From Psilocybe cubensis (taxonomy: Eukaryota): a stretch of 64,000 nt of DNA. The position numbers and the translations under genes are program-made. The notes under the pieces were generated by a model that saw nothing but the letters and a program-made list of their open reading frames with translations, was not told the DNA's origin and made no database searches. The DNA lies in the NCBI GenBank assembly GCA_017499595.2, contig CM039001.1:806001-870000 (forward strand), in the 5' to 3' direction. The first letter of the stretch is position 1. Every line of letters begins with the position of its first letter. Positions 1 to 64,000 of the stretch are shown here, in pieces.

Positions 1-570
1 CGAGGTCACTGTTTATCAAGGTATCGCCTTAATCCATTGATATGCATACTTGGGATGTGCACGAATTGGCTAATTTATCAAACCTTATAGATATGTGCAA
101 TATTCACAGAATTTTACATGGAGCTTGCGCGGCATATATAGTAGATCTGTACGTATCAACCTTTGGAACTGTAACATTTCACAAGTTACCTACAATATCA
201 AGGTGCACGAATGCGTCACTTGTATCTCTTGGAACGGCCGAGGGTTTTGACGGTACTGGAGTTTCTCAATTCATGAACCTCGTCTGGCACCATCCTATTC
301 ATCTGTAAGTAAACGTTCTTTGATCTCAAATTTTACGTGATTGATTAGCTTAATTCGCAGAGGTAAAAAAATTAAGGTTGTCTCTACATCAGTGTCCGGG
401 AAAGGCAGGCTAAGAACGATGCGGTGTGAGGTGAGTAGAGTGGCCCGGAAATTTTCCTCGGTACTTGAATAGATAATATGATTTTTCTTTAGCTTTGGAC
501 TGATGGCCAGATTTGTGTATCCGCCGTCCATTCCACTGTCAATGTGGCCATCGTGAACGCCAAACTCTGA
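1..570 (+). CDS. HotDog-fold (PaaI/ACOT13-like) thioesterase, 3' part; probably peroxisomal
   Basis: Spliced reading gives MCNIHRILHGACAAYIVD...GVSQFMNLVWHHP...KVVSTSVSGKGRLRTMRCE|LWTDGQICVSAVHSTVNVAIVNAKL* (TGA 568-570). LHG-x-C-A-A-x-x-x-D motif; ends in the PTS1 tripeptide AKL. Runs off the window start. Confidence 0.75.
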
Positions 571-871
571 GCGACAATATTTTGAAGCCGAAGTCTTCTA
601 AATCCCTAACAATCATCTCGGCGGCTTGGCCTGTAGTATATTCTACAATGATACCCATCCATCTAAGCTATACCATCATTTTTGCCTCGTAGGGTAACAT
701 TTGGACAAGTTATACCGAATCAAAAACAATGTATCCATATCTGCCCAGTGAAGTTGGGAGGCAATTCCATCGTCATTTCTTGAGTAACGGCTATGTGTGG
801 CCCAGGCAGGGAGTGGTCGTCCACTAATAAACATGGCTGGGTATGTTGTGATGTACGTCTGGTGTATTCAT

Positions 872-1728
872 CTAACTTGAAGGAAGAGACTGTAGATAAG
901 TGCGAAGTTTGTCCAATGCTTTGTAGCGATGCGAGATCTTGTTTTTCTCATCTGAAGGCATCTCAGCGTAGCTTGGAGAATTTTGTGTTAGATATAATAA
1001 ATATTGACATCAAGGTACTCACGTTTGCCCAGTTCCCAAAGGCTCGAAGATCGCGTCCCAGCCAAAGACTTTAGGACCCCGTGCAGGTACGATATTGCCC
1101 TCTGTACGACCCTCAAATATGATAGGTTCTGTTCCTGTAAATATTCAGATATAGACGCGTCCAAAGCCTCGATACACTTGTGGAACTTACCTGGACCTGC
1201 TGAGTAGGCAAACGTACACACTGCTTCAGCAGCTTTCGTGGGAAATCCAACTAGCAACGCGTTCAGTCCCTCGTGTCCCAGTTCGGCCATAAAATGCTTT
1301 ATGTAGGGCCCCGGTAGCCCTTTGAGTGCGACATAGCAGAGTGCAGTATCTTCCGTAATGCATGGTCCACCGATCTGAGAGTAGATGTCATAAGCCCAGT
1401 CAAAAATGGGATAGACGCGTCGAGAATGCTTACCATCTCGGCAGCTCTTCTGCACTTATCACTTGCGACTTCGATAGTGGTTCCCTGGATTTCAGGGACT
1501 GTGAACGTTCCATGTGAGAATTTGCATTCAGGGAAGCAATTATACGTGCTTACTTTCAAGACTCTGAGAATCGATCTCTATGGGATGTCCTCCTTCTGAA
1601 AGGATCTGCTTGACCTCCCTCAATTTGTTTGCATTGCCAGTGACGAATACTGAGAAAGATTGATTGAGCACATTGTTACTAGAAGGAAAAGCAACTTGAG
1701 TCATACCCAGACGTTTTGTTGATGCCAT
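872..1728 (-). CDS. HAM1: Inosine triphosphate pyrophosphatase (ITPase/Ham1)
   Basis: Multi-exon; motifs [26 protein letters not shown]...GLPGPYIK and C-terminal [19 protein letters not shown]; stop at 872-874. Confidence 0.95.
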
Positions 1729-2111
1729 TGATTGAAGAAAGGGTGAATTAAGAGAGAAAAACGCAACTGTGAGGATTGGTTTGCTAGAGTTTTGAGCGAT
1801 TAAAAGCAGCCCGGGTCCTTTAACTCATTACTTATCTTTGACAAAAAGATCGGCGAAGTCGGCAAGATCCGTCATTAAGCAGTGACTCGGTCGCGCGACG
1901 CGCAGCAGCCCATAATTGCATTACAAACCACAACGAACGCATATCCTCACAATTCACCGTTTCAAACGGAAATCCGTCGAAGATTATTATCAATAAATGT
2001 GACTCAGTGAAAAATCTAGATTTACAGCTGAATCGTCAGACTAAAACTGTTGAAGGATTATGGCCATCGTTGAAAGGTCGCGACCAGAAAGTTGAATGCG
2101 CAAATGCCGTT

Positions 2112-4480
2112 TTATTCATGAGCCACATCGAATGAAGAAGACACTAAATCAGACTTCTTCCGAATTCCGTCTGCCCATGCTATCGCATCCTTCCTCCCCT
2201 TCTCAACGTCAATAAAGAACCAAATGACCAATGATGCGGCGAAGCACAGTGCGAAGAGGAAGGGGAAGCCCATCCAATTGCTCCCTGATTTATCAATAAT
2301 GGCTTGAATAACGTTTGGTCCTATCATTGAGGATGCACGGTTGGAGAGACCAAATAGTCCGAAAAACTGGAATATTAGTTAGGTAGATAGTTGGATACTG
2401 AAGAATTGCTTTGGACCTACCATGTTGTCGAACCCAGGTGGGGTCAGTTCAGCCATCATTGTCTGAGCGAAGGCGTAGTACGGTGCTTGGAAAAGGCCAA
2501 AGACGACATTATACGCCCTGGAGCAAGGTTTTCAGGGGAGGAAGGGTGAGGGAAATGGGGGCACGCTCACCAAAATTCCCAGGCGTTGTGGAAACTAGAA
2601 GTCGTTCTTAGTCTTCATGTATGTCATACCATCTATTCGTCTTACCCAATTTTTCCAGTCCAGATACCAAGCATCCCCCAAAATGGAATGAAAATTGTGA
2701 CGACATTAGTTACCACAAACTGATACGTGAAATTCGTTAGTTTCTATCAGAAGCAGTGCGGTACAAAAAACATACCATCTTTTTGGTACTGACTTTAAAG
2801 TACCGTTGAAAGTACCAGAAACCGAGAGTACTCATAGTAGACGTGATTGCCTGAGCAAGACCCAAATACGTATTTTGGAGGAAGCTGAATGAGAATTTGT
2901 CGTTCTGACATATGGAAACCAAGGTGCCAGTGGTATTCAGACCCTGATATGGAAGACAAACGGCTATGAATTAGCGCAAAACCTGAAGTTATACTTGTCC
3001 CTTACATCTGCCAAAAGGAAAAAAGCGAATAGGTATATGAAGGTATATGGTAGCTGTTTATACTGTTTACTGGCTGCCCAAAGCTATTGTATAGGTTCAG
3101 TAATAGGTATGTAGGCAAGCGAAAAGACAAACCTGTTTCCATCCTATAGTGATATATCGCTCTCCTTTAGGAAGGGGTGGTCCAGGACGAGGTTCTTGGA
3201 AGATGACTAAACAAGAATGTAAGTAACAAATTGTCAGATGATATCGGGCACATACACCACCAAATACCCGTTATTACCCAGTAAGAATTGACTCTGGAAG
3301 GCAGTCAAGTCAGGATTTGATATCGTTCTCCAAAGGGGAAGGTGTTTACAGAACAAGGGTGTAATTGTTGGCTTTTGGGTTGCTTGCTAATGGCAGAAGT
3401 ATAGTCAAGTTTAGACATAAAGTAGCAATGTAGCCAATGTTGCTGTGGGCCTATCGAGAGATGAAAGAATGTCAATAAAATGTCAATAAAAAAGATATTG
3501 TTACTCACTGTGGAAATATTACTGATTCGATTCTTCTCCATACTTTCCTCCACCTCGTATTCTTCCTTAGTGATCTCACCGGAGTCGCATTTAGCTAGCA
3601 ATGTGCGTGTGTGGCTTGTGTTGCGAGCAAGACGAGGGAATATTGCAGCATAAAACACTAGCGTGGCACCGTATGAGATAAAACCAATCATGTATAAAGC
3701 CATCGCGAGTGGCCAACTTGAAGGCGCTGTTGGTTCGCAGTTGTAAGTAGACTGAACGACTGATACAAGAATTTAGATGTACTTGTCAAGCTCATTTCAG
3801 CATATTGCGATGCCCAGCAGATAACTGTGACGACGAAAAGTAACCAACGTCCGAAGGTACCATAATCTGCAGCAGAGCCTATGGTCGTAAATATCATGGT
3901 CATGATCTACGGCACTTAGTTAGTATCGAAAGTTATCAATGAAAATTGCCACGTACAGCAAAACAAATACCGTTTGCGATAAGAACGATGCTGGAAACCG
4001 ATTTAGTTCCTCCTGCCCAAGGAAGAACACAGTTCCCTGAAGATCCGTCTGCATTACACGAAGACCCAGGCCCTCTGGCAGGGTCATAGCCTGCACTGAA
4101 TGCTAAAGACTGGAATAGAGTCATGGAGAACCCTAATGGTCCGACTCCCTAATGAACGAACATCAATTTCTTTGACTTGATGAACAGAGCTGGACAAACG
4201 TACATTATCGCCATTGTAGTATACTTAGGATATAGCAGAATGTTTAGCAGAATCATAGCTCGAGAGGCAGATAGACCTTACAGTAATAGCTCCACAACTC
4301 TTTTCTTGTAACGATAGGTTCATCCTTCGTTATTGAAGAAACAAACATCGGCCCATCGTTGTCCATAGAGTTTGATATTAGCTCAGAGCTGCCAGATCCT
4401 CGCTCCATTTGGGTCTTCTCGTCTGCGGTGCCACTGTCGTTGTGGGAAACCTCCTCCGTCGGAAGCGTTGGCAGAGACAT
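2112..4480 (-). CDS. ATG22: Atg22-like MFS vacuolar amino-acid efflux transporter
   Basis: Many hydrophobic exons; EPIVTRKELWSYY, IGSAADYG, YAAIFPRLARNT, NRISNIS, IGPNVIQAIID...DVEKGRKDA. Confidence 0.85.
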
Positions 4481-5417
4481 TGCACGATGAAGGGGTCGTG
4501 AAAGAAGCCTTACGTTCCCCCGGGAAGTCTGATATATATACGTCCTGGTGAGCACTAAGGCATATACACGATAGGAGAAATGGGAACGAACGCGATGGAA
4601 GTAACGTCCCGCCCATAATAGAACATCCAGCCGACCAATAGATTACAGAAGCCTATCTGTGCCGCACGTCGTGTGATATGCGCAAAATGAGAAGGCGTTG
4701 AGGTGCCATGCGTGTCCAACAGGACTCCATGAATTGGTGTATGCTAAATTTACACGCGAATGTTGGTCCTGCGATACTCTGGATGGGGATTGAAAGGAAT
4801 TGGCGCTACTTGGAAGTCATTAGGATCGGGGATATGACTAAGTTTGAATGACTGGGTAATAGCGTTGGTTATCGAAGGGTTGAAGACCTCGATTGAGGCG
4901 TAGTGACTGCAACAAATGAGGCATCATCGGGCCGGTTTACCGAACCACACCCTTTCTGGGATGGCAGCTGGCAGCAGTGGGAGTCTTTCTCTTCCCTCAG
5001 TGAACCACATACGGATGAAGCCTTCAAGCAACTCCAATGCTCTAGCACCACTGGCGCCTTAAAAATGCATGCCACTCATAATTGATGGTATTCTGTCTAT
5101 TCTTGTCCAATATCGCACTCTATCAGTTGACGGTTTTCCTCGAAAATGTTGTTGTTCTTTTGCGCCGGACTACAGGAAACGAAAGTCATTAAGAGATGTT
5201 CACGGTCACGGGAAGAAACATGGCCTTCTGAAGACAGTCTTATCGCTGCATGGCCTTCTCTACAATCCACTCTTGTTACTGGAGTAAGCCTCAGGTGGGG
5301 TAGGTAGCAAAGCGCAAACCCCCAAGTTGAGAACTTGGGTTTTTACACCAGGTACGTTCACCAATGAATTGAACTGTGCTCACAAAGTAAATCATAGACG
5401 TTTGATACAGAATTAGG

Positions 5418-7514
5418 ATGATAAAACCAACCTCCTTCCGGCTACTGCTCTTGGTCGCAATATTCTTCTCGCCTGTATTTGCAGGCCTGAATGTTTTAAC
5501 GTCTTATCCACCAGGAGACGTCTTCAGCTTCAGTAATCAACCACATAATCAGTATCTTGCTGAATCCCAAATTGCATTTTCAACACTCATCGACCCTCCG
5601 CTGCCTGAAGATTTCACATCGAATCTTGAACCCGCAACAAGTTTGTGGTTAGATGGTCTGATCACTGTTGAGTCTCTTAAACGGAAATTCAATCTCTATT
5701 CTACTGTGGACGACGTATGGAATCCCAACTTCGCCCAAAATCTCTTCATATCTGTTCACAGCCAAACCCGACGGACAGTAGAATTGGTGCCGGAGGTGTA
5801 TGATTGGTTGAAATCACAAGGAGTTTCGCGAATTTTCCTTCCAAAATCGATTAAACGACCGTCGCGGGATGTCATTTCATCCCACACAATTTCCGAAACA
5901 ATTTTTCCAGGTCCCTTTGTTCTCTCGGCACATGAGCAATCTTCTTCGGAAGTGCTGCTTCACAATGTGTACAAGTTGTACCTGGATGAATATGAAGCCT
6001 TTCTGTTTGGTGCAATACCTGACCTTGCGGGAGGCGGATGGATTCTTACTAATATCACCAGTAACCTTCTTTCAGACGACGGTGTCTCAAATACGCAGCT
6101 CATCCCTGTTCCTTCACGGGTGAGAATGGTGGACTCTAAAAGTCCTCTTGCTGGTACCCGCTTCGGGTTGAAAGACATATTTGATGCGCAAGGATTGCCT
6201 ACAGCGGCTGGGTCAATAGCATACGCACAAACACACCCCATTCCAAACGAAACTGCACCATCTATCACCAAGCTTCTGGCGCTCGGCGCGACGATGGTCG
6301 GCAAAACGCGAACATCGCAATTCGCGCATGGCGCAAATCCATGGGAATTTGTTGACGTGCCATATTCATGGAATCCACGCGGGGACGGGCATTTGACTGC
6401 GTCTGCTTCAAGCTCGGGCAGCGCATGCGCCATCGCCGGCTATAACTGGTTAGAGTTCACTGTCGGGAGCGATACAAGAGGGAGTGTCAGGAAACCAGCC
6501 GCGCTCACGGGCGTGTATGGCATCCGACCGTCTCATGGAAGCCTAGATCTATCAGGAGTAGTACCTCTTTCAGAAGAAATGGATACGGCTGGCTTTTTTG
6601 CACGTCATCCACTCATATTTTACGAGATCGCAACTCGGTGGTACGGTGTTCCCCTTACTACTTATATAATAATTGTATTGACTCAAGGATACAGGTATGT
6701 GGATTCACCGGTGGCGAGTAATCAAGCTATTTCACGCTTTCCTTCGAAGTTGTTATATCCGATAGATCATTACCCTGTTAAAAGCAAAAGCGGTCAAATT
6801 CTGGTAGACGGTTTTATTTCGACCTTGACCCGGCTCCTCGGCATCAATGTAATGCCTGTCAACTTTACGGAAGTCCTAATACCATACTTTCCTAATGGCA
6901 GTTTTCCTGCCTTCCAGCAGGCATCGAATAAATTGGCCGAATACCGATCCTGGGTGGATGTTGGTAGCCCAACGACACAAGAATTTTTGTTGCGATTTGG
7001 GAGCTTGCCTGTCTTTGACCCTATCCCGCAGAAAATGTTCGCCCGTGCTAAGCAAATCACAGCGGACGACTTTGCCAAGGCCGTGGCGCTCAAGCGCGCG
7101 TTCAGCGACGCTCTTGCAAAAGACATTTTCAAGTATGACGAGGAGTCGTGTTCGGACTCGATATTTATGTACGACGCGGCTACAGGTGGAGTTCCATCTT
7201 ACCGTGTTGAAGATTTCAATCACCTTGCCGGGGCGACGCCGTTCTTACTGACTGCAGCTGGCGGTGACAACCCGGCCTCTGCTGCGTCTGATTTCTTCAA
7301 CTTTCTTGCCTCGATGGGCGAATTACCTGAAGTGACCGTGCCCATCGGCCAGGTGGATTATTTTAGCCCTTTAAGCAGGACGTGGGAGCCCATCCCTATT
7401 GCAGTACAGTTGGTATCGCGCAAGGGCTGTGATAAGATGCTTTTGGAACTTGTTCGACAACTGGCTGAGGCGGGGGTGGTGCGGCCTGTACAGGTGGGGC
7501 GATCAATTTTCTGA
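5418..7514 (+). CDS. Secreted amidase-signature family protein
   Basis: 698-aa ORF with signal peptide, FGLKDIF (Lys), GKTRTSQFA, SASSSGSA and GSDTRGSVRKPA. Probable in-frame 54-nt intron at 6641-6694 (gtacgg...acag). Confidence 0.9.
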   Translation: MIKPTSFRLLLLVAIFFSPVFAGLNVLTSYPPGDVFSFSNQPHNQYLAESQIAFSTLIDPPLPEDFTSNLEPATSLWLDGLITVESLKRKFNLYSTVDDVWNPNFAQNLFISVHSQTRRTVELVPEVYDWLKSQGVSRIFLPKSIKRPSRDVISSHTISETIFPGPFVLSAHEQSSSEVLLHNVYKLYLDEYEAFLFGAIPDLAGGGWILTNITSNLLSDDGVSNTQLIPVPSRVRMVDSKSPLAGTRFGLKDIFDAQGLPTAAGSIAYAQTHPIPNETAPSITKLLALGATMVGKTRTSQFAHGANPWEFVDVPYSWNPRGDGHLTASASSSGSACAIAGYNWLEFTVGSDTRGSVRKPAALTGVYGIRPSHGSLDLSGVVPLSEEMDTAGFFARHPLIFYEIATRWYGVPLTTYIIIVLTQGYRYVDSPVASNQAISRFPSKLLYPIDHYPVKSKSGQILVDGFISTLTRLLGINVMPVNFTEVLIPYFPNGSFPAFQQASNKLAEYRSWVDVGSPTTQEFLLRFGSLPVFDPIPQKMFARAKQITADDFAKAVALKRAFSDALAKDIFKYDEESCSDSIFMYDAATGGVPSYRVEDFNHLAGATPFLLTAAGGDNPASAASDFFNFLASMGELPEVTVPIGQVDYFSPLSRTWEPIPIAVQLVSRKGCDKMLLELVRQLAEAGVVRPVQVGRSIF

Positions 7515-8316
7515 TGGGGGATCTTTGTGTGGTAGACACATATGTATGGATGGGAATGCACTGGAGAGTTTGATAATTATATCACGCACACGCCAAGGCA
7601 CGAGCGCTATCAAAGGTATCTTTAGCCGTTGTGTGTATTCTCCTATTTATATGACCTTTGTTTATCAAGCAAAGAATCGGACTCGTGTGTTCTTGCCTAT
7701 CTATTCTGACGTGCATAAAATCTCCGCATTGCTTCGAACATTGAGTCGGCCTGCAGTATTAATAATCCGATGGCGCCCGCTTACCAGCCCCATGACATTA
7801 CTAGTGTGGTTTATAATAGTAAACACCTGGAAGATATACCCTAATAGAGCAGAAAATGCCCAACCAGACGGTATATATATTCCGATCCGAACCGTCCACA
7901 ACCTGTGTGGAAATTGATGAACTGGAGTCACTTTCCTGGGAAGGTGGATGGATGGGGATTCCGGAGGACACATGTGGCACAGCAGGTGTACACAATTGCT
8001 GGAGTACAGAAAGGGCTGGGGGTATGTGTGGGTGTATTGTGGTGATAATTGGTCCGGTAACGGGGGGCTCCTGGTGTTGGCGGTCAACATGGACCTACAA
8101 CCGGCCGGACACGTGGGATGGGCAAACTCCGAATAGCAAATTTGTGTTTGGAATCGGGTTGTACCTGTACTTCCATGCTGCATCGCCCTTCCCAGCATCC
8201 AACACGAGGTCGTGAGATCCTCTGAATGTCCTATTTGCCCTAACTTGCCGACATAGATGTCTTCTTTTTGATTGTCTCTTGTTGTGCTCCTACTCCCACC
8301 ACCGCATCCACCAACT

Positions 8317-10149
8317 ATGAGCCTGGCTATCCGGCCTACACTGCGCCCCGTCGTCTGGTCCAATGTAGACGCCCATGGTCACACCCTCCGTCGCGAGCGA
8401 TCTCCGGACACAGACTCCAATGACGAAGACTACTATCCTGCAAAGAAGAAGAAAAAGGCCATCGGGGTCCCCGCCGTCTACTATCCGCCCCCATTGAGCC
8501 CCTCCGAGATGCTGTGGCGTGATCGCTATGGATATCTTTTTCAGAGGGGGTACCAGATCCGCCCCCGCTATTCACCCAACTGGTCCCCAACGTGGTTGGG
8601 CAACGGGAGGCACCATCACAGTGGAGAGGATCATATCATGCAGATTGTGAGTTTCCGTGGGTGGTTCTTCACGTTTCTGCGGAACTCTAATTTTGTTATA
8701 ATTGCCATCATTGCATGTGTCATGTCACGCACAATCAGCTTCCACAGGTTCTGGACGGTATCAGAAGACAGGATGGTTTGGTTGTGTGTATCAAGATGAT
8801 TCAGGATCGCAGAAAGTTGCGTCAGGTCGCTATTGTCGAATATTTTTCGACGCGCCGCTTATTGGAAGACTCGCGAAATCACATCGTGCCATTTTATGAC
8901 TCGTTTGGAGATTCGTTCTCCCCGCACATTCAATTCATGGTCACCCCTGTACTTCGCCGCTTTGATGATCCACCGTTTCTCATGGCGTGTGAAGTTGTCG
9001 ATTTCGTGTCACAGGTCCTTGAGGTGCGTCAGTCTGACTCATATCAGGTGCTCGTTTGACTGTTGGCGCCTATACCTTAGGGTCTGGCGTTCATGCATGA
9101 AAACAACGTTGCTCATCAGTAAGTGCTAGTGTTTTCATCTTTCCTTTCATTGTGCTTAGTAATCTTCACACCGTAATTTTCTCAGCAACCTTACGGCCGA
9201 GCATATCATGATGGATGCAAAAGCCCTTGTTCCTACTGGCTGGCACTTTGTGTCACACTTCTGTGAACCAGATGGTATGACAAGAATACAACCTCTGGAC
9301 CGCAAAAATCATTCCGTGCGATATTACTTTGTCGGATTTGGGAGTTGTTATCACATCTCCCCCAACAAAGAACCTTTGGTCACAGACATAGGAGGCCTCG
9401 ATGACGATGTTCCAGAGTTGTTCACTGGAAAGCCTTACGATCCCTATAAGCTTGATGTATACACCCTGGCAAATGTTTTCTTGAAGGAACTATACCTGGT
9501 TCGTTTCCCCGCAGCCTGTTCTAAAAAAAGTATAGAAGTTGATGAGATCATCGAACAGAAATATCACGGTGTAGAATTTTTGAAGGACCTCACGGATTAC
9601 ATGCGTATACAGGACTTCGAAAAACGCCCAGGTGCCACCAAGGTTCTCAGTAGGTGGTATCGCATGCGCAGCAATTTTAACGAAGACGAGCTGGAAGAAC
9701 TTCCGTTAGTCTATAAGCCGGGCATGCGCCCCCGTGTCCTTACCGAATCGCCTCCAAGTAGTTCAGGCGGACGGTCCACGAAACGCGACATCAACACTAT
9801 CGTTAATCGATCAGGCGCGAAGGATCGACCTACTACGTCAGGTTCATCTTCGGCGTCTCCATCTGCATCAGCATCAAGGCCGTCAATTTCGCCCATGGTA
9901 TCACCAAGGCCGCCAGTGTCGCCTATGACAGCGCTGCGGCCGTCAGCCTCTCCCATCACTTCGAATAGACAGCCAGCATCTCCATTGGCCTCGTCCAGAC
10001 CATCAGCTTCCCCTATGACTTCGTCTAGGCCACCAATATCTCCCTCCACATCGTTTCCTTCTGCAGGAACTAGTGGTTCTTCAAGAGTGTCGTCGTTTTC
10101 GTCAGGTTCAACAGGAGCTGTCTCACCAAAAGTTCAACAAGGATCTTAG
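8317..10149 (+). CDS. Agaricomycete protein kinase-like (AgaK1-type) protein, probable pseudokinase with Ser/Pro-rich tail
   Basis: WRDRY..L.QRGYQIRPRYSPNWSPTW, VCIK, NHIVPFYD, PVLRRFDDPPF, GLAFMHENNVAH, PYDPYKLDVYTL; spliced over 5 exons. Confidence 0.8.
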
Positions 10150-10880
10150 AACCTTGGATTTTGCGCCGGGTGTTTTTTTTTCTCTTTTTCTTTGGTCTCC
10201 TGTTCGCTATACCTTTTCCCATCTATATCTGTGCTTTTGGTTTATATTTATCTGTTCCATTTTTTCGTTTTATTTTTGATCTCTTAGCCTTGGCCTCATT
10301 ATCCGTGTTTTGCTCACTCTCACTCTCACTCATCCCCATCCTCAACTGTTTTTCACTGTCGTATGATCACCTGTATCCTATCAAGAGTAACATTCTGTAT
10401 ATATCATGTAGTCCACATCCTCCTCCCTTCATCTTTATCGCCTCCTCGTTTGTCTTGCCTGTCTCCCTATTTTCACTGCTCACACACGGACCCGACTATC
10501 TTCCTCTCCTCACATGCCTACTCCCACTCCAGAACATTTTTCTATATCGATTACACATGCAAAGGACACCAGTTTTTGTTCAATTTGTTTTCATTATTTG
10601 TTTCTTTTTGTTATTATCTTTAGGTAGAATCGACCATGAGGACGTAGAATCCCTCACTCATCTGTGTTAGGGGTAGTCCGAATCAGGAGTCGAATGTGGA
10701 CACTGACATTCTCGTGTAAGCGCTGCTGGTAGCTGCTAGTTACTATATGGTGAGCTCTAGCGAGTTTGGGTTTTGTCTGGGGTCGTCGGAAAGTACGTTC
10801 ACCCGGAGACCTTGGCAATATAGTGGGGAATCGGGATGATTGGCGTTGAAATTACGAAATGGCCCCGGAAGGGTCGTCGT

Positions 10881-11703
10881 AGGACCCCTGAAAATACCCT
10901 ATAATCCCTGATCCACTTCCGGATAAAACTTGAGAAAATTTGTCGTCATGCCATAGGACTGTCCGGATAAAATTTGAGAAAATTTTGCTTGACGCCACAC
11001 CGGATTTTCCGGATAAGAATTTGGGAAGCCGACAGAAGCTAGATCCAGGTCCGGACAGGGTCCGGATAAAACTTGGACACAGACGCGTCTCGAACTTACG
11101 ACGGTCAAGAAAAGTCAGACTTACATAGACGGCTTAACCACTAAACTAAGCTTTCGTGTATGTACTTCCAAAATTTTATGTGTATGTTTAAACATACCCC
11201 AGAAATTACTCCTTCGGGGCTTTGAATTTCTGAAGATGATTGAATTTTGTACAGATAAATCAGTGATACAAAGAGTGGGGCGGTTCTGAACGCATTGGAG
11301 CAGCTGAATTCAAGGAAAAAGACGGGAAACCAGCTTGAGGAAGAGGAAAATGAAAGTTAGCCACAAAACTAATTAGTGTAGATATATTCTTCCTCTTGCC
11401 CAAAACATCTATAGTACTTTCAAATGGTCTACGTTACATCTTTTTCAATCAATTATACTTCTTTGTAGCGTACAAGAGCGTCTGCGAGCGGTTGCGAGCT
11501 CAAATTCACCTTTTTCGGGCGTTTTTGGAGAAAAATTTCCATTTTAGGAAATTTTGGAGGCCAGATATCTGTCCGGATAAAAATTCGAAAATCCTCATGG
11601 TAGATCCGCCGTCCGGATAAGATTTTGGAAAATCTGTCCGGATAAAATTCCGCAAATTTTGGCCATTTTGGATCAGGCATTTTGGGGTATTTTCAGGGGT
11701 CCT
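10881..11703. mobile_element. Non-autonomous TIR DNA transposon (MITE-like, hAT-like), 823 bp
   Basis: Perfect 19-bp TIR AGGACCCCTGAAAATACCC (10881-10899 and 11685-11703), extending to 32/35 identity. Flanked by 8-bp direct repeat GTCGTCGT (10873-10880 and 11704-11711). Seven subterminal CCGGATAA motifs; no transposase ORF. Confidence 0.9.
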
Positions 11704-12227
11704 GTCGTCGTCGGTCGAGTGAGACCTTCGATCGAGGCGGAGGAATTACAATATGATCAAAGGGCCTATCAAATTGAAATCTGATTTTATTTTCATTGAT
11801 GTGCATATTTGTGGGTTGTTGTGGGTCCTGCTCAAGTGTACCATGTTGGAATTAGTTGAATATTGGTTTCAGTCAACCGTGGGGGCATCGGATGTGGGCT
11901 TGATGGGGTTGCCTGTCATATCATTCCATGATTGTCGTTGATCGACAAGGACTCCGAAGTCACCTCGGATTTGTTTTGTAGATTAGTTAACCAGATTCAC
12001 TAGTCTTGTAGAAACGATTGGACATCATCATGAAGACACTGAACTGAGTCAATTTCTATTATCATGTCGAGACATGTTAATTTCGATGCGGTTCAAAAAA
12101 GTACACTAAAGATTGTGATATGGTACATGAGGGAGCTATGGATGAAAACATTCTTTGCCCAAAAATGAAGGTTAATTCTACTGCTAACACTACTGCTACT
12201 TTACAGGCCCGCTGCCAATGCTATTCG

Positions 12228-14235
12228 CTATGAGGATGCGTTTCTGGATGCTCCACTGGAGCTTTCGGTGCCGCTGGGGTTGACACTGGAGCTGGACAAT
12301 TCAATGTCCGTGGTTCCACTGGTGTTGGTGTTGGAGACCTAAGTATCGTCATTTGATTAGTTCCAGCTCGAAGGAAAATATCTATGTGGATTATTGCTCA
12401 CTGAAACAGTGACCACACCGCCTGTTTTGGTCACCTTTTCTGGGCTGAATACAATGGGGGTTATCACCCGTCCTGTCTCGGTAATGGGCAGCCTAAATTC
12501 GGTATTAGAGTTGTCCATTTTGCGAATAGTATGTCGAGCCCCCAGACTGAAAAGAAATTAAAGTTAGGTATATGCGATAACCAGTAAAAAAGCTCATCCC
12601 CACTTTGCTAACAGACACAGCGAGCGAACTAAAACGAATTAAGTCAATATCCGTAAATGGTTACCACAGTGCCAAAAGGAGAACTTACTGGCAGTTGTTT
12701 GATAACCCAAGAAAAAGTCAATGTAATTATATCCCATAATAGCGAACTTCGATGCCAAAATCAGAATCTCTCAAGAAACCTGTACAAAGAATAAAATATC
12801 ACTTACGGTCACAAGTTGAACAACGAGAACGACACTGGTAGTAAACCATCGCGTTTAGCATGTTTTAGGGTCGGAATGTCTAAAGTGATTAACGACATAC
12901 CTAGTTAGCAGGCCCGTGCTCAAAATGTACATGATGAGTACTTTTATCATCCGGTTTGTTCTGCGAGACGAAAGGTTGCTTAGGCTATGGACATGGAGTG
13001 GTATACTTAACCGTACCTAGCAAGTCCATTTCGTGACTTCCGACGGAACAAATAAAACACTTGCAGAGTGGAGATCAAAATATCGCAGGCAGTTGATATC
13101 GACAGCCAAATGACGACCAGCCACTGTGTAAGAAATGATCAATACAATGGTCTGTAAAAATGATATAAAACCGTAAACGGACAGTGTGGTCTTCTAGGCC
13201 CGAGAATGCACGAATCTTGAAGATAGTACTCATCGATGCCAGACCAAATCCTTTAGTAGATGACTTGTAAATACTGATCCACTTCCTGGAGATAGCAAAA
13301 TTCAACTCGTACCAAATGCGGTGAATGCCAAAGTGACCTGACATAAAAGTTAATGTGCATGATTTTTCTTCAGAAGCTATGGCGACTCACAACCAATCCA
13401 CCAAGAACGTACCCGTTTCCACTTACTACGAGAACATTAGCTTGGTTGAATGGGGATTTTAGGGTAACGTGAGTACTGACAGGTGAAGATGCGATGGGCA
13501 TAGAACATCTGGACACTGAATGCGACGATGGCCTTGAAATTGAGATCACTATCAGCATGAAACTAACAAACTGGGCCATGCAATGCGTACCAATAGACCA
13601 ATATAAAGAGACCATTCCCTGGATCAGAGTATAACCATGAGTAAACGTAGGTGTGTTGGAAGCGTCAATAAAACGGACCATATAGACACAGCCATGCGAA
13701 TGGGCTGGCCATAAGATGTCACAAAGTAATAGTTAACCATGCTGATCAGGATGCCGCTGAGAACGAGATGCAAATTAATATCCAGATATCGAAAAGCAAT
13801 AATAGCAACTCACAAACTAAAAATTTGCAGTACACTATAGTATATGTTCAAAATTAGTGGCGGGAATGACCGCATCTACCGTGAATCCTTACAATATCCA
13901 GGCAACCTAGAAAGACGCGTGTTCTCAGTTTCGATAAAAAGCAGGTCGCATCAACATTTTAAGACAGCATACCAGAGCTTTCATTGCGAGTCTGTCCCGC
14001 GGGAAATTTCGAAAATATTTGTAGGTCAAGACACAGATAATCCCAACCCACCTAAAACGCGCGTCATCATTAAGCCAACCTCATTCAACACGTTCAATAA
14101 AAAAACTCACCAGCCATCTAAGGCCACCCCTGGAATACCAGGGGACAAGATTTTATCCAAAATTTCCTTCAACCCAGCATTCAAAGCTGCTTCCGCAGCT
14201 GCCTGAGCCTCCGCAGTAGCATTGGCAGACGCCAT
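12228..14235 (-). CDS. DUF6534-family integral membrane protein
   Basis: Hand-spliced: MASANATAEAQ...WVGIICVLTYKYFRNFPRDRLAMKAL...YYFVTSYGQP...WLSISTACDILISTLQVFYLFRRKSR...TNRMIKVLIMYILSTGLLTS. Many short exons. Confidence 0.8.
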
Positions 14236-16273
14236 ACTAGTCGAGACAATTCAGAGAACGTCGACCGATAGTGCCAGGAGGTTGGTGGAATCGGAAATGA
14301 CACATGCAGCTTTTCGAAAGCTTTATATCCGGACCCCATTGTCATTAACATCTTGGGAAATCCAAGCCAGATTTCAATCCACGATCCAAGAGATTGTACA
14401 GGTCGTAATATTCTGAAGAAAACATGATCAATTGATGGACAGATACTAATCGTGATGGAATAGCCCCTATCTGGGGTGAAATGCAACCAATTAGGATGTA
14501 CGTGGAGGACGTTAGCATCTCAATTGATTGTCAATTTTTTTCGCATGGTACTCCGTGATACCCTTTGGTACCCCAGTCCGATCCTGACATATTGTAATGC
14601 TTTCCATCACAACTTGAAGGTCACTGGTGACTCAACTATTTCCACTACTTCTTCGACTTTAAATCCTCTTTTCCGGCTTCTTGTCGTCAAGCCACATTAA
14701 ATCCAAGAGTCAACTCCCCGTGCTGTACGCAAGCCTAGTAAGCATATTACATGTGAGTACGAGTGGAATTTGGACCTGGTATAATGTCGCCGAGGTGTGA
14801 ACGGTCATCAGACTCTTTCACTTGCCTATTTGAATCTCTTTTTGTTACCACGCTAATGCCGTTCCATGCGGAGTTTCGGAACGCTTGGGCGACGACCAAG
14901 CAACTATCACTGTTCTGTTCATAGAAAGTACGTCGAAATCACGATTTTCTCGGACAAAGAACGCAACTACTTTTGAGATTAATGAGAATCATTGAAGACA
15001 CCAACATGCACCATAAAAAATCCCCTGTGAGTTAAATCCTGTTAAATCGCATGCCTGAAGTAAGTATGCCGGTTGCAAAGGCCTGGGATAAATGATAGAA
15101 GGTGCTAATCATCAGTCATGTTTTCGCCGCCTACATCAGAAATTTGGTGAAAACCACAGTAAAGCCAAACGGTCAAAAACCACATACAACCGTATCCTCT
15201 ATTGCTGTATAGTGCACAGCATGTAATCAAATGTCGTGTTGGTTATTGGAAATTGCTGAAGGTAGTTCTACCGCACCCTATGTCCTGTGCTAGCGCCACA
15301 ACGATAGTCACTGCGATGATCGGTCTCGTCAAATCCTTCCAGGAGAAATATTTAAATATATCCTAACACATAACCTTCTCCCGCTACCCAATCGCTTCTC
15401 AGCATCATAATGACTGTATGCACTGCGGTAGTAGGGGACCTGCCGATGACGTTCCATCTTCCGCTTTCTTTCCAATGGGCAGGATGGAGAATGTCTTCAG
15501 ATCTGCCAGTTTCATGAAGACAAGCAGCTTGGGAAGACAATGGAAGCAGCACTGACGTAACAACCTACGTTTATCACAAGTCGGGTGGCGTCCGGTCGCT
15601 GCTCTCCGCAGGCCAATGCGCTGCTGAGCACGAGCGCAGAGCTCTAACGTATGTATACAACGAAAGCAACCACTGTGGTAGCTTCCAGAGAATGTAGGGA
15701 ATATGCTCGGCTTTTTCTCTCCGCAATGTTATTTCTAAACAGAATGATAACCTTGACTTGATTCTCGCCATGTGGCTGCGTGGCATACCTACGTTGCGCC
15801 TTGCACCATGCCAGCGCCCGATATGTATTCAATGGGCGGCCGCAGGCGACTACAGAGCCAACCGAAGTCTACCGAAGTGGTTCTCAAGTTTTGAGGGGGA
15901 AATAGTAAATAAGGAGTTGGAGTGAGTTGGAGGAAGAAGTCGAAGCTTAGATTAGATATTAAACCAAAATTTGAAATCAATGATTCAACAACCCATGAAG
16001 GCACGTGCGTGCTACTACTAACTTATTTCAATTCAGGACATATAAGCGCCCTCGCTGAGCGCTTGTATATTCTTAGCACGCAAATTATTGACCATTCAAT
16101 GCCGATTCGACGCTTTAGATTTTTTCTCCACACGTTTGTAGTAAGAACAATTTCTCTCATTTGCTGAAATCACATATACATATATATTATCTGTATTGAT
16201 ATACTATATCGATACGCTGCACCGCCGCGGGCACAGACAGTCTTGACTGAAAAAGTAAAAAGAGGGGTAACTT

Positions 16274-16580
16274 CTAGGCATTGAATTTCTTCATGTCTTT
16301 GGGCGTGGGTTTCTTCTTGAGGGTAAATTTTCCTTCTTTGTTTTTAATGATCCCTGAAGTTGTCGAGGCACTTTGTTCAACTCTTTCCACTGCAGGAAAA
16401 CAGAGGAATTAGGTCCGAAAAAATTAGAAGATACAACTCACGTTGAAAAGTGAGAGCAACTTCTCTCAATGGAAGATACGAAATTTGCTTTTTCTTATAT
16501 TTTTTATTGATTTCCCGAATCTTTGCCGCACTCGGTGATTCTGGTAGTTGCTGTTTAGGGTGCTCGGTAAGAATGTTCAT
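16274..16580 (-). CDS. Putative small Lys-rich protein (84 aa, two exons)
   Basis: Canonical 52-nt intron at 16390-16441 (GTGAGT...CTAAT...CTGCAG) joins two in-frame segments ending KKKPTPKDMKKFNA*. No family recognised. Confidence 0.35.
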
Positions 16581-18031
16581 CTAGACCCTGAAGCTAATAA
16601 CTTACTGCTGAGAATTATCAATGTGAGGTTGGTATGGTAGTCACACTTCAACAACTTTGTGTAAAACGTAGTATGTGAATGCTTTCTTACTAAATGAATC
16701 TGGCCTAGCGCATTGGATTTCGGGTATGGGTAAGATTTCCTGAAAAGAAAATGCAAAAGTATAGAGCTCTTACATGGTATGAATTGTGACTGGATTTTTA
16801 GTAAGCAATCAACGAAGTAAAGTGGGAGAATTATACTTCAAATCAGAGAGATTGGAACCCTTATATACTATTTCACTAGCACATTCTTTGAAAGAAATAG
16901 AATCATCGTCATCAAAAGATAACATAGAAAAACACTTTGTGACAAAAGGGCGGTGGTAGCTGGCGACAATGACTTCCTTTATTTTTTAACGACTGCACCT
17001 TGTTTACCCACTTTACAAAGGGATGTAATTGTGCCGGTCTTTGGTTGAGCTATGAAGTAATTGGAAAGATTATTTCATGTCACCCAGTTTCATTTTTCCC
17101 TTCAACAAACCTGTTTGTTACAGGCCTAGAATGAACGAAGGGAGAACAATATATGGGTTATATATAAAAGATATCTTTAGAAAAGTGTGGCGAACCATAA
17201 TCGAATCCTGGAATCTTCCTTCGAACAATCACAATTTACATGCCAAAAAATACAATCATTGACGCCTAAACGGACCACCACTTGCGGGCCTTCTAAGTAC
17301 TGTTAGTACGGCCACCAACTCGAAGTAACCCCGATCAAAGCAGAAATCATCTGAGCAACGACGCGGTATGATCTTGTGTGAGGCTGCGCCGACAAAGAAA
17401 TTTATTTGCATCCCAATGAGTCCACATTATATGAAGTTTATCAAGCCGTGCTTGCTTTCATTGTTTCGATGACAGAGCTGCCTCGATTTGGTGCCCAGAA
17501 TGCACAACGGAAGCACATTGCACACGGAAACCTTTAGGAAAGTGTGGCGCATGAGATCGGGCGGAACGCGATCGCGGAATGATGGAGTTTCGCGGAGGCA
17601 AAATTGACCACAAAGAGTGACTGGAACATAGCAGATGGTTCATGGACGACTTTGATGCTTCAGAGAAAGAAAGATGGCCGGAGGCCGAGAGCTGGGAGAG
17701 TGGGATTCTGTGGCTGACGTAACTGGGATGAGGCGCACTGCCTCCACAGGGATCTGTAATCCAGGCCGGGCACAGGATCCACCGCTTCCTCTAGAGCACC
17801 GTTCGTCGTGGTTGCGCTGAGAGTTCTAGCCAGTAGAGCTCTGCCTTACTTTCTTTAATTCTTTTCCTCCTTTCTTTTTCTTCCTCTAGTCCTTATCCCC
17901 CGGTTTTCAACATACTAGTTCCTAATCCTCGATTCTTATCGACCAACCGACCAACCGTCGACAATCGAACTTGAATTGAGCCACTTCCTTTATTTTTCCG
18001 TCATTTATCCTGCAATTTGAATCCCTAAAAG

Positions 18032-19221
18032 ATGCCTTTGCAAATGAACGGTGTGGAGGCATGGATCACTGTGGAAGACAAGAGGCAGGTTCTGGAGTAT
18101 CTGCCGGAGATCGACACAAAAACAGGGGTGGCGACGTGCTGGATTAGTGGAGAGCCTGGCCAGGTACGCGCACAATATCTTGATCTCTACTAGCCTCCTT
18201 TCCTCGCACAAATATACTATACAGAAGAGGAGTTGATCTTCCTTTTCGCAACCCAAAAATTCTATCTCGCTTCCCTTTTGCGTTTTTTGCTATTCTATCA
18301 GAGTATATGCGCATTCCATGGGTTACTGACAATATGACGATGTAGCCTTTTGCCATCCGGTGGCGAGACCTCACTGACCCAACGTCAATACATCAGCGGG
18401 ACATGAGTGGGTTCGTCACCATGGACGGCTACGAGCTCGGCGGGAGAATATTGCAGGCCCGCAGCTACGCCCCTGCCATTTTCTCCCGCATTGCGACATC
18501 CCCGACCTCTTGCCTTCCCTTAACATTTTCGGATCTGCCTCGAACTGCAGGTGTGTATTCACTGTATCTCAATATGGTTCCTTAGGCGGCATAGACTGAA
18601 TACTGACAATGACAGGTATTGGGGAAGATTGGGTTACTCTAGGCACTATATCGATTGACATTCATGTTGTGGAAGTTGGCGAGGCGAATAGGCTGCATGA
18701 GGGGTTCTCAAGCTACTACAGACGCGATGAGGGTTCGCCATTATCATCTGCGACTCCCTTCAGCTCCACCGAGGTCACCAGCGTCCGCAAGATCGCTACG
18801 TTCACCTTCAAGTACCGGCCTCTCGGTGAGTTTGAAATCCCGGTGTCTCGGGATAATCTAACATTATCTTTCATTTGCGCTATAGACGTGTTGCAATACC
18901 ACCATATCATTCCCCCCATCAGCCCAATCTCGTCCTTCCCATGGTCGCTGACCCCACATCTTGGCGACAAGCGGTCCGCGTCCGATACCGATGAAGAGGA
19001 AGAATGCGATGAGGAGGATGAGCAAGACCGCACTCATATGTACAGCAGTAGTGGTGGTTCTGATTCCGACTCATCCCAGGTGCGTTTCACACTTTATTTC
19101 TATCATCAGAGCTGTCACCGTCTAACTTTCGTGGTCTTAGGAATATGTGCCAAAGTCAAGACCAAGACGACCTCTGAAAGCTTCATACTACGGCCCTCTT
19201 ACGAAACGCGTCAAGTTTTGA
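18032..19221 (+). CDS. Fungal uncharacterised protein (DUF7918-like)
   Basis: Spliced: MPLQMNGVEAWITVEDK..LEY..ATCWISGEPGQ|PFAIRW..GFVTMDG..LGTISIDIH..IATFTFKYRPL|DVLQYHHII, then an acidic tract and basic tail LTKRVKF*. Confidence 0.7.
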
Positions 19222-20303
19222 CGATTGCTCAAGGAAACTTGCATACTCCTCCCGATCGTCATGCCCTCTTTTCCATATCTTTGTGCGCATTGCTGTCTCT
19301 TTAATATTACATATGCCCTATTACCCGATCCATTCCTATTTTCTACCATGTACGTATGCTCCATCTGGCCACTGTTCAATTTATGTGTCTAAGGCTCACC
19401 TGTCCACAGCTCGACCCCTATATTTGATGCTACCTGTTATACTACACTCCTTATTGCCTCCACCCAGTGCCTTCCTTTCTCCCCCAAAAATACCGCGGGA
19501 CCTCCAAGGCGAAGCTCCGGATCTGTATCCTTCATCATATCTCGTATCTCGCACTCTGTTAATGTCTGGTTTCTATTTGTGTGCTCTTCTTCCACCCATT
19601 ACTATAGAAGGAAGAATTCGATTCAACACCACACTCCTTTTTAAATGCTATTAGGATCTTACTTTTCCCTTTTTCGTTTTCAATTTCTTCAATTTTGCGT
19701 TATTGTTGTACATTTACCCACCAAATATTGCTACCGCTTTTTACTGGATCAGTATTATTACTTTCGTTTTCGTTTATCTTTTCTTCGTATCCGTGTTCGA
19801 TTGTGCTTTCGCCCTCTTGTTAATTATTTTCTCTAACCCGCTGACATCCATATTTCATCTATCGGAGCGGCCTAGTTCGCATTGCTTTGCTTCCCATTAT
19901 TTCAACCTCACTTTTTCGATGACCCTTCTCCCAGCTATGTGTGTTACGGTCCTTTCCTACCTTTCCTGTTCAAGGATGGTGGTTTCGTACGTACTGGAAA
20001 AAATTGGGGTGTAAATCACATTTATAAACGTATAGTTGCACAGTTGTCCTGTTATTCGATAAAAAAAAAATATACACCGTGTTTTCGAGGTATATGGTGT
20101 TTGGATGAATGAGATAGAAATGAACGTTTTTACTGCTAAATCCCCAGGTCACAGATTCCTAGTACATGGTGATCAGATATATGCCCCTTCTAGTAGGCTG
20201 TTAGGCTGTACTCGCATCGGGACGACGCGCATGTATATTCCTGCAGAAACCAAAAAAATCAGGAAGATAAAGAAACAAAACCTTATAAAGATAGAAAAAG
20301 CAT

Positions 20304-21657
20304 TTAATGCTTCTTTCCTCTCCCCGTGTTTTTCTTCTCAGGCGCATCGAGGAAGCCGCCCAATTCAAGTGCATTGCGCGCCGCCTGATTTATGTGCTTG
20401 AATCTGTCCGGCCCAAGGTGGATACCGCCAAAGTAGCGCGTAACGACGACTAAGACGTCGTTTACTTCGAGGATCTGTAGAAGGTGCGCAAGGCGGCCTC
20501 CAGCGGCTGTTTCGCCGTCATCATCATTATCTACGGGACGACATGAGTAAAAATATTTGGTAATCAGGATTGGGTCGCGTTTCGTTCGGGAAGAGGAGGA
20601 CCGTTCGCACCTTGATGTAGAACAGAGTCGAGTTGACATCGCCATGCATTGATGATTGGATGTGCTGCGCGGGATATACGGCGATCTGACATCAGATGCG
20701 ACAGGATAAGAGGTACCTAGAATGTCAGGCTCAGCCAAAATCTCTGTAATGCGTAAATGAATTTAATTCACCTCTGATGGATGATGGATTCTGCACGCGC
20801 GGCCAATGAACGCGCTTTTGCGGTCCGTGATGGGTTCTGCGACATAAATGTGTACGCCTGCAGGTAAAGCAGCGGGCACTGGTGGTGGTTCGTTTAAGGC
20901 CATTTGATCACCCACACCCGGTTGCTCTGCCATTGGCGGGGATGAAGAGCCCGACGTTGTCCGGGTGTTCATGTTCGCCGCGGCGACATCCTCTCGTACA
21001 AGCTCGCCCGCCTTCTCGGCGCTCAGGCGGTCCTCATACCACGCCACGCACCGCTCGAGCACGTTCTGCAACCCATCAAACACGCATACAGTGTCCTCAG
21101 ACCATTCAACGCCACTGACGGAGATGTACGTCCGGAGGATAGACCCAAAGAGCTGCGCGTCTGCGCCAAAGGAGCCGATGTACTTTGACAGTAGCTGGAG
21201 TTGGGGCGGTGCGGATTTTGGGTAGGTTTCGGGGAGGGAGACAAGGATTTTGATGGAGACATCATCGTGTGGGGATGGTAGACTGAAGTTGGAATGTGGT
21301 GTTATTCAGGATGCTGGCAGGGAGGCGTTTGAATGCGCACCTTTGCACGACTTCGTATCGGATGGTCCCATCCCGCCGACTCGTAGAGGCAGAGCGCTTT
21401 CCGTCTTTCAGTGGCGGCCGCCAAAGGCGAATCGCATCGTCTCCGTATATGGATTGTAGGACTGCGTAAGACGTAAACGCAGAGTTTCAACACACCATGA
21501 ACTTTTGAAACGACTTGTGCAGATGCGCGTATTTACCCTGGATTTCAGACGCCACGGCCTCCCGCTCTGGGTCTTCCAAGAGGGCAGCGAGGAAGTCCTG
21601 TAATTCAGCCGATTTGTCTGTATTATCGTCCTTGTCGGGTGATGGTGTCCGATGCAT
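20304..21657 (-). CDS. YIH1: IMPACT/Yih1 family protein (RWD + UPF0029 domain)
   Basis: EPITDRKSAFIGRAC, DNDDDGETAAGGRLAHLLQILEVNDVLVVVTRYFGGIHLGPDRFKHIN; N-terminal RWD-like exons. Confidence 0.9.
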
Positions 21658-22654
21658 TGGCGAGTGTGTTTTTGTGTTATCTTATCGGTTTGTAGAGGAG
21701 GTTGATGGTGCTTAAATTACTTGTAACCAATCATGATCATAGTTGTTGGTCAAGACACAAGTTCATTTATTCGGTGCTTCGCGCTTGCCGTTTACCACCA
21801 TAACCTCGGCTTTAAAATTGCAAGCGCTACGCCAAATACTAACGAATTTTCCTCATGAATTTACTCTTTAGCAAACATTTACTTCCTCTAAGGCAACTAG
21901 TCTTCTCCGTGCGCACTTTCAAAGAACAACGTCAATATGTGTTGTGTTACTTCGGGTGGGACTCCCACAGATACATGATACGGGACCAGATGATTCTGAT
22001 GTTCTCTGGATCACATCCCGAAACGCGAAACACTTAACTCTGACAGACTTTTGACTTGAATTGAGCATGCGACTGCCAATGAATGCCCTGTCCCCAATTT
22101 TCTCTCCAAAACATGCGTAGTTTCTTCGGGGGTCCCATGTAGAATGTCACTGGTTGTTGAAGGTTGTTCATCCAGGATCTTTGACACTGTTCAATTCTTG
22201 AAAAACCCTGCCAAATGTTTGACTTGCAAAACTTCTCACCTGGATCATGGTGACTAGGTAATTGGCGTGTGGCACGGTGGCAGCGGGTTTTATAAATCTT
22301 TCCACCAACACAGAGGCATGAGCTGAGCTGAGCAAAGTGAAAGCCCCTTTGGTTTGCTTTCGATGTTCTTATATCTGTATCAGTCATATTGAAACATTGT
22401 CATAACAATATGGTTAACTCATCTGGTGACCTTGTGATCTCCTGATTCTCAAACTTCAGACGATAGTATAGAAAAAAACATACTTCGAAGTGGCCTGGGC
22501 CCGTCATTGAAGAAGATAGAACGAGATCTCATACATTCAGCCCTCTGAGCACTGAAAAATTGTGGAACAAGTAGTAATAGTTGTGAAATATCGCAAGACC
22601 ACTGAAGCGAAGACGATAAGGATATAAAGAATCGGCATTTCTTCATTACGCTAG

Positions 22655-24043
22655 TCAAGCACCTTCAGTATCCAGATGGCCCAGGTTCACAAATCGTTGC
22701 TTATAATCTACAGCTCCATTTGCTTCTGCTTCAAAAACTTCAATAGAACGATCCAACAAAAATTTTCTTCTCGCCTCAGTTCTATTTCGTTCCACTTCCA
22801 TTGGAATCGTCACGTTCCACCTATATTCGCATGTTCGAATCCACTCCCGTGTGGCAGGATCAGGGCTGTTGAGAGGTGTCTTCTTCATTAGCTTTCGGTA
22901 CTTTTTCTTGTTCGGAAGTAGTATCGTGGAGCTGATATGGTCGAAAATCCTTCCGTCCAAGCGAGCTTGATGCAGCAGCAGTGGATTGGCGTCCTCCGAT
23001 CGAAAGTATCTTGCATATACATCACTCAAATCGTGGGCGTCTTGAAAAGATCGACAATTCCAGAAACCATAGTCGTAATAAGACTCCTTCGTAACGCTCC
23101 CACCCATCGTCGTCCAATGTTTAAGCCACCAACTGGACGGAATGTTAGGTGAACTGGACAGGAATTCACTCAGTTCTGTGAACGGAGAATCCGGCAGCTG
23201 AAGACCTAATCCATACTTTTCCAATAATTTCTCTAGCATGGATGATTCGTAGGCGGTTACAAACTCTTGGAAAGTGCACTCTCGAAGTAGTTGCGAGTAT
23301 AATATGAATAGCAAATCATCTGTGTACCGGCTGCGTTTGGTTACGGTGCAAAATCCCAGTGTGACCCATAGCTTTTGCCAGGGACCTGTGTGAAAGCCAC
23401 AGAAAGTCTGACCGCAAAACTGCAAACATTCGATCCTGTGACCGGGCCAGGATTCGGATTCACATAAGTGGATGACGTCCAGTGCCGAGCGAGGGTTACC
23501 GGATCCACCACTATACCGCCAGCCAACTTGAAAAACAGTGTTGAATAAGAATTTTGACTCTGCTCTAGGGGCAAGTGCATTTCCGTCGAAGATCCAATGG
23601 TGATTCTCCAAAAACCATAAGTACGATTTTGGTCGAGTGGCTTCGTCCATCCGTGTCTCGAACAGAGATATAATTTCTTGAGCCAGCTTCCCATCTGCCA
23701 TCCATTTCTGAAGAATTTGCGGCTTCACAGCGAGGTGATCGGGATCCAATATATAAAAATAAAGTTGGAGCATCTTGTTCTCGTTGTCGACTCCTACCCG
23801 TGAGAGGCCATAGGATTGTCGTGTCTCCGCATCGAGGGAGTACACTGGCGTACTATCAGTCAGGATGCAAGCTTTGTATAGGCAGTCCGCCGCCGTGATC
23901 TCGTCCTTTGGTTTGCAGTCGAACAGGTGCCTCCTCCAATCAGCCTTTTGACATTTCTTCGAACAGTAAAAGTACAGCAAACATCCAGTACAGCGTTTGT
24001 CGGTGGGTGTCTTGCAAAAACCACAACAATGAGGAGGCGACAT
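22655..24043 (-). CDS. MYND zinc-finger protein, copy 1 (intact, intronless)
   Basis: 462-aa ORF; CGFC..CTGC..YCSKKCQKADWRRH..C followed by a ~350-aa domain shared with the neighbouring copies. Confidence 0.9.
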   Translation of the reverse strand: MSPPHCCGFCKTPTDKRCTGCLLYFYCSKKCQKADWRRHLFDCKPKDEITAADCLYKACILTDSTPVYSLDAETRQSYGLSRVGVDNENKMLQLYFYILDPDHLAVKPQILQKWMADGKLAQEIISLFETRMDEATRPKSYLWFLENHHWIFDGNALAPRAESKFLFNTVFQVGWRYSGGSGNPRSALDVIHLCESESWPGHRIECLQFCGQTFCGFHTGPWQKLWVTLGFCTVTKRSRYTDDLLFILYSQLLRECTFQEFVTAYESSMLEKLLEKYGLGLQLPDSPFTELSEFLSSSPNIPSSWWLKHWTTMGGSVTKESYYDYGFWNCRSFQDAHDLSDVYARYFRSEDANPLLLHQARLDGRIFDHISSTILLPNKKKYRKLMKKTPLNSPDPATREWIRTCEYRWNVTIPMEVERNRTEARRKFLLDRSIEVFEAEANGAVDYKQRFVNLGHLDTEGA

Positions 24044-25188
24044 CTCTGTGGTGATTAGAGATGGTTAGCGGAATCAAGTTTAGCGGCATGGACAGGTTGG
24101 AAAGAGAGGTAATACATGCTATAAAATCAGCAGAATGCATACTGTAAATATGAAGGCGCAAAAAGACTGCAATCAGGGACAATAACATGAACAAGAGCTT
24201 GTCTCAAAAAATACCAATTCATCCATCACATGATGGATGTTTTGACCGTGTCAATGGACTGCCTGTCGAGTAAAAAAACACAATTGGCATATGTATCTGG
24301 GTGTAGGCGAACCACAGTAATACCATCATCAAGGTGTATTGGATTCGATACTCAGCATTTTTCGAATGTGACCCTCGGATAGACATGCACGAAAATTGCA
24401 CCCTGTTATCCTGAAGAAGGCAAATGTTCGCTCTGGCGTGATCCCTCTGCAGTAACCTAGTTCAGTACATTCCACAAATTTGGGGAGAATATACGCCAAA
24501 GTAAAGAGTGTCTTTTAGTTTGAGTCTAAAATGAGGGGATCACTATTTTGTTTAACCTGCATAGCGCATGGAGAAATGGATATGCTCGGAGTTGCTTATA
24601 TTCTGATTTGCAGCGCCGAGTCAAACAAATTCGGTTCCATGTTTCCACTATACTACCGACCAACTTGAACGGTGTTGCAGTCCAAAAGTATCGTCTTGGC
24701 CTTGGGAGCGGGTCGAAGATTGTCGAAAAGCAAAGACAAAAAGCATTGAGTATCGGCAGCTCAGGTAGGGTTCAGATTCCTCAAGGTGAATGGCGAGACA
24801 TAAGAGACGTATTTGACCTGTACAGAGTGCATCCATCTTGAAGCTAATAGATCATGTTGTTGAAGGGACAGCGTTGACCGAAGATCGTTCTCTGGCGCAG
24901 TCATTTGCGTTCAGAGAGCGTTCTGATCCATGGAATGGCTGATGGTCCTGCGCCAATGACCATGTTACGGAGGTTTTCGTGGCGAACATGTACCAAAACT
25001 CCTTTACCATGTCCGATGATACGAAGGTCTCGGCGCTACCAGTGCCCGTCTCGATGTTCATGCAGGTCTAAAGCATCTACTGAACAAAGGGCAAGGGTCA
25101 ATTCACCTCTGGTCTTCGGTTTTATTACGTGCCAAACCATGTCGTGCCGTTGGGCTATGTCTGCTGAATTGGGATCTTTCAGGTTCAT

Positions 25189-26348
25189 TTAGGGTTTCTT
25201 GGTCAGTCGTCGGATCAACTTTTTGTTCGCTAGCTGAAGCATGGTGGCGAGGTAATCAAAGAGACTACCCTTTACGAGCGCGCTGTTAAGATACACAGGA
25301 TCGGCCCATTCCCAACGAAAATATCTTTCATAGACGTCTTCCAACTCCTGAAACTCTTTCAAGGTCCGGCAGTTGGAAAATCCGTAGTCATAGAACGGTT
25401 GCATCGAAACACATCCACCTACAAACCACTGTTTGAGCCACCATGCCGAAGGAATGTTATCGGGAGAAGCGGCTAGGATGTCGCAAACGACAGCAGGGTA
25501 GTTTTGGGGGCCTAGATCATATTTGTTCAACAAATCCAACAAGGTTGATGTTTCATAGGTGGCAACAAATTCGTCAAAAGTGCATTTATCCAAAAGTGCG
25601 CGATAGACAGCGTGTAATTGTTCAGAAGAGATTGCCGACAGCTTTGAACGCAGTATCCCAGAGTAACCCAAAATCTATCTGTATATCCCGGGGAAACGTT
25701 GGAAAATACAAAGCCACAGAACTCCAAACATTCCCTTCTTCCCAAAGACCAGGATTCCGAATCCCATTTTTCTTGGATCTTGGATACCGTCAGAGAAGAA
25801 TCGGCGCCTCCATTACAATACCGCCAGCCTGCGTAAATAGTCTGTTCCCATATGCTCTCCATTGCCACAGCTGTGGCCTCCCAATTTCCATCAAAAATCC
25901 AATGACGGTTTTTAACAAACCATTCATACCAATCTGGCACACCAGCAGATTTGTCCATCCGTGATTCATACATGGAGAATATTTCTTCCGCAAGTGTTCC
26001 GTCTACCATCCACTTGTGCAGGGTACGCGGCTTCACAGCGAGACGACGAGGGTGCATAAGGACGACGTATACCAATAAAAGATTTTGATGATAGATACTT
26101 CCTACTCGTTGGAAGCCATAGTCGACTAATGTTTGCCAATCATTAGGGATTCTGGGTTGTCCAGGTTGGAAGCAAGCGTGATACAGATGGTCGGCGGTGG
26201 TTATTTGATCCCTCTGTTTGCAGGCAAATAGGTGGGTCTTCCAATCGGATTTCTGGCAGGGGGTAGAACAATACCAGGTCAACTGGCATCCCGCACAGCG
26301 CTGGTGCGCGGGCTTCATACACCACTCACAACGATGATGAGGCAGCAT
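25189..26348 (-). pseudogene. MYND zinc-finger protein, copy 2 (frameshifted)
   Basis: ORFs 25527-26348 and 25189-25671 are the two halves of a copy-1 paralog. Frame switches at ~25620-25650 with no room for an intron. Confidence 0.8.
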
Positions 26349-26602
26349 ATAGCCCCGTGTGAACGGAGTTCAAAAGTAAGGAACAGAACAGAACAAATAG
26401 GTGTCCGTGTCGAAAGTGAAAGGACGAAACAAAAAATTACACTCCTGTTTCAAATTGAATTGTGGTGTTTCACGTGATCTAATGGCATAAATAATGAGCA
26501 ACCAGGTGTCGTCGAAGACGGCAACTATGGGCACTGGGTACTAACGATTAAAAACGGAGCTAGAGAAGCCTCCAATGGGTCCAGTATATGAATTATTGAG
26601 CA

Positions 26603-27882
26603 TCAACCAAACGTCGCAATTACAGCGCGCAATTCCACTGAGTATTTTCGACCGCTTGGTATCATATTCCATGCTTGCTCGTATATCCATGCCCGTAATA
26701 TCGCCTTAGGGTCAACAGGGTCAAGTTGTACTCTCTTCATAATCCTGCGATGTATCTTCCGTTGTGCTGCCGGTATCACCATCGAAGCATTGACATGCTC
26801 ATAAATCTTATTTTGCACGAATGCGACATGCACGCCTGTGGATCGGCACCGTCCCAGCGGAAATATCGGGCGTAGGTGTCCTCCAACGCGCAGTACTCGT
26901 CGATGTTACGACAATTGGCAAAACCATAATCATAGAAGGCCCGTTTAGAAGAAGACTCGCCGACCATCCATTGTTTAAGATACCACGCCGACGGAACGTT
27001 GTTAGGCGAAGCGGAAAGGACTTCAGCGAAACATTTAGGGTATAATTCGGGGCCGAAACCGTATGCTTGAAACAAGGCTACGAGTCCAGAGGTTTCGTAG
27101 GCGAGAACGAACTCTTGAAAAGTGCAATTATCTAGCAGGTCTCGATACAGATGGCATATGCGGGACTGGTCTTCCAAAGCCCCAACACACATGCCCAAAG
27201 GTACCCAGAATCGTTCTCGAGGGGAGGGTCCAAGCAGGGCTAATATCACTCCGCAGAATTCCAAGCACTCAATTTTACGGTTTGACCACGAGAGAGAACG
27301 ACAGAATTCATGAAATTGCGACTCTGCAGGCGGAGCATCCGTGCGTCCACTGTATCTCCAGCCTATTTCCAATACAGCCTTCCATGCCGTGTCGAATGCA
27401 ACCTTGGGGGTGCTGACATTGCGATTGAAAACCTGATGATGATTATCCAACAACCACGAGTACCATCGCTCTCGTTCTTCATCCCCGATATATCGTTCGT
27501 AGCAAGAAATTATCTCTTGACCAATTGTGCCTTGCGTCATCCATTTATGAAAAACTCGCGGTTTGACGGCCATACGATCGGGATGGAGGACCGTGAGGTA
27601 CATGTCCAGAAGATAAAACTCCTTAAACATGCCTGCCCTATCAAACCCATAGTCGTCACGAGTTTGCACATCTAAAGACTGCATAGGAGATCCCTCGGAT
27701 CGAATGATTGCCTTGTACAGCAGGTCAGCCGTTGTTATCTGGTCCTTTGGTTTACAGTCAAGGAGATGGTTCTTCCAGTCGGCCTCCTGACACGGCATTC
27801 CGCAATACCATGCCAATTGGCATCCTGTGCAGCGTCTATGGGTGGGTGATTTGCAATTATTGCAAGGATGAGACGGCGGCAT
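26603..27882 (-). pseudogene. MYND zinc-finger protein, copy 3 (frameshifted near C-terminus)
   Basis: 368-aa ORF matches copy 1 up to ADPQA. Homology (HVAFVQNKIYEHV vs HQARLDGRIFDHI) continues in ORF 26603-26833 after a 1-nt deletion at ~26833. Confidence 0.8.
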
Positions 27883-28554
27883 ATTTGACTGAAGATAAAA
27901 CTATTGTTAGACTAACCCAGTGATGCAAAGAATGAAAAACCATACCACTCTGAGCGCAAATGCAATGCAAGTGGAACAGTAAAACTGAGAGTGATGGGGA
28001 TCTAAAACAAACAAACACAGCTCATTCCCGGCGTTGAAATTCTCTGCGCCATGTGGAAAAGTCACGAATTGCCAACGAATTGCGGAGGGCATTACCCGTT
28101 GAACGAGACGTCAGCTGGCATATTTACGCGGCGCGCAACATACTTGAATTTGTTGGCCAATAGGGTACCAAGATCCATGGCGCCGTGAATTCGATTGACT
28201 CCGCTCGCGCTCGCCCGAACATAACACAATCTAAAAGCTTCACTAGGAGATCACTGTAAACCATAGGACAGTCCAGGTTGGGTAACTCTGTGTAAACTGC
28301 ATCCCTGCGAAACTGAGTTAGTGAATAAAAGAATGGCGTGTATGAAAAGTTCGTTATGTAGTCTCGGGATGATGGTCATGGTTGTAAAACAAAACAAAGA
28401 GTAACAAGTATGTAACTAGTTCCTGATCGGATTTCATAGTCAGAATCATGGGTTGCCGTTCCCCACTACGCTCCCGGCTTCGCAGCTTCACCACATAACA
28501 CACATAACATTCCTTCTTCTCAGTCCTAGTGCTGCTAATTCCAATACTATTAGA

Positions 28555-30147
28555 ATGCCCAATCAACCCTCTGTGCGTGTTGTCGTCAAACTACCGTATA
28601 ACCGACCAGATAACCCTCCGCACGATCCTCCTACGGTGAGTCACACAGATAGTCCATACTCAATGTACTAAGCGCTTGTCTATGGTGAATAGATTGAATG
28701 GACAGCTGAAAAAGCCGATATTCTATGGAAAGTCATTGAAAGATCGCGCTCCGTGGACAGTGCTGGTGCCGATTGTGCGTCCTAATCCCTTCCTCACTCC
28801 TTGCCCCTTTATTCTGTTTTATTCTATTATTCTGCAACAATTCAAGGCTTGAAATCCAATACTGAAACGCCTCCTCCCGTCTGCGTTTGCTTTTACACAT
28901 CCACACAGGGAAGGGTCTCGCCGCGCACCTCGAAGTCCCACTCCCGTATCTGCTGTATCGCGTTAATGCCCGCTTCCAGGAGGAAATTCGTGGGCTGCGC
29001 GATATTCAAGGCGCGCTCAGTCCCTCCTCCGCCCAACCTACAACGACTGGTGGGCTTACAAGCGCGACGTCGCCGCATCACGATTTTCCTGCGGCTTCCG
29101 GGGCTGGTGGAAAAGGAGACAGGCCTGTCGGCATCGCTGGGCGCTTGGGGATGCTAGGAAGCGGTGGCGGCAGTAGGCATCTGTCGGGTTCGAGAATTGG
29201 TGTACGTGCGCGTTTGAATTCACTCGGCCAGGGTGTAGGAGGGAGTAATAATGGTAATGCGAACAACAACTCACGGCAAGCGAAGAAACCTACATCCTCA
29301 TCGACGCTGACGCTGCAAGCGGGCAAGAGGCCATCGTATGGGCTTGTTTCCGTGAGGCCTGTAACCCCTTTGAGCTCGGAAAGCGAATCTGAAGACGAGG
29401 AGGCGATCAAAGAGGAGGAAGCCGAACGGAATGCGGAGGAGGAAGATGCGCTCACGAAGAAGCTCGCCGCGCTACAGAAGATGATGACCATAGACACGCT
29501 TGGGCTTGTTAGTGGAGCGCGAGCGCGGGGTGACAAGGGAAAAGGGAAAGACAACCGTGGGCGGTCGGCGCCGCTCTCACCTCGCTCCGCGGGAAGCTCT
29601 CGTGTCGACACGCTGTCGAGCAGGTCACAGAGCATATCGAGTGCGAGCTCGCCACAGGGGTCAATACCCGACATGCCGATGTCTGGATCCCCATCGTCTG
29701 AATCGCAACCCCACTCGCCTCCGGCACGCAATAGAAACCAGAATTTCTCACCGCATAAAGCTCCTTCGAGTCCGCCTGCTGTGTCGTCAAAAAGCGCTCA
29801 GGGACATCATGTAAATCACCAGAGCCAGCGGAGGTTCGGTCCTCTGGTAGACCGGACCAGTGACATTGGAAGTAGCCATGGTTCAGAGGCGTCGAGTTTC
29901 AGTGACTTGAGTGGTGGGTTGATTGTTTTCTCCCTGAATCTGGTACTGAACCCAACTAATAGATGCAAGTATATCTGCTTCGGCGCTTGAGAGCGCTCTT
30001 CTTTCGAATCTTGGAAGTAATGGCTCACGATTGCAAGTATCCTTCTGTCAGTTTGATGTTACAAACCTGCTGAAGCAAAATTTATGTAGTTCCCAGTTTA
30101 CAAGAAGCCGCCCTTCAAATCGCACCCACTCTGTCGTGCCGCAATAA
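28555..30147 (+). CDS. ATG29: Autophagy protein Atg29 homolog
   Basis: VRVVVKLPYNRP..DPP|IEWTAEKADILWKVI..DWKGLAAHLEVPLPYLLYR N-terminal domain, disordered Ser-rich middle, C-terminal SSFSDLSDASISASALESALLS. Confidence 0.8.
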
Positions 30148-30880
30148 CATTGAACACGGGGCTTGCGACATACATTCACGTCTATTTCCGGCTTTCCTGG
30201 AAGACCTGCCAATCTTGAACGCTAAGAGTTGTTATTACCATCTGACGCGTTACTGCGACGCGTCAACATTAATGCCCGTTTGTATAATTAAGTGTGATAC
30301 CCCCTTGCATTGTGTACGATATTTGCGGATATCTTCATGTTTTATGCTACGCAATCCATAGAATGTTTACTGGCCGAAGACGGCAACCTCTCGGATCCTT
30401 GATTGTTGATTTATCCAAGTTCTCTAGATCTATTTCTGCTGCGAAAGTATCGAGCCTCGGGGGGATTAGTAGTAGCAGTGACCTCGACGCGTCACCAGCT
30501 GCACAGTAATCACCTCTTGTTTTGAACTTTCTAGTACATTCGCGGGCATGCTCCAGCCGGAGAACAAGCACAGCTATGAAAACGCAAATGAAATCCGTTG
30601 ACCAGAATCTTTTGTCTTTGTACTCGAAACGTTGCGGGTTACTATATAGTACACACAGTGTCGGTACCATCCATTTCGCATCATTTTCGACAATTTGGTT
30701 AATTAGAAAGTTGACTTAAAAGTCCTGTGAAACTTGCCGCTCTCAACTCTTCCTTCCCTTTCCCAGAGGTCACACAGATACCGGAACTTCCAGTACTCCT
30801 ACCCAGTACTTGCTTATAGCAACCATTATTACATCTATACCCAGCAACCAAATTGCCTCGGAACACCTACCACACCCGCG

Positions 30881-32623
30881 ATGGAGCTCACATTCATGAC
30901 TGAAATCGGACAGACGTTCGTCGTTGAGATCGACCCGAACATGGAGCTCGAGAACGTCATGGCCTTGCTCGAGGCCGAGGTAAGTCCCCTCTCATCGTCC
31001 GCCTACTCCTCCCCCAAAACCCTTTGTCGCGCGGCGTGGAACTTAACTGATGTTCCCAAATCGCTCACATACAGTCCTCAATACCAGTACAAGAGCAATC
31101 GATATCATACAATGGCCGCGAGCTGAGCAACGCGAAAGCTACGATCCGCGAGCTGGGCGTACAGGGGGAGAACGCGATGCTCCTCCTCCGGCGAAAAGTC
31201 GTCAGTGCTGCAGGAGGGTGAGTATTTTGTTTCGTATTTGCCCCCTTTTTTCAACTATATGCCTCGGGTGCCAAACTAACTTGTTTTTTTTTGTTAGATC
31301 AATCGAACAGGACGCTGAAATGATGCGTCTGCAGATATTAGGGGACCCAGCTCTAATGGCCCAACTACAAGATGTAAGCCCAACTCCTTATATTATTCCT
31401 TGCACAATCTGACCACCGCCAACTCCTCCGAGTAGACCCAACCCGAGCTCGCCGCCGCCGCCCGATCCAACTCCGCGCGGTTTGCGGAGCTTTTGCGACA
31501 GACTCGCGACCGGCACGTCAATGCAGAGCGCGAGATTGAGCGACTGAATGCAGACCCATACGACGTCGATGCGCAGCGCAAGATCGAGGAGGCGATACGC
31601 CAGGCGGCTGTTGCGGAGAACATGGAGCACGCGATTGAGTACTCGCCCGAATTCTTTGGCAGGGTCACAATGCTTTAGTACGTTTCCTTTGAGTGAATAA
31701 ATCCTTTGTTTCCAATCGTAATTTTCGCAGTATTCCTGTGGAGGTGAACTCGCATCCTATCAAGGCTTTCGTGGACTCAGGAGCTCAGCAAACGATCAGT
31801 ACGTGTTTTCTTCCCAGAGAATGTATAAATGCGCATAATTCAATCCACCGTTTTTGCCTCCAGTGAACCCTGAAACGGCAGAAGCATGTGGGTGTGTATA
31901 CATTCATCAATACATTTTCTTTCATTTTCTGACTAGCTACCTTCAGAATCATGCGCCTTCTAGACACCAGATTTGCAGGCGTCGCTCGTGGTGTCGGCAC
32001 CGCTAAAATTCTTGGTAGGGTACACATGGCACAACTCAAGCTCTCCGATGTATTCCTCCCTTGCTCAATCACTGTCATGGAGGTACAGATTTGCTGTCAT
32101 TTCTCAAGGAATCCCCTTTTCTAAATTGATTTTTTTCTGCGCATTTTTTTACACACAACAGGGACGTGATGTCGATCTCTTGCTAGGACTTGACATGCTC
32201 AAAGCACATCAGGCATGCATCGATCTCGAGAAAGGCGTCCTGCGTATTCAAGGTCGTGAAGTCAAGTTCCTCTCAGAGCACGAACTCCCTGACAAAGCGC
32301 GCGACCTCGAACTGCCAGAGCAGGTCGACGCTGCCACATTAGGCTCAGGATCTGCCTCTTCTTCATCTGGCGCCGCCCCACATGCCAGCAGAAATGCGCC
32401 CTCGTTCCCTGGAGGTGGAAGGACGCTTGGAGCGGCTCCCTCAGGTGGCATGGCCTCGCCACAGAGAACAGCTCCCCAGCAGCAGCAGCAACAGCGGACG
32501 ACGAACTATCCCGAGCAGAGCATTTCGATATTGATGGACCTCGGTGCACCACGCGAACTCGCCATCAGCACGCTAGACGCTGCAGGTGGTAATGTCGATG
32601 TCGCTGCCTCTCTGTTGTTCTAG
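30881..32623 (+). CDS. DDI1: DNA damage-inducible protein 1 (UBL, retroviral-like aspartyl protease, UBA)
   Basis: N-terminal [28 protein letters not shown] catalytic motif; [17 protein letters not shown]-terminal UBA ([13 protein letters not shown]). Confidence 0.95.
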
Positions 32624-33015
32624 CCATCCAATCACATTCTACCTGAAATCGAATTCCCTGAGGACACCATGTATTGCTTGTTTGGTTGACTTTTCCGTTG
32701 CTCTGGTGCTGGGTCGTCGTAAATGGATGGACCAGAAAAAGTTTTGGATTGAATATGTAGGACGGGTCGATTGATTGGACTGTATAAAAAGGCGATTTTT
32801 GACTCTTTTTGTATTGAATTTTTTTTGTAACACTAGTGTATATATTTCGAGTTTGCATCGTGCAATAGAGAAATAGCATGGATGAGGGTATAAATAAAAT
32901 AACAAAGTTCTACAAAGAAAAGATGAGTAACAAGCAATACAATATGGATAATGGGAGAAAATACAACGGTCCATCAGAATCAACGAAAGATACACAACAG
33001 CAACGTGGTTGAGAC

Positions 33016-34393
33016 TCAGATGAGACTGATCCTCGTCCTCACCAGCCCTCCACGCCAATTATGCATCCCTGCCGACCGATGATGCGACCACTCTCCTTGC
33101 ATCCTCGCGAACGCGTCTTGTATATGCTCCGTCCTTAACGCCGTCCGTGCTTCAGGAGGTGGCAAGAACAGTGAATTCACCGGGAGCGTGTACTCCGTCT
33201 CGTCGTCTGGCGATCCCTCTCGGCGTCGTTTCTCCGCAGGTCCACCAGACGCGCCAGCCTTGCGCTTGCCCATGACAGGAGAGGTATAATCGTCTCTCAG
33301 GAAGGAGTCCTCGAGCGATTTCTTGACGGCGAGTCCGGCGAGGGTGAGGGATCGTACCATTTCGAAGGCAAGAAAACCAACAATGTCGACTGTGTCATCG
33401 TTGGCTTTGAGGTCAAGCTGCGGTGGGAGGTTCAGAAACTCGCGGAAACGTTTGGCTGGATAGAAAGGAAGTTAAATTTACAACTCTGGAGAAACCGGAG
33501 GATACTCACCTTTCCTATATGTAAATGAAGCCTGCCGACAATCAGAGTAATGCTGATATTCTTCTCTTGTCATTTGTCTTGTGGCATCATCTGCTTCCTG
33601 TACTCCCAGTGAATCCTTGTTCTGTACAGTGATATGCCGTAAATTAGGACTTACTTTCAACCGCTGGATGGAAGCTTCATGCGCCTCGATATCATCCTCG
33701 TCTTCTTCATCATCTGACTGATGTCCACTTTGTTTCAGAACCTCGGAATACATTGTTGTGATTTCCCAAGGCAATTTAATCGTGATTTTCTGCGCTTTTG
33801 CAGTCAATTTGTCTGGTTACAATGAATAGTTAGCGAAACAATATAAATGCCCTGGATAAAATTCGACTGACCGTCCGGTCCGTCTTCTAATGTCTCGACT
33901 TCGACACCTCCTCCAGCATCTCCTTCAGAGTTCTTTGCGTGCTTCCTAACGTCCTTCCAAGAGAGATATGTCCGTAGGCGATTGACCTTCCCGCGGTCAT
34001 GGCGAATTAGGAATATCAGGTCCTCTGCAGAGAGATACCTTGCCCCGCGGCGCGTGGCGAGTGCCCGGGCTTGTACGATCTATATTACGTTTAAAAATGA
34101 TGTGATTAACATGAAGTCGAAGAGTAAATGAAGCTGGAAGGAGGACGAACTAGCTCAATAAGTTGGCTGCGCACGATGTCTTCTACGAGATTGACAGTCT
34201 CCGGATTAGGATCCTGGACTTCTCCAAAAACGAACATCTAACATTTCAAGAGAAAGAACGCGTCAGTCGTTAAGCAGAACGCGATAACAGTGAATGTAAA
34301 AGGGTGCACCATTTGGGATATCTCCTGTGTGTATTTGTACTCTCGACTTGTCTGTCCCTCCCCCATAACGCCGGCTCTCCGGGATGTGGCCAT
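33016..34393 (-). CDS. SPT3: SAGA subunit Spt3 (TFIID-18kDa family)
   Basis: YKYTQEISQM|MFVFGEVQDP..LVEDIVR; EDLIFLIRHDRGKVNRLRTYLSWKDVRK; MTREEYQHYSDCRQASFTYRK. Confidence 0.95.
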
Positions 34394-34849
34394 GTTGTCT
34401 ATGCCTTGATATTAATTCTCTATTCCACCAGATTATATATGATCTGCCTTGAGGAATGGCTTAATGTCGTCAGGAGACAGTTGAAGTGGGGTCGAGGTTG
34501 AAGCGTAAAGAGGTGCCCACTGCAATTGTAATGACTGGCACGTGATGAGAACTATGAGCGCGATCCGCTTACCCCTGTCAACTTCCTTTAACCAAATCAT
34601 CGTCTCACCTTGAAAACTCCGGCAGAACCATCGTTGACTTTGACTTGATGTTAAGCGAATCACAATCGCTCTCTGTGGCGACTTGATTGTGCATTTGGAA
34701 GCTCTAGTTGTGATGTTTGAATCGAGAAGCACCTTGATGAAAAACGCGTTATAAAGATGGTCGTCGTATTCTGCTCAGGCAAAAAATGAACCCGTCTCTG
34801 CCTGCAAACAACTTCTTTGTTTCACCTCCCAGTTCAGGGACTCATCCAC

Positions 34850-35788
34850 CCCGACCACCCCTGTACGACGACCAGTGTTATAATGCTCTTGTCCATCATG
34901 GCAGCCATAAAGATGGGTATACATAATGATATCTACTCATCCCGAATTCAATAGTTCTTATGCACGATTGATTCGCTGGGGAATATCCGTGCATGGGTTT
35001 ATAGACGAACACACGCGCTTTATTCCTGGTGTCAGAGCACACGCGAATAATTACCCGGAAGTTGTCCTCGGATTCTTTGGAGAGATAATAGAGTCCATGG
35101 GCTTCCGCGTCGATTAAGAGGGAGTTGTAATTCTGAGAATCTGGACTAGGTTTTTCTTTTTGTTTTTAAACATTTATTTATCTGGTTAATGATGATTCAT
35201 TTTTGCAGCGCAAACCACAACATTCAAAACCGCATCGGCCGCCTATGGGCGAATTTCACCACACAGCTGGGAAGGAAATGGAAAGAATTTTTTGACGACC
35301 TCGAATGCAACTGGGGACCTGATCCTGAAATCCCGGGCCATATCTGGCTTCTTCGTTACCTCTTTCTGGATACCATAAATCAGCAAATTACGCTTTGGAC
35401 CAGCGCGTGGAACCATCGCAAACTATCTATCCCGGGCGATGGAAGCCAAAGTCCAATTAGTCGACGCTACATGAGTATCCTTCAACATGGAGGAAACCCA
35501 GGTGAACCACACCTATTTGAATCTGTTCAGGACCCGGTGGAGCTTTACGGTGGAGGGGTTCGGGAAGGAGACTGGTTAGATGATTACCCAGATTCTTTGA
35601 AAGGGGTGACTACCGACGAGGTCAACTGCCCTTTCACAGTCGGCCAATTTGAGAAGTTCAAAAGGCGTCTTCAAAGTATCCCAGTGACAATTCGCTCTTC
35701 CAACGTCATGGAAATACGAGGACAATCATGGGTAGACGCTATTATCCTGGGCCAGGAGATTCTAGAAGAAAGTGTTCTGGATTCATAA
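34850..35788 (+). mobile_element. Degenerate DDE integrase-core (rve-like) transposase relic
   Basis: NALVHHGSH, LIRWGISVHGFIDEHTRFIPGVRAHANN, (frameshift) HGLPRRLRGSCNSEN, HNIQNRIGRLW..WLLRYLFL..IN...WNH. Matches the fungal integrase-core family layout; frameshift at ~35093. Confidence 0.7.
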
Positions 35789-35860
35789 ATAACAAATATC
35801 CAGTTAGATTACAATGATAAGGTCTTCTCTAGATCTTGCTACTTGCTATAATATACAGTC

Positions 35861-38632
35861 TCAAACGAAGGTCTTGATGTTTTTATGAAGAACATCGTGC
35901 CCGTCTATCCATATTGATCCACTTATAGTTTTCTGAAGTTTCCCTACTAGTGTCTCGGCAGCAGCGTTTTCCATAAACGCACGGTTCGTACATATGATCA
36001 TACCCACCTTGCACCGTGTCAGCATCACGTTGACGCGTCTCATGTCAATAAGAAAACCAAGTTTAGCTGTGCGGACCAAAGTCACTACAATATAGTCATC
36101 CTCGTTGCCTAATCATTTGACAGAATAAGTCAGCCATTCGCCTCGAATCTGGGATGTAGAAAAGGACCTTGGAAAGAATCGATGTTGAAGCATTTGTCTT
36201 CCCATGTGAGTTCGGCGTTCTTGAGACTGCTCTCCAACAGCGACCGTTGGGCATCGTAAGGAGTGATGATGCGAAAAGATTTTCCCTGGGCAATGAGCTG
36301 CCGTGCGATTTTGACCACCACTTTGACTTCTTGTTCATTCTGTTTCATGTTTATATATTTCAGATATCTTTAGTAATAAAAATACGGGTTTACCGTCCAG
36401 CTGTGCCCCTTGGATTGTTCCACGCCATTGTGAACATCGATAAAGCGGCAGCAAGATGATTTGAGAATAGCGTGCTCGCTTTTTAATTTGCCCGAGTATA
36501 CGTGCTTTGAAATGAATGTGCCAATGGGTACAGGCATCCGATCTATGATAAGTTTTCAGGACCAAAACAAGTTCCACTAAGTCGACATTATTCGGGAACC
36601 GTAGAATGGCTTACATTGGGTATCAAGGAAGACAGCAGCCTTTCGAAGGTGGAGTTTCTCGAAGATACTTTGCAATTCCGGTATGTCACTCGTACCATAA
36701 GGCGCCACTATATTGGAATATTAGGGCTCGATTGGCACAACAGGAAAGGAAAGGTATTCACGTTGTTTATCATCGCCAATGAAGACGAGTTTTTGCAAAC
36801 TGGACTTAAAACGGTGGAGAAGAGACATATAATCTCCTATTTCAATTTGGCTGGCCTCGTCAAAGATTACTGTCTGTGGTGGAACCAAGGAAGTAACATT
36901 AGACAGTTTAGGGTTGGAAAGCATTCCGAGGGTGCATAAGATTACCCGAGAACCGAGCAATTGTCGCGATGTCGCAAGGACGTCGTCAATCAACATGCTA
37001 GTTTCAATCAAGTTTTCTTCAATTTTTACGTATAAATGTTCATGCCTGAAAATTCTGGATGAATAAAAAGATTGAGAGCGCCAGAGAAAATTAAAACGTA
37101 CCAATCGAAGCGAAAGTCTTTGGATACAATGATCTTGAAATCCCAAAAATCGACGTTGGCCAACTTTTCCGCGATATTCTTGACGGCAACATTAGATTGT
37201 GCAACAAGCCATATCGTACGTGTGGTGTCAAAAGAAGCCATAGCACTAGTGACAGCCGCAGCAATAACAGTAGTTTTTCCTGTGCCGGGAGGCCCATGAA
37301 TCAGGATAACACGGTCGGAAGTCTTGCTGGAGAGTATAAAATTAACTGCCACAGATTGTGATTCGTTCAACTGTCTTTTCGACGGAAAATATATGCCAGG
37401 GGTTACTAGGGTTGCAGAGTTTTTCTTCCAGGATGTTTTAGGAAGACCCCATATTGCGCCAATGAACGGATTTTGAGACAATATAACGGGATTTTGTAGT
37501 ACCGAAAGCATAAACTCGGTTCTCTGAATTTCAGCCGGGGTGGGGTCCTCTCTTCCGACTGTTTCCACAGACTTTATAGTATTAAAGACCATTGGTTTGC
37601 TGCCCACCTCAATTGTCGTTTGACGCCCATCAACCTTCACACCCTTTGTTACTTGAATGGATTCTGTCTTTCCATTGCGTTGAAATGTAATTCGTAGACG
37701 CTGCAGTTGAAAAAGGCGCGACATTAATCCATGATAAATAATTACATGAAACGGGATACCAACCTGAGTCCCTGATAGGCGGCTAATTTTTGTCTTGTAC
37801 CTCTGTGAAATAATCAATGATTGCTTCTCAGGTTTGCTTATAACGTCATGCTTTTTTCGAGAAGGTTTGAGTGCCACAAGCCTGTCCATATCGCGGATAG
37901 TTTTTGAGACAATGGCAAGGGTCTGTACACATTTGAGAAGGCTACAGTCAGCTCGATGAATGGGTTGATACATTATTCAAGTAGCACCTTTTCAGGCATA
38001 AACGAAGTATTGATGGAAGATAATCCATTCAGCCTTGGATATATGCTTGGGAGAACCGAGGCCGAATAGGCAACCCAAGCTTGGAGGGCCAATGCCTTAA
38101 CCGCTTCCTTGTGTGGTTTATCATTGAAAAATAAATCGGTTAAGGCTTCCTTGAATACCATTTTATCGCCACCTATGACTGTTATTAAAGCAGCGATAGA
38201 AGTGCGATTGTTGTTGGTAGACAATGAGAGAAGGTCTTTCCCCTGAGTAATACGCATCCCATGGTCATGGAATAGTGCTGCCGACAATTTGTCCATGTAA
38301 AATGTGACCTTCAATACATCCGGGTCGCATAGCAAAGAGTGCAATTTATCGACAGTTTTCGTTTTTAATTTCTTCTTCTTCGCACTGACTCTTCTCCGGC
38401 TTTGAAAACTAAGAGTCACCACAAGAGTTCGACTGCGGGAAGAGACTGCCAACATCGTCATTCGACCTTTGGACCCGTATATAGCAGCAAGGCCGATGAC
38501 GCTTTCATCAATGGAGCCCACAAAAAGGTCAAAATACCCGGAGATGTCGCCTTCGTGACAATGTTGAACAACGATATTTGGGTGGTGCGCACTAAAGACA
38601 CCTTGTGTAACGAGGAATGAGGAACTGTCCAT
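35861..38632 (-). CDS. Superfamily 1 (UPF1/DNA2-like, AAA_11/AAA_12) helicase with N-terminal exonuclease-like domain
   Basis: LNESQ, HGPPGTGKTT, AQSNVAVKNIAEKL, DEASQ, GDDKQ, QYRMP, ITPYDAQR, NIDSFQG, RRVNVMLTRCK. Confidence 0.9.
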
Positions 38633-39424
38633 GATATAAGTTCAGAAGTCAAATGGGAACAAAGGATATGCAGGGCATGGACAATAAAAACAACGCGCGT
38701 CCACCTCCTAGTCACCCAATACGGATGCGTCCACACGGTTAGAAGAAAGCGGTTGTAGGCATGCTTATCTTTGACACGGAACAGCGGAAGATGCCTCATT
38801 GGCAAGAGGTTCTCCTGCGCATGAGTCACAGAACCTTAATGAAGCGCCCATCTACAAGTGAAGTCGTCAGGTTTGTGTGGGATAGAACAGTTATGATGTT
38901 TATCAGCATTGTAGGTGTTGCAAGCCTTCGTCCTAGATGTTTTGAAGTGAACAGGGTTTTAAGAATGGCCAAATGCCAGCTGGTGAATTGCGAAAAACAT
39001 GGTTGGATCCTCTGAAATCTCCGTCTTTATTATTGGAGTCGTTGGCGCTAAATAATTTGGAAGAAACGCTGCGATTGAATTGGGATACAACTTGCAAGGT
39101 TGAACGTTGGTGCCTCCTGAAGGCCGCCAGAAAACTAGGGGAGAAATGCGCATTTGTATTTGAACGATGCACAATCGTATTTTTGAATCGTCTTTGAAGC
39201 CCCGATGACAAGGAGGCATGCACATGTAGTGCGTCGATAGATCTGGGGTTTACAGTAATCCCGTTGAAGTAAAGAGTCACTGAGATCAAATAAGCTGAGG
39301 CGCGTTCGCCGCGGTTTGCCGCGCTCAGCTATTCATTTGATTGCCGCGACTCATTACCAAACTAAGCTTCCCAAGGCTCGCGCTATTAGTGGCACCTGCG
39401 CTTTCATTCCTGAATCCTCACAAC

Positions 39425-41913
39425 ATGTCGTCTTTCAAAGCCCTCGACGCACAGGATATATCAGATATTCGTAACACAGCCAAACAATGTCTGGAAAGGG
39501 GTCTAATAGTCGCTTCTAAGTGGTGCGTTCGCCGCTGAATGCTGAGATCGAACACTCGCTGCAACCCTCAATCCTACAATGCTAGGCTATCTGACCTCTT
39601 GCTTTCCACTACGCCAGAAAAGAGGAAGGAAAAAATTATACCCGCTGCTATCATTCCTTCAATGTCCACTCCAGCAAGGTCTCAATCACCCCAGATATCG
39701 CTGCAAACTCAATCACTTGTACCGACTCAACCGCTCACTCAGACTTCCCTTGTAATGCCTCTCTTCTGAATGCACTCCGCTTTTTGAATCTCATGTATAT
39801 ACTTATTTTGTGTAGGACGATGTTGACTCCGTTGAACTTGAGTTTGAGAGACAAGAAGAGGACTGTCTTGTTGCCGCGCGGTCATGCTTCGAGGGCCGAC
39901 AATTCCAACGCGTTACTCATCATTTAAACGATTGCAAAAGTTCTAAAGCAAATTTTCTGAAGTTATATTCTCGGTTTATTGTAAATCTGTTGATCTATAT
40001 TTTTCAAGTTTTATTCTCAAACTCAACTTTATCAAGGCGACAGAGAAAAGTGCATTGGGGGACTGGCACAAGTTGGACAGTACGCTTATTTTTATGTACC
40101 ATTTTGCATTAAATTAATAAAAGCTACGCAGGTGATCGGAAGCAACCTCCTACACCCATAAATTTGTACTTGGGAGAGCTCTACGACCTTGTTAAAGATT
40201 CTAATGACCCATGGCTTCTCTTTCTGTGCGCACATCTGTTTTCGAAACTTTCATTGCGCTAAGGGTGATCACATTTAGGAAAGCATTGTTTCTATCTCGC
40301 TTGTCTAGGCGAGAGGAAGCTATAGAAAGTGCCTTGCTCTCCATCGCAGGATGTAAATGGAATTGGTCAACATGGACATTACTAGGCACTTGTGTCGGGG
40401 ACAGTCAAGAGGTATTTACAATTAAAGCCTCAATGAATCCTGCTCGGTAATGTCAACCACTTTCACAGCTATCTTCTCTGTTACCTTTAATCCCATTGCC
40501 GCCCGATCACCCTCTTGTTCAAATGTTCCAAATCAAAGTATTGAATGAGCTTCATAGTCCTGCCGATAATGAATTGCAGCTTTGTGAACGATTATTATCC
40601 TTGGACTTCTTTCCAAATAGTGTCTGGGTAATGGGATTGCGAGCATGTGTACTCTATCATATGCACGGTGAGTTAGTAATCGACGTGTTTAGTGGGTCTA
40701 CTATTAATCCATTATTTTGCTAGATTTTGCTCAATCTATTGCCCAGTTCGAACATATACTTGCGATCGACCCCCACCGCATTGACAACATCGACATATAC
40801 TCAAATATGCTGTATGTGACAGGAGATATTCTAAAGCTTTCAAAGCTGGCACACGATTTTTTGGCCTTAGATAAAGACCGACCAGAAGTTTGTTGTTTGA
40901 TCGGTGCGTTCACAATATATTGGATGAAGTTTAGTTTGGAAAATATAATGTAACCTCAGGAAACCATTACTCGTTACGTGGCGAGCGTGAAAAGGCTATC
41001 AAGTACTTCAAGAGAGCTACGCAGCTCGATCGCACTTACCTTTCCGCCTGGACCTTGATGGGCCATGAGTATGTTGAACTGAAGAAATCTCATGCTGCTA
41101 TTGAAGCCTATCGTCGCGCTATAGGTAAGATCGTTTTTTCGACTACTTTTCTGTCGCATCAAATGAAGCCTCTTGCAGATGTCAATCGAAAGGATTACCG
41201 AGCTTGGTACGGCCTTGGACAAGCATACGAACTTCTCGACTTACAACTTTATTCCATTCATTATTATAAACGGGCGACAGCTTTGCGGTCAGCTTTTATA
41301 TCTATTACAGAAATTTCAACTAAATGCTCTATAATAGTCCCTACGATGTGCGGTTATGGCAGGCGCAAGGAATGTGTTATGAGGAAATAGGAAGGTTCGT
41401 ACGGGTTCAATCAAAATAAAATCATAGAAATCTCACAAATGTACAGACTTCAAGAAGCAGCGGATTGTTATAAGCACGCCTTGATACCTGCTGACCCTCA
41501 AGAAATAACGATTAACCTCAAACTGGCAAAAATATATCGTGCTCTGGAAGAACACTCTGTAGCAGTGGCTTATCACCGCCGTGTAGTTGAAGTCTGTCAA
41601 GCCAATTGTAAGTGATATCAGCAGCCCTTTTCCTGTTAAACTCAAGTCTTCGTGTCCTCGTATAGTGCGCCGGATTCAAGATTTTTCGAGATCTTGCATA
41701 GAGGTTGCCGAATACGAAATGCACCTCCCAAACGGCGACTTGAGCCTTGCGAAAGATTACCTTGAGATGGTGGCAATGAGTAATTCTGAAGATGTGAAGC
41801 TAGCAACTGATTTACTCAAACAAGTAAAAATCATGATTGAGAAGAAATATAACGCCCGGCTGTCATATAGTGATGACCAGGGGACGCTGACAATCAACCC
41901 AGCTATGCTATGA
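39425..41913 (+). CDS. CDC23: Anaphase-promoting complex subunit 8 (TPR protein)
   Basis: [96 protein letters not shown]. Confidence 0.95.
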
Positions 41914-42052
41914 TTGCACTATTGATATTATAGCAATGAAATTATACCCACATCCATAACAGACTGTGCCTGTCTTCTTTGTATTTCGTTCCTAGGTTGC
42001 AACTTGAACACATACCATTTTGTGTTGTATCTCGCAATGCTTAGGTGGGTAT

Positions 42053-42330
42053 CACTTCATGTCGGCCAGAGGGATTGAGGAATTGATGTGGTCAAATATT
42101 TTCCCTTGTCTAAATGCTTGATCCAGGGACAAAGTATTCGCTCCTTCCCAGCGAAAATACCTTCTGTATACCTCCATCAGGCCTTCATACTCCTAAACGG
42201 CTGAACAATTGCGAAAACCATAATCATCGAATACTTGACGGCGTTTCGTGTTACAATTTACCGATTTTCTAAGCCACCAGACCGAAGGCATCCTGTTTGG
42301 TGAAGCAGTAATAATCTCGCAGACTAAGCT
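42053..42330 (-). pseudogene. Fragment of the MYND-array C-terminal domain (copy 4 relic)
   Basis: EIITASPNRMPSVWWLRK..FDDYGFRNCSAV*EYEGLMEVYRRYFRWEGANTLSLDQAFRQGKIFDHINSSIPL matches copies 1-3 and contains an internal stop. Confidence 0.8.
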
Positions 42331-42697
42331 TTCAAAACGCAACATGTCCGCTTCCGGCCTGCAGCAGGTATGGCGCATTCTGGGCGGCAGCCTCGGGATA
42401 CCAACAAGCATATACCATCTCCCGCCAGTTGGTAAAAGTAGTTCACCTCGGCAGTTCTTTGAAAGAAGAGTACTTTTGGGCCAGAAACCTCGCTGAAAAT
42501 CACTGCTGAGCATGTCCTTTACAATGGCCTTCAACAACCGTTCGAACCTCCAGCATTTGAATCATTTTTGCTGACGCTTTGAAAAAGTAGCCACACCAAA
42601 ATAAGATAAAAATTTGAATGGATTGCAGATAATGTGAAATAGATGAATTCCAGTTGGTGCGTATGCTAGATAGGGTCAATACGCAAGCAATCTGGTG

Positions 42698-43481
42698 CTA
42701 ACTCGAATTTCTTCGTCCGTAGACTTCCACACAACGGTCCTCAAAAGCCTGGATCATCATCTTCGACACTTGTCCAAAAAATGTCGCGGATACACCAGCA
42801 TGGAGAGGATTTGCAAATTCGTAGGTCAGGTCGAAAGTGACGAGGGTTGGGCTTGAAGAGTTATCTCTCTCTATACTGGTGCTTTCCGCAGACGCTGAAC
42901 TTGACTGAGATACGCTGCAGAGCTTGGAAGTTGGGTTTTGGAACCGCCAGGTTGTCAAAAGCGATTTGAACAGCGGCGTTGACGAAGATGCGCGAGCCTA
43001 CGAATTGTGTATCGTCGTCTGCAATATTTGACAGCAGCAACATAAAATATATTCGCATACCTGCACCGACTCAAAAGGAACGCATGTAACTTCGCTGACA
43101 TAGCTCTCCTTAAAATTCAAAAATCCAACAGCAAGTTCCGCGTCAACGACCGTCCTTCCTTTCATTGCCCGCTCGAGTGCCGACCGATCAATGCGTGAGC
43201 TCACGCAGAAGGGTATGAATTGTGGATATGATGCTACGTCAGCTACGACAGCGTATAGCTCCTTCGCATTGTATCTTCACAACCGGAGACGTTGACAGTT
43301 TTAGTCGTTTCGCATATTCCAAGAAAGATATACAAAACACATACGGGAATATTTTCTGTTCATTGTAATTCTGCGGTTTAGACTCTAGACCACCGAAAGG
43401 AAAGGAAGGGAGACTGAATAAGGTGCGGCGCAGAGACGGGATTCGTAACAGTGGTCGCAGCGGTGCGGGCGAAAGTAACAT
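42698..43481 (-). CDS. COQ10: Coenzyme Q-binding START-domain protein Coq10
   Basis: Mitochondrial-type presequence; LYAVVADVASYPQFIPFC, AELAVGFLNFKESYVSEVTCVP, LTYEFANPLHA..MIQAFEDRC. Confidence 0.9.
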
Positions 43482-44166
43482 GATCGAGACAAAGTTGGAT
43501 GTTGTGGAATGGCACACGTGCCTAACGCAACCTGGCAACTTTTGCTCTGGTAGTACTCAAGTAGTACTTCGGTGAACATTGCCACTCTTTTTTTCTTGTT
43601 CACAACGTTTATATGACCATATACAACCATAAATCCCAGATTCTCAGTGCCCGTTGGTTTGGGAGAATAAGATCTACAAACCACATGAGACCATCACTTA
43701 TTGGAATGAACTTCAATTATACGACTATATTGTTACACTAATCAGGAGACGTCGGAACAGTTAGATTGGCTTCTAATTGTTGCTTCACTTCTTCATTATT
43801 ACCCAAGACCGTTGGAATTCTATACCTCAAAAATCCTTTGGTGGTATATTTCAAGATTGTAAGGGGGTGTTGGAAGATAATTTTGGTTGTCATACTCTCC
43901 TGACTCCATATCATATGCCTTGGAGCTTCCAAGCTTGGGGGACACGTTACCCATCATGCAACTTGCGTGGTATTGCCATCAGGCTAATTAATATTCTGAA
44001 TGATAAAGCCTCTACGTTAGTATGCATGTTACACCTAGACTTGAACGAAATCCAATAGATTCGCGAAGGATCGGCCATACGTACGAGGGCAAAGTAACCT
44101 ATTGCATAGTGATGACGCTGGATAGCATCAACGCCAGAACATACGACCAGAAAGTAGCCAGATATA

Positions 44167-45826
44167 TTAGAACGTGATTTTTTGACCTTGGTTGGGAACG
44201 ATAGCTGCAGATTCACGTTTTGCAAGCGCCAGTGCCGCTCCCGGTTTAGGACGGGATTTGGGTCCTTTGTGCCTGACCCCTTCAGAACCTGCCAGTTTTT
44301 CTTTATGGCTAACCCATTGTTGTTTTGGAGTAGAATCTGTTTGTGCATTTTCTGTTGTAGAAGACTTGGGAGCACCATTCCAGTCGGATGCGGGTTCAGC
44401 TGAATCGTCAGCATCCCGCTGGGGCCGTTCTTTTCGAGACGAGCGTTTGCCTGGGCTGAGAGCGTTATCCACCTGTTTATTTTTGGGGGCGCCTCGACGA
44501 ACAGCATCTGCACCTGCATATTCGACCTTTAAATTTCTTCCATTCAAGTGGTGATTTTTTGGGTTGATGAGCGCTGAGGTAGCGTCGTCAACAGTCATGA
44601 AATCGACAAACGCAAAGCTACAGCAAAATTCGATCACTCGTAGATGGCATGAGCAATATATCCTTACCCTTTACAAGCGCCAGAGTCTTCGAAAGTGCCC
44701 ATCCTTACTTTGCGTATCCACGCATCCTTAGGTTTTTTATCCTCTCCTTTTGCATCGGGGGTATCTTTAGATGCCTTTTTATGACCTGGCCGGTGCGCTT
44801 CAAAGAGTTCACGAATGGAATCTTCGGTGGTATCGAACCCCAAGTTTCCAAGGAACAAAGTAGGGGCGGGGGGCTGCTTTTGTGCTCTAAGAATCTTTTG
44901 CGCAGTTTTGGAGTGTGTTTTGTGTGCGACTACAGGGTCTGAAATGACGTTCTCTGCCCCTATGGCGGCTGGTCGACCTTTAAAGTCATCTCCTGTATAC
45001 AACAATTAGTTACAACAAGGTCTGATACGCCATATCATGGACAGACCATCTTTGATCAGAAGTTTCCGACCAAGGAGAGGGTTTTCTGAGAGGGCAATAG
45101 CGGTAATCTTTGCATCAGGTGTTGCAAAGTCTACATAGGCAAATCTGTAGAATAGAAGTCAGATACAAAAATTCAATGATCGACTGAAATAACCCACCCG
45201 CGGTTTTCAGGTTTCTGTCCAGGACCGTTTGCGACAGCCTTTGTGGGCATATTAATTCGAGTTATCTCCCCAACTCCATCAAAAAATGCCCTAAGGTTCT
45301 CCTGGGTAGTTTTGAACGATAGATTACCAACCCAAACAGAATTTTGCCGTTTCGTAGGAGCAGAGTTATCGACCACTTTGGCACTACCATCCTTAAGTTT
45401 GCGTTTCTTCAACGCCTTCCCTTCCTCTGCCAATTTCGCGGCAAGTTTTTCCTCCTTCTTTTTTCTTCTGCGTTCTGCATGAGAGAGTACAGGTTCTTCT
45501 GAATCCTGAATATCTTCAGCGTCTGACTTGACTGCATTTTTCTCTGAGTCCGGACCGCCTAGACCTTGAGAACTATCTTCTTCGTCGTCTGATGGCGCGC
45601 TGTTTTTGTTGTGTGCGATTTTCTTCACTTCTGAGGAGGGTGCGCTGTCGTTTTCTTCCACTATTTTGTCTTCGACTGGGGCAATGGCCTTTCTTTTGCG
45701 TTTCGTTTTCTGGACTTTGGAAGCAGGGATATCCTCGGCGGGGACAGTCTCTTTCCGTTTCCTCTTTTTCTCCTTGATTTCTGGAGCAGGACTGCTACTT
45801 TTGGAAGATGATGAGGGAGAGCTCAT
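44167..45826 (-). CDS. Nucleolar double-RRM protein (Nop13/Rnp24-like)
   Basis: Lys/Glu-rich N-terminus; VWVGNLSFKTT, FAYVDFAT, LFLGNLGFDTT, IRKVRMGTFEDSGACKGFAFVDF, RPKPGAALALAKR. Confidence 0.85.
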
Positions 45827-46137
45827 TGAGGATATTCGACAACGATGGGCTTGTGCCTGCTTGTGCTCATTGTTAAAAAACCAAAATCTATTTCCCCGAC
45901 CACATGGGGTCACATGATGCGTAGAATGGGTGTTTTAATCGCGCGAACAGGCGACATCACACAGATACTCAAGGAACCAGTAACTATTTCCAATTATTTC
46001 TCAACTATAACCTAGTGCCCGTTCTTCGACTATATGGAGTCGATACACATCTGAATCTCTCCGGAACACCTGTAATGTAACTTTTAATCTTAATGTAAAG
46101 TAAAACATATCCCTTCTCAGCAATCTTTCACAGGGCC

Positions 46138-48852
46138 ATGCAAGACGAAATCACAGAAATATCCAACAAGAAAACTCGCGACGAAGATGATAACTCGGAC
46201 TCGGGCGGTTCTTTGTTCTCGCGTTCCCCATCTCCAGTGACCGAAGACGGAAAGGAAAGATGGAGAATGTCCGATCCACCACAGGAGATATTTGATGATG
46301 GCGAATGGAAATTTCAAATCATCGGCGAAGAGGTTGACCACAACGGACAAGTTGTGTGAGTACGAAGTTCGCATCGAGCTGGGTTGACATTACTAACCTT
46401 CAGATCTACTATCAAAAATTAGTTATGAGGTGCGAAATCGAGCTGTTTCTTGTCGAGTAGCCACTAATTCTCTTCTGCTTCAAGGTTGAATGGGAGGATT
46501 GGTATCGCAAAGACGGCTCAAATACGACATGGGAAACGGCAGAAACAATTTCTGATGTCCAGTGGAAGCAAGCTCGTCAGAAGGCACGACACGAGATGGC
46601 TAGTAAGTCGCTGTCGATGAAAGTTATAACAACTACCGACATACACAACACTGAAACACATCTGCGAAATGACGCCTACAATGAGAAGATGAAAAAATAC
46701 TCGAAACAAAAGGAGCCCAACTTATTCGAACAAATGGAAAAGCTCATGGCCAAGCATGAAGCTTTGGATCGAATTGCTGCACAAGGGTCAGCAACAGTAG
46801 AAAGGAGCCAAGGTTTGTTTTCATTTCTTTATCGTTGAGAATGAACCAACGAGCTGGCACGCGATAGCAGACTGAAAATTCTATAGCAGGATCGTCTAAG
46901 GTCTCACGAAGTTCCTCCAGGCTATCCTCCAAATCATCTGCTACTCTACTCCCTGGACACGCCGAATCATTCGCTAAATCCCGCCATCCATCCGTTCCTT
47001 CGATATCTCACTCATACGCATCCTCAAAGCCATCATCATCAATGACCATTCTGAGTAGCGCCTCTCCACTATCACCTCCACTACCTTCAAAGTCAATCCC
47101 CAGTTTGAAAGGAAAAGAAAAAGCGGTTATTTGCCATTTTTCTAGTCCTGAATGTCCTTCCTCTCGTGAATCGTTACCTCTAGACAATCACCAACCGTCG
47201 TCAACATTTTCCTCTTCATCCGGTGAACCAACGGCTTACAAGCGGTCAAAACAGTCATCTCCCCAACATTCTGATTCGGAGAGCTCCCAACTCCTTTTTT
47301 CGTCATCGAACAGAGGCCGGAAGCGCTCAAGGCACCTCATTATGTCCGGATCAGAAGTAGAGGATGCAGACATCCGAGAAATATCCCCCTTTATACCACC
47401 AAAAGTTGCTCCACATAAAAAGAACTCTGCTGCATCTTCAAGCAGCATGGATGATTCACTCCATCGGTAGGCAATATCTTATCTCAGCGGTCTTGAATTC
47501 TGAATGTGTAACTCTGCAGGCGTCTTGAATTAGAGAAAGCATGGAACATTGAAGCACAAAGGATGGGCGCTGCGCCTATCTATTTTGTTAACGATATCGA
47601 TGATGAGCCGATTCCAAGTGTAGACCCCCACTTCCGTTATATTGAAAAATCGTACGAATTGTATGTTTTTTGCCTGAATACATTGACTTTCTTGTTGAAC
47701 TGTGCTTTTCAAGTGCTCCCGGGATTGAAAAACCGTCGGATGAATTTCTTCTTCGATGTTCATGTAAGAAATGCACCAAAGCAATATACTGCGATTGTCA
47801 GCACCCCTCTTTTATGTTGGATGAGAAAAATGTACCATTTTTTGCCTATGATAAATATGTATGTCAAGTTAATTTTCATTATCTCCTGAAGCTGACAATC
47901 GTGCGGTAGGGCCTTTTCGCTTTCAATATCAACAAAGGTATCGAGGTAATAGAGTGCAATAAGGTAGGATATATTATAGCCATACATCGACATTATTAAA
48001 CATCTTGTGTCCAGCTTTGCAAATGTGCAAAAAGCCCTGGCCAGTGCCCAAATCGTGTATCTCAAATTCCCCGCAAGCATCCTATTGAAATATTCAAGAC
48101 TCCGACGCGCGGATGGGGTGTCAGATCTACCGAGGCGATCAAAAAAGGACAGGTTTTGGGAATTTATACTGGGTAACACTTCCTCCTCTTTTAATCACAG
48201 ATATGTTCTAATGTTGCCTAATCTTGTAGACTTGTCATGTAAATTTAACCAAATCTTTCATATGTGTTACATGGACCTGACGGATCTTTATTTTTTAGAA
48301 CGCGAGAAGCAGCTAATGCCTTGCCCGGACCCTTAGCCAAATACCGTTTTGATCTCGACGGCGATGAGCTAGCAAATGAGGAGGAAGAAAATCCATCAAC
48401 TCTTGGACTGTATTCAGTAGACTCTAGATTGCACGGTACGCATTTTTCTCATAATGCAAAATGTTATTGTTAATCTCGCTTAATTCCAACAGGAAACTGG
48501 ACCCGCTTCATCAAGTATGTATTATTTAGCAATGGACTCCAGGATATTATTTTCATCGTAGATCACCTGTCTATAGCCATTCTTGCTCCCCCAACCTACA
48601 AATATACCTCGTCGTGCATGATACTCCTCCTGGTGTTTGTGTTTTTCGCCGCTTTTGCATTTCCCGGAATACACTGATAGCATGTCGTTTCAGATTGGAC
48701 TTCCATATATCGCTTTTGTCGCCAATCAGAATATACCCATAAGAAAGGAACTCACCTTCGACTATAACCCAGGACAATCGTCGACATTAGAAGAGGGTGC
48801 TGATCCATGCCATTGTGGATCTAACGAATGTCGCGGGTTTCTTTTCTTTTAG
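46138..48852 (+). CDS. Histone H3K9 methyltransferase, Clr4/DIM-5/SUV39 type (chromo-like, pre-SET, SET, post-SET)
   Basis: IIGEEVD..YEVEWEDW..NTTWE; Cys-rich pre-SET; GWGVRS; GNWTRFINHSCSPNL; ELTFDYNP; CHCGSNECRG. Confidence 0.88.
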
Positions 48853-49266
48853 TTTTTCTTTATGCAGGAATGTTTTCTCGTTGTCTATCAAGTTATCGAG
48901 TTTGGATAAAGGTGTAAACCATGACAATATGTTTATTTCAATGTTTTGTTATTTTAGTGAATGTATACCTTTTCACTGCGTGCTCCAGAATTGCTGTAAA
49001 CTTATGGGAATCCAATCCCCATATGCGAACTTGATGATCGAAAAACTAAACTAAATTATTGAATACATCTACTATACATACCGCCATTATAATTAGGGAA
49101 TAAGAAAAGAAGCAATCGCAACAAAAACGAGTGTGAATAGGTATCAAACTTGTTCCCTCCTTAGTCTGCTAAATGAACGACTCCTAGAAAACAGATACTG
49201 GCATAGATACATAGCAGAAACAAACATGAAGTACAACAATGAGGATCCGGCATCCCACAACCAGCA

Positions 49267-51959
49267 CTAACGTCTACGTGCTACTGCCCGCTTGTGGTCA
49301 TCCGTCAGGACCTTCGCAGGTCCTCTCCTGGCCATTGCGTACAAGAACACAAAAACTACGATAGCAAATTGCAACCATAGCCAGACCTGGAGTAAGATGC
49401 CCGAGTTGCGCTTTTCTTCCTCTTTCTTCTCCGGTGAGGTGCCTGCATGAAGGAGCACGGACCTCTCCCTAATATGTCCAGGGCGACGGCGACGCAGTGG
49501 AGTGATGGCAGTAAATGGGGCAACATCATCATCGTCGGCGTCGGTGTCGTTGTTTCCAGTTGAAGTTACGGAAAAAGAATTAAACCCATCTATCATTGAG
49601 TCTACGGCATGCGACAATCGGCTTGGGATCCCAATTGTGAGATCCAAAGGAGACGGTGGCCTCGACGTAGACAAAGTCTTCTGATCATCCTCTTCCTCAT
49701 CCTCATTTTCGATGTCACCTTCATTCGCGTCGTCTTCGTACTGGCGTTGGATTACAAACCGCCGATCGACCCAACGGTTAGTACGCGAACGCAATGTGTC
49801 TGACATCATTTGCATACGCGGCGACCGCGTGTCGTTGAGCGAGTAAACTCCTCGTACACTGGCATTGTTACCAACAGAATCAAATCTATTCGGCGTAGGA
49901 GGCTCCACTGACAGCCTCAAGGAGTTCGCGGATGCTAGCAAAGGTGGTGTTCGTGGGGTTGTCCCATCCCTGATACTAAGACCACTATCGTCATAAAAAG
50001 GCCTTAACCCACTTGCGTTGTCATTCGCTAATTTGTGTGAGAGAGAAAGTGTTGACGTCCGTGAAAGAGGAGAGGGAGTGGGTGGAGCAGATATCTGACT
50101 CAAGTCGTACAAGCTCAATGTACGCATATGGAGGAGGTGGTTATTGGGGGGACCATGCAGCTCCCAGGCCGTGTTACCGAGTTCTTTGTCCAGCTCGTGC
50201 TGTAGGGTATGGCGCGAATTTACCGGAGACAACTCAGGAGGTGCATTCGCCGCGGGTGAAAAGAAGTGAAGAGGAGAAAGTACACCAGGTGCCAGAGGGG
50301 ATGCAAGTCCTGCTGCTGCTGATGCAGTTGTAATGGACGGCAATGTCGAATGACCCTGCTCATCCATCCATGATGCTGATGACTGGTCTTGATTGTGCAT
50401 AGGATTATCCTTATGGAGCGAAGAAGAGCTATCTCCATGGGAAAAGTCCTCAGATATAGGAACTTCGGGTTCGTCGAACAAACCCATAACGCTTGCTCGT
50501 TTCTTGCCCGTCGACACGCCTAACTGAGGGCGGACAATACAAGTCCCTTCCAAGTATTCTTCGCTCTCTATGGTTCTTCTCAGACTTGAGAATTTCAAGG
50601 GTTTCTCTTCCTCATCGTCTGCATTCGATTCCTCCTGTTCGTGACACTCGTCGATGTCATGGTCGAGCTCCAGTTCTGTGGAGTTTGGATCTGCAAGTGT
50701 TTCGTAGACCTTTGTAATATGCGCAGTGTCACGTTGAACGGCCGACAACTGTTCGGCGGTATCTGACTGTTGCTGCAAAATCCGTGCATTTGTCTCCTCC
50801 AATTCCTGCACCTTGATCAGTAATTGTGAAATTAACGCGTGTTCCGGTTGGGCGAGAGAAGGTGGGATGGCAGTCGAGTTGTCATCAGATCCAGAAGAAG
50901 CTTTCAGTTGTCGATTAGGATTAGGACTGGAAGAAGTTGGAAAGAATGAGAAGCCATCCGACGGACCACCGTGCCTGGAACCCTCTGGAGCAAAATTTCT
51001 TATAGGCTCTTCGCCATCAAAGGAGTCATCGCGCCCAAGGTTCCGCATCGCCCTGAACTTTGCCTCTCTCTCCTTTTTCCGTCTCCAGGCTTCGCCCACA
51101 ACTGCCCCTTGGACCTTCTCCTCTAGCTCTTCGCTCTTTGCTTGGGTTTTCTCCAGAGCTTCTCGGAGGAACGTAATCTCCTTCTCCAACCTCTTCAACT
51201 CCCGTCGTCCAGCCAGGTCAGCAGAGACAGATTCGGCTTCCAGCTTCTCAAGTTTGTCCAACAATTTCGCGTTTTGGTCTTCTAGCAGAGATATGTCAGC
51301 GGATGCAATAGACACTCGGCGCGTGTGCCTGTAGAAAGATCGTTTCGGCGACTTGATGAGAGCTGCTTCCGAGGTAGACGAAACCATGCTAGTGTTGCTA
51401 TTGCACAGTGTCATCTTGGACAGACTTTCAGGTGATGAGTTTGACCGCGTAGGTGAAACAGGTATACGAGCGAGCATAGCCTGATGCTTCGACTTTAATT
51501 CCACATTACTCTGATAAAGACCTTTACAAACAGCACTGGTAATCCCAAGTTCTGCAAACGGAAAATATCAACATGGGTTGACAAACGCAGTCAGGCCCAC
51601 TAAATCAAATTATCATTACAATTCCGGCATCACGCACCATTCTCCCTCTGTTTGATAATTGCGTCTGCTTTGACCAAGAGCTCCTGAAGCTCCTCGCGCG
51701 ACTTCTCGTTCATCCAGTCCTCACTTTCAGGTGGGGGTGAGGGCAACTGCTGATCATCAGGGTCCGCATCCCACCCGACCAGCTGAAACGTGCTCGTCAT
51801 AGGTGACCCTAAAATGTCCCTTCTCTTCCTCTCATGGCCATTGAGCAAGAAAGGAGTTCCGTACGCTGGCGGAGGTGTAGCGGAGGCCTTGAGCAATGCA
51901 GACGCTCTTCTGGCTTTGGCTGGCGGAAGTGGACGAGGTGTTTCAGAGTTAGCTAGCAT
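49267..51959 (-). CDS. Uncharacterised coiled-coil protein with C-terminal transmembrane anchor
   Basis: Two exons (intron 51552-51637); several heptad regions; hydrophobic ILLQVWLWLQFAIVVFVFLYAMA followed by a short basic tail. Confidence 0.85.
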
Positions 51960-52655
51960 CTTGTGTGGTTACAATAGATTAAGTCAAACAGGTAAAGTTA
52001 ATTGGGTTTTCTGTCAGTGAGAGGGATATTTTGAGTGGAGTTTCTGGTGGGAGGTTGAATTCGGTAGACGTGGGCCTAAATGGTGTCGTGGAGGCCGGAC
52101 CAATTATAAACGCGTCCAGCACAATCTCCAAGGAAGTTCCAGGATCAAATAAATTGCAGAAATGAACGCGTCAAGCTGTCTGCCAGAACAGCATCTAACG
52201 GACAGTACAGAAATGTCCGAGGGAGGGAAGGGGAGAGTCAAGGAACGTGTTAAACAGCAAACCTGGCCCGGTGAACTCTCCCCACATCTCGCTTAGATGA
52301 TGACACGTGAACGTTTTGGCACTTGAACCATGACGGCCAAGAATGTCGCACAACACAATACAAATTCAATCCAGATTTCACTCTAAGAGAGAAAGCTTGT
52401 AGTTAATACAAGTCCATTACAGGGTATGTAGTTGTGAAGGAGGTAGCTTAGCATGTCATGTAAAATAAAAGATGGTGGTCGATAATATTGCGGGATGGAA
52501 TTCAGAAATGCGATTGCGGGAAACAGGGGCAACAAGAGCGACGACAAAAACAAAAATTGTGAAAAATAATACATATCTGGCATTGAATAATTTCGAAAAA
52601 AAGATGGCGGAATGCCTTGACTACTAATAACCATGAACATCCAACGACGGGCAAC

Positions 52656-55600
52656 CTATTTTGATTGAGCTGGTGCCCCAAATGCTGCACCACCGAATAC
52701 ATTGGACGGGGCGGTTGTATTGCTCAAATTGCCAAACGCGGATTGACCGGGTGTGGTCGTTGTTCCAAACAACGGGGGCGGTTGCGATGGGGTTGTTGTC
52801 GCCGTCGTTGGAGCAGTCGTCTTTCCACCAAAGTTAAATGAAAAACCTCCACTAGCAGGTGTTGAAGCAGGTGTCGTTGATGTAGCGCCACTAGCAGGTG
52901 TAGCAGGGGTCTGAGAAGTTGAACCAAACGAGAAGGTGGGCTTGCTCGCAGTACTGTCCGAAGCGGGTGCGGTCGAAGATGCGCCACCAAAATTAAATTT
53001 GGGTGTACTCGAGGAATCAGCAGGCTTCGTTGTCGACTCTGAGGATGCACCCCCACCAAAGACGCTGGAAGTCTGAGCAGCAGTGGCGCCAAACGGCGAT
53101 GCCCCAGTTCCTGCTTTGTTCCCAAACGCTGAGGTGGTGGGGATGTTTCCAAATGCAGACGTAGTGGTGGCGGATGCATTGCCAAAAGGCGACGGTTTGG
53201 CACCACCGAAGGCTGACGAAGCATTAGTGTTACTTCCAAAAGCCGACGAAGTGTTACCACCACCAAACGGCGACGAAGTATTGGACGTATTTCCAAATGG
53301 CGACGTAGTACTCGATGCAGTAGTTCCAAATGTCGATGGCGCACCAAATCCAGACTTGGGAGGCTCCTTATCCTTATCCTTGTTTGCAGTTGAACCCTGT
53401 GTTGCAAATGGAGATGTTCCAAAGTTGAACTTCAAACCACCTGTAGGCGCAGTTGATGTGGAAGCAGGAGGATTAGTTGCAGGCGTAGTACTAGCCTCCG
53501 CAGCGTTCGTTGCAGAAGCAGGTGTCGTAGGAGTCTTGAAGCTAAAGAGAGATGCGCCACCTGAAGCAGGCGCAGGTGCCGATGCAGTCCCAGAAAAAGT
53601 ATTGCCTGTAGCAGAGCCTGGCTTCTGTGGGTCTGAACCCAAAGCACCACTCAACGAAGACCCTGTGCCATTAACAGCACCTGTTGAAGGAGCAGAAGCA
53701 GTGGTGGCTGTCTTGTTCGGCACAGCAAAGTTGAACTTCAACCCGGAGCCTCCACTTGATGGCGCAGTCGAAGTGGTTGCACCATTTGTAGGAGTTGACG
53801 AGGAATTTGAAGAAGCAGGCTGTCCGAAGGGATTGGATGAAGCCGGCTGACCGAAAGGGTTTGACGCGGTAGTACTAGTAGTGGTTCCAGACGTAGTGGG
53901 TTTGGCAAATGAAAAGATGTTGGATGCAGGCTGAGTCGAAGGTTTCGGTGCATCAGAAACTTGAGGTCCTAATCTCGACATTAACGATGGCCCCCCACCA
54001 CTGGTAGCAGTGTTTGCAGTCTCTCCATCTTTCTTCGGCGCACTGAAATTGAACGTAGAAGGGGTTGTGGAAGGAGGGACAGAAGAAGCTGGGGTAGTAC
54101 TAGATGCACTAGGATTTGCGAAAGAAAATCCACCAGCAGGGGGAGCTGGCTGACTAGAGTTGGCAGCTGGAGTGCCAGAAGATGCCGACGACGGTTGCGA
54201 AGGGTTCGCCAAGCTGAATCCAGTATTAGAGGGTGTAGAAGAAGGTTGGCTACTGGAAGCCGCAGAAGCCTTAGCAGGAGGCATACTAAACAAAGAAGCA
54301 GCAGGAGCTGTTCCGGAAGATGTGGAATTGGAAGTCGAGGTAGAATTAGGAACAGAGAAGAAGGACGAGGCACCTGCAGAAGGGGTAGGAATCGGTCCAG
54401 CGCCTGAAGATGTTGGAGCAGGTGTTGCAGTGGTGGGATTTGGAGGGGGAGGCATAGACGCGGCCTCTTTTTTCTTCCTCTCCTGTTCCGCTTTCTCTTT
54501 CTCCGCCTTCTCCTTTTCAATACGTTCTTTCTCCTGGCGCTCTTTAGCGAGTTGTTCGGTGCGTGCCCGTTCAGCAGCCTGCCGTTTGGCCTCTTCTTCT
54601 TGCTCTTTCTTCCTAGTAGCCTCACGAATCTTCATCATAGCACGTGCCTCGAGCTCTTGCTTCTCCCATTTCGAAAGGACTTTGCGTGGGCTACTATTAG
54701 TGCTATCTGACAAACCAGAGGACCCGACAGCGGCTGGTGACCCAATAGCTCGGGCGTTCGATGCAATTCGTTTGGCGGCGGGTATTTGCGACTCGCTAAA
54801 GGGATTGAGGACTAAAGACGAAGGACCCATTGAGAGACGAGAAGTCCTTGGTCTTGGGATTTCGGGCGGAGGGGTCTGTGGGACAGGTGAACCAGTAGGA
54901 GTAGAAGTTGAGGACCATAACAGATTTTTTCCAGAAAGGGAACCTTCCCTGTGGACAGAAGCAGTGTCTGACTGTTTGAAAATTAGTAAGACTTGGTTGC
55001 ATACGTCTGCTAAAAGCATACCGAGATATCCAAAGTCAACTTGTGGATATTTTTCGTTTCAGGATCGTCCTGCCATGCAAGGTTATGTTGAGCTTTGGCC
55101 TCTTGATATTCTTCTTCCGTGAGCCACGTTTCAATGCAAACTTGGAGATTAACATCGCGGTCTGGATGTAAAGAGTCTTTAGGCTGCAAGGATAATCAAT
55201 CATTAAACAATTGCCTCGTGTTTAAATTAAACATTAGAAATACGCACCATGACAAATTTCTGCCTCGCTTTCTTCACGAGGGCCTGACGAAGACGTTGTC
55301 CGTTTGGACCGATTTTGTATTTGACACCGTTGCTTTCCCATTCATCGCCAATCTCCCTAATCTTACTCCTTGAAAACGAGGAATCCTCCATAGATATATC
55401 GCTCTCTGCAGCTCGGTCACGACGGTGCGATGAATGCTTGCCTTTCTTGTGCGCTGACTTTTCCAGTGAATCGCCTTCACTGAAACCTTCACTAAGATCG
55501 TCTTCAGTGACCCTGTCTCGCTTCTTGCCACGCAGATGACTGGCTTCAGATTTACGTTTCGACACAGTGCGTCTCTTCCTACGTCTTCGGACAATAGCAT

Positions 55601-56772
55601 CGCTATCCTCTGGCTCCTCGGCACTGTCGTCGTCATCGCCACCAAAAGTAGAGCCTGCCTCAGTACGGTCGCGCTTCTTGCCACGATGGGTCGATGGAGA
55701 CGGTAATTCTGTCACTTGGTCATCATCTTCCTCATCGACATCCATGTCGGATTTGGCCAGCGAAATCTTCCGAGATCGTTTCCCGCGGAATTTCTTAGCG
55801 TTGTTATTATATTCCATGTCCTCGTCGTGCATAACACGTTTTGAGCCACGTTTTGGAGCGAGGTCTTCAAACTCCGCGTCCTCGTCGCCGTCCACCATCT
55901 CTTCACCTTCAACCCTGAATTTTTTGGTCTCATGTTCTTCCAAGTGGTCCCCGTCGAAGCCGCGCTTTCTCTCTTCGTTGTCTGACTCATCTACATTCAC
56001 ATATCCACCACGGCGAACGAGACCGTTCTTCGACTCGTCATTGTCTTGAACGACGTTTCCACTGAAATGATATTATGTAAGCATTAAAGAAATAAGAAGA
56101 TTGGTGCTGGTGCCACATACGCATGAGTACCCTGAGCATGATTTGTGTGACCAAAAGAACTTGGACCGTATGTAGCAGCACTGTATCTCCCAGGAATCGG
56201 TGTGACCACGGCAGGCGAGCCAACTTGCGGTGTGCCTAAAATACAAATAGAAGAACAAGAAAGAAAAGTTGTTGAGAATCGTCTCTGTTGGTAAATTATG
56301 ATGCAAAAATGATGAAACTTACTTGTACGGTTCCGCAGTCCCTGCGGTACTGACTCTGGCTGGAGAAGGATGGGCGCTTGGGGACGAAAGGATGGTCTCG
56401 GTCTTGTCTTTTTGCTGTTCTCGTCTTCGCGAGATTTTATCATAGCGTCATTATACGCCACATTGAAGGGGCGATGATCACTGTCGGGGATACCATGTCT
56501 TCGTCGCGTCGCTCTAATTGAAAGGAACCGCGTAAAAGTAAGTAATGAGACAAAGTGGGTTTGAAGCATAGATGGTATGCTCACAATCTAAGCGACCTTT
56601 CCCGCCATATAAGAACACGTCTCCAGAGACGCCTTCCTACCACGAATACGGCGACAATAAACATTGACGCAAATACCACCTGCGTCATAGAATACGAAGA
56701 TGCAGCTCCGGGTCTTCCATTAGACCTAGGCATGGTTTTTTGGCCAAGTATGTCGGACGTGTCGCGGTCCAT
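52656..56772 (-). CDS. FG-repeat nucleoporin-like protein with N-terminal transmembrane segment
   Basis: Six exons splice in frame (~1270 aa): TM VVFASMFIVAVFVVG, basic clusters, short coiled coil, and a long Ser/Thr/Ala-rich tail with FSF, FNFG, SAFG and SPFG motifs. Confidence 0.8.
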
Positions 56773-57884
56773 GGCGAGATGGCGAAAAGAAAAGGGCAGC
56801 AAGCGCCGGGTGGTCTGTACAGACTACAATGATGGTGGAAGTCGTAAGCAGGAGACGTCGACACCGACAGATGGCACTGCAATCAATGGCTTCTTTGTTT
56901 GTGCTTGTTATTTTTCGGATGCAATCCAAATAAAAGGAAATTTTTGCCTTGTACTCGTTTGCAGCGACTGTCATCTCTCCGTCGATGGGGTCCTGTTTTC
57001 GCAATACATCCTATCATTTTTCTTATGTCTTTGTCCATTCTCCTTCATCCCACATACATATGCCTAGGAACACGGCTCCAGTGCCTTCGTTACCTCAACT
57101 TGTGTGTGGAAGATCGACGCCCCTTCTGGTCCACGCTTGAATGTCCAGCTACCTGGTAGCTCGAGTTATATGGCCATTCGAGTACTAAACCGAAGCGATA
57201 TCCCTTTTTTCGTTACATGTTTTTTCTCTTTTCTGTATAGTACCCGATGTATGATTTACATGATTTGCACGTCCAATGACATTTCCTTGATTCGATATAG
57301 CCAATGAGTTGACCCATTTTACTGTCTTTACTGAGGTCTGCACCTGCGCAACTGAGTGCGCTTCGCGTTTGCAACGGACCACTCCCATTTCCCGGGGTTG
57401 GTGCTTGCTAAAATTTTGTCGTGGCGCGCTTAGAAATCGAGACGATCCTATGCGGTCTCCACGAAGTGGTTTTAATTTTGAACACCTGTGTATATACTTG
57501 TAGTCTGTTCTGAAGAAACTGACGAATATTTCCTCCACTCGGGGTCATATTTAGCCTGCAATCTACCCGAAGCTGCATGAATAGAGACAAAATTGGTAGT
57601 CAAAACCTCAGAGTACGACACGCCCAGAATGGTCGAGATAAACGGTGACTCTCAAGGCACCTTCCGTGTTTCAAGGACCCGCATTACGCTGTAAGGTACT
57701 CGGGGCTCGTATTTCGCTACTCGGGCTGCCGCGGAAAATAGGCAAGTGAAGAGGTAAAGTACGTGGGAAATTTTGCTTGACTTTTGCAATAAGTAGCGGC
57801 TGGGCATTGTCCCACTTTCGACCGTCCCACCAACTCGTCCCTCCGAGCCAACTTCGACTTCCTCCTTCCCTCTCGTACTTCACA

Positions 57885-58561
57885 ATGTCCGCCGACAAGA
57901 TCGTTACCCTTGAGGAGCTCCGTGCCCACAAGTCCAGAGACAAGCTGTACATCCTCATCCACGGCAAAGGTAGCGCGTCAACCAATCATGTCGTCTCTTT
58001 TTCACATCCTGACTGTATTTCGTTCAAGTCTACAACGTAACAAAGTTCTTGGACGAGGTATGTAGAAATCGCAAGTAAATGCTTTGTAGGGCTACAATGA
58101 ATCGTCAAACTCAACTAGCACCCTGGAGGAGATGAGGTTTTGCTTGCCGAGGGTGGTACGTGGCAACCGTTCGGTACCCCAAATTTCCGGCACAGTCTAA
58201 CCCCCACACAGGTATGGACGCGACAGAGGCGTTCGAGGACGTCGGTCACTCCGACGAGGCGCGCGCCCTCCTCCCCGGAATGCTCGTTGGTAGCTTCGAA
58301 GAAGGAGCTGTTAGTCATCGTCGTTTCCCAGTCCCTTCCCCTTCTAACCATCCCTACCCCTTTTTCTAGTTGAAGTCTGGTGCTGCCTCAGCCCATGGCG
58401 CAAAAGTGGCCACTGCCGTCGAGCAAGGATCAAAGTTCGTACTTCATCTTCTATACTGTGGATATTTCCTCACCTCCCTGCTTTACAGTCTCATGTACTT
58501 TGTTCCTCTCGGTCTGCTAGGTGCCTACTTCGCATGGCAGTACTACAGCGGTTCTGCCTAG
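57885..58561 (+). CDS. CYB5: Cytochrome b5
   Basis: LIHGK|VYNVTKFLDE|HPGGDEVLLAEG|GMDATEAFEDVGHSDEAR; C-terminal membrane anchor. Confidence 0.95.
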
Positions 58562-60106
58562 ACCATTCGCCAACCTTTTCATCCTAATCACGCTTACTAT
58601 TATTTCCCTACGTCTTATCACCCTGCTATCCTTTGACGTTACCCCGGCAATACCTCTGTATGTTAACTTATACTGCTCCTTGTTAACCTACTCGCCGACT
58701 CCTCGCTGTTTATTACTTACCCTCATCCGCTTGCATTAGTTACAAATTCATTATTCGAAAAATATTGGATACTACCGGAAAGAAATAGAACCACTTTACC
58801 GGACAATTTGTGCCAGTGTGACTCCAGAGTCGTCCTGTTTTGTATGCGTACAGGTAACGTATCGATGCGAATCGCCAACGTCAAAAATGGCGCCACCGCG
58901 ACGCTGCTTAGTTGTACGTGGACGAATTGACGTTTGTGGCGGATTTGTACGTACGCGCGATATTCAGTTGTGAGCCGATTCTAGCGCGTCGAACAACCCA
59001 CGGGCTACACTACACAGGCTACAACTAAACTTGAACGTTTGAACGACTACATAGTATGCCCGCTGACCAAAGCGTAATGACATGTCATTTTTGTATACCG
59101 TTCGTGTTCCGCGAATTCAGCGCAATCATGTGAAATATGCTTTGCGGTTCTGGGGCTGTCAATTGTCAATGCACTGAACTGTGAGAAAAGTTGTGTTCTA
59201 GGAGTTTCTACATCTTTCGTAGGGCAAACAGGGTTGAACAGGTAGAATGACCCATATTCGATAATCCGCCACACTTCTGGGCAGCTGTGAGTATTCTGGT
59301 TTTTTTTTTCAACAGCAGCACCAGCCGTCCGCAAAATATGTGGGGTAAAGACTGAAGTACCCCAGTCTCCGCGGAGTATCTACCCGTAACCGTGAATGTG
59401 TACCTAGGTCCTTTTGCAATGAAATGTATCCTACCTTTTTGGGCAATTTATATGTTATACCTTTCTGAGAAAGTCAAGAACTTCGAGCGTCCTATTCATC
59501 GGAATATATTCAAGTCAAGCGATGCACAGGTAATACAGTCAAGAATTCACAGCAAATCAAAAAAGCAAGGCGTTGCATCATAAGTGCATAGGAGAACGAA
59601 AACGGATGGTAGAAATAGGGAATAGAAATAGGCATTCAAATGAATGACTGGATTAGAAAGTATAACAACGATACCAAAAAGCAAGCAGTTAGAACACAAG
59701 TAAATCAAACCGAATCATATAGAAATACAAGAGATGCAAAATAAGCAAGAAAAAATGACGAAATGAGGAAGTGAGGTCGACATCCAATATTGATGAAAAA
59801 GGAAAGCAAGAAGCCAAAGGAAATCGAAAGAAAGAAGAAATAATCGCATCGAGTGAAGAGTAGAAAAATAAGATAAATGTTGATGAAAATATACTTGCTT
59901 GTGTTGTCGAGTTAGACCCCCGCCAAACATGTCCTCGAGTTTGGGTAGTTCACGAAGGATGATTGTTGCGATCTGTTCGACCTTCCACTCCGCCCACATT
60001 CACTGCACACCTGGGCTAGCCCGCAATTGAGAAAATTTGGTATCTAGCGCAAGTCTGCAGAGTATATGGAGAGTCCCCCTGGCCAGCGATGCTGTTGCAC
60101 AAATTT

Positions 60107-61540
60107 CTAAACGCTATGTATAAGTAATATTCTCGTAACAAATATCAGAAGCAGAAGGATTTTACTCACCAAACCTCTATGCCCAGCAAGCGCAATCCCT
60201 CTTTGGCCGCTTCGTTTCGGGCGTACTTCTTCGTGTTCCCGCGCCCACATCCGTAGAATTGTCCGTCGACATGAACTTTGACGTTCCACACCGGAGTGGC
60301 CTTTGTGCCCTTGACATTTTCATTGTCACTGTTACTCGCATCTCCAGCCGAGGTATCAGTGCCGTCAGAGTAAATCCACTCCACCTGTCGGCCCGTCTTC
60401 TGCAGGTACTGATTGAACAGAGCGAGGTGACCGATCGTTGTCAGGTTCATGAGGTCGCTGGGTTCAGAGTGCGGGGTATTTCCTGCTCCTATACCAGTGC
60501 TCCAGTTCCCGATGCCTGATGGGTGGCCGGGATGGTGACGGGGCGCGAGTCTGTCAGACCTTCCGCTGTTAAGTTGGGAGGAAGGCGATATGGGTGGGAG
60601 CCCGTGCTGTTCGCGAATGACTCGGTATGCCTCCGCAGCATATGGGCGGAATAGCGGTTTAATCCAGGCGCTCACGACTTCCAGTCCTTGATCGAGGTAT
60701 AGGCCGCCCACGAAGGCCTAAACATAGCGGGTTGGTCAGGTTTTACTGTTCTGCAGACTGATGGCATATGGCACAGATCTTGAGAACCCACCTCAAATAC
60801 ATTGGCTGTGATACATTTAATTAAACGGGTTATATATATAGGAAAGGAGCGCACCTCGGATGTTTGTCGAAGCACGAAGTGTGACGGCCTGTGCTGGGTG
60901 CAAGCGGAGGTTATCGTGCAATTTATACCTGAATGATCTGATGACATTCCGTGTCAGTTCTCTGTCAAGGCTTAAGGGATGATGGAAAGACGGCAGACAT
61001 TTGAGCGAGGGTATAGTTTGCGACAATCATAGACCTGATTTTCTGCAACACAGCACATCAATAGAAAGAAGATGAAATTTGCAGGATGATTGATCCTACT
61101 GTGGCTGGTCCAACCCTTAAACCTGGGTACATCTCTATCAAAAGAGTCGTGATGGCCATTTGCAACACTGAGTCCCCCAAATGTTCAAACCTTGAGAGCG
61201 TAGTTAGCATATATCCCAGTCGCAATGGAAGCTTCACTGACTTTTCGTTATCCATGCTTAAATCGTTATGCGCATCTTCGAACACATGAGCTGCTCTTGC
61301 AAAAAAGCTGCGGTGTGTATAAATCTGTTGTTGGATTGCCAGAGAGTGGATACGAGGAAGCGCGGGGAAGAGATGGTCGCCTACACCGAAATCGGGCCTG
61401 AACATGGAAAAAATGTTAGCAGACAGGCTTCATCTAGTCGTTCCATCGTTCCATCTGCAGAAAAATGGTGGAAGCCGGATATCACCCGACCTCTAACACT
61501 GATCTGAGGCAACCTCTACGCACTTCAACGATATAGTCAT
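60107..61540 (-). CDS. Ribonuclease III domain + dsRNA-binding domain protein
   Basis: YTHRS..DNEK|FEHLGDSVL, ANVFE|AFVGGLYLDQG, and C-terminal dsRBD (YGCGRGNTKKYARNEAAKEGL). Start (61540 or 61687) and last exon uncertain. Confidence 0.85.
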
Positions 61541-62769
61541 AGCCTCTAGCACTCCGGCGTCGGAGAGGAATCTGAACGACGATGGATCAGGAACGAGCGC
61601 TCGATGCAAGGACGGTGTTGACAAGTGCAGGAGGGGGAAACGATGACTACGCAGTATGCTCTGGCGTCTGAGGATGGGAAAACCCATCTTTGCACAGTTC
61701 TGGGTACCTTTACATGCCAATTGAAGTACAACTTCAGCTCCGCGCCAAAACTGAGCGAAAAGCGAAAGACAAGCCGGGCCTGCTCCTATTTTTACACACC
61801 GGCGGCGTCATGTCAGTTATTACACGTGATCTTTATGATTCTATCACAGCGGCACAGCCACTGCTGCACATAACCACTCACATACTCTGTTCTCTGCATG
61901 TTCTCCAGGATGCTCCACTGACACAAGCCGCCTGTGGCTCACGACTCACAATAGTGTCAACATAATCCAACTCGCTGGTGGAACGAGGCTTCACAATCCA
62001 CTCTTGACGTGGCGACAGCTGGAATCGCACTGTTTTCGGACTCGGATGCGACTTGGTCTTTTGTGGAAGCTTGTTCTCGCTGCGCGTATTGTTTGCAGGA
62101 GGTCCTTCTGATCCAGGCCTCATAATTCCGTCGGCTTTCTGAATTTCTCATTCAAGCTGTCGAAAACCGCTTCATGTGCTTATGGTGACGTTACTCTGTC
62201 GATTCGCTTGGTTTATCTGTTACGATAGCGGCTCTGGTTGTTCTCCCGCCTTGCATCTTTCTTCGACGAAATGCGACTTGAATTCAATGTGATATCTTTA
62301 TCTACTTACCGGGACATACAAACCCGCCCTAATAATCGCCAGGACTTAAGTTTAACTTTCAGAAATTCGGCATATGCTCCTGTGAAACCACCTTGTGCCT
62401 ATTTGCTCCATAGGCTAATCTGAATCTGTGTGTCACTTGAGCCTGACTTTCACCATATGACCCCTGGCTAGGATCAGCACGTTTCTTCTTTACCTATCCA
62501 TAGTATAGACCCAGTATCCTCGAAAGGTACATCCGTCCTAAGTATTCTCAATGTACGAGAGTTTCACAGGAATAGTCGGGGCTACATTGTCATATCCGAC
62601 GGGCTATTTACGTTTATCATTTGTAATGGTGAGTCTGATGACAGGGTCATCAACGTTCAACTCTTATCATCGTTCCTGTGGCAGCTAATATAAGAGGCGT
62701 AAAAATGAATCGATAACCTTCCTGCTCGTTGACCAGTGATCCGTTCATAAAACGCAACCCCTCAGTCAG

Positions 62770-64000
62770 ATGGTTGACTTAATCTCTCCCTCTATATCCT
62801 CGAATTCAAGTATTCAAAAGCTCGTTTGCGAACCTTGTTGGAACCATTTATTCAATTTCGACTCTTTCCAAAAGGCACTGGCGACGCAGACGAATCCCCA
62901 GCTCAGTAGATTTACATACAATCTGCAATGGGAGACTATTCGTGCATCCGCTTCAGCTGGGTGTAATTGGTGTAAACTTTTATCCAAACCGGCCAACGAA
63001 GCATCTGGAGAGGCGATTGTGAGCGTCTCATTCAGCACGGAGAACGCCGGATATACGCCTACTGGGGTGAAGATACTGACCCTTTCGTATGGCTCGAAAG
63101 ACTGCTTTGTGGCAGGCGAAACTGGATTCAGGCTGTACACCACTGCCGGTATGCTGAATTCATGACTAGTTTACTTATTGAACGACTCTTATATTTATTG
63201 TGTCGCGTGTTCAGACAACCCTGCTGCCCAGATTATTCTCCCTAGAGATCGCATTCTACAAATCAATACCCCGAACAGCTTCAAACTTGCAGTGGAATGC
63301 CTAAAAACTGCATGCAGACTCATGAGGAATGTCCCAAACACAAAGAATCGACTTTGCCAGACCGCGTCATTGACTGCTCAGACGTTGACCACCCAAGGAT
63401 TGTTGTAACTAAGAATGCGCCGGGTGTCTATGCTGCCTTGAGCTATGTGTGGGGTAAACAAACGTACCTCGCCACAACTGAAAACATAGATACCCTTATC
63501 AAACATGGCATTGACACGAAGAAAGCCCCAATCACCATTTTGAACGCTATATTATCCGCGCATAGCCTGGGTATTCCATATCTCTGGATCGACGCGTTTT
63601 GTATATTACAGGATTCCGACGAGGACAAAGGACGACAGATCGGGAAGATGAACGAGATATACACCAATGCATACTTCACCATCATAGCAGCCTGTTCGAA
63701 TGACGCCTTCGATGGATTTTTGCAAGATCGTCCTGCCCGTATTCCTTCGGCAAATATACCCTTTGTCTGTCCCGATGGACAAGTCGGGCACGTCTTCCTT
63801 GCTTCTACAGAGATGGTGGGCTACGATGTCACCCAGATGTATCACGATGAATTGGAGCCCGTAAGTTCTCGGGGATGGTGCATGCAAGAACGCGTCTTAT
63901 CCGAACGGAGCTTCGTGTTTGCCTCAGACACGTTGAAATATCAATGTCAGAGAGAAATCGTCAGCATAGGTGGTGCATTTTGCGAGCCCACCACGGGACC
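62770..64000 (+). CDS. HET (heterokaryon incompatibility) domain protein, frameshifted; runs off window
   Basis: LPDRVIDC..YAALSYVWG..LGIPYLWIDAFCILQD..QIGKMNEIYTNAYFTIIAA..RGWCMQERVLS; 1-nt deficit in the A-run at 63303-63307. Confidence 0.9.

What the first reader, a model, noticed from the sequence alone, without database searches (positions are those of the whole stretch)
52656..56772. POM121-like membrane-anchored FG nucleoporin candidate in a fungus
Seen: the four separate ORF-track pieces splice into one ~1270-aa protein. It has a single N-terminal hydrophobic helix followed by RRLWRR, a charged region with NLS-like clusters (KRGSKR, RGKRSRK, RGKKRDR twice, RRRRKRR), a small folded-looking segment (PKDSLHPDR..IETWLTEEEY), a coiled coil, and ~550 aa of FSF/FNFG/SAFG/SPFG repeats. 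Known: TM, then NLS region, then C-terminal FG repeats is the layout of metazoan POM121, whereas yeast membrane nucleoporins (Ndc1, Pom152, Pom34) are not FG-repeat proteins. Inference: a basidiomycete POM121 analogue or remote homologue, possibly tied to NPC reassembly during the open/semi-open mitosis described in some basidiomycetes.
Basis: partly seen in the sequence, partly recalled or inferred. Interest (0 to 1): 0.8.

Follow-up and report, generated by a model that had tools for sequence, protein, structure and literature searches.

The report
Membrane-anchored FG nucleoporin-like protein of mushrooms
A mushroom gene encodes a protein with one membrane anchor, nuclear-import-like signals and a long tail of nuclear-pore-type Phe-Gly repeats, a layout known from vertebrate POM121 but not from fungi; its location in the cell is untested.

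Summary
On the minus strand, 56772..52656, six exons (not four pieces) give one 1261-aa protein. Two intron-free contigs from one study join all six exons at GT..AG borders, so the membrane exon and the FG exon are spliced together.

The protein has these parts:
- a uniformly hydrophobic helix at aa 27-46, followed by a basic amphipathic helix;
- about 330 disordered residues with conserved basic clusters;
- a confidently predicted 75-aa domain with no fold match;
- a Glu/Lys/Arg-rich helix;
- 572 aa carrying 21 FG motifs, against 4.7±1.9 in shuffles.

The window matches Psilocybe cubensis JR316_0004386, whose annotation omits the membrane exon. Relatives, nearly all labelled "hypothetical", were found in Agaricomycete orders from Agaricales to Cantharellales. 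Of 154 long relatives, 113 keep both the anchor and the motif that follows it. No Pfam family matches, POM121 included. PDB matches fall only in FG regions (Nsp1, Nup1).

My reading (about 0.6): an Agaricomycete-wide, membrane-integral FG nucleoporin that works like POM121 but is not shown to be its homologue. Pore localisation, membrane insertion, importin binding, any link to open mitosis, and presence outside Agaricomycetes are all untested. I found no paper describing it.

The parts
56773..56845 (-). 5' leader present in the intron-free contigs; it contains no ATG
56585..56772 (-). Exon 1 (aa 1-63). It encodes a short N-terminal tail with the conserved SDILG motif, the membrane helix and the start of the basic juxtamembrane helix.
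56635..56694 (-). Predicted transmembrane helix, aa 27-46 (YSMTQVVFASMFIVAVFVVG)
   Evidence: Mean hydrophobicity 0.9-0.98 with hydrophobic moment 0.05-0.08. The orthologue model has a helix at 25-69 with pLDDT 92-98.
56453..56513 (-). Start of exon 2, carrying the conserved juxtamembrane motif ATRRRHGIPDSDHRPFNVAY (aa 64-83)
   Evidence: R, R, G, I, D, D are invariant in 70 orthologues
56323..56513 (-). Exon 2
56121..56235 (-). Exon 3
55248..56061 (-). Exon 4: acidic/basic disordered linker and the first half of the folded domain
55431..55838 (-). Linker with NLS-like basic clusters, about aa 240-375 (KRGSKR, RGKRSRK, RGKKRDR twice, RRRRKRR, KKGK)
   Evidence: Motif scan. The basic clusters are >=90% conserved in 70 orthologues, although the region is predicted disordered.
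55248..55352 (-). Conserved 75-aa domain, first part (aa 402-436, IGDEWESNGVKYKIGPNGQRLR...)
   Evidence: pLDDT 90-96 in the orthologue model; four strands plus helices
55067..55183 (-). Conserved 75-aa domain, second part (aa 437-475, PKDSLHPDR...LAWQD), in exon 5
   Evidence: No fold match was found.
55022..55183 (-). Exon 5
52656..54971 (-). Exon 6 including the stop codon
54459..54674 (-). Conserved SKWEKQELEA.AMMKIRE helix followed by a Glu/Lys/Arg-rich helix (about aa 590-661). Its length varies among orthologues.
   Evidence: alignment columns about 750-850
52659..54374 (-). FG-repeat domain, aa 690-1261. It has 21 FG and 10 FxF motifs and is 37% Ser+Thr. Phe is almost the only hydrophobic residue.
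   Evidence: In the profile search of PDB the significant match was the Nsp1 FG region at 2.7e-6, with the Nup1 FG region next at 0.023.
52391..52655 (-). 3' untranslated part covered by the intron-free contigs (they end at 52442 and 52391)

Best explanation
The gene encodes a single-pass integral membrane protein that carries a nucleoporin-type FG domain. It belongs to an unnamed family kept throughout the Agaricomycetes.

The steps below are inferred, not shown.
1. The uniformly hydrophobic helix (aa 27-46) inserts as a signal anchor. The short conserved N-tail (SDILG) faces the ER or perinuclear lumen. The rest faces the cytoplasm or nucleoplasm, because about ten Arg residues follow the helix.
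2. The basic amphipathic helix and the RRRHGIPD.D.RPFNVAY motif sit on the membrane surface.
3. The roughly 330-aa unfolded linker, with five or more conserved basic clusters, recruits importin alpha/beta. This lets the protein reach the inner nuclear membrane and the pore, as described for POM121 and for Heh1/Heh2.
4. The 75-aa folded domain and short conserved motifs (GK.LLW, NPF, KRIAS, SKWEKQ.LEA) dock on pore scaffold proteins.
5. The C-terminal 570-aa FG domain binds transport receptors.

Functionally it would be a fungal counterpart of POM121: a membrane-tethered FG nucleoporin that can seed or anchor pores. Basidiomycetes are reported to have Ndc1 and Pom152 but no Pom34.
For: - **One spliced message.** All five introns are removed in two contigs that span 56845..52391. 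DNA runs keep the introns.
- **Membrane helix rather than amphipathic helix.** Mean hydrophobicity is 0.9-0.98 and the hydrophobic moment 0.05-0.08. The next 18 residues have a moment of 0.40 and net charge +6. The orthologue model has a helix at 25-69 with pLDDT 92-98.
- **The anchor is conserved in position, not in sequence.** Of 154 family proteins of >=1000 aa, 113 have a hydrophobic 19-mer followed 31-44 residues later by the R[RK][HYN]G[IV]P[DE] motif. Another 14 have the hydrophobic segment only.
- **FG domain.** There are 21 FG against 4.7±1.9 in shuffles. Leu+Val+Ile+Met total 3.7%, Asp+Glu 1.9% and Ser+Thr 36.7%. The profile matches the Nsp1 FG region at E 2.7e-6 and the Nup1 FG region at 0.023. 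Several Phe columns are >=90% conserved in 70 orthologues.
- **Basic clusters.** They are >=90% conserved inside a region with pLDDT <50, and eight K[KR].[KR] matches were found.
- **Breadth.** The family has 308 word-index hits and 513 representative hits. It reaches Cantharellales, Auriculariales and Sistotremastrales.
- **Literature passages.** POM121 is restricted to vertebrates or chordates, and Pom34 is absent from six basidiomycetes (PMC2951903, PMC6371224). A Tetrahymena TM+FG protein with this layout localises to pores (PMC5450191).
Against: - There is no localisation, fractionation or interaction data for any family member.
- No sequence or fold link to any known nucleoporin exists outside the compositionally biased FG region.
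- The Pfam Nucleoporin_FG model matched only 1 of 14 orthologues (E 0.016) and did not match the window's own FG exon.
- The NLS assignment is pattern-matching only.
- The RNA nature of runs X1 and X2 is a guess by the tool, although the missing introns support it. Contigs cannot exclude a second isoform that lacks the membrane exon.
- Hydrophobicity sums of +1.8 to +3 kcal/mol on a position-independent scale are borderline for some orthologues.
Confidence: 0.6

Rival explanations
1. It is the Agaricomycete equivalent of the nuclear-basket FG nucleoporins (Nup1, Nup60, Nup124, Nup153). In those proteins the N-terminal membrane-binding amphipathic helix would here be replaced by a true membrane helix. 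The protein would sit on the nuclear face only and serve import termination or basket anchoring rather than pore seeding.
For: FxF/FxFG-type repeats with Ser/Thr-rich spacers, and a weak profile match to the Nup1 FG region (E 0.023). Strong NLS-like clusters are present. A basic amphipathic helix lies next to the anchor. Nup60 is reported only in ascomycetes (PMC6371224 passage), so a basket slot may be free.
Against: The anchoring segment is uniformly hydrophobic, not amphipathic. No Pfam hit to any family, including the Nup153 or Nup1/Nup124 families, appeared at E<=1. I could not make an inventory of the other FG nucleoporins of this fungus because no genome is held.
Confidence: 0.15
2. It is a membrane protein of the inner nuclear membrane or ER that is not a pore subunit. 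Its FG tail would act elsewhere, for example as a sieve or plug at the ER-derived septal pore cap of the dolipore, a structure of Agaricomycotina.
For: The family was seen only in Agaricomycetes. A septal pore cap derived from ER is stated for Agaricomycotina (PMC10023807 passage). There is no detectable homology to any pore protein outside the FG region. No paper in the searched library links septal pore caps with FG proteins; the 2 papers found hold both words only in passing.
Against: Five or more conserved basic clusters of NLS type, together with an acidic/basic linker, point to the nucleus. The apparent restriction to Agaricomycetes may be a limit of my searches.
Confidence: 0.12
3. It is a true but very diverged homologue of vertebrate POM121. 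A membrane-anchored FG nucleoporin would then date back to the opisthokont ancestor.
For: The order of parts and the topology are the same: a short N-tail, a membrane helix near residue 30, NLS clusters, and FG in the C-terminal half. Disordered proteins lose sequence signal quickly (general knowledge).
Against: No match to the Pfam POM121 model, or to any other Pfam family apart from one weak Nucleoporin_FG hit, at E<=1 for 5 window pieces and 14 orthologues. No POM121 chain appeared among the PDB profile hits. Published screens found POM121 in vertebrates or chordates only (PMC2951903, PMC6371224). No members were seen outside Agaricomycetes.
Confidence: 0.05
4. The hydrophobic segment is not a stable membrane anchor. 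It might be a cleaved signal or a buried helix, or the main product might lack it. The protein would then be soluble.
For: The deposited P. cubensis model starts at residue 87. Of the 154 long models, 27 lack a hydrophobic N-terminus. Several summed hydrophobicities are above 0.
Against: The exon 1-exon 2 junction is present in both intron-free contigs. Many short models begin exactly at the exon-2 motif (MRRRHGIPD), which looks like a missed first exon. The segment starts at residue 27, is 20 residues long and is followed by an Arg cluster, unlike a cleaved signal peptide. Its position is conserved while its sequence is not.
Confidence: 0.04

Closest known systems
POM121 (vertebrate pore membrane protein; Pfam POM121 family)
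   Same: Single membrane helix close to the N-terminus, with the bulk of the protein on the pore or nucleoplasmic side. NLS-type basic clusters lie in a long unstructured region, and FG repeats fill the C-terminal part. A 2025 review describes POM121 as single-pass with a large pore-facing unstructured region (PMC13242641 passage).
   Different: No detectable sequence similarity. This family has a conserved lumenal SDILG tail, an RRRHGIPD.D.RPFNVAY juxtamembrane motif, a 75-aa folded domain of unknown fold and a Glu/Lys/Arg-rich helix. As far as I recall, none of these is a POM121 feature. Binding to Nup155 or Nup160 is untested.
Tetrahymena TtPom121 (PMC5450191)
   Same: That protein was called a POM121 counterpart on architecture alone (N-terminal membrane helix, C-terminal FG, NLS activity near the N-terminus) and was then shown at pores by GFP and immuno-EM. 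It is a precedent for the inference made here.
   Different: The ciliate protein has experimental localisation and this family has none.
Nup1, Nup60 (yeast) and Nup153 (vertebrate): basket FG nucleoporins with N-terminal membrane-binding amphipathic helices (recalled, not read here)
   Same: The N-terminus contacts the membrane, the repeats are of FxF/FxFG type, and the proteins act on the nuclear side with importins. The Nup1 FG region is the second PDB hit (E 0.023).
   Different: The anchor here is uniformly hydrophobic (moment 0.05-0.08), so it would be integral rather than peripheral. There are no Pfam matches to those families.
Heh1/Heh2 (yeast LEM2/MAN1) inner-membrane sorting signal: NLS plus a long unfolded linker plus a membrane helix (recalled, not read here)
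   Same: Strong basic clusters are separated from the membrane helix by about 190 or more disordered residues.
   Different: No LEM or MAN1 domains (no Pfam hits). The orientation is reversed, with the helix at the N-terminus. The protein carries an FG domain.
Pom34, Pom152 and Ndc1 (fungal pore membrane proteins)
   Same: They are membrane proteins of fungal pores. Pom34 also has large unstructured pore-facing parts (PMC13242641 passage).
   Different: They have two, one (with lumenal Ig repeats) and six membrane helices respectively, and are not FG proteins. There are no Pfam matches. Pom34 is reported absent from basidiomycetes (PMC2951903).

Membership tests
POM121 family (Pfam POM121 model; accession PF15229 recalled) | Sequence match to the family model | tested here: not met
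   hmmscan against all of Pfam-A at E<=1. The 5 window pieces gave only two unrelated sub-threshold rows. Of 14 orthologues, none matched except one weak Nucleoporin_FG hit. HMMER's filters drop many matches above about 0.1.
POM121 family | Single membrane helix near the N-terminus, with the C-terminal bulk outside the lumen | tested here: met
   Hydrophobicity and moment. Model helix at 25-69 with pLDDT 92-98. An Arg cluster follows the helix. Topology is inferred from the positive-inside rule.
POM121 family | Functional NLSs that bind importin alpha | tested here: inconclusive
   Only pattern matches and conservation of basic clusters. No binding test was possible.
POM121 family | Binding to Nup155 and Nup160 beta-propellers; residence in the pore membrane | not testable with these tools
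   No genome of the organism is held and there are no experimental data.
FG nucleoporins (as a functional class) | Many FG motifs in a low-charge disordered domain where Phe is nearly the only hydrophobic residue | tested here: met
   21 FG against 4.7±1.9 (maximum 14) in 2000 shuffles. Composition: S 20.6, T 16.1, A 14.7, P 11.9, G 11.4, F 7.3%.
FG nucleoporins (as a functional class) | Similarity to known FG domains | tested here: inconclusive
   The profile matched the Nsp1 FG region at 2.7e-6 and the Nup1 FG region at 0.023. Pfam Nucleoporin_FG matched 1 of 14 orthologues at 0.016. Such matches reflect composition.
FG nucleoporins (as a functional class) | Localisation at pores and binding of transport receptors | not testable with these tools
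   None.
Nup1/Nup60/Nup153-type basket nucleoporins | N-terminal amphipathic (peripheral) membrane-binding helix | tested here: not met
   The anchor has hydrophobic moment 0.05-0.08 at mean hydrophobicity 0.9-0.98. An amphipathic basic helix follows it but is not the most hydrophobic element.
Nup1/Nup60/Nup153-type basket nucleoporins | Match to the Nup153, Nup1/Nup124 C-terminal or Nup60 family models | tested here: not met
   No such Pfam rows at E<=1.
Pom34 / Pom152 / Ndc1 | Family model match and the characteristic number of membrane helices | tested here: not met
   No Pfam rows. Only one hydrophobic segment was found in 1261 aa; the next best 19-mer sums to about +10 (row P0006).

The most novel reading that the evidence does not exclude
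The FG tail does not work at nuclear pores, or not only there. Anchored in ER-derived membrane, it would form a Phe-Gly meshwork at the septal pore cap of the dolipore. Mushroom-forming fungi would then have a nuclear-pore-like selective sieve between neighbouring cells. The apparent restriction of the family to Agaricomycetes would fit this. The conserved NLS-like clusters speak against it.
Probability: 0.05. Interest if true: 0.9.

Novelty: new variant of a known kind. Interest (0 to 1): 0.62.

Why it matters
Published comparative screens state that POM121 is confined to vertebrates or chordates. They also state that basidiomycetes have Ndc1 and Pom152 but lack Pom34 (PMC2951903, PMC6371224). 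How their pores are tied to the membrane, and rebuilt after the open mitosis reported for basidiomycetes, is therefore unclear.

A conserved membrane-anchored FG protein in all sampled mushroom orders gives a concrete candidate that can be tagged and deleted in Coprinopsis or Schizophyllum. If it sits at pores, it would be a third independent instance of the membrane-helix, NLS, FG design, after vertebrates and ciliates. That would argue the design is a recurrent solution for seeding pores from the membrane.

The finding also flags a systematic annotation error. The small first exon carrying the anchor is missing from the P. cubensis record and from many other deposited models.

Tried and rejected
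- **RNA runs.** No RNA holder was listed by the look-up of sequencing runs; X1 and X2 are only guessed to be RNA.
- **Whole genome.** None is held, so I could make no inventory of the other FG nucleoporins or of Nup1/Nup153/Pom152/Ndc1 in this fungus.
- **Members outside Agaricomycetes.**
  - The alignment search listed only 120 of 308 hits, all with mushroom names or unnamed.
  - The exhaustive profile search listed 150 of 513. My profile unintentionally included the FG region (1183 positions), so its weak tail may be low-complexity hits.
  - A last search with the Rhizoctonia domain region returned only 16 proteins, 13 Ceratobasidiaceae and 3 Boletales. That shows low recall, so it says nothing about outgroups.
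- **ESM Atlas.** It gave only unnamed Basidiomycota clusters at scores 0.81-0.83 for the N-terminal half, and no usable hit for the domain.
- **Fold searches.** The N-terminal-half model matched only single long helices (Z<=5.6). The 75-aa domain had a best Z of 2.5 among 48,161 chains and no Foldseek hit at E<=0.001, the best being 0.67.
- **PDB profile search.** No match fell outside the FG region apart from noise at E 0.37-4.6.
- **Earlier findings of this scan.** There were none on this sequence. A word search gave only unrelated virus and phage FG notes.
- **Literature.** Searches for POM121 with basidiomycete, Ustilago or Cryptococcus returned only papers saying POM121 is vertebrate-specific, or unrelated ones. 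The locus tag CC1G_08166 returned 0 papers, and 'transmembrane nucleoporin' with Basidiomycota returned 0.
- **Not run.** Complex prediction was not used, because no partner sequence from this organism was available.
- **Supplements.** They are closed. Table S1 of PMC2951903 (candidate accessions) could not be checked for this family.
Full report
**Gene model.** The finding lies on the minus strand. Reading 57200..54900 and scanning for donor sites gave six exons in consistent phase:
- 56772-56585
- 56513-56323
- 56235-56121
- 56061-55248
- 55183-55022
- 54971-52656

The joined CDS is 3783 nt and gives 1261 aa with a single terminal stop. The frame that holds ATG 56772 opens directly after a stop codon. 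The 73 nt of leader seen in the contigs contain no ATG, and the start context is GCCATGG.

**Transcript evidence.** The look-up of sequencing runs listed five runs of one coded organism. None is on record as RNA. Two of them (X1 and X2, one study) held 0.70 of the sampled words; by my own arithmetic this is close to the exon share of the queried stretch.

Laying them showed one contig per run (4079 and 4129 nt). Each covers 56845..52442/52391 with five skips: 54971/55022, 55183/55248, 56061/56121, 56234/56322 (cut +1) and 56513/56585. All five are CT..AC on the plus strand, which is GT..AG on the gene strand. Runs X3 and X4 are colinear with the genome.

So the exon with the hydrophobic helix is spliced to the rest and read in one frame with the FG exon. 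Two caveats apply. The runs are only guessed to be RNA, they come from one study, and contigs cannot exclude further isoforms.

**Identity and annotation.** The exon-4 product is 100% identical to Psilocybe cubensis JR316_0004386, a 1175-aa protein annotated as hypothetical. That record equals residues 87-1261 of my model, so it lacks exon 1 and the anchor.

Independent gene models do start with the same module: M..SDILG, a hydrophobic stretch, then RRRHGIPD.D.RPFNVAY. These come from Galerina, Coprinopsis (CC1G_08166), Lentinula and Abortiporus.

**Anatomy.**
- *aa 1-26:* a short tail. D, I, L, G of the SDILG motif are >=90% conserved in 70 orthologues.
- *aa 27-46:* a uniformly hydrophobic helix. 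Mean hydrophobicity is 0.9-0.98 and the moment 0.05-0.08. The position-independent Hessa sum is 1.84 and the Kyte-Doolittle mean 2.02.
- *aa 47-64:* RRLWRRVLIWRERSLRLA, with moment 0.40 and net charge +6.
- *aa 64-83:* the motif ATRRRHGIPDSDHRPFNVAY.
- *Linker:* in an AlphaFold model of the Desarmillaria N-terminal half (70-sequence alignment), residues 25-69 form one helix and 80-95 a second, with block-mean pLDDT 92-98 over roughly residues 31-90. Most of residues 110-415 are below 50.
- *Basic clusters:* the disordered linker holds 61 Lys+Arg and 64 Asp+Glu in 271 residues and eight K[KR].[KR] matches. The clusters are RGSKR, KRARKVS, RGKKRDR..AGSTFGGDD, RKRR..KRKS, RG.KRDR and RKKRGK. All are >=90% conserved.
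- *Folded domain:* aa 402-475 (IGDEWESNGVKYKIGPNGQRLR ... HPDR ... ETWLTEEEY ... LAWQD). Modelled on its own, it has pLDDT 90-96, four strands and two helices.
- *Short motifs and helix:* conserved GK.LLW, NPF, KRIAS and DSTN motifs follow. Then comes the helix SKWEKQELEA.AMMKIRE with a Glu/Lys/Arg-rich continuation. The length of that continuation ranges from almost nothing (Abortiporus, Lentinula) to about 75 residues (Galerina).
- *FG domain:* aa 690-1261 has 42 Phe, 21 FG and 10 FxF. Shuffles give 4.7±1.9 FG with a maximum of 14 in 2000. Ser+Thr are 36.7%, Asp+Glu 1.9% and Leu+Val+Ile+Met 3.7%.

**Family.**
- The first search gave 71 proteins among 95 candidates.
- A 14-sequence profile gave 308 among 7999 scored candidates, of which 120 were listed. 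Six of those are unnamed and the rest carry names of mushroom-forming genera. One (Lyophyllum shimeji) is labelled 'putative nuclear pore complex protein'; the others are hypothetical or uncharacterised.
- The exhaustive search of 1.84 billion representatives gave 513 proteins at E<=0.001, 345 at <=1e-10 and 187 at <=1e-30. Of these, 150 were listed, many of them single-exon fragments from metagenomes.
- The ten weakest long hits were looked up, and nine are named: Auricularia subglabra, Rhizoctonia solani (two clusters), Sistotremastrum, Sanghuangporus, Pisolithus, Ramaria, Epithele and Blastosporella.
- The taxonomy tool places Rhizoctonia in Cantharellales, Auricularia in Auriculariales and Sistotremastrum in Sistotremastrales, all within Agaricomycetes. 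Other order assignments rest on my own knowledge.
- These deep-branching members keep the hydrophobic segment, the juxtamembrane motif, WEKQ and 13-24 FG.
- Of 154 session proteins of >=1000 aa, 113 have both anchor and motif (spacing 31-44 residues, median 38). Fourteen have the anchor only, 14 the motif only and 13 neither. Many of the last two groups begin exactly at exon 2 or later, as expected for truncated models.

**Comparison with known families.** Pfam gave nothing for the five window pieces, apart from two unrelated sub-threshold rows. For the 14 orthologues it gave nothing except one Nucleoporin_FG row at 0.016.

The family profile against all PDB sequences gave 8 rows at E<=10. The Nsp1 FG region (2.7e-6) and the Nup1 FG region (0.023) were the only plausible ones, and both lie in the FG part of the query. 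Fold searches were uninformative for the N-terminal helix and empty for the 75-aa domain. So the family cannot be filed under POM121, Nup153/Nup1/Nup60, Pom34, Pom152 or Ndc1.

**Literature (passages read with the find mode).**
- Neumann et al. 2010 report POM121 only in vertebrates. They find Ndc1 and Pom152 but no Pom34 in six basidiomycetes, including Coprinopsis, Laccaria and Phanerochaete. They also state that open mitosis is the rule in basidiomycetes (PMC2951903).
- Chopra et al. 2019 state that POM121 is present only in chordates, and Nup60 and Pom34 only in ascomycetes (PMC6371224).
- Iwamoto et al. 2017 named a Tetrahymena protein Pom121 on the same architecture and showed it at macronuclear pores (PMC5450191).
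- A 2025 review describes POM121 as a single-pass protein with a large unstructured pore-facing region that binds NUP155 and acts early in interphase and post-mitotic assembly (PMC13242641).
- I found no paper describing this fungal family.
- Heh1/Heh2 sorting signals, the amphipathic helices of Nup1, Nup60 and Nup153, and a soluble POM121 isoform are recalled, not read.

**Interpretation.** Shown:
- one spliced message;
- a conserved N-terminal hydrophobic helix followed by a basic amphipathic helix;
- conserved basic clusters in a disordered linker;
- a small folded domain;
- a nucleoporin-type FG domain;
- conservation across Agaricomycetes.

Inferred: membrane insertion with the N-tail in the lumen, importin-dependent passage to the inner membrane, docking on the pore scaffold, and a POM121-like role.

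I put 0.6 on a membrane-integral FG nucleoporin. The rivals are a basket-type variant (0.15), a non-pore membrane protein that might act at the septal pore cap (0.12), true POM121 homology (0.05) and a soluble or unanchored product (0.04).

Noticed in passing
window 55147/55148 (exon 5): Both intron-free contigs (X1, X2) carry six extra bases (ATTATA on the plus strand). On my reading this is in frame, in a loop of the conserved 75-aa domain. They show no other difference over about 4 kb. DNA runs X3 and X4 lack the insertion but differ at 6 other positions. It could be an allele of a dikaryon or an assembly error. Orthologues have the shorter form.
   Followed up: partly
window 49270-51968, minus strand: The downstream neighbour encodes a coiled-coil protein with a C-terminal hydrophobic tail anchor (…VWLWLQFAIVVFVFLYAMA…) and has no Pfam family. 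In 9 of 9 family models longer than 1700 aa (Mycena, Roridomyces and several other genera, most of them polypores) the C-terminal part is a homologue of this neighbour, with E from 1e-97 to 5e-21. The two genes are therefore adjacent on one strand across at least two orders and are often fused by gene callers.
   Followed up: partly
window 56323-56772; protein P0006: The deposited P. cubensis model starts at residue 87 of the protein supported here. At least eight other deposited models start exactly at the exon-2 motif MRR[RK][HY]GIPD. The small first exon with the membrane anchor appears to be missed systematically.
   Followed up: yes
window 56968-57245: A separate short contig (276 and 267 nt) from the same two runs lies upstream of the gene and is not joined to it. 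It could be an alternative leader, an upstream transcript or DNA carry-over.
   Followed up: no
window 57750-58040, plus strand: An ORF piece reading MSADKIVTLEELRAHKSRDKLYILIHGK lies divergently upstream. It looks like the start of a cytochrome b5-type domain (recalled resemblance, not tested).
   Followed up: no
window 60169-60717 and 45176-45934, minus strand: ORF pieces with a double-stranded RNA-binding motif (E 8.9e-9) and an RRM (E 4.2e-6). They look like ordinary neighbouring genes.
   Followed up: no
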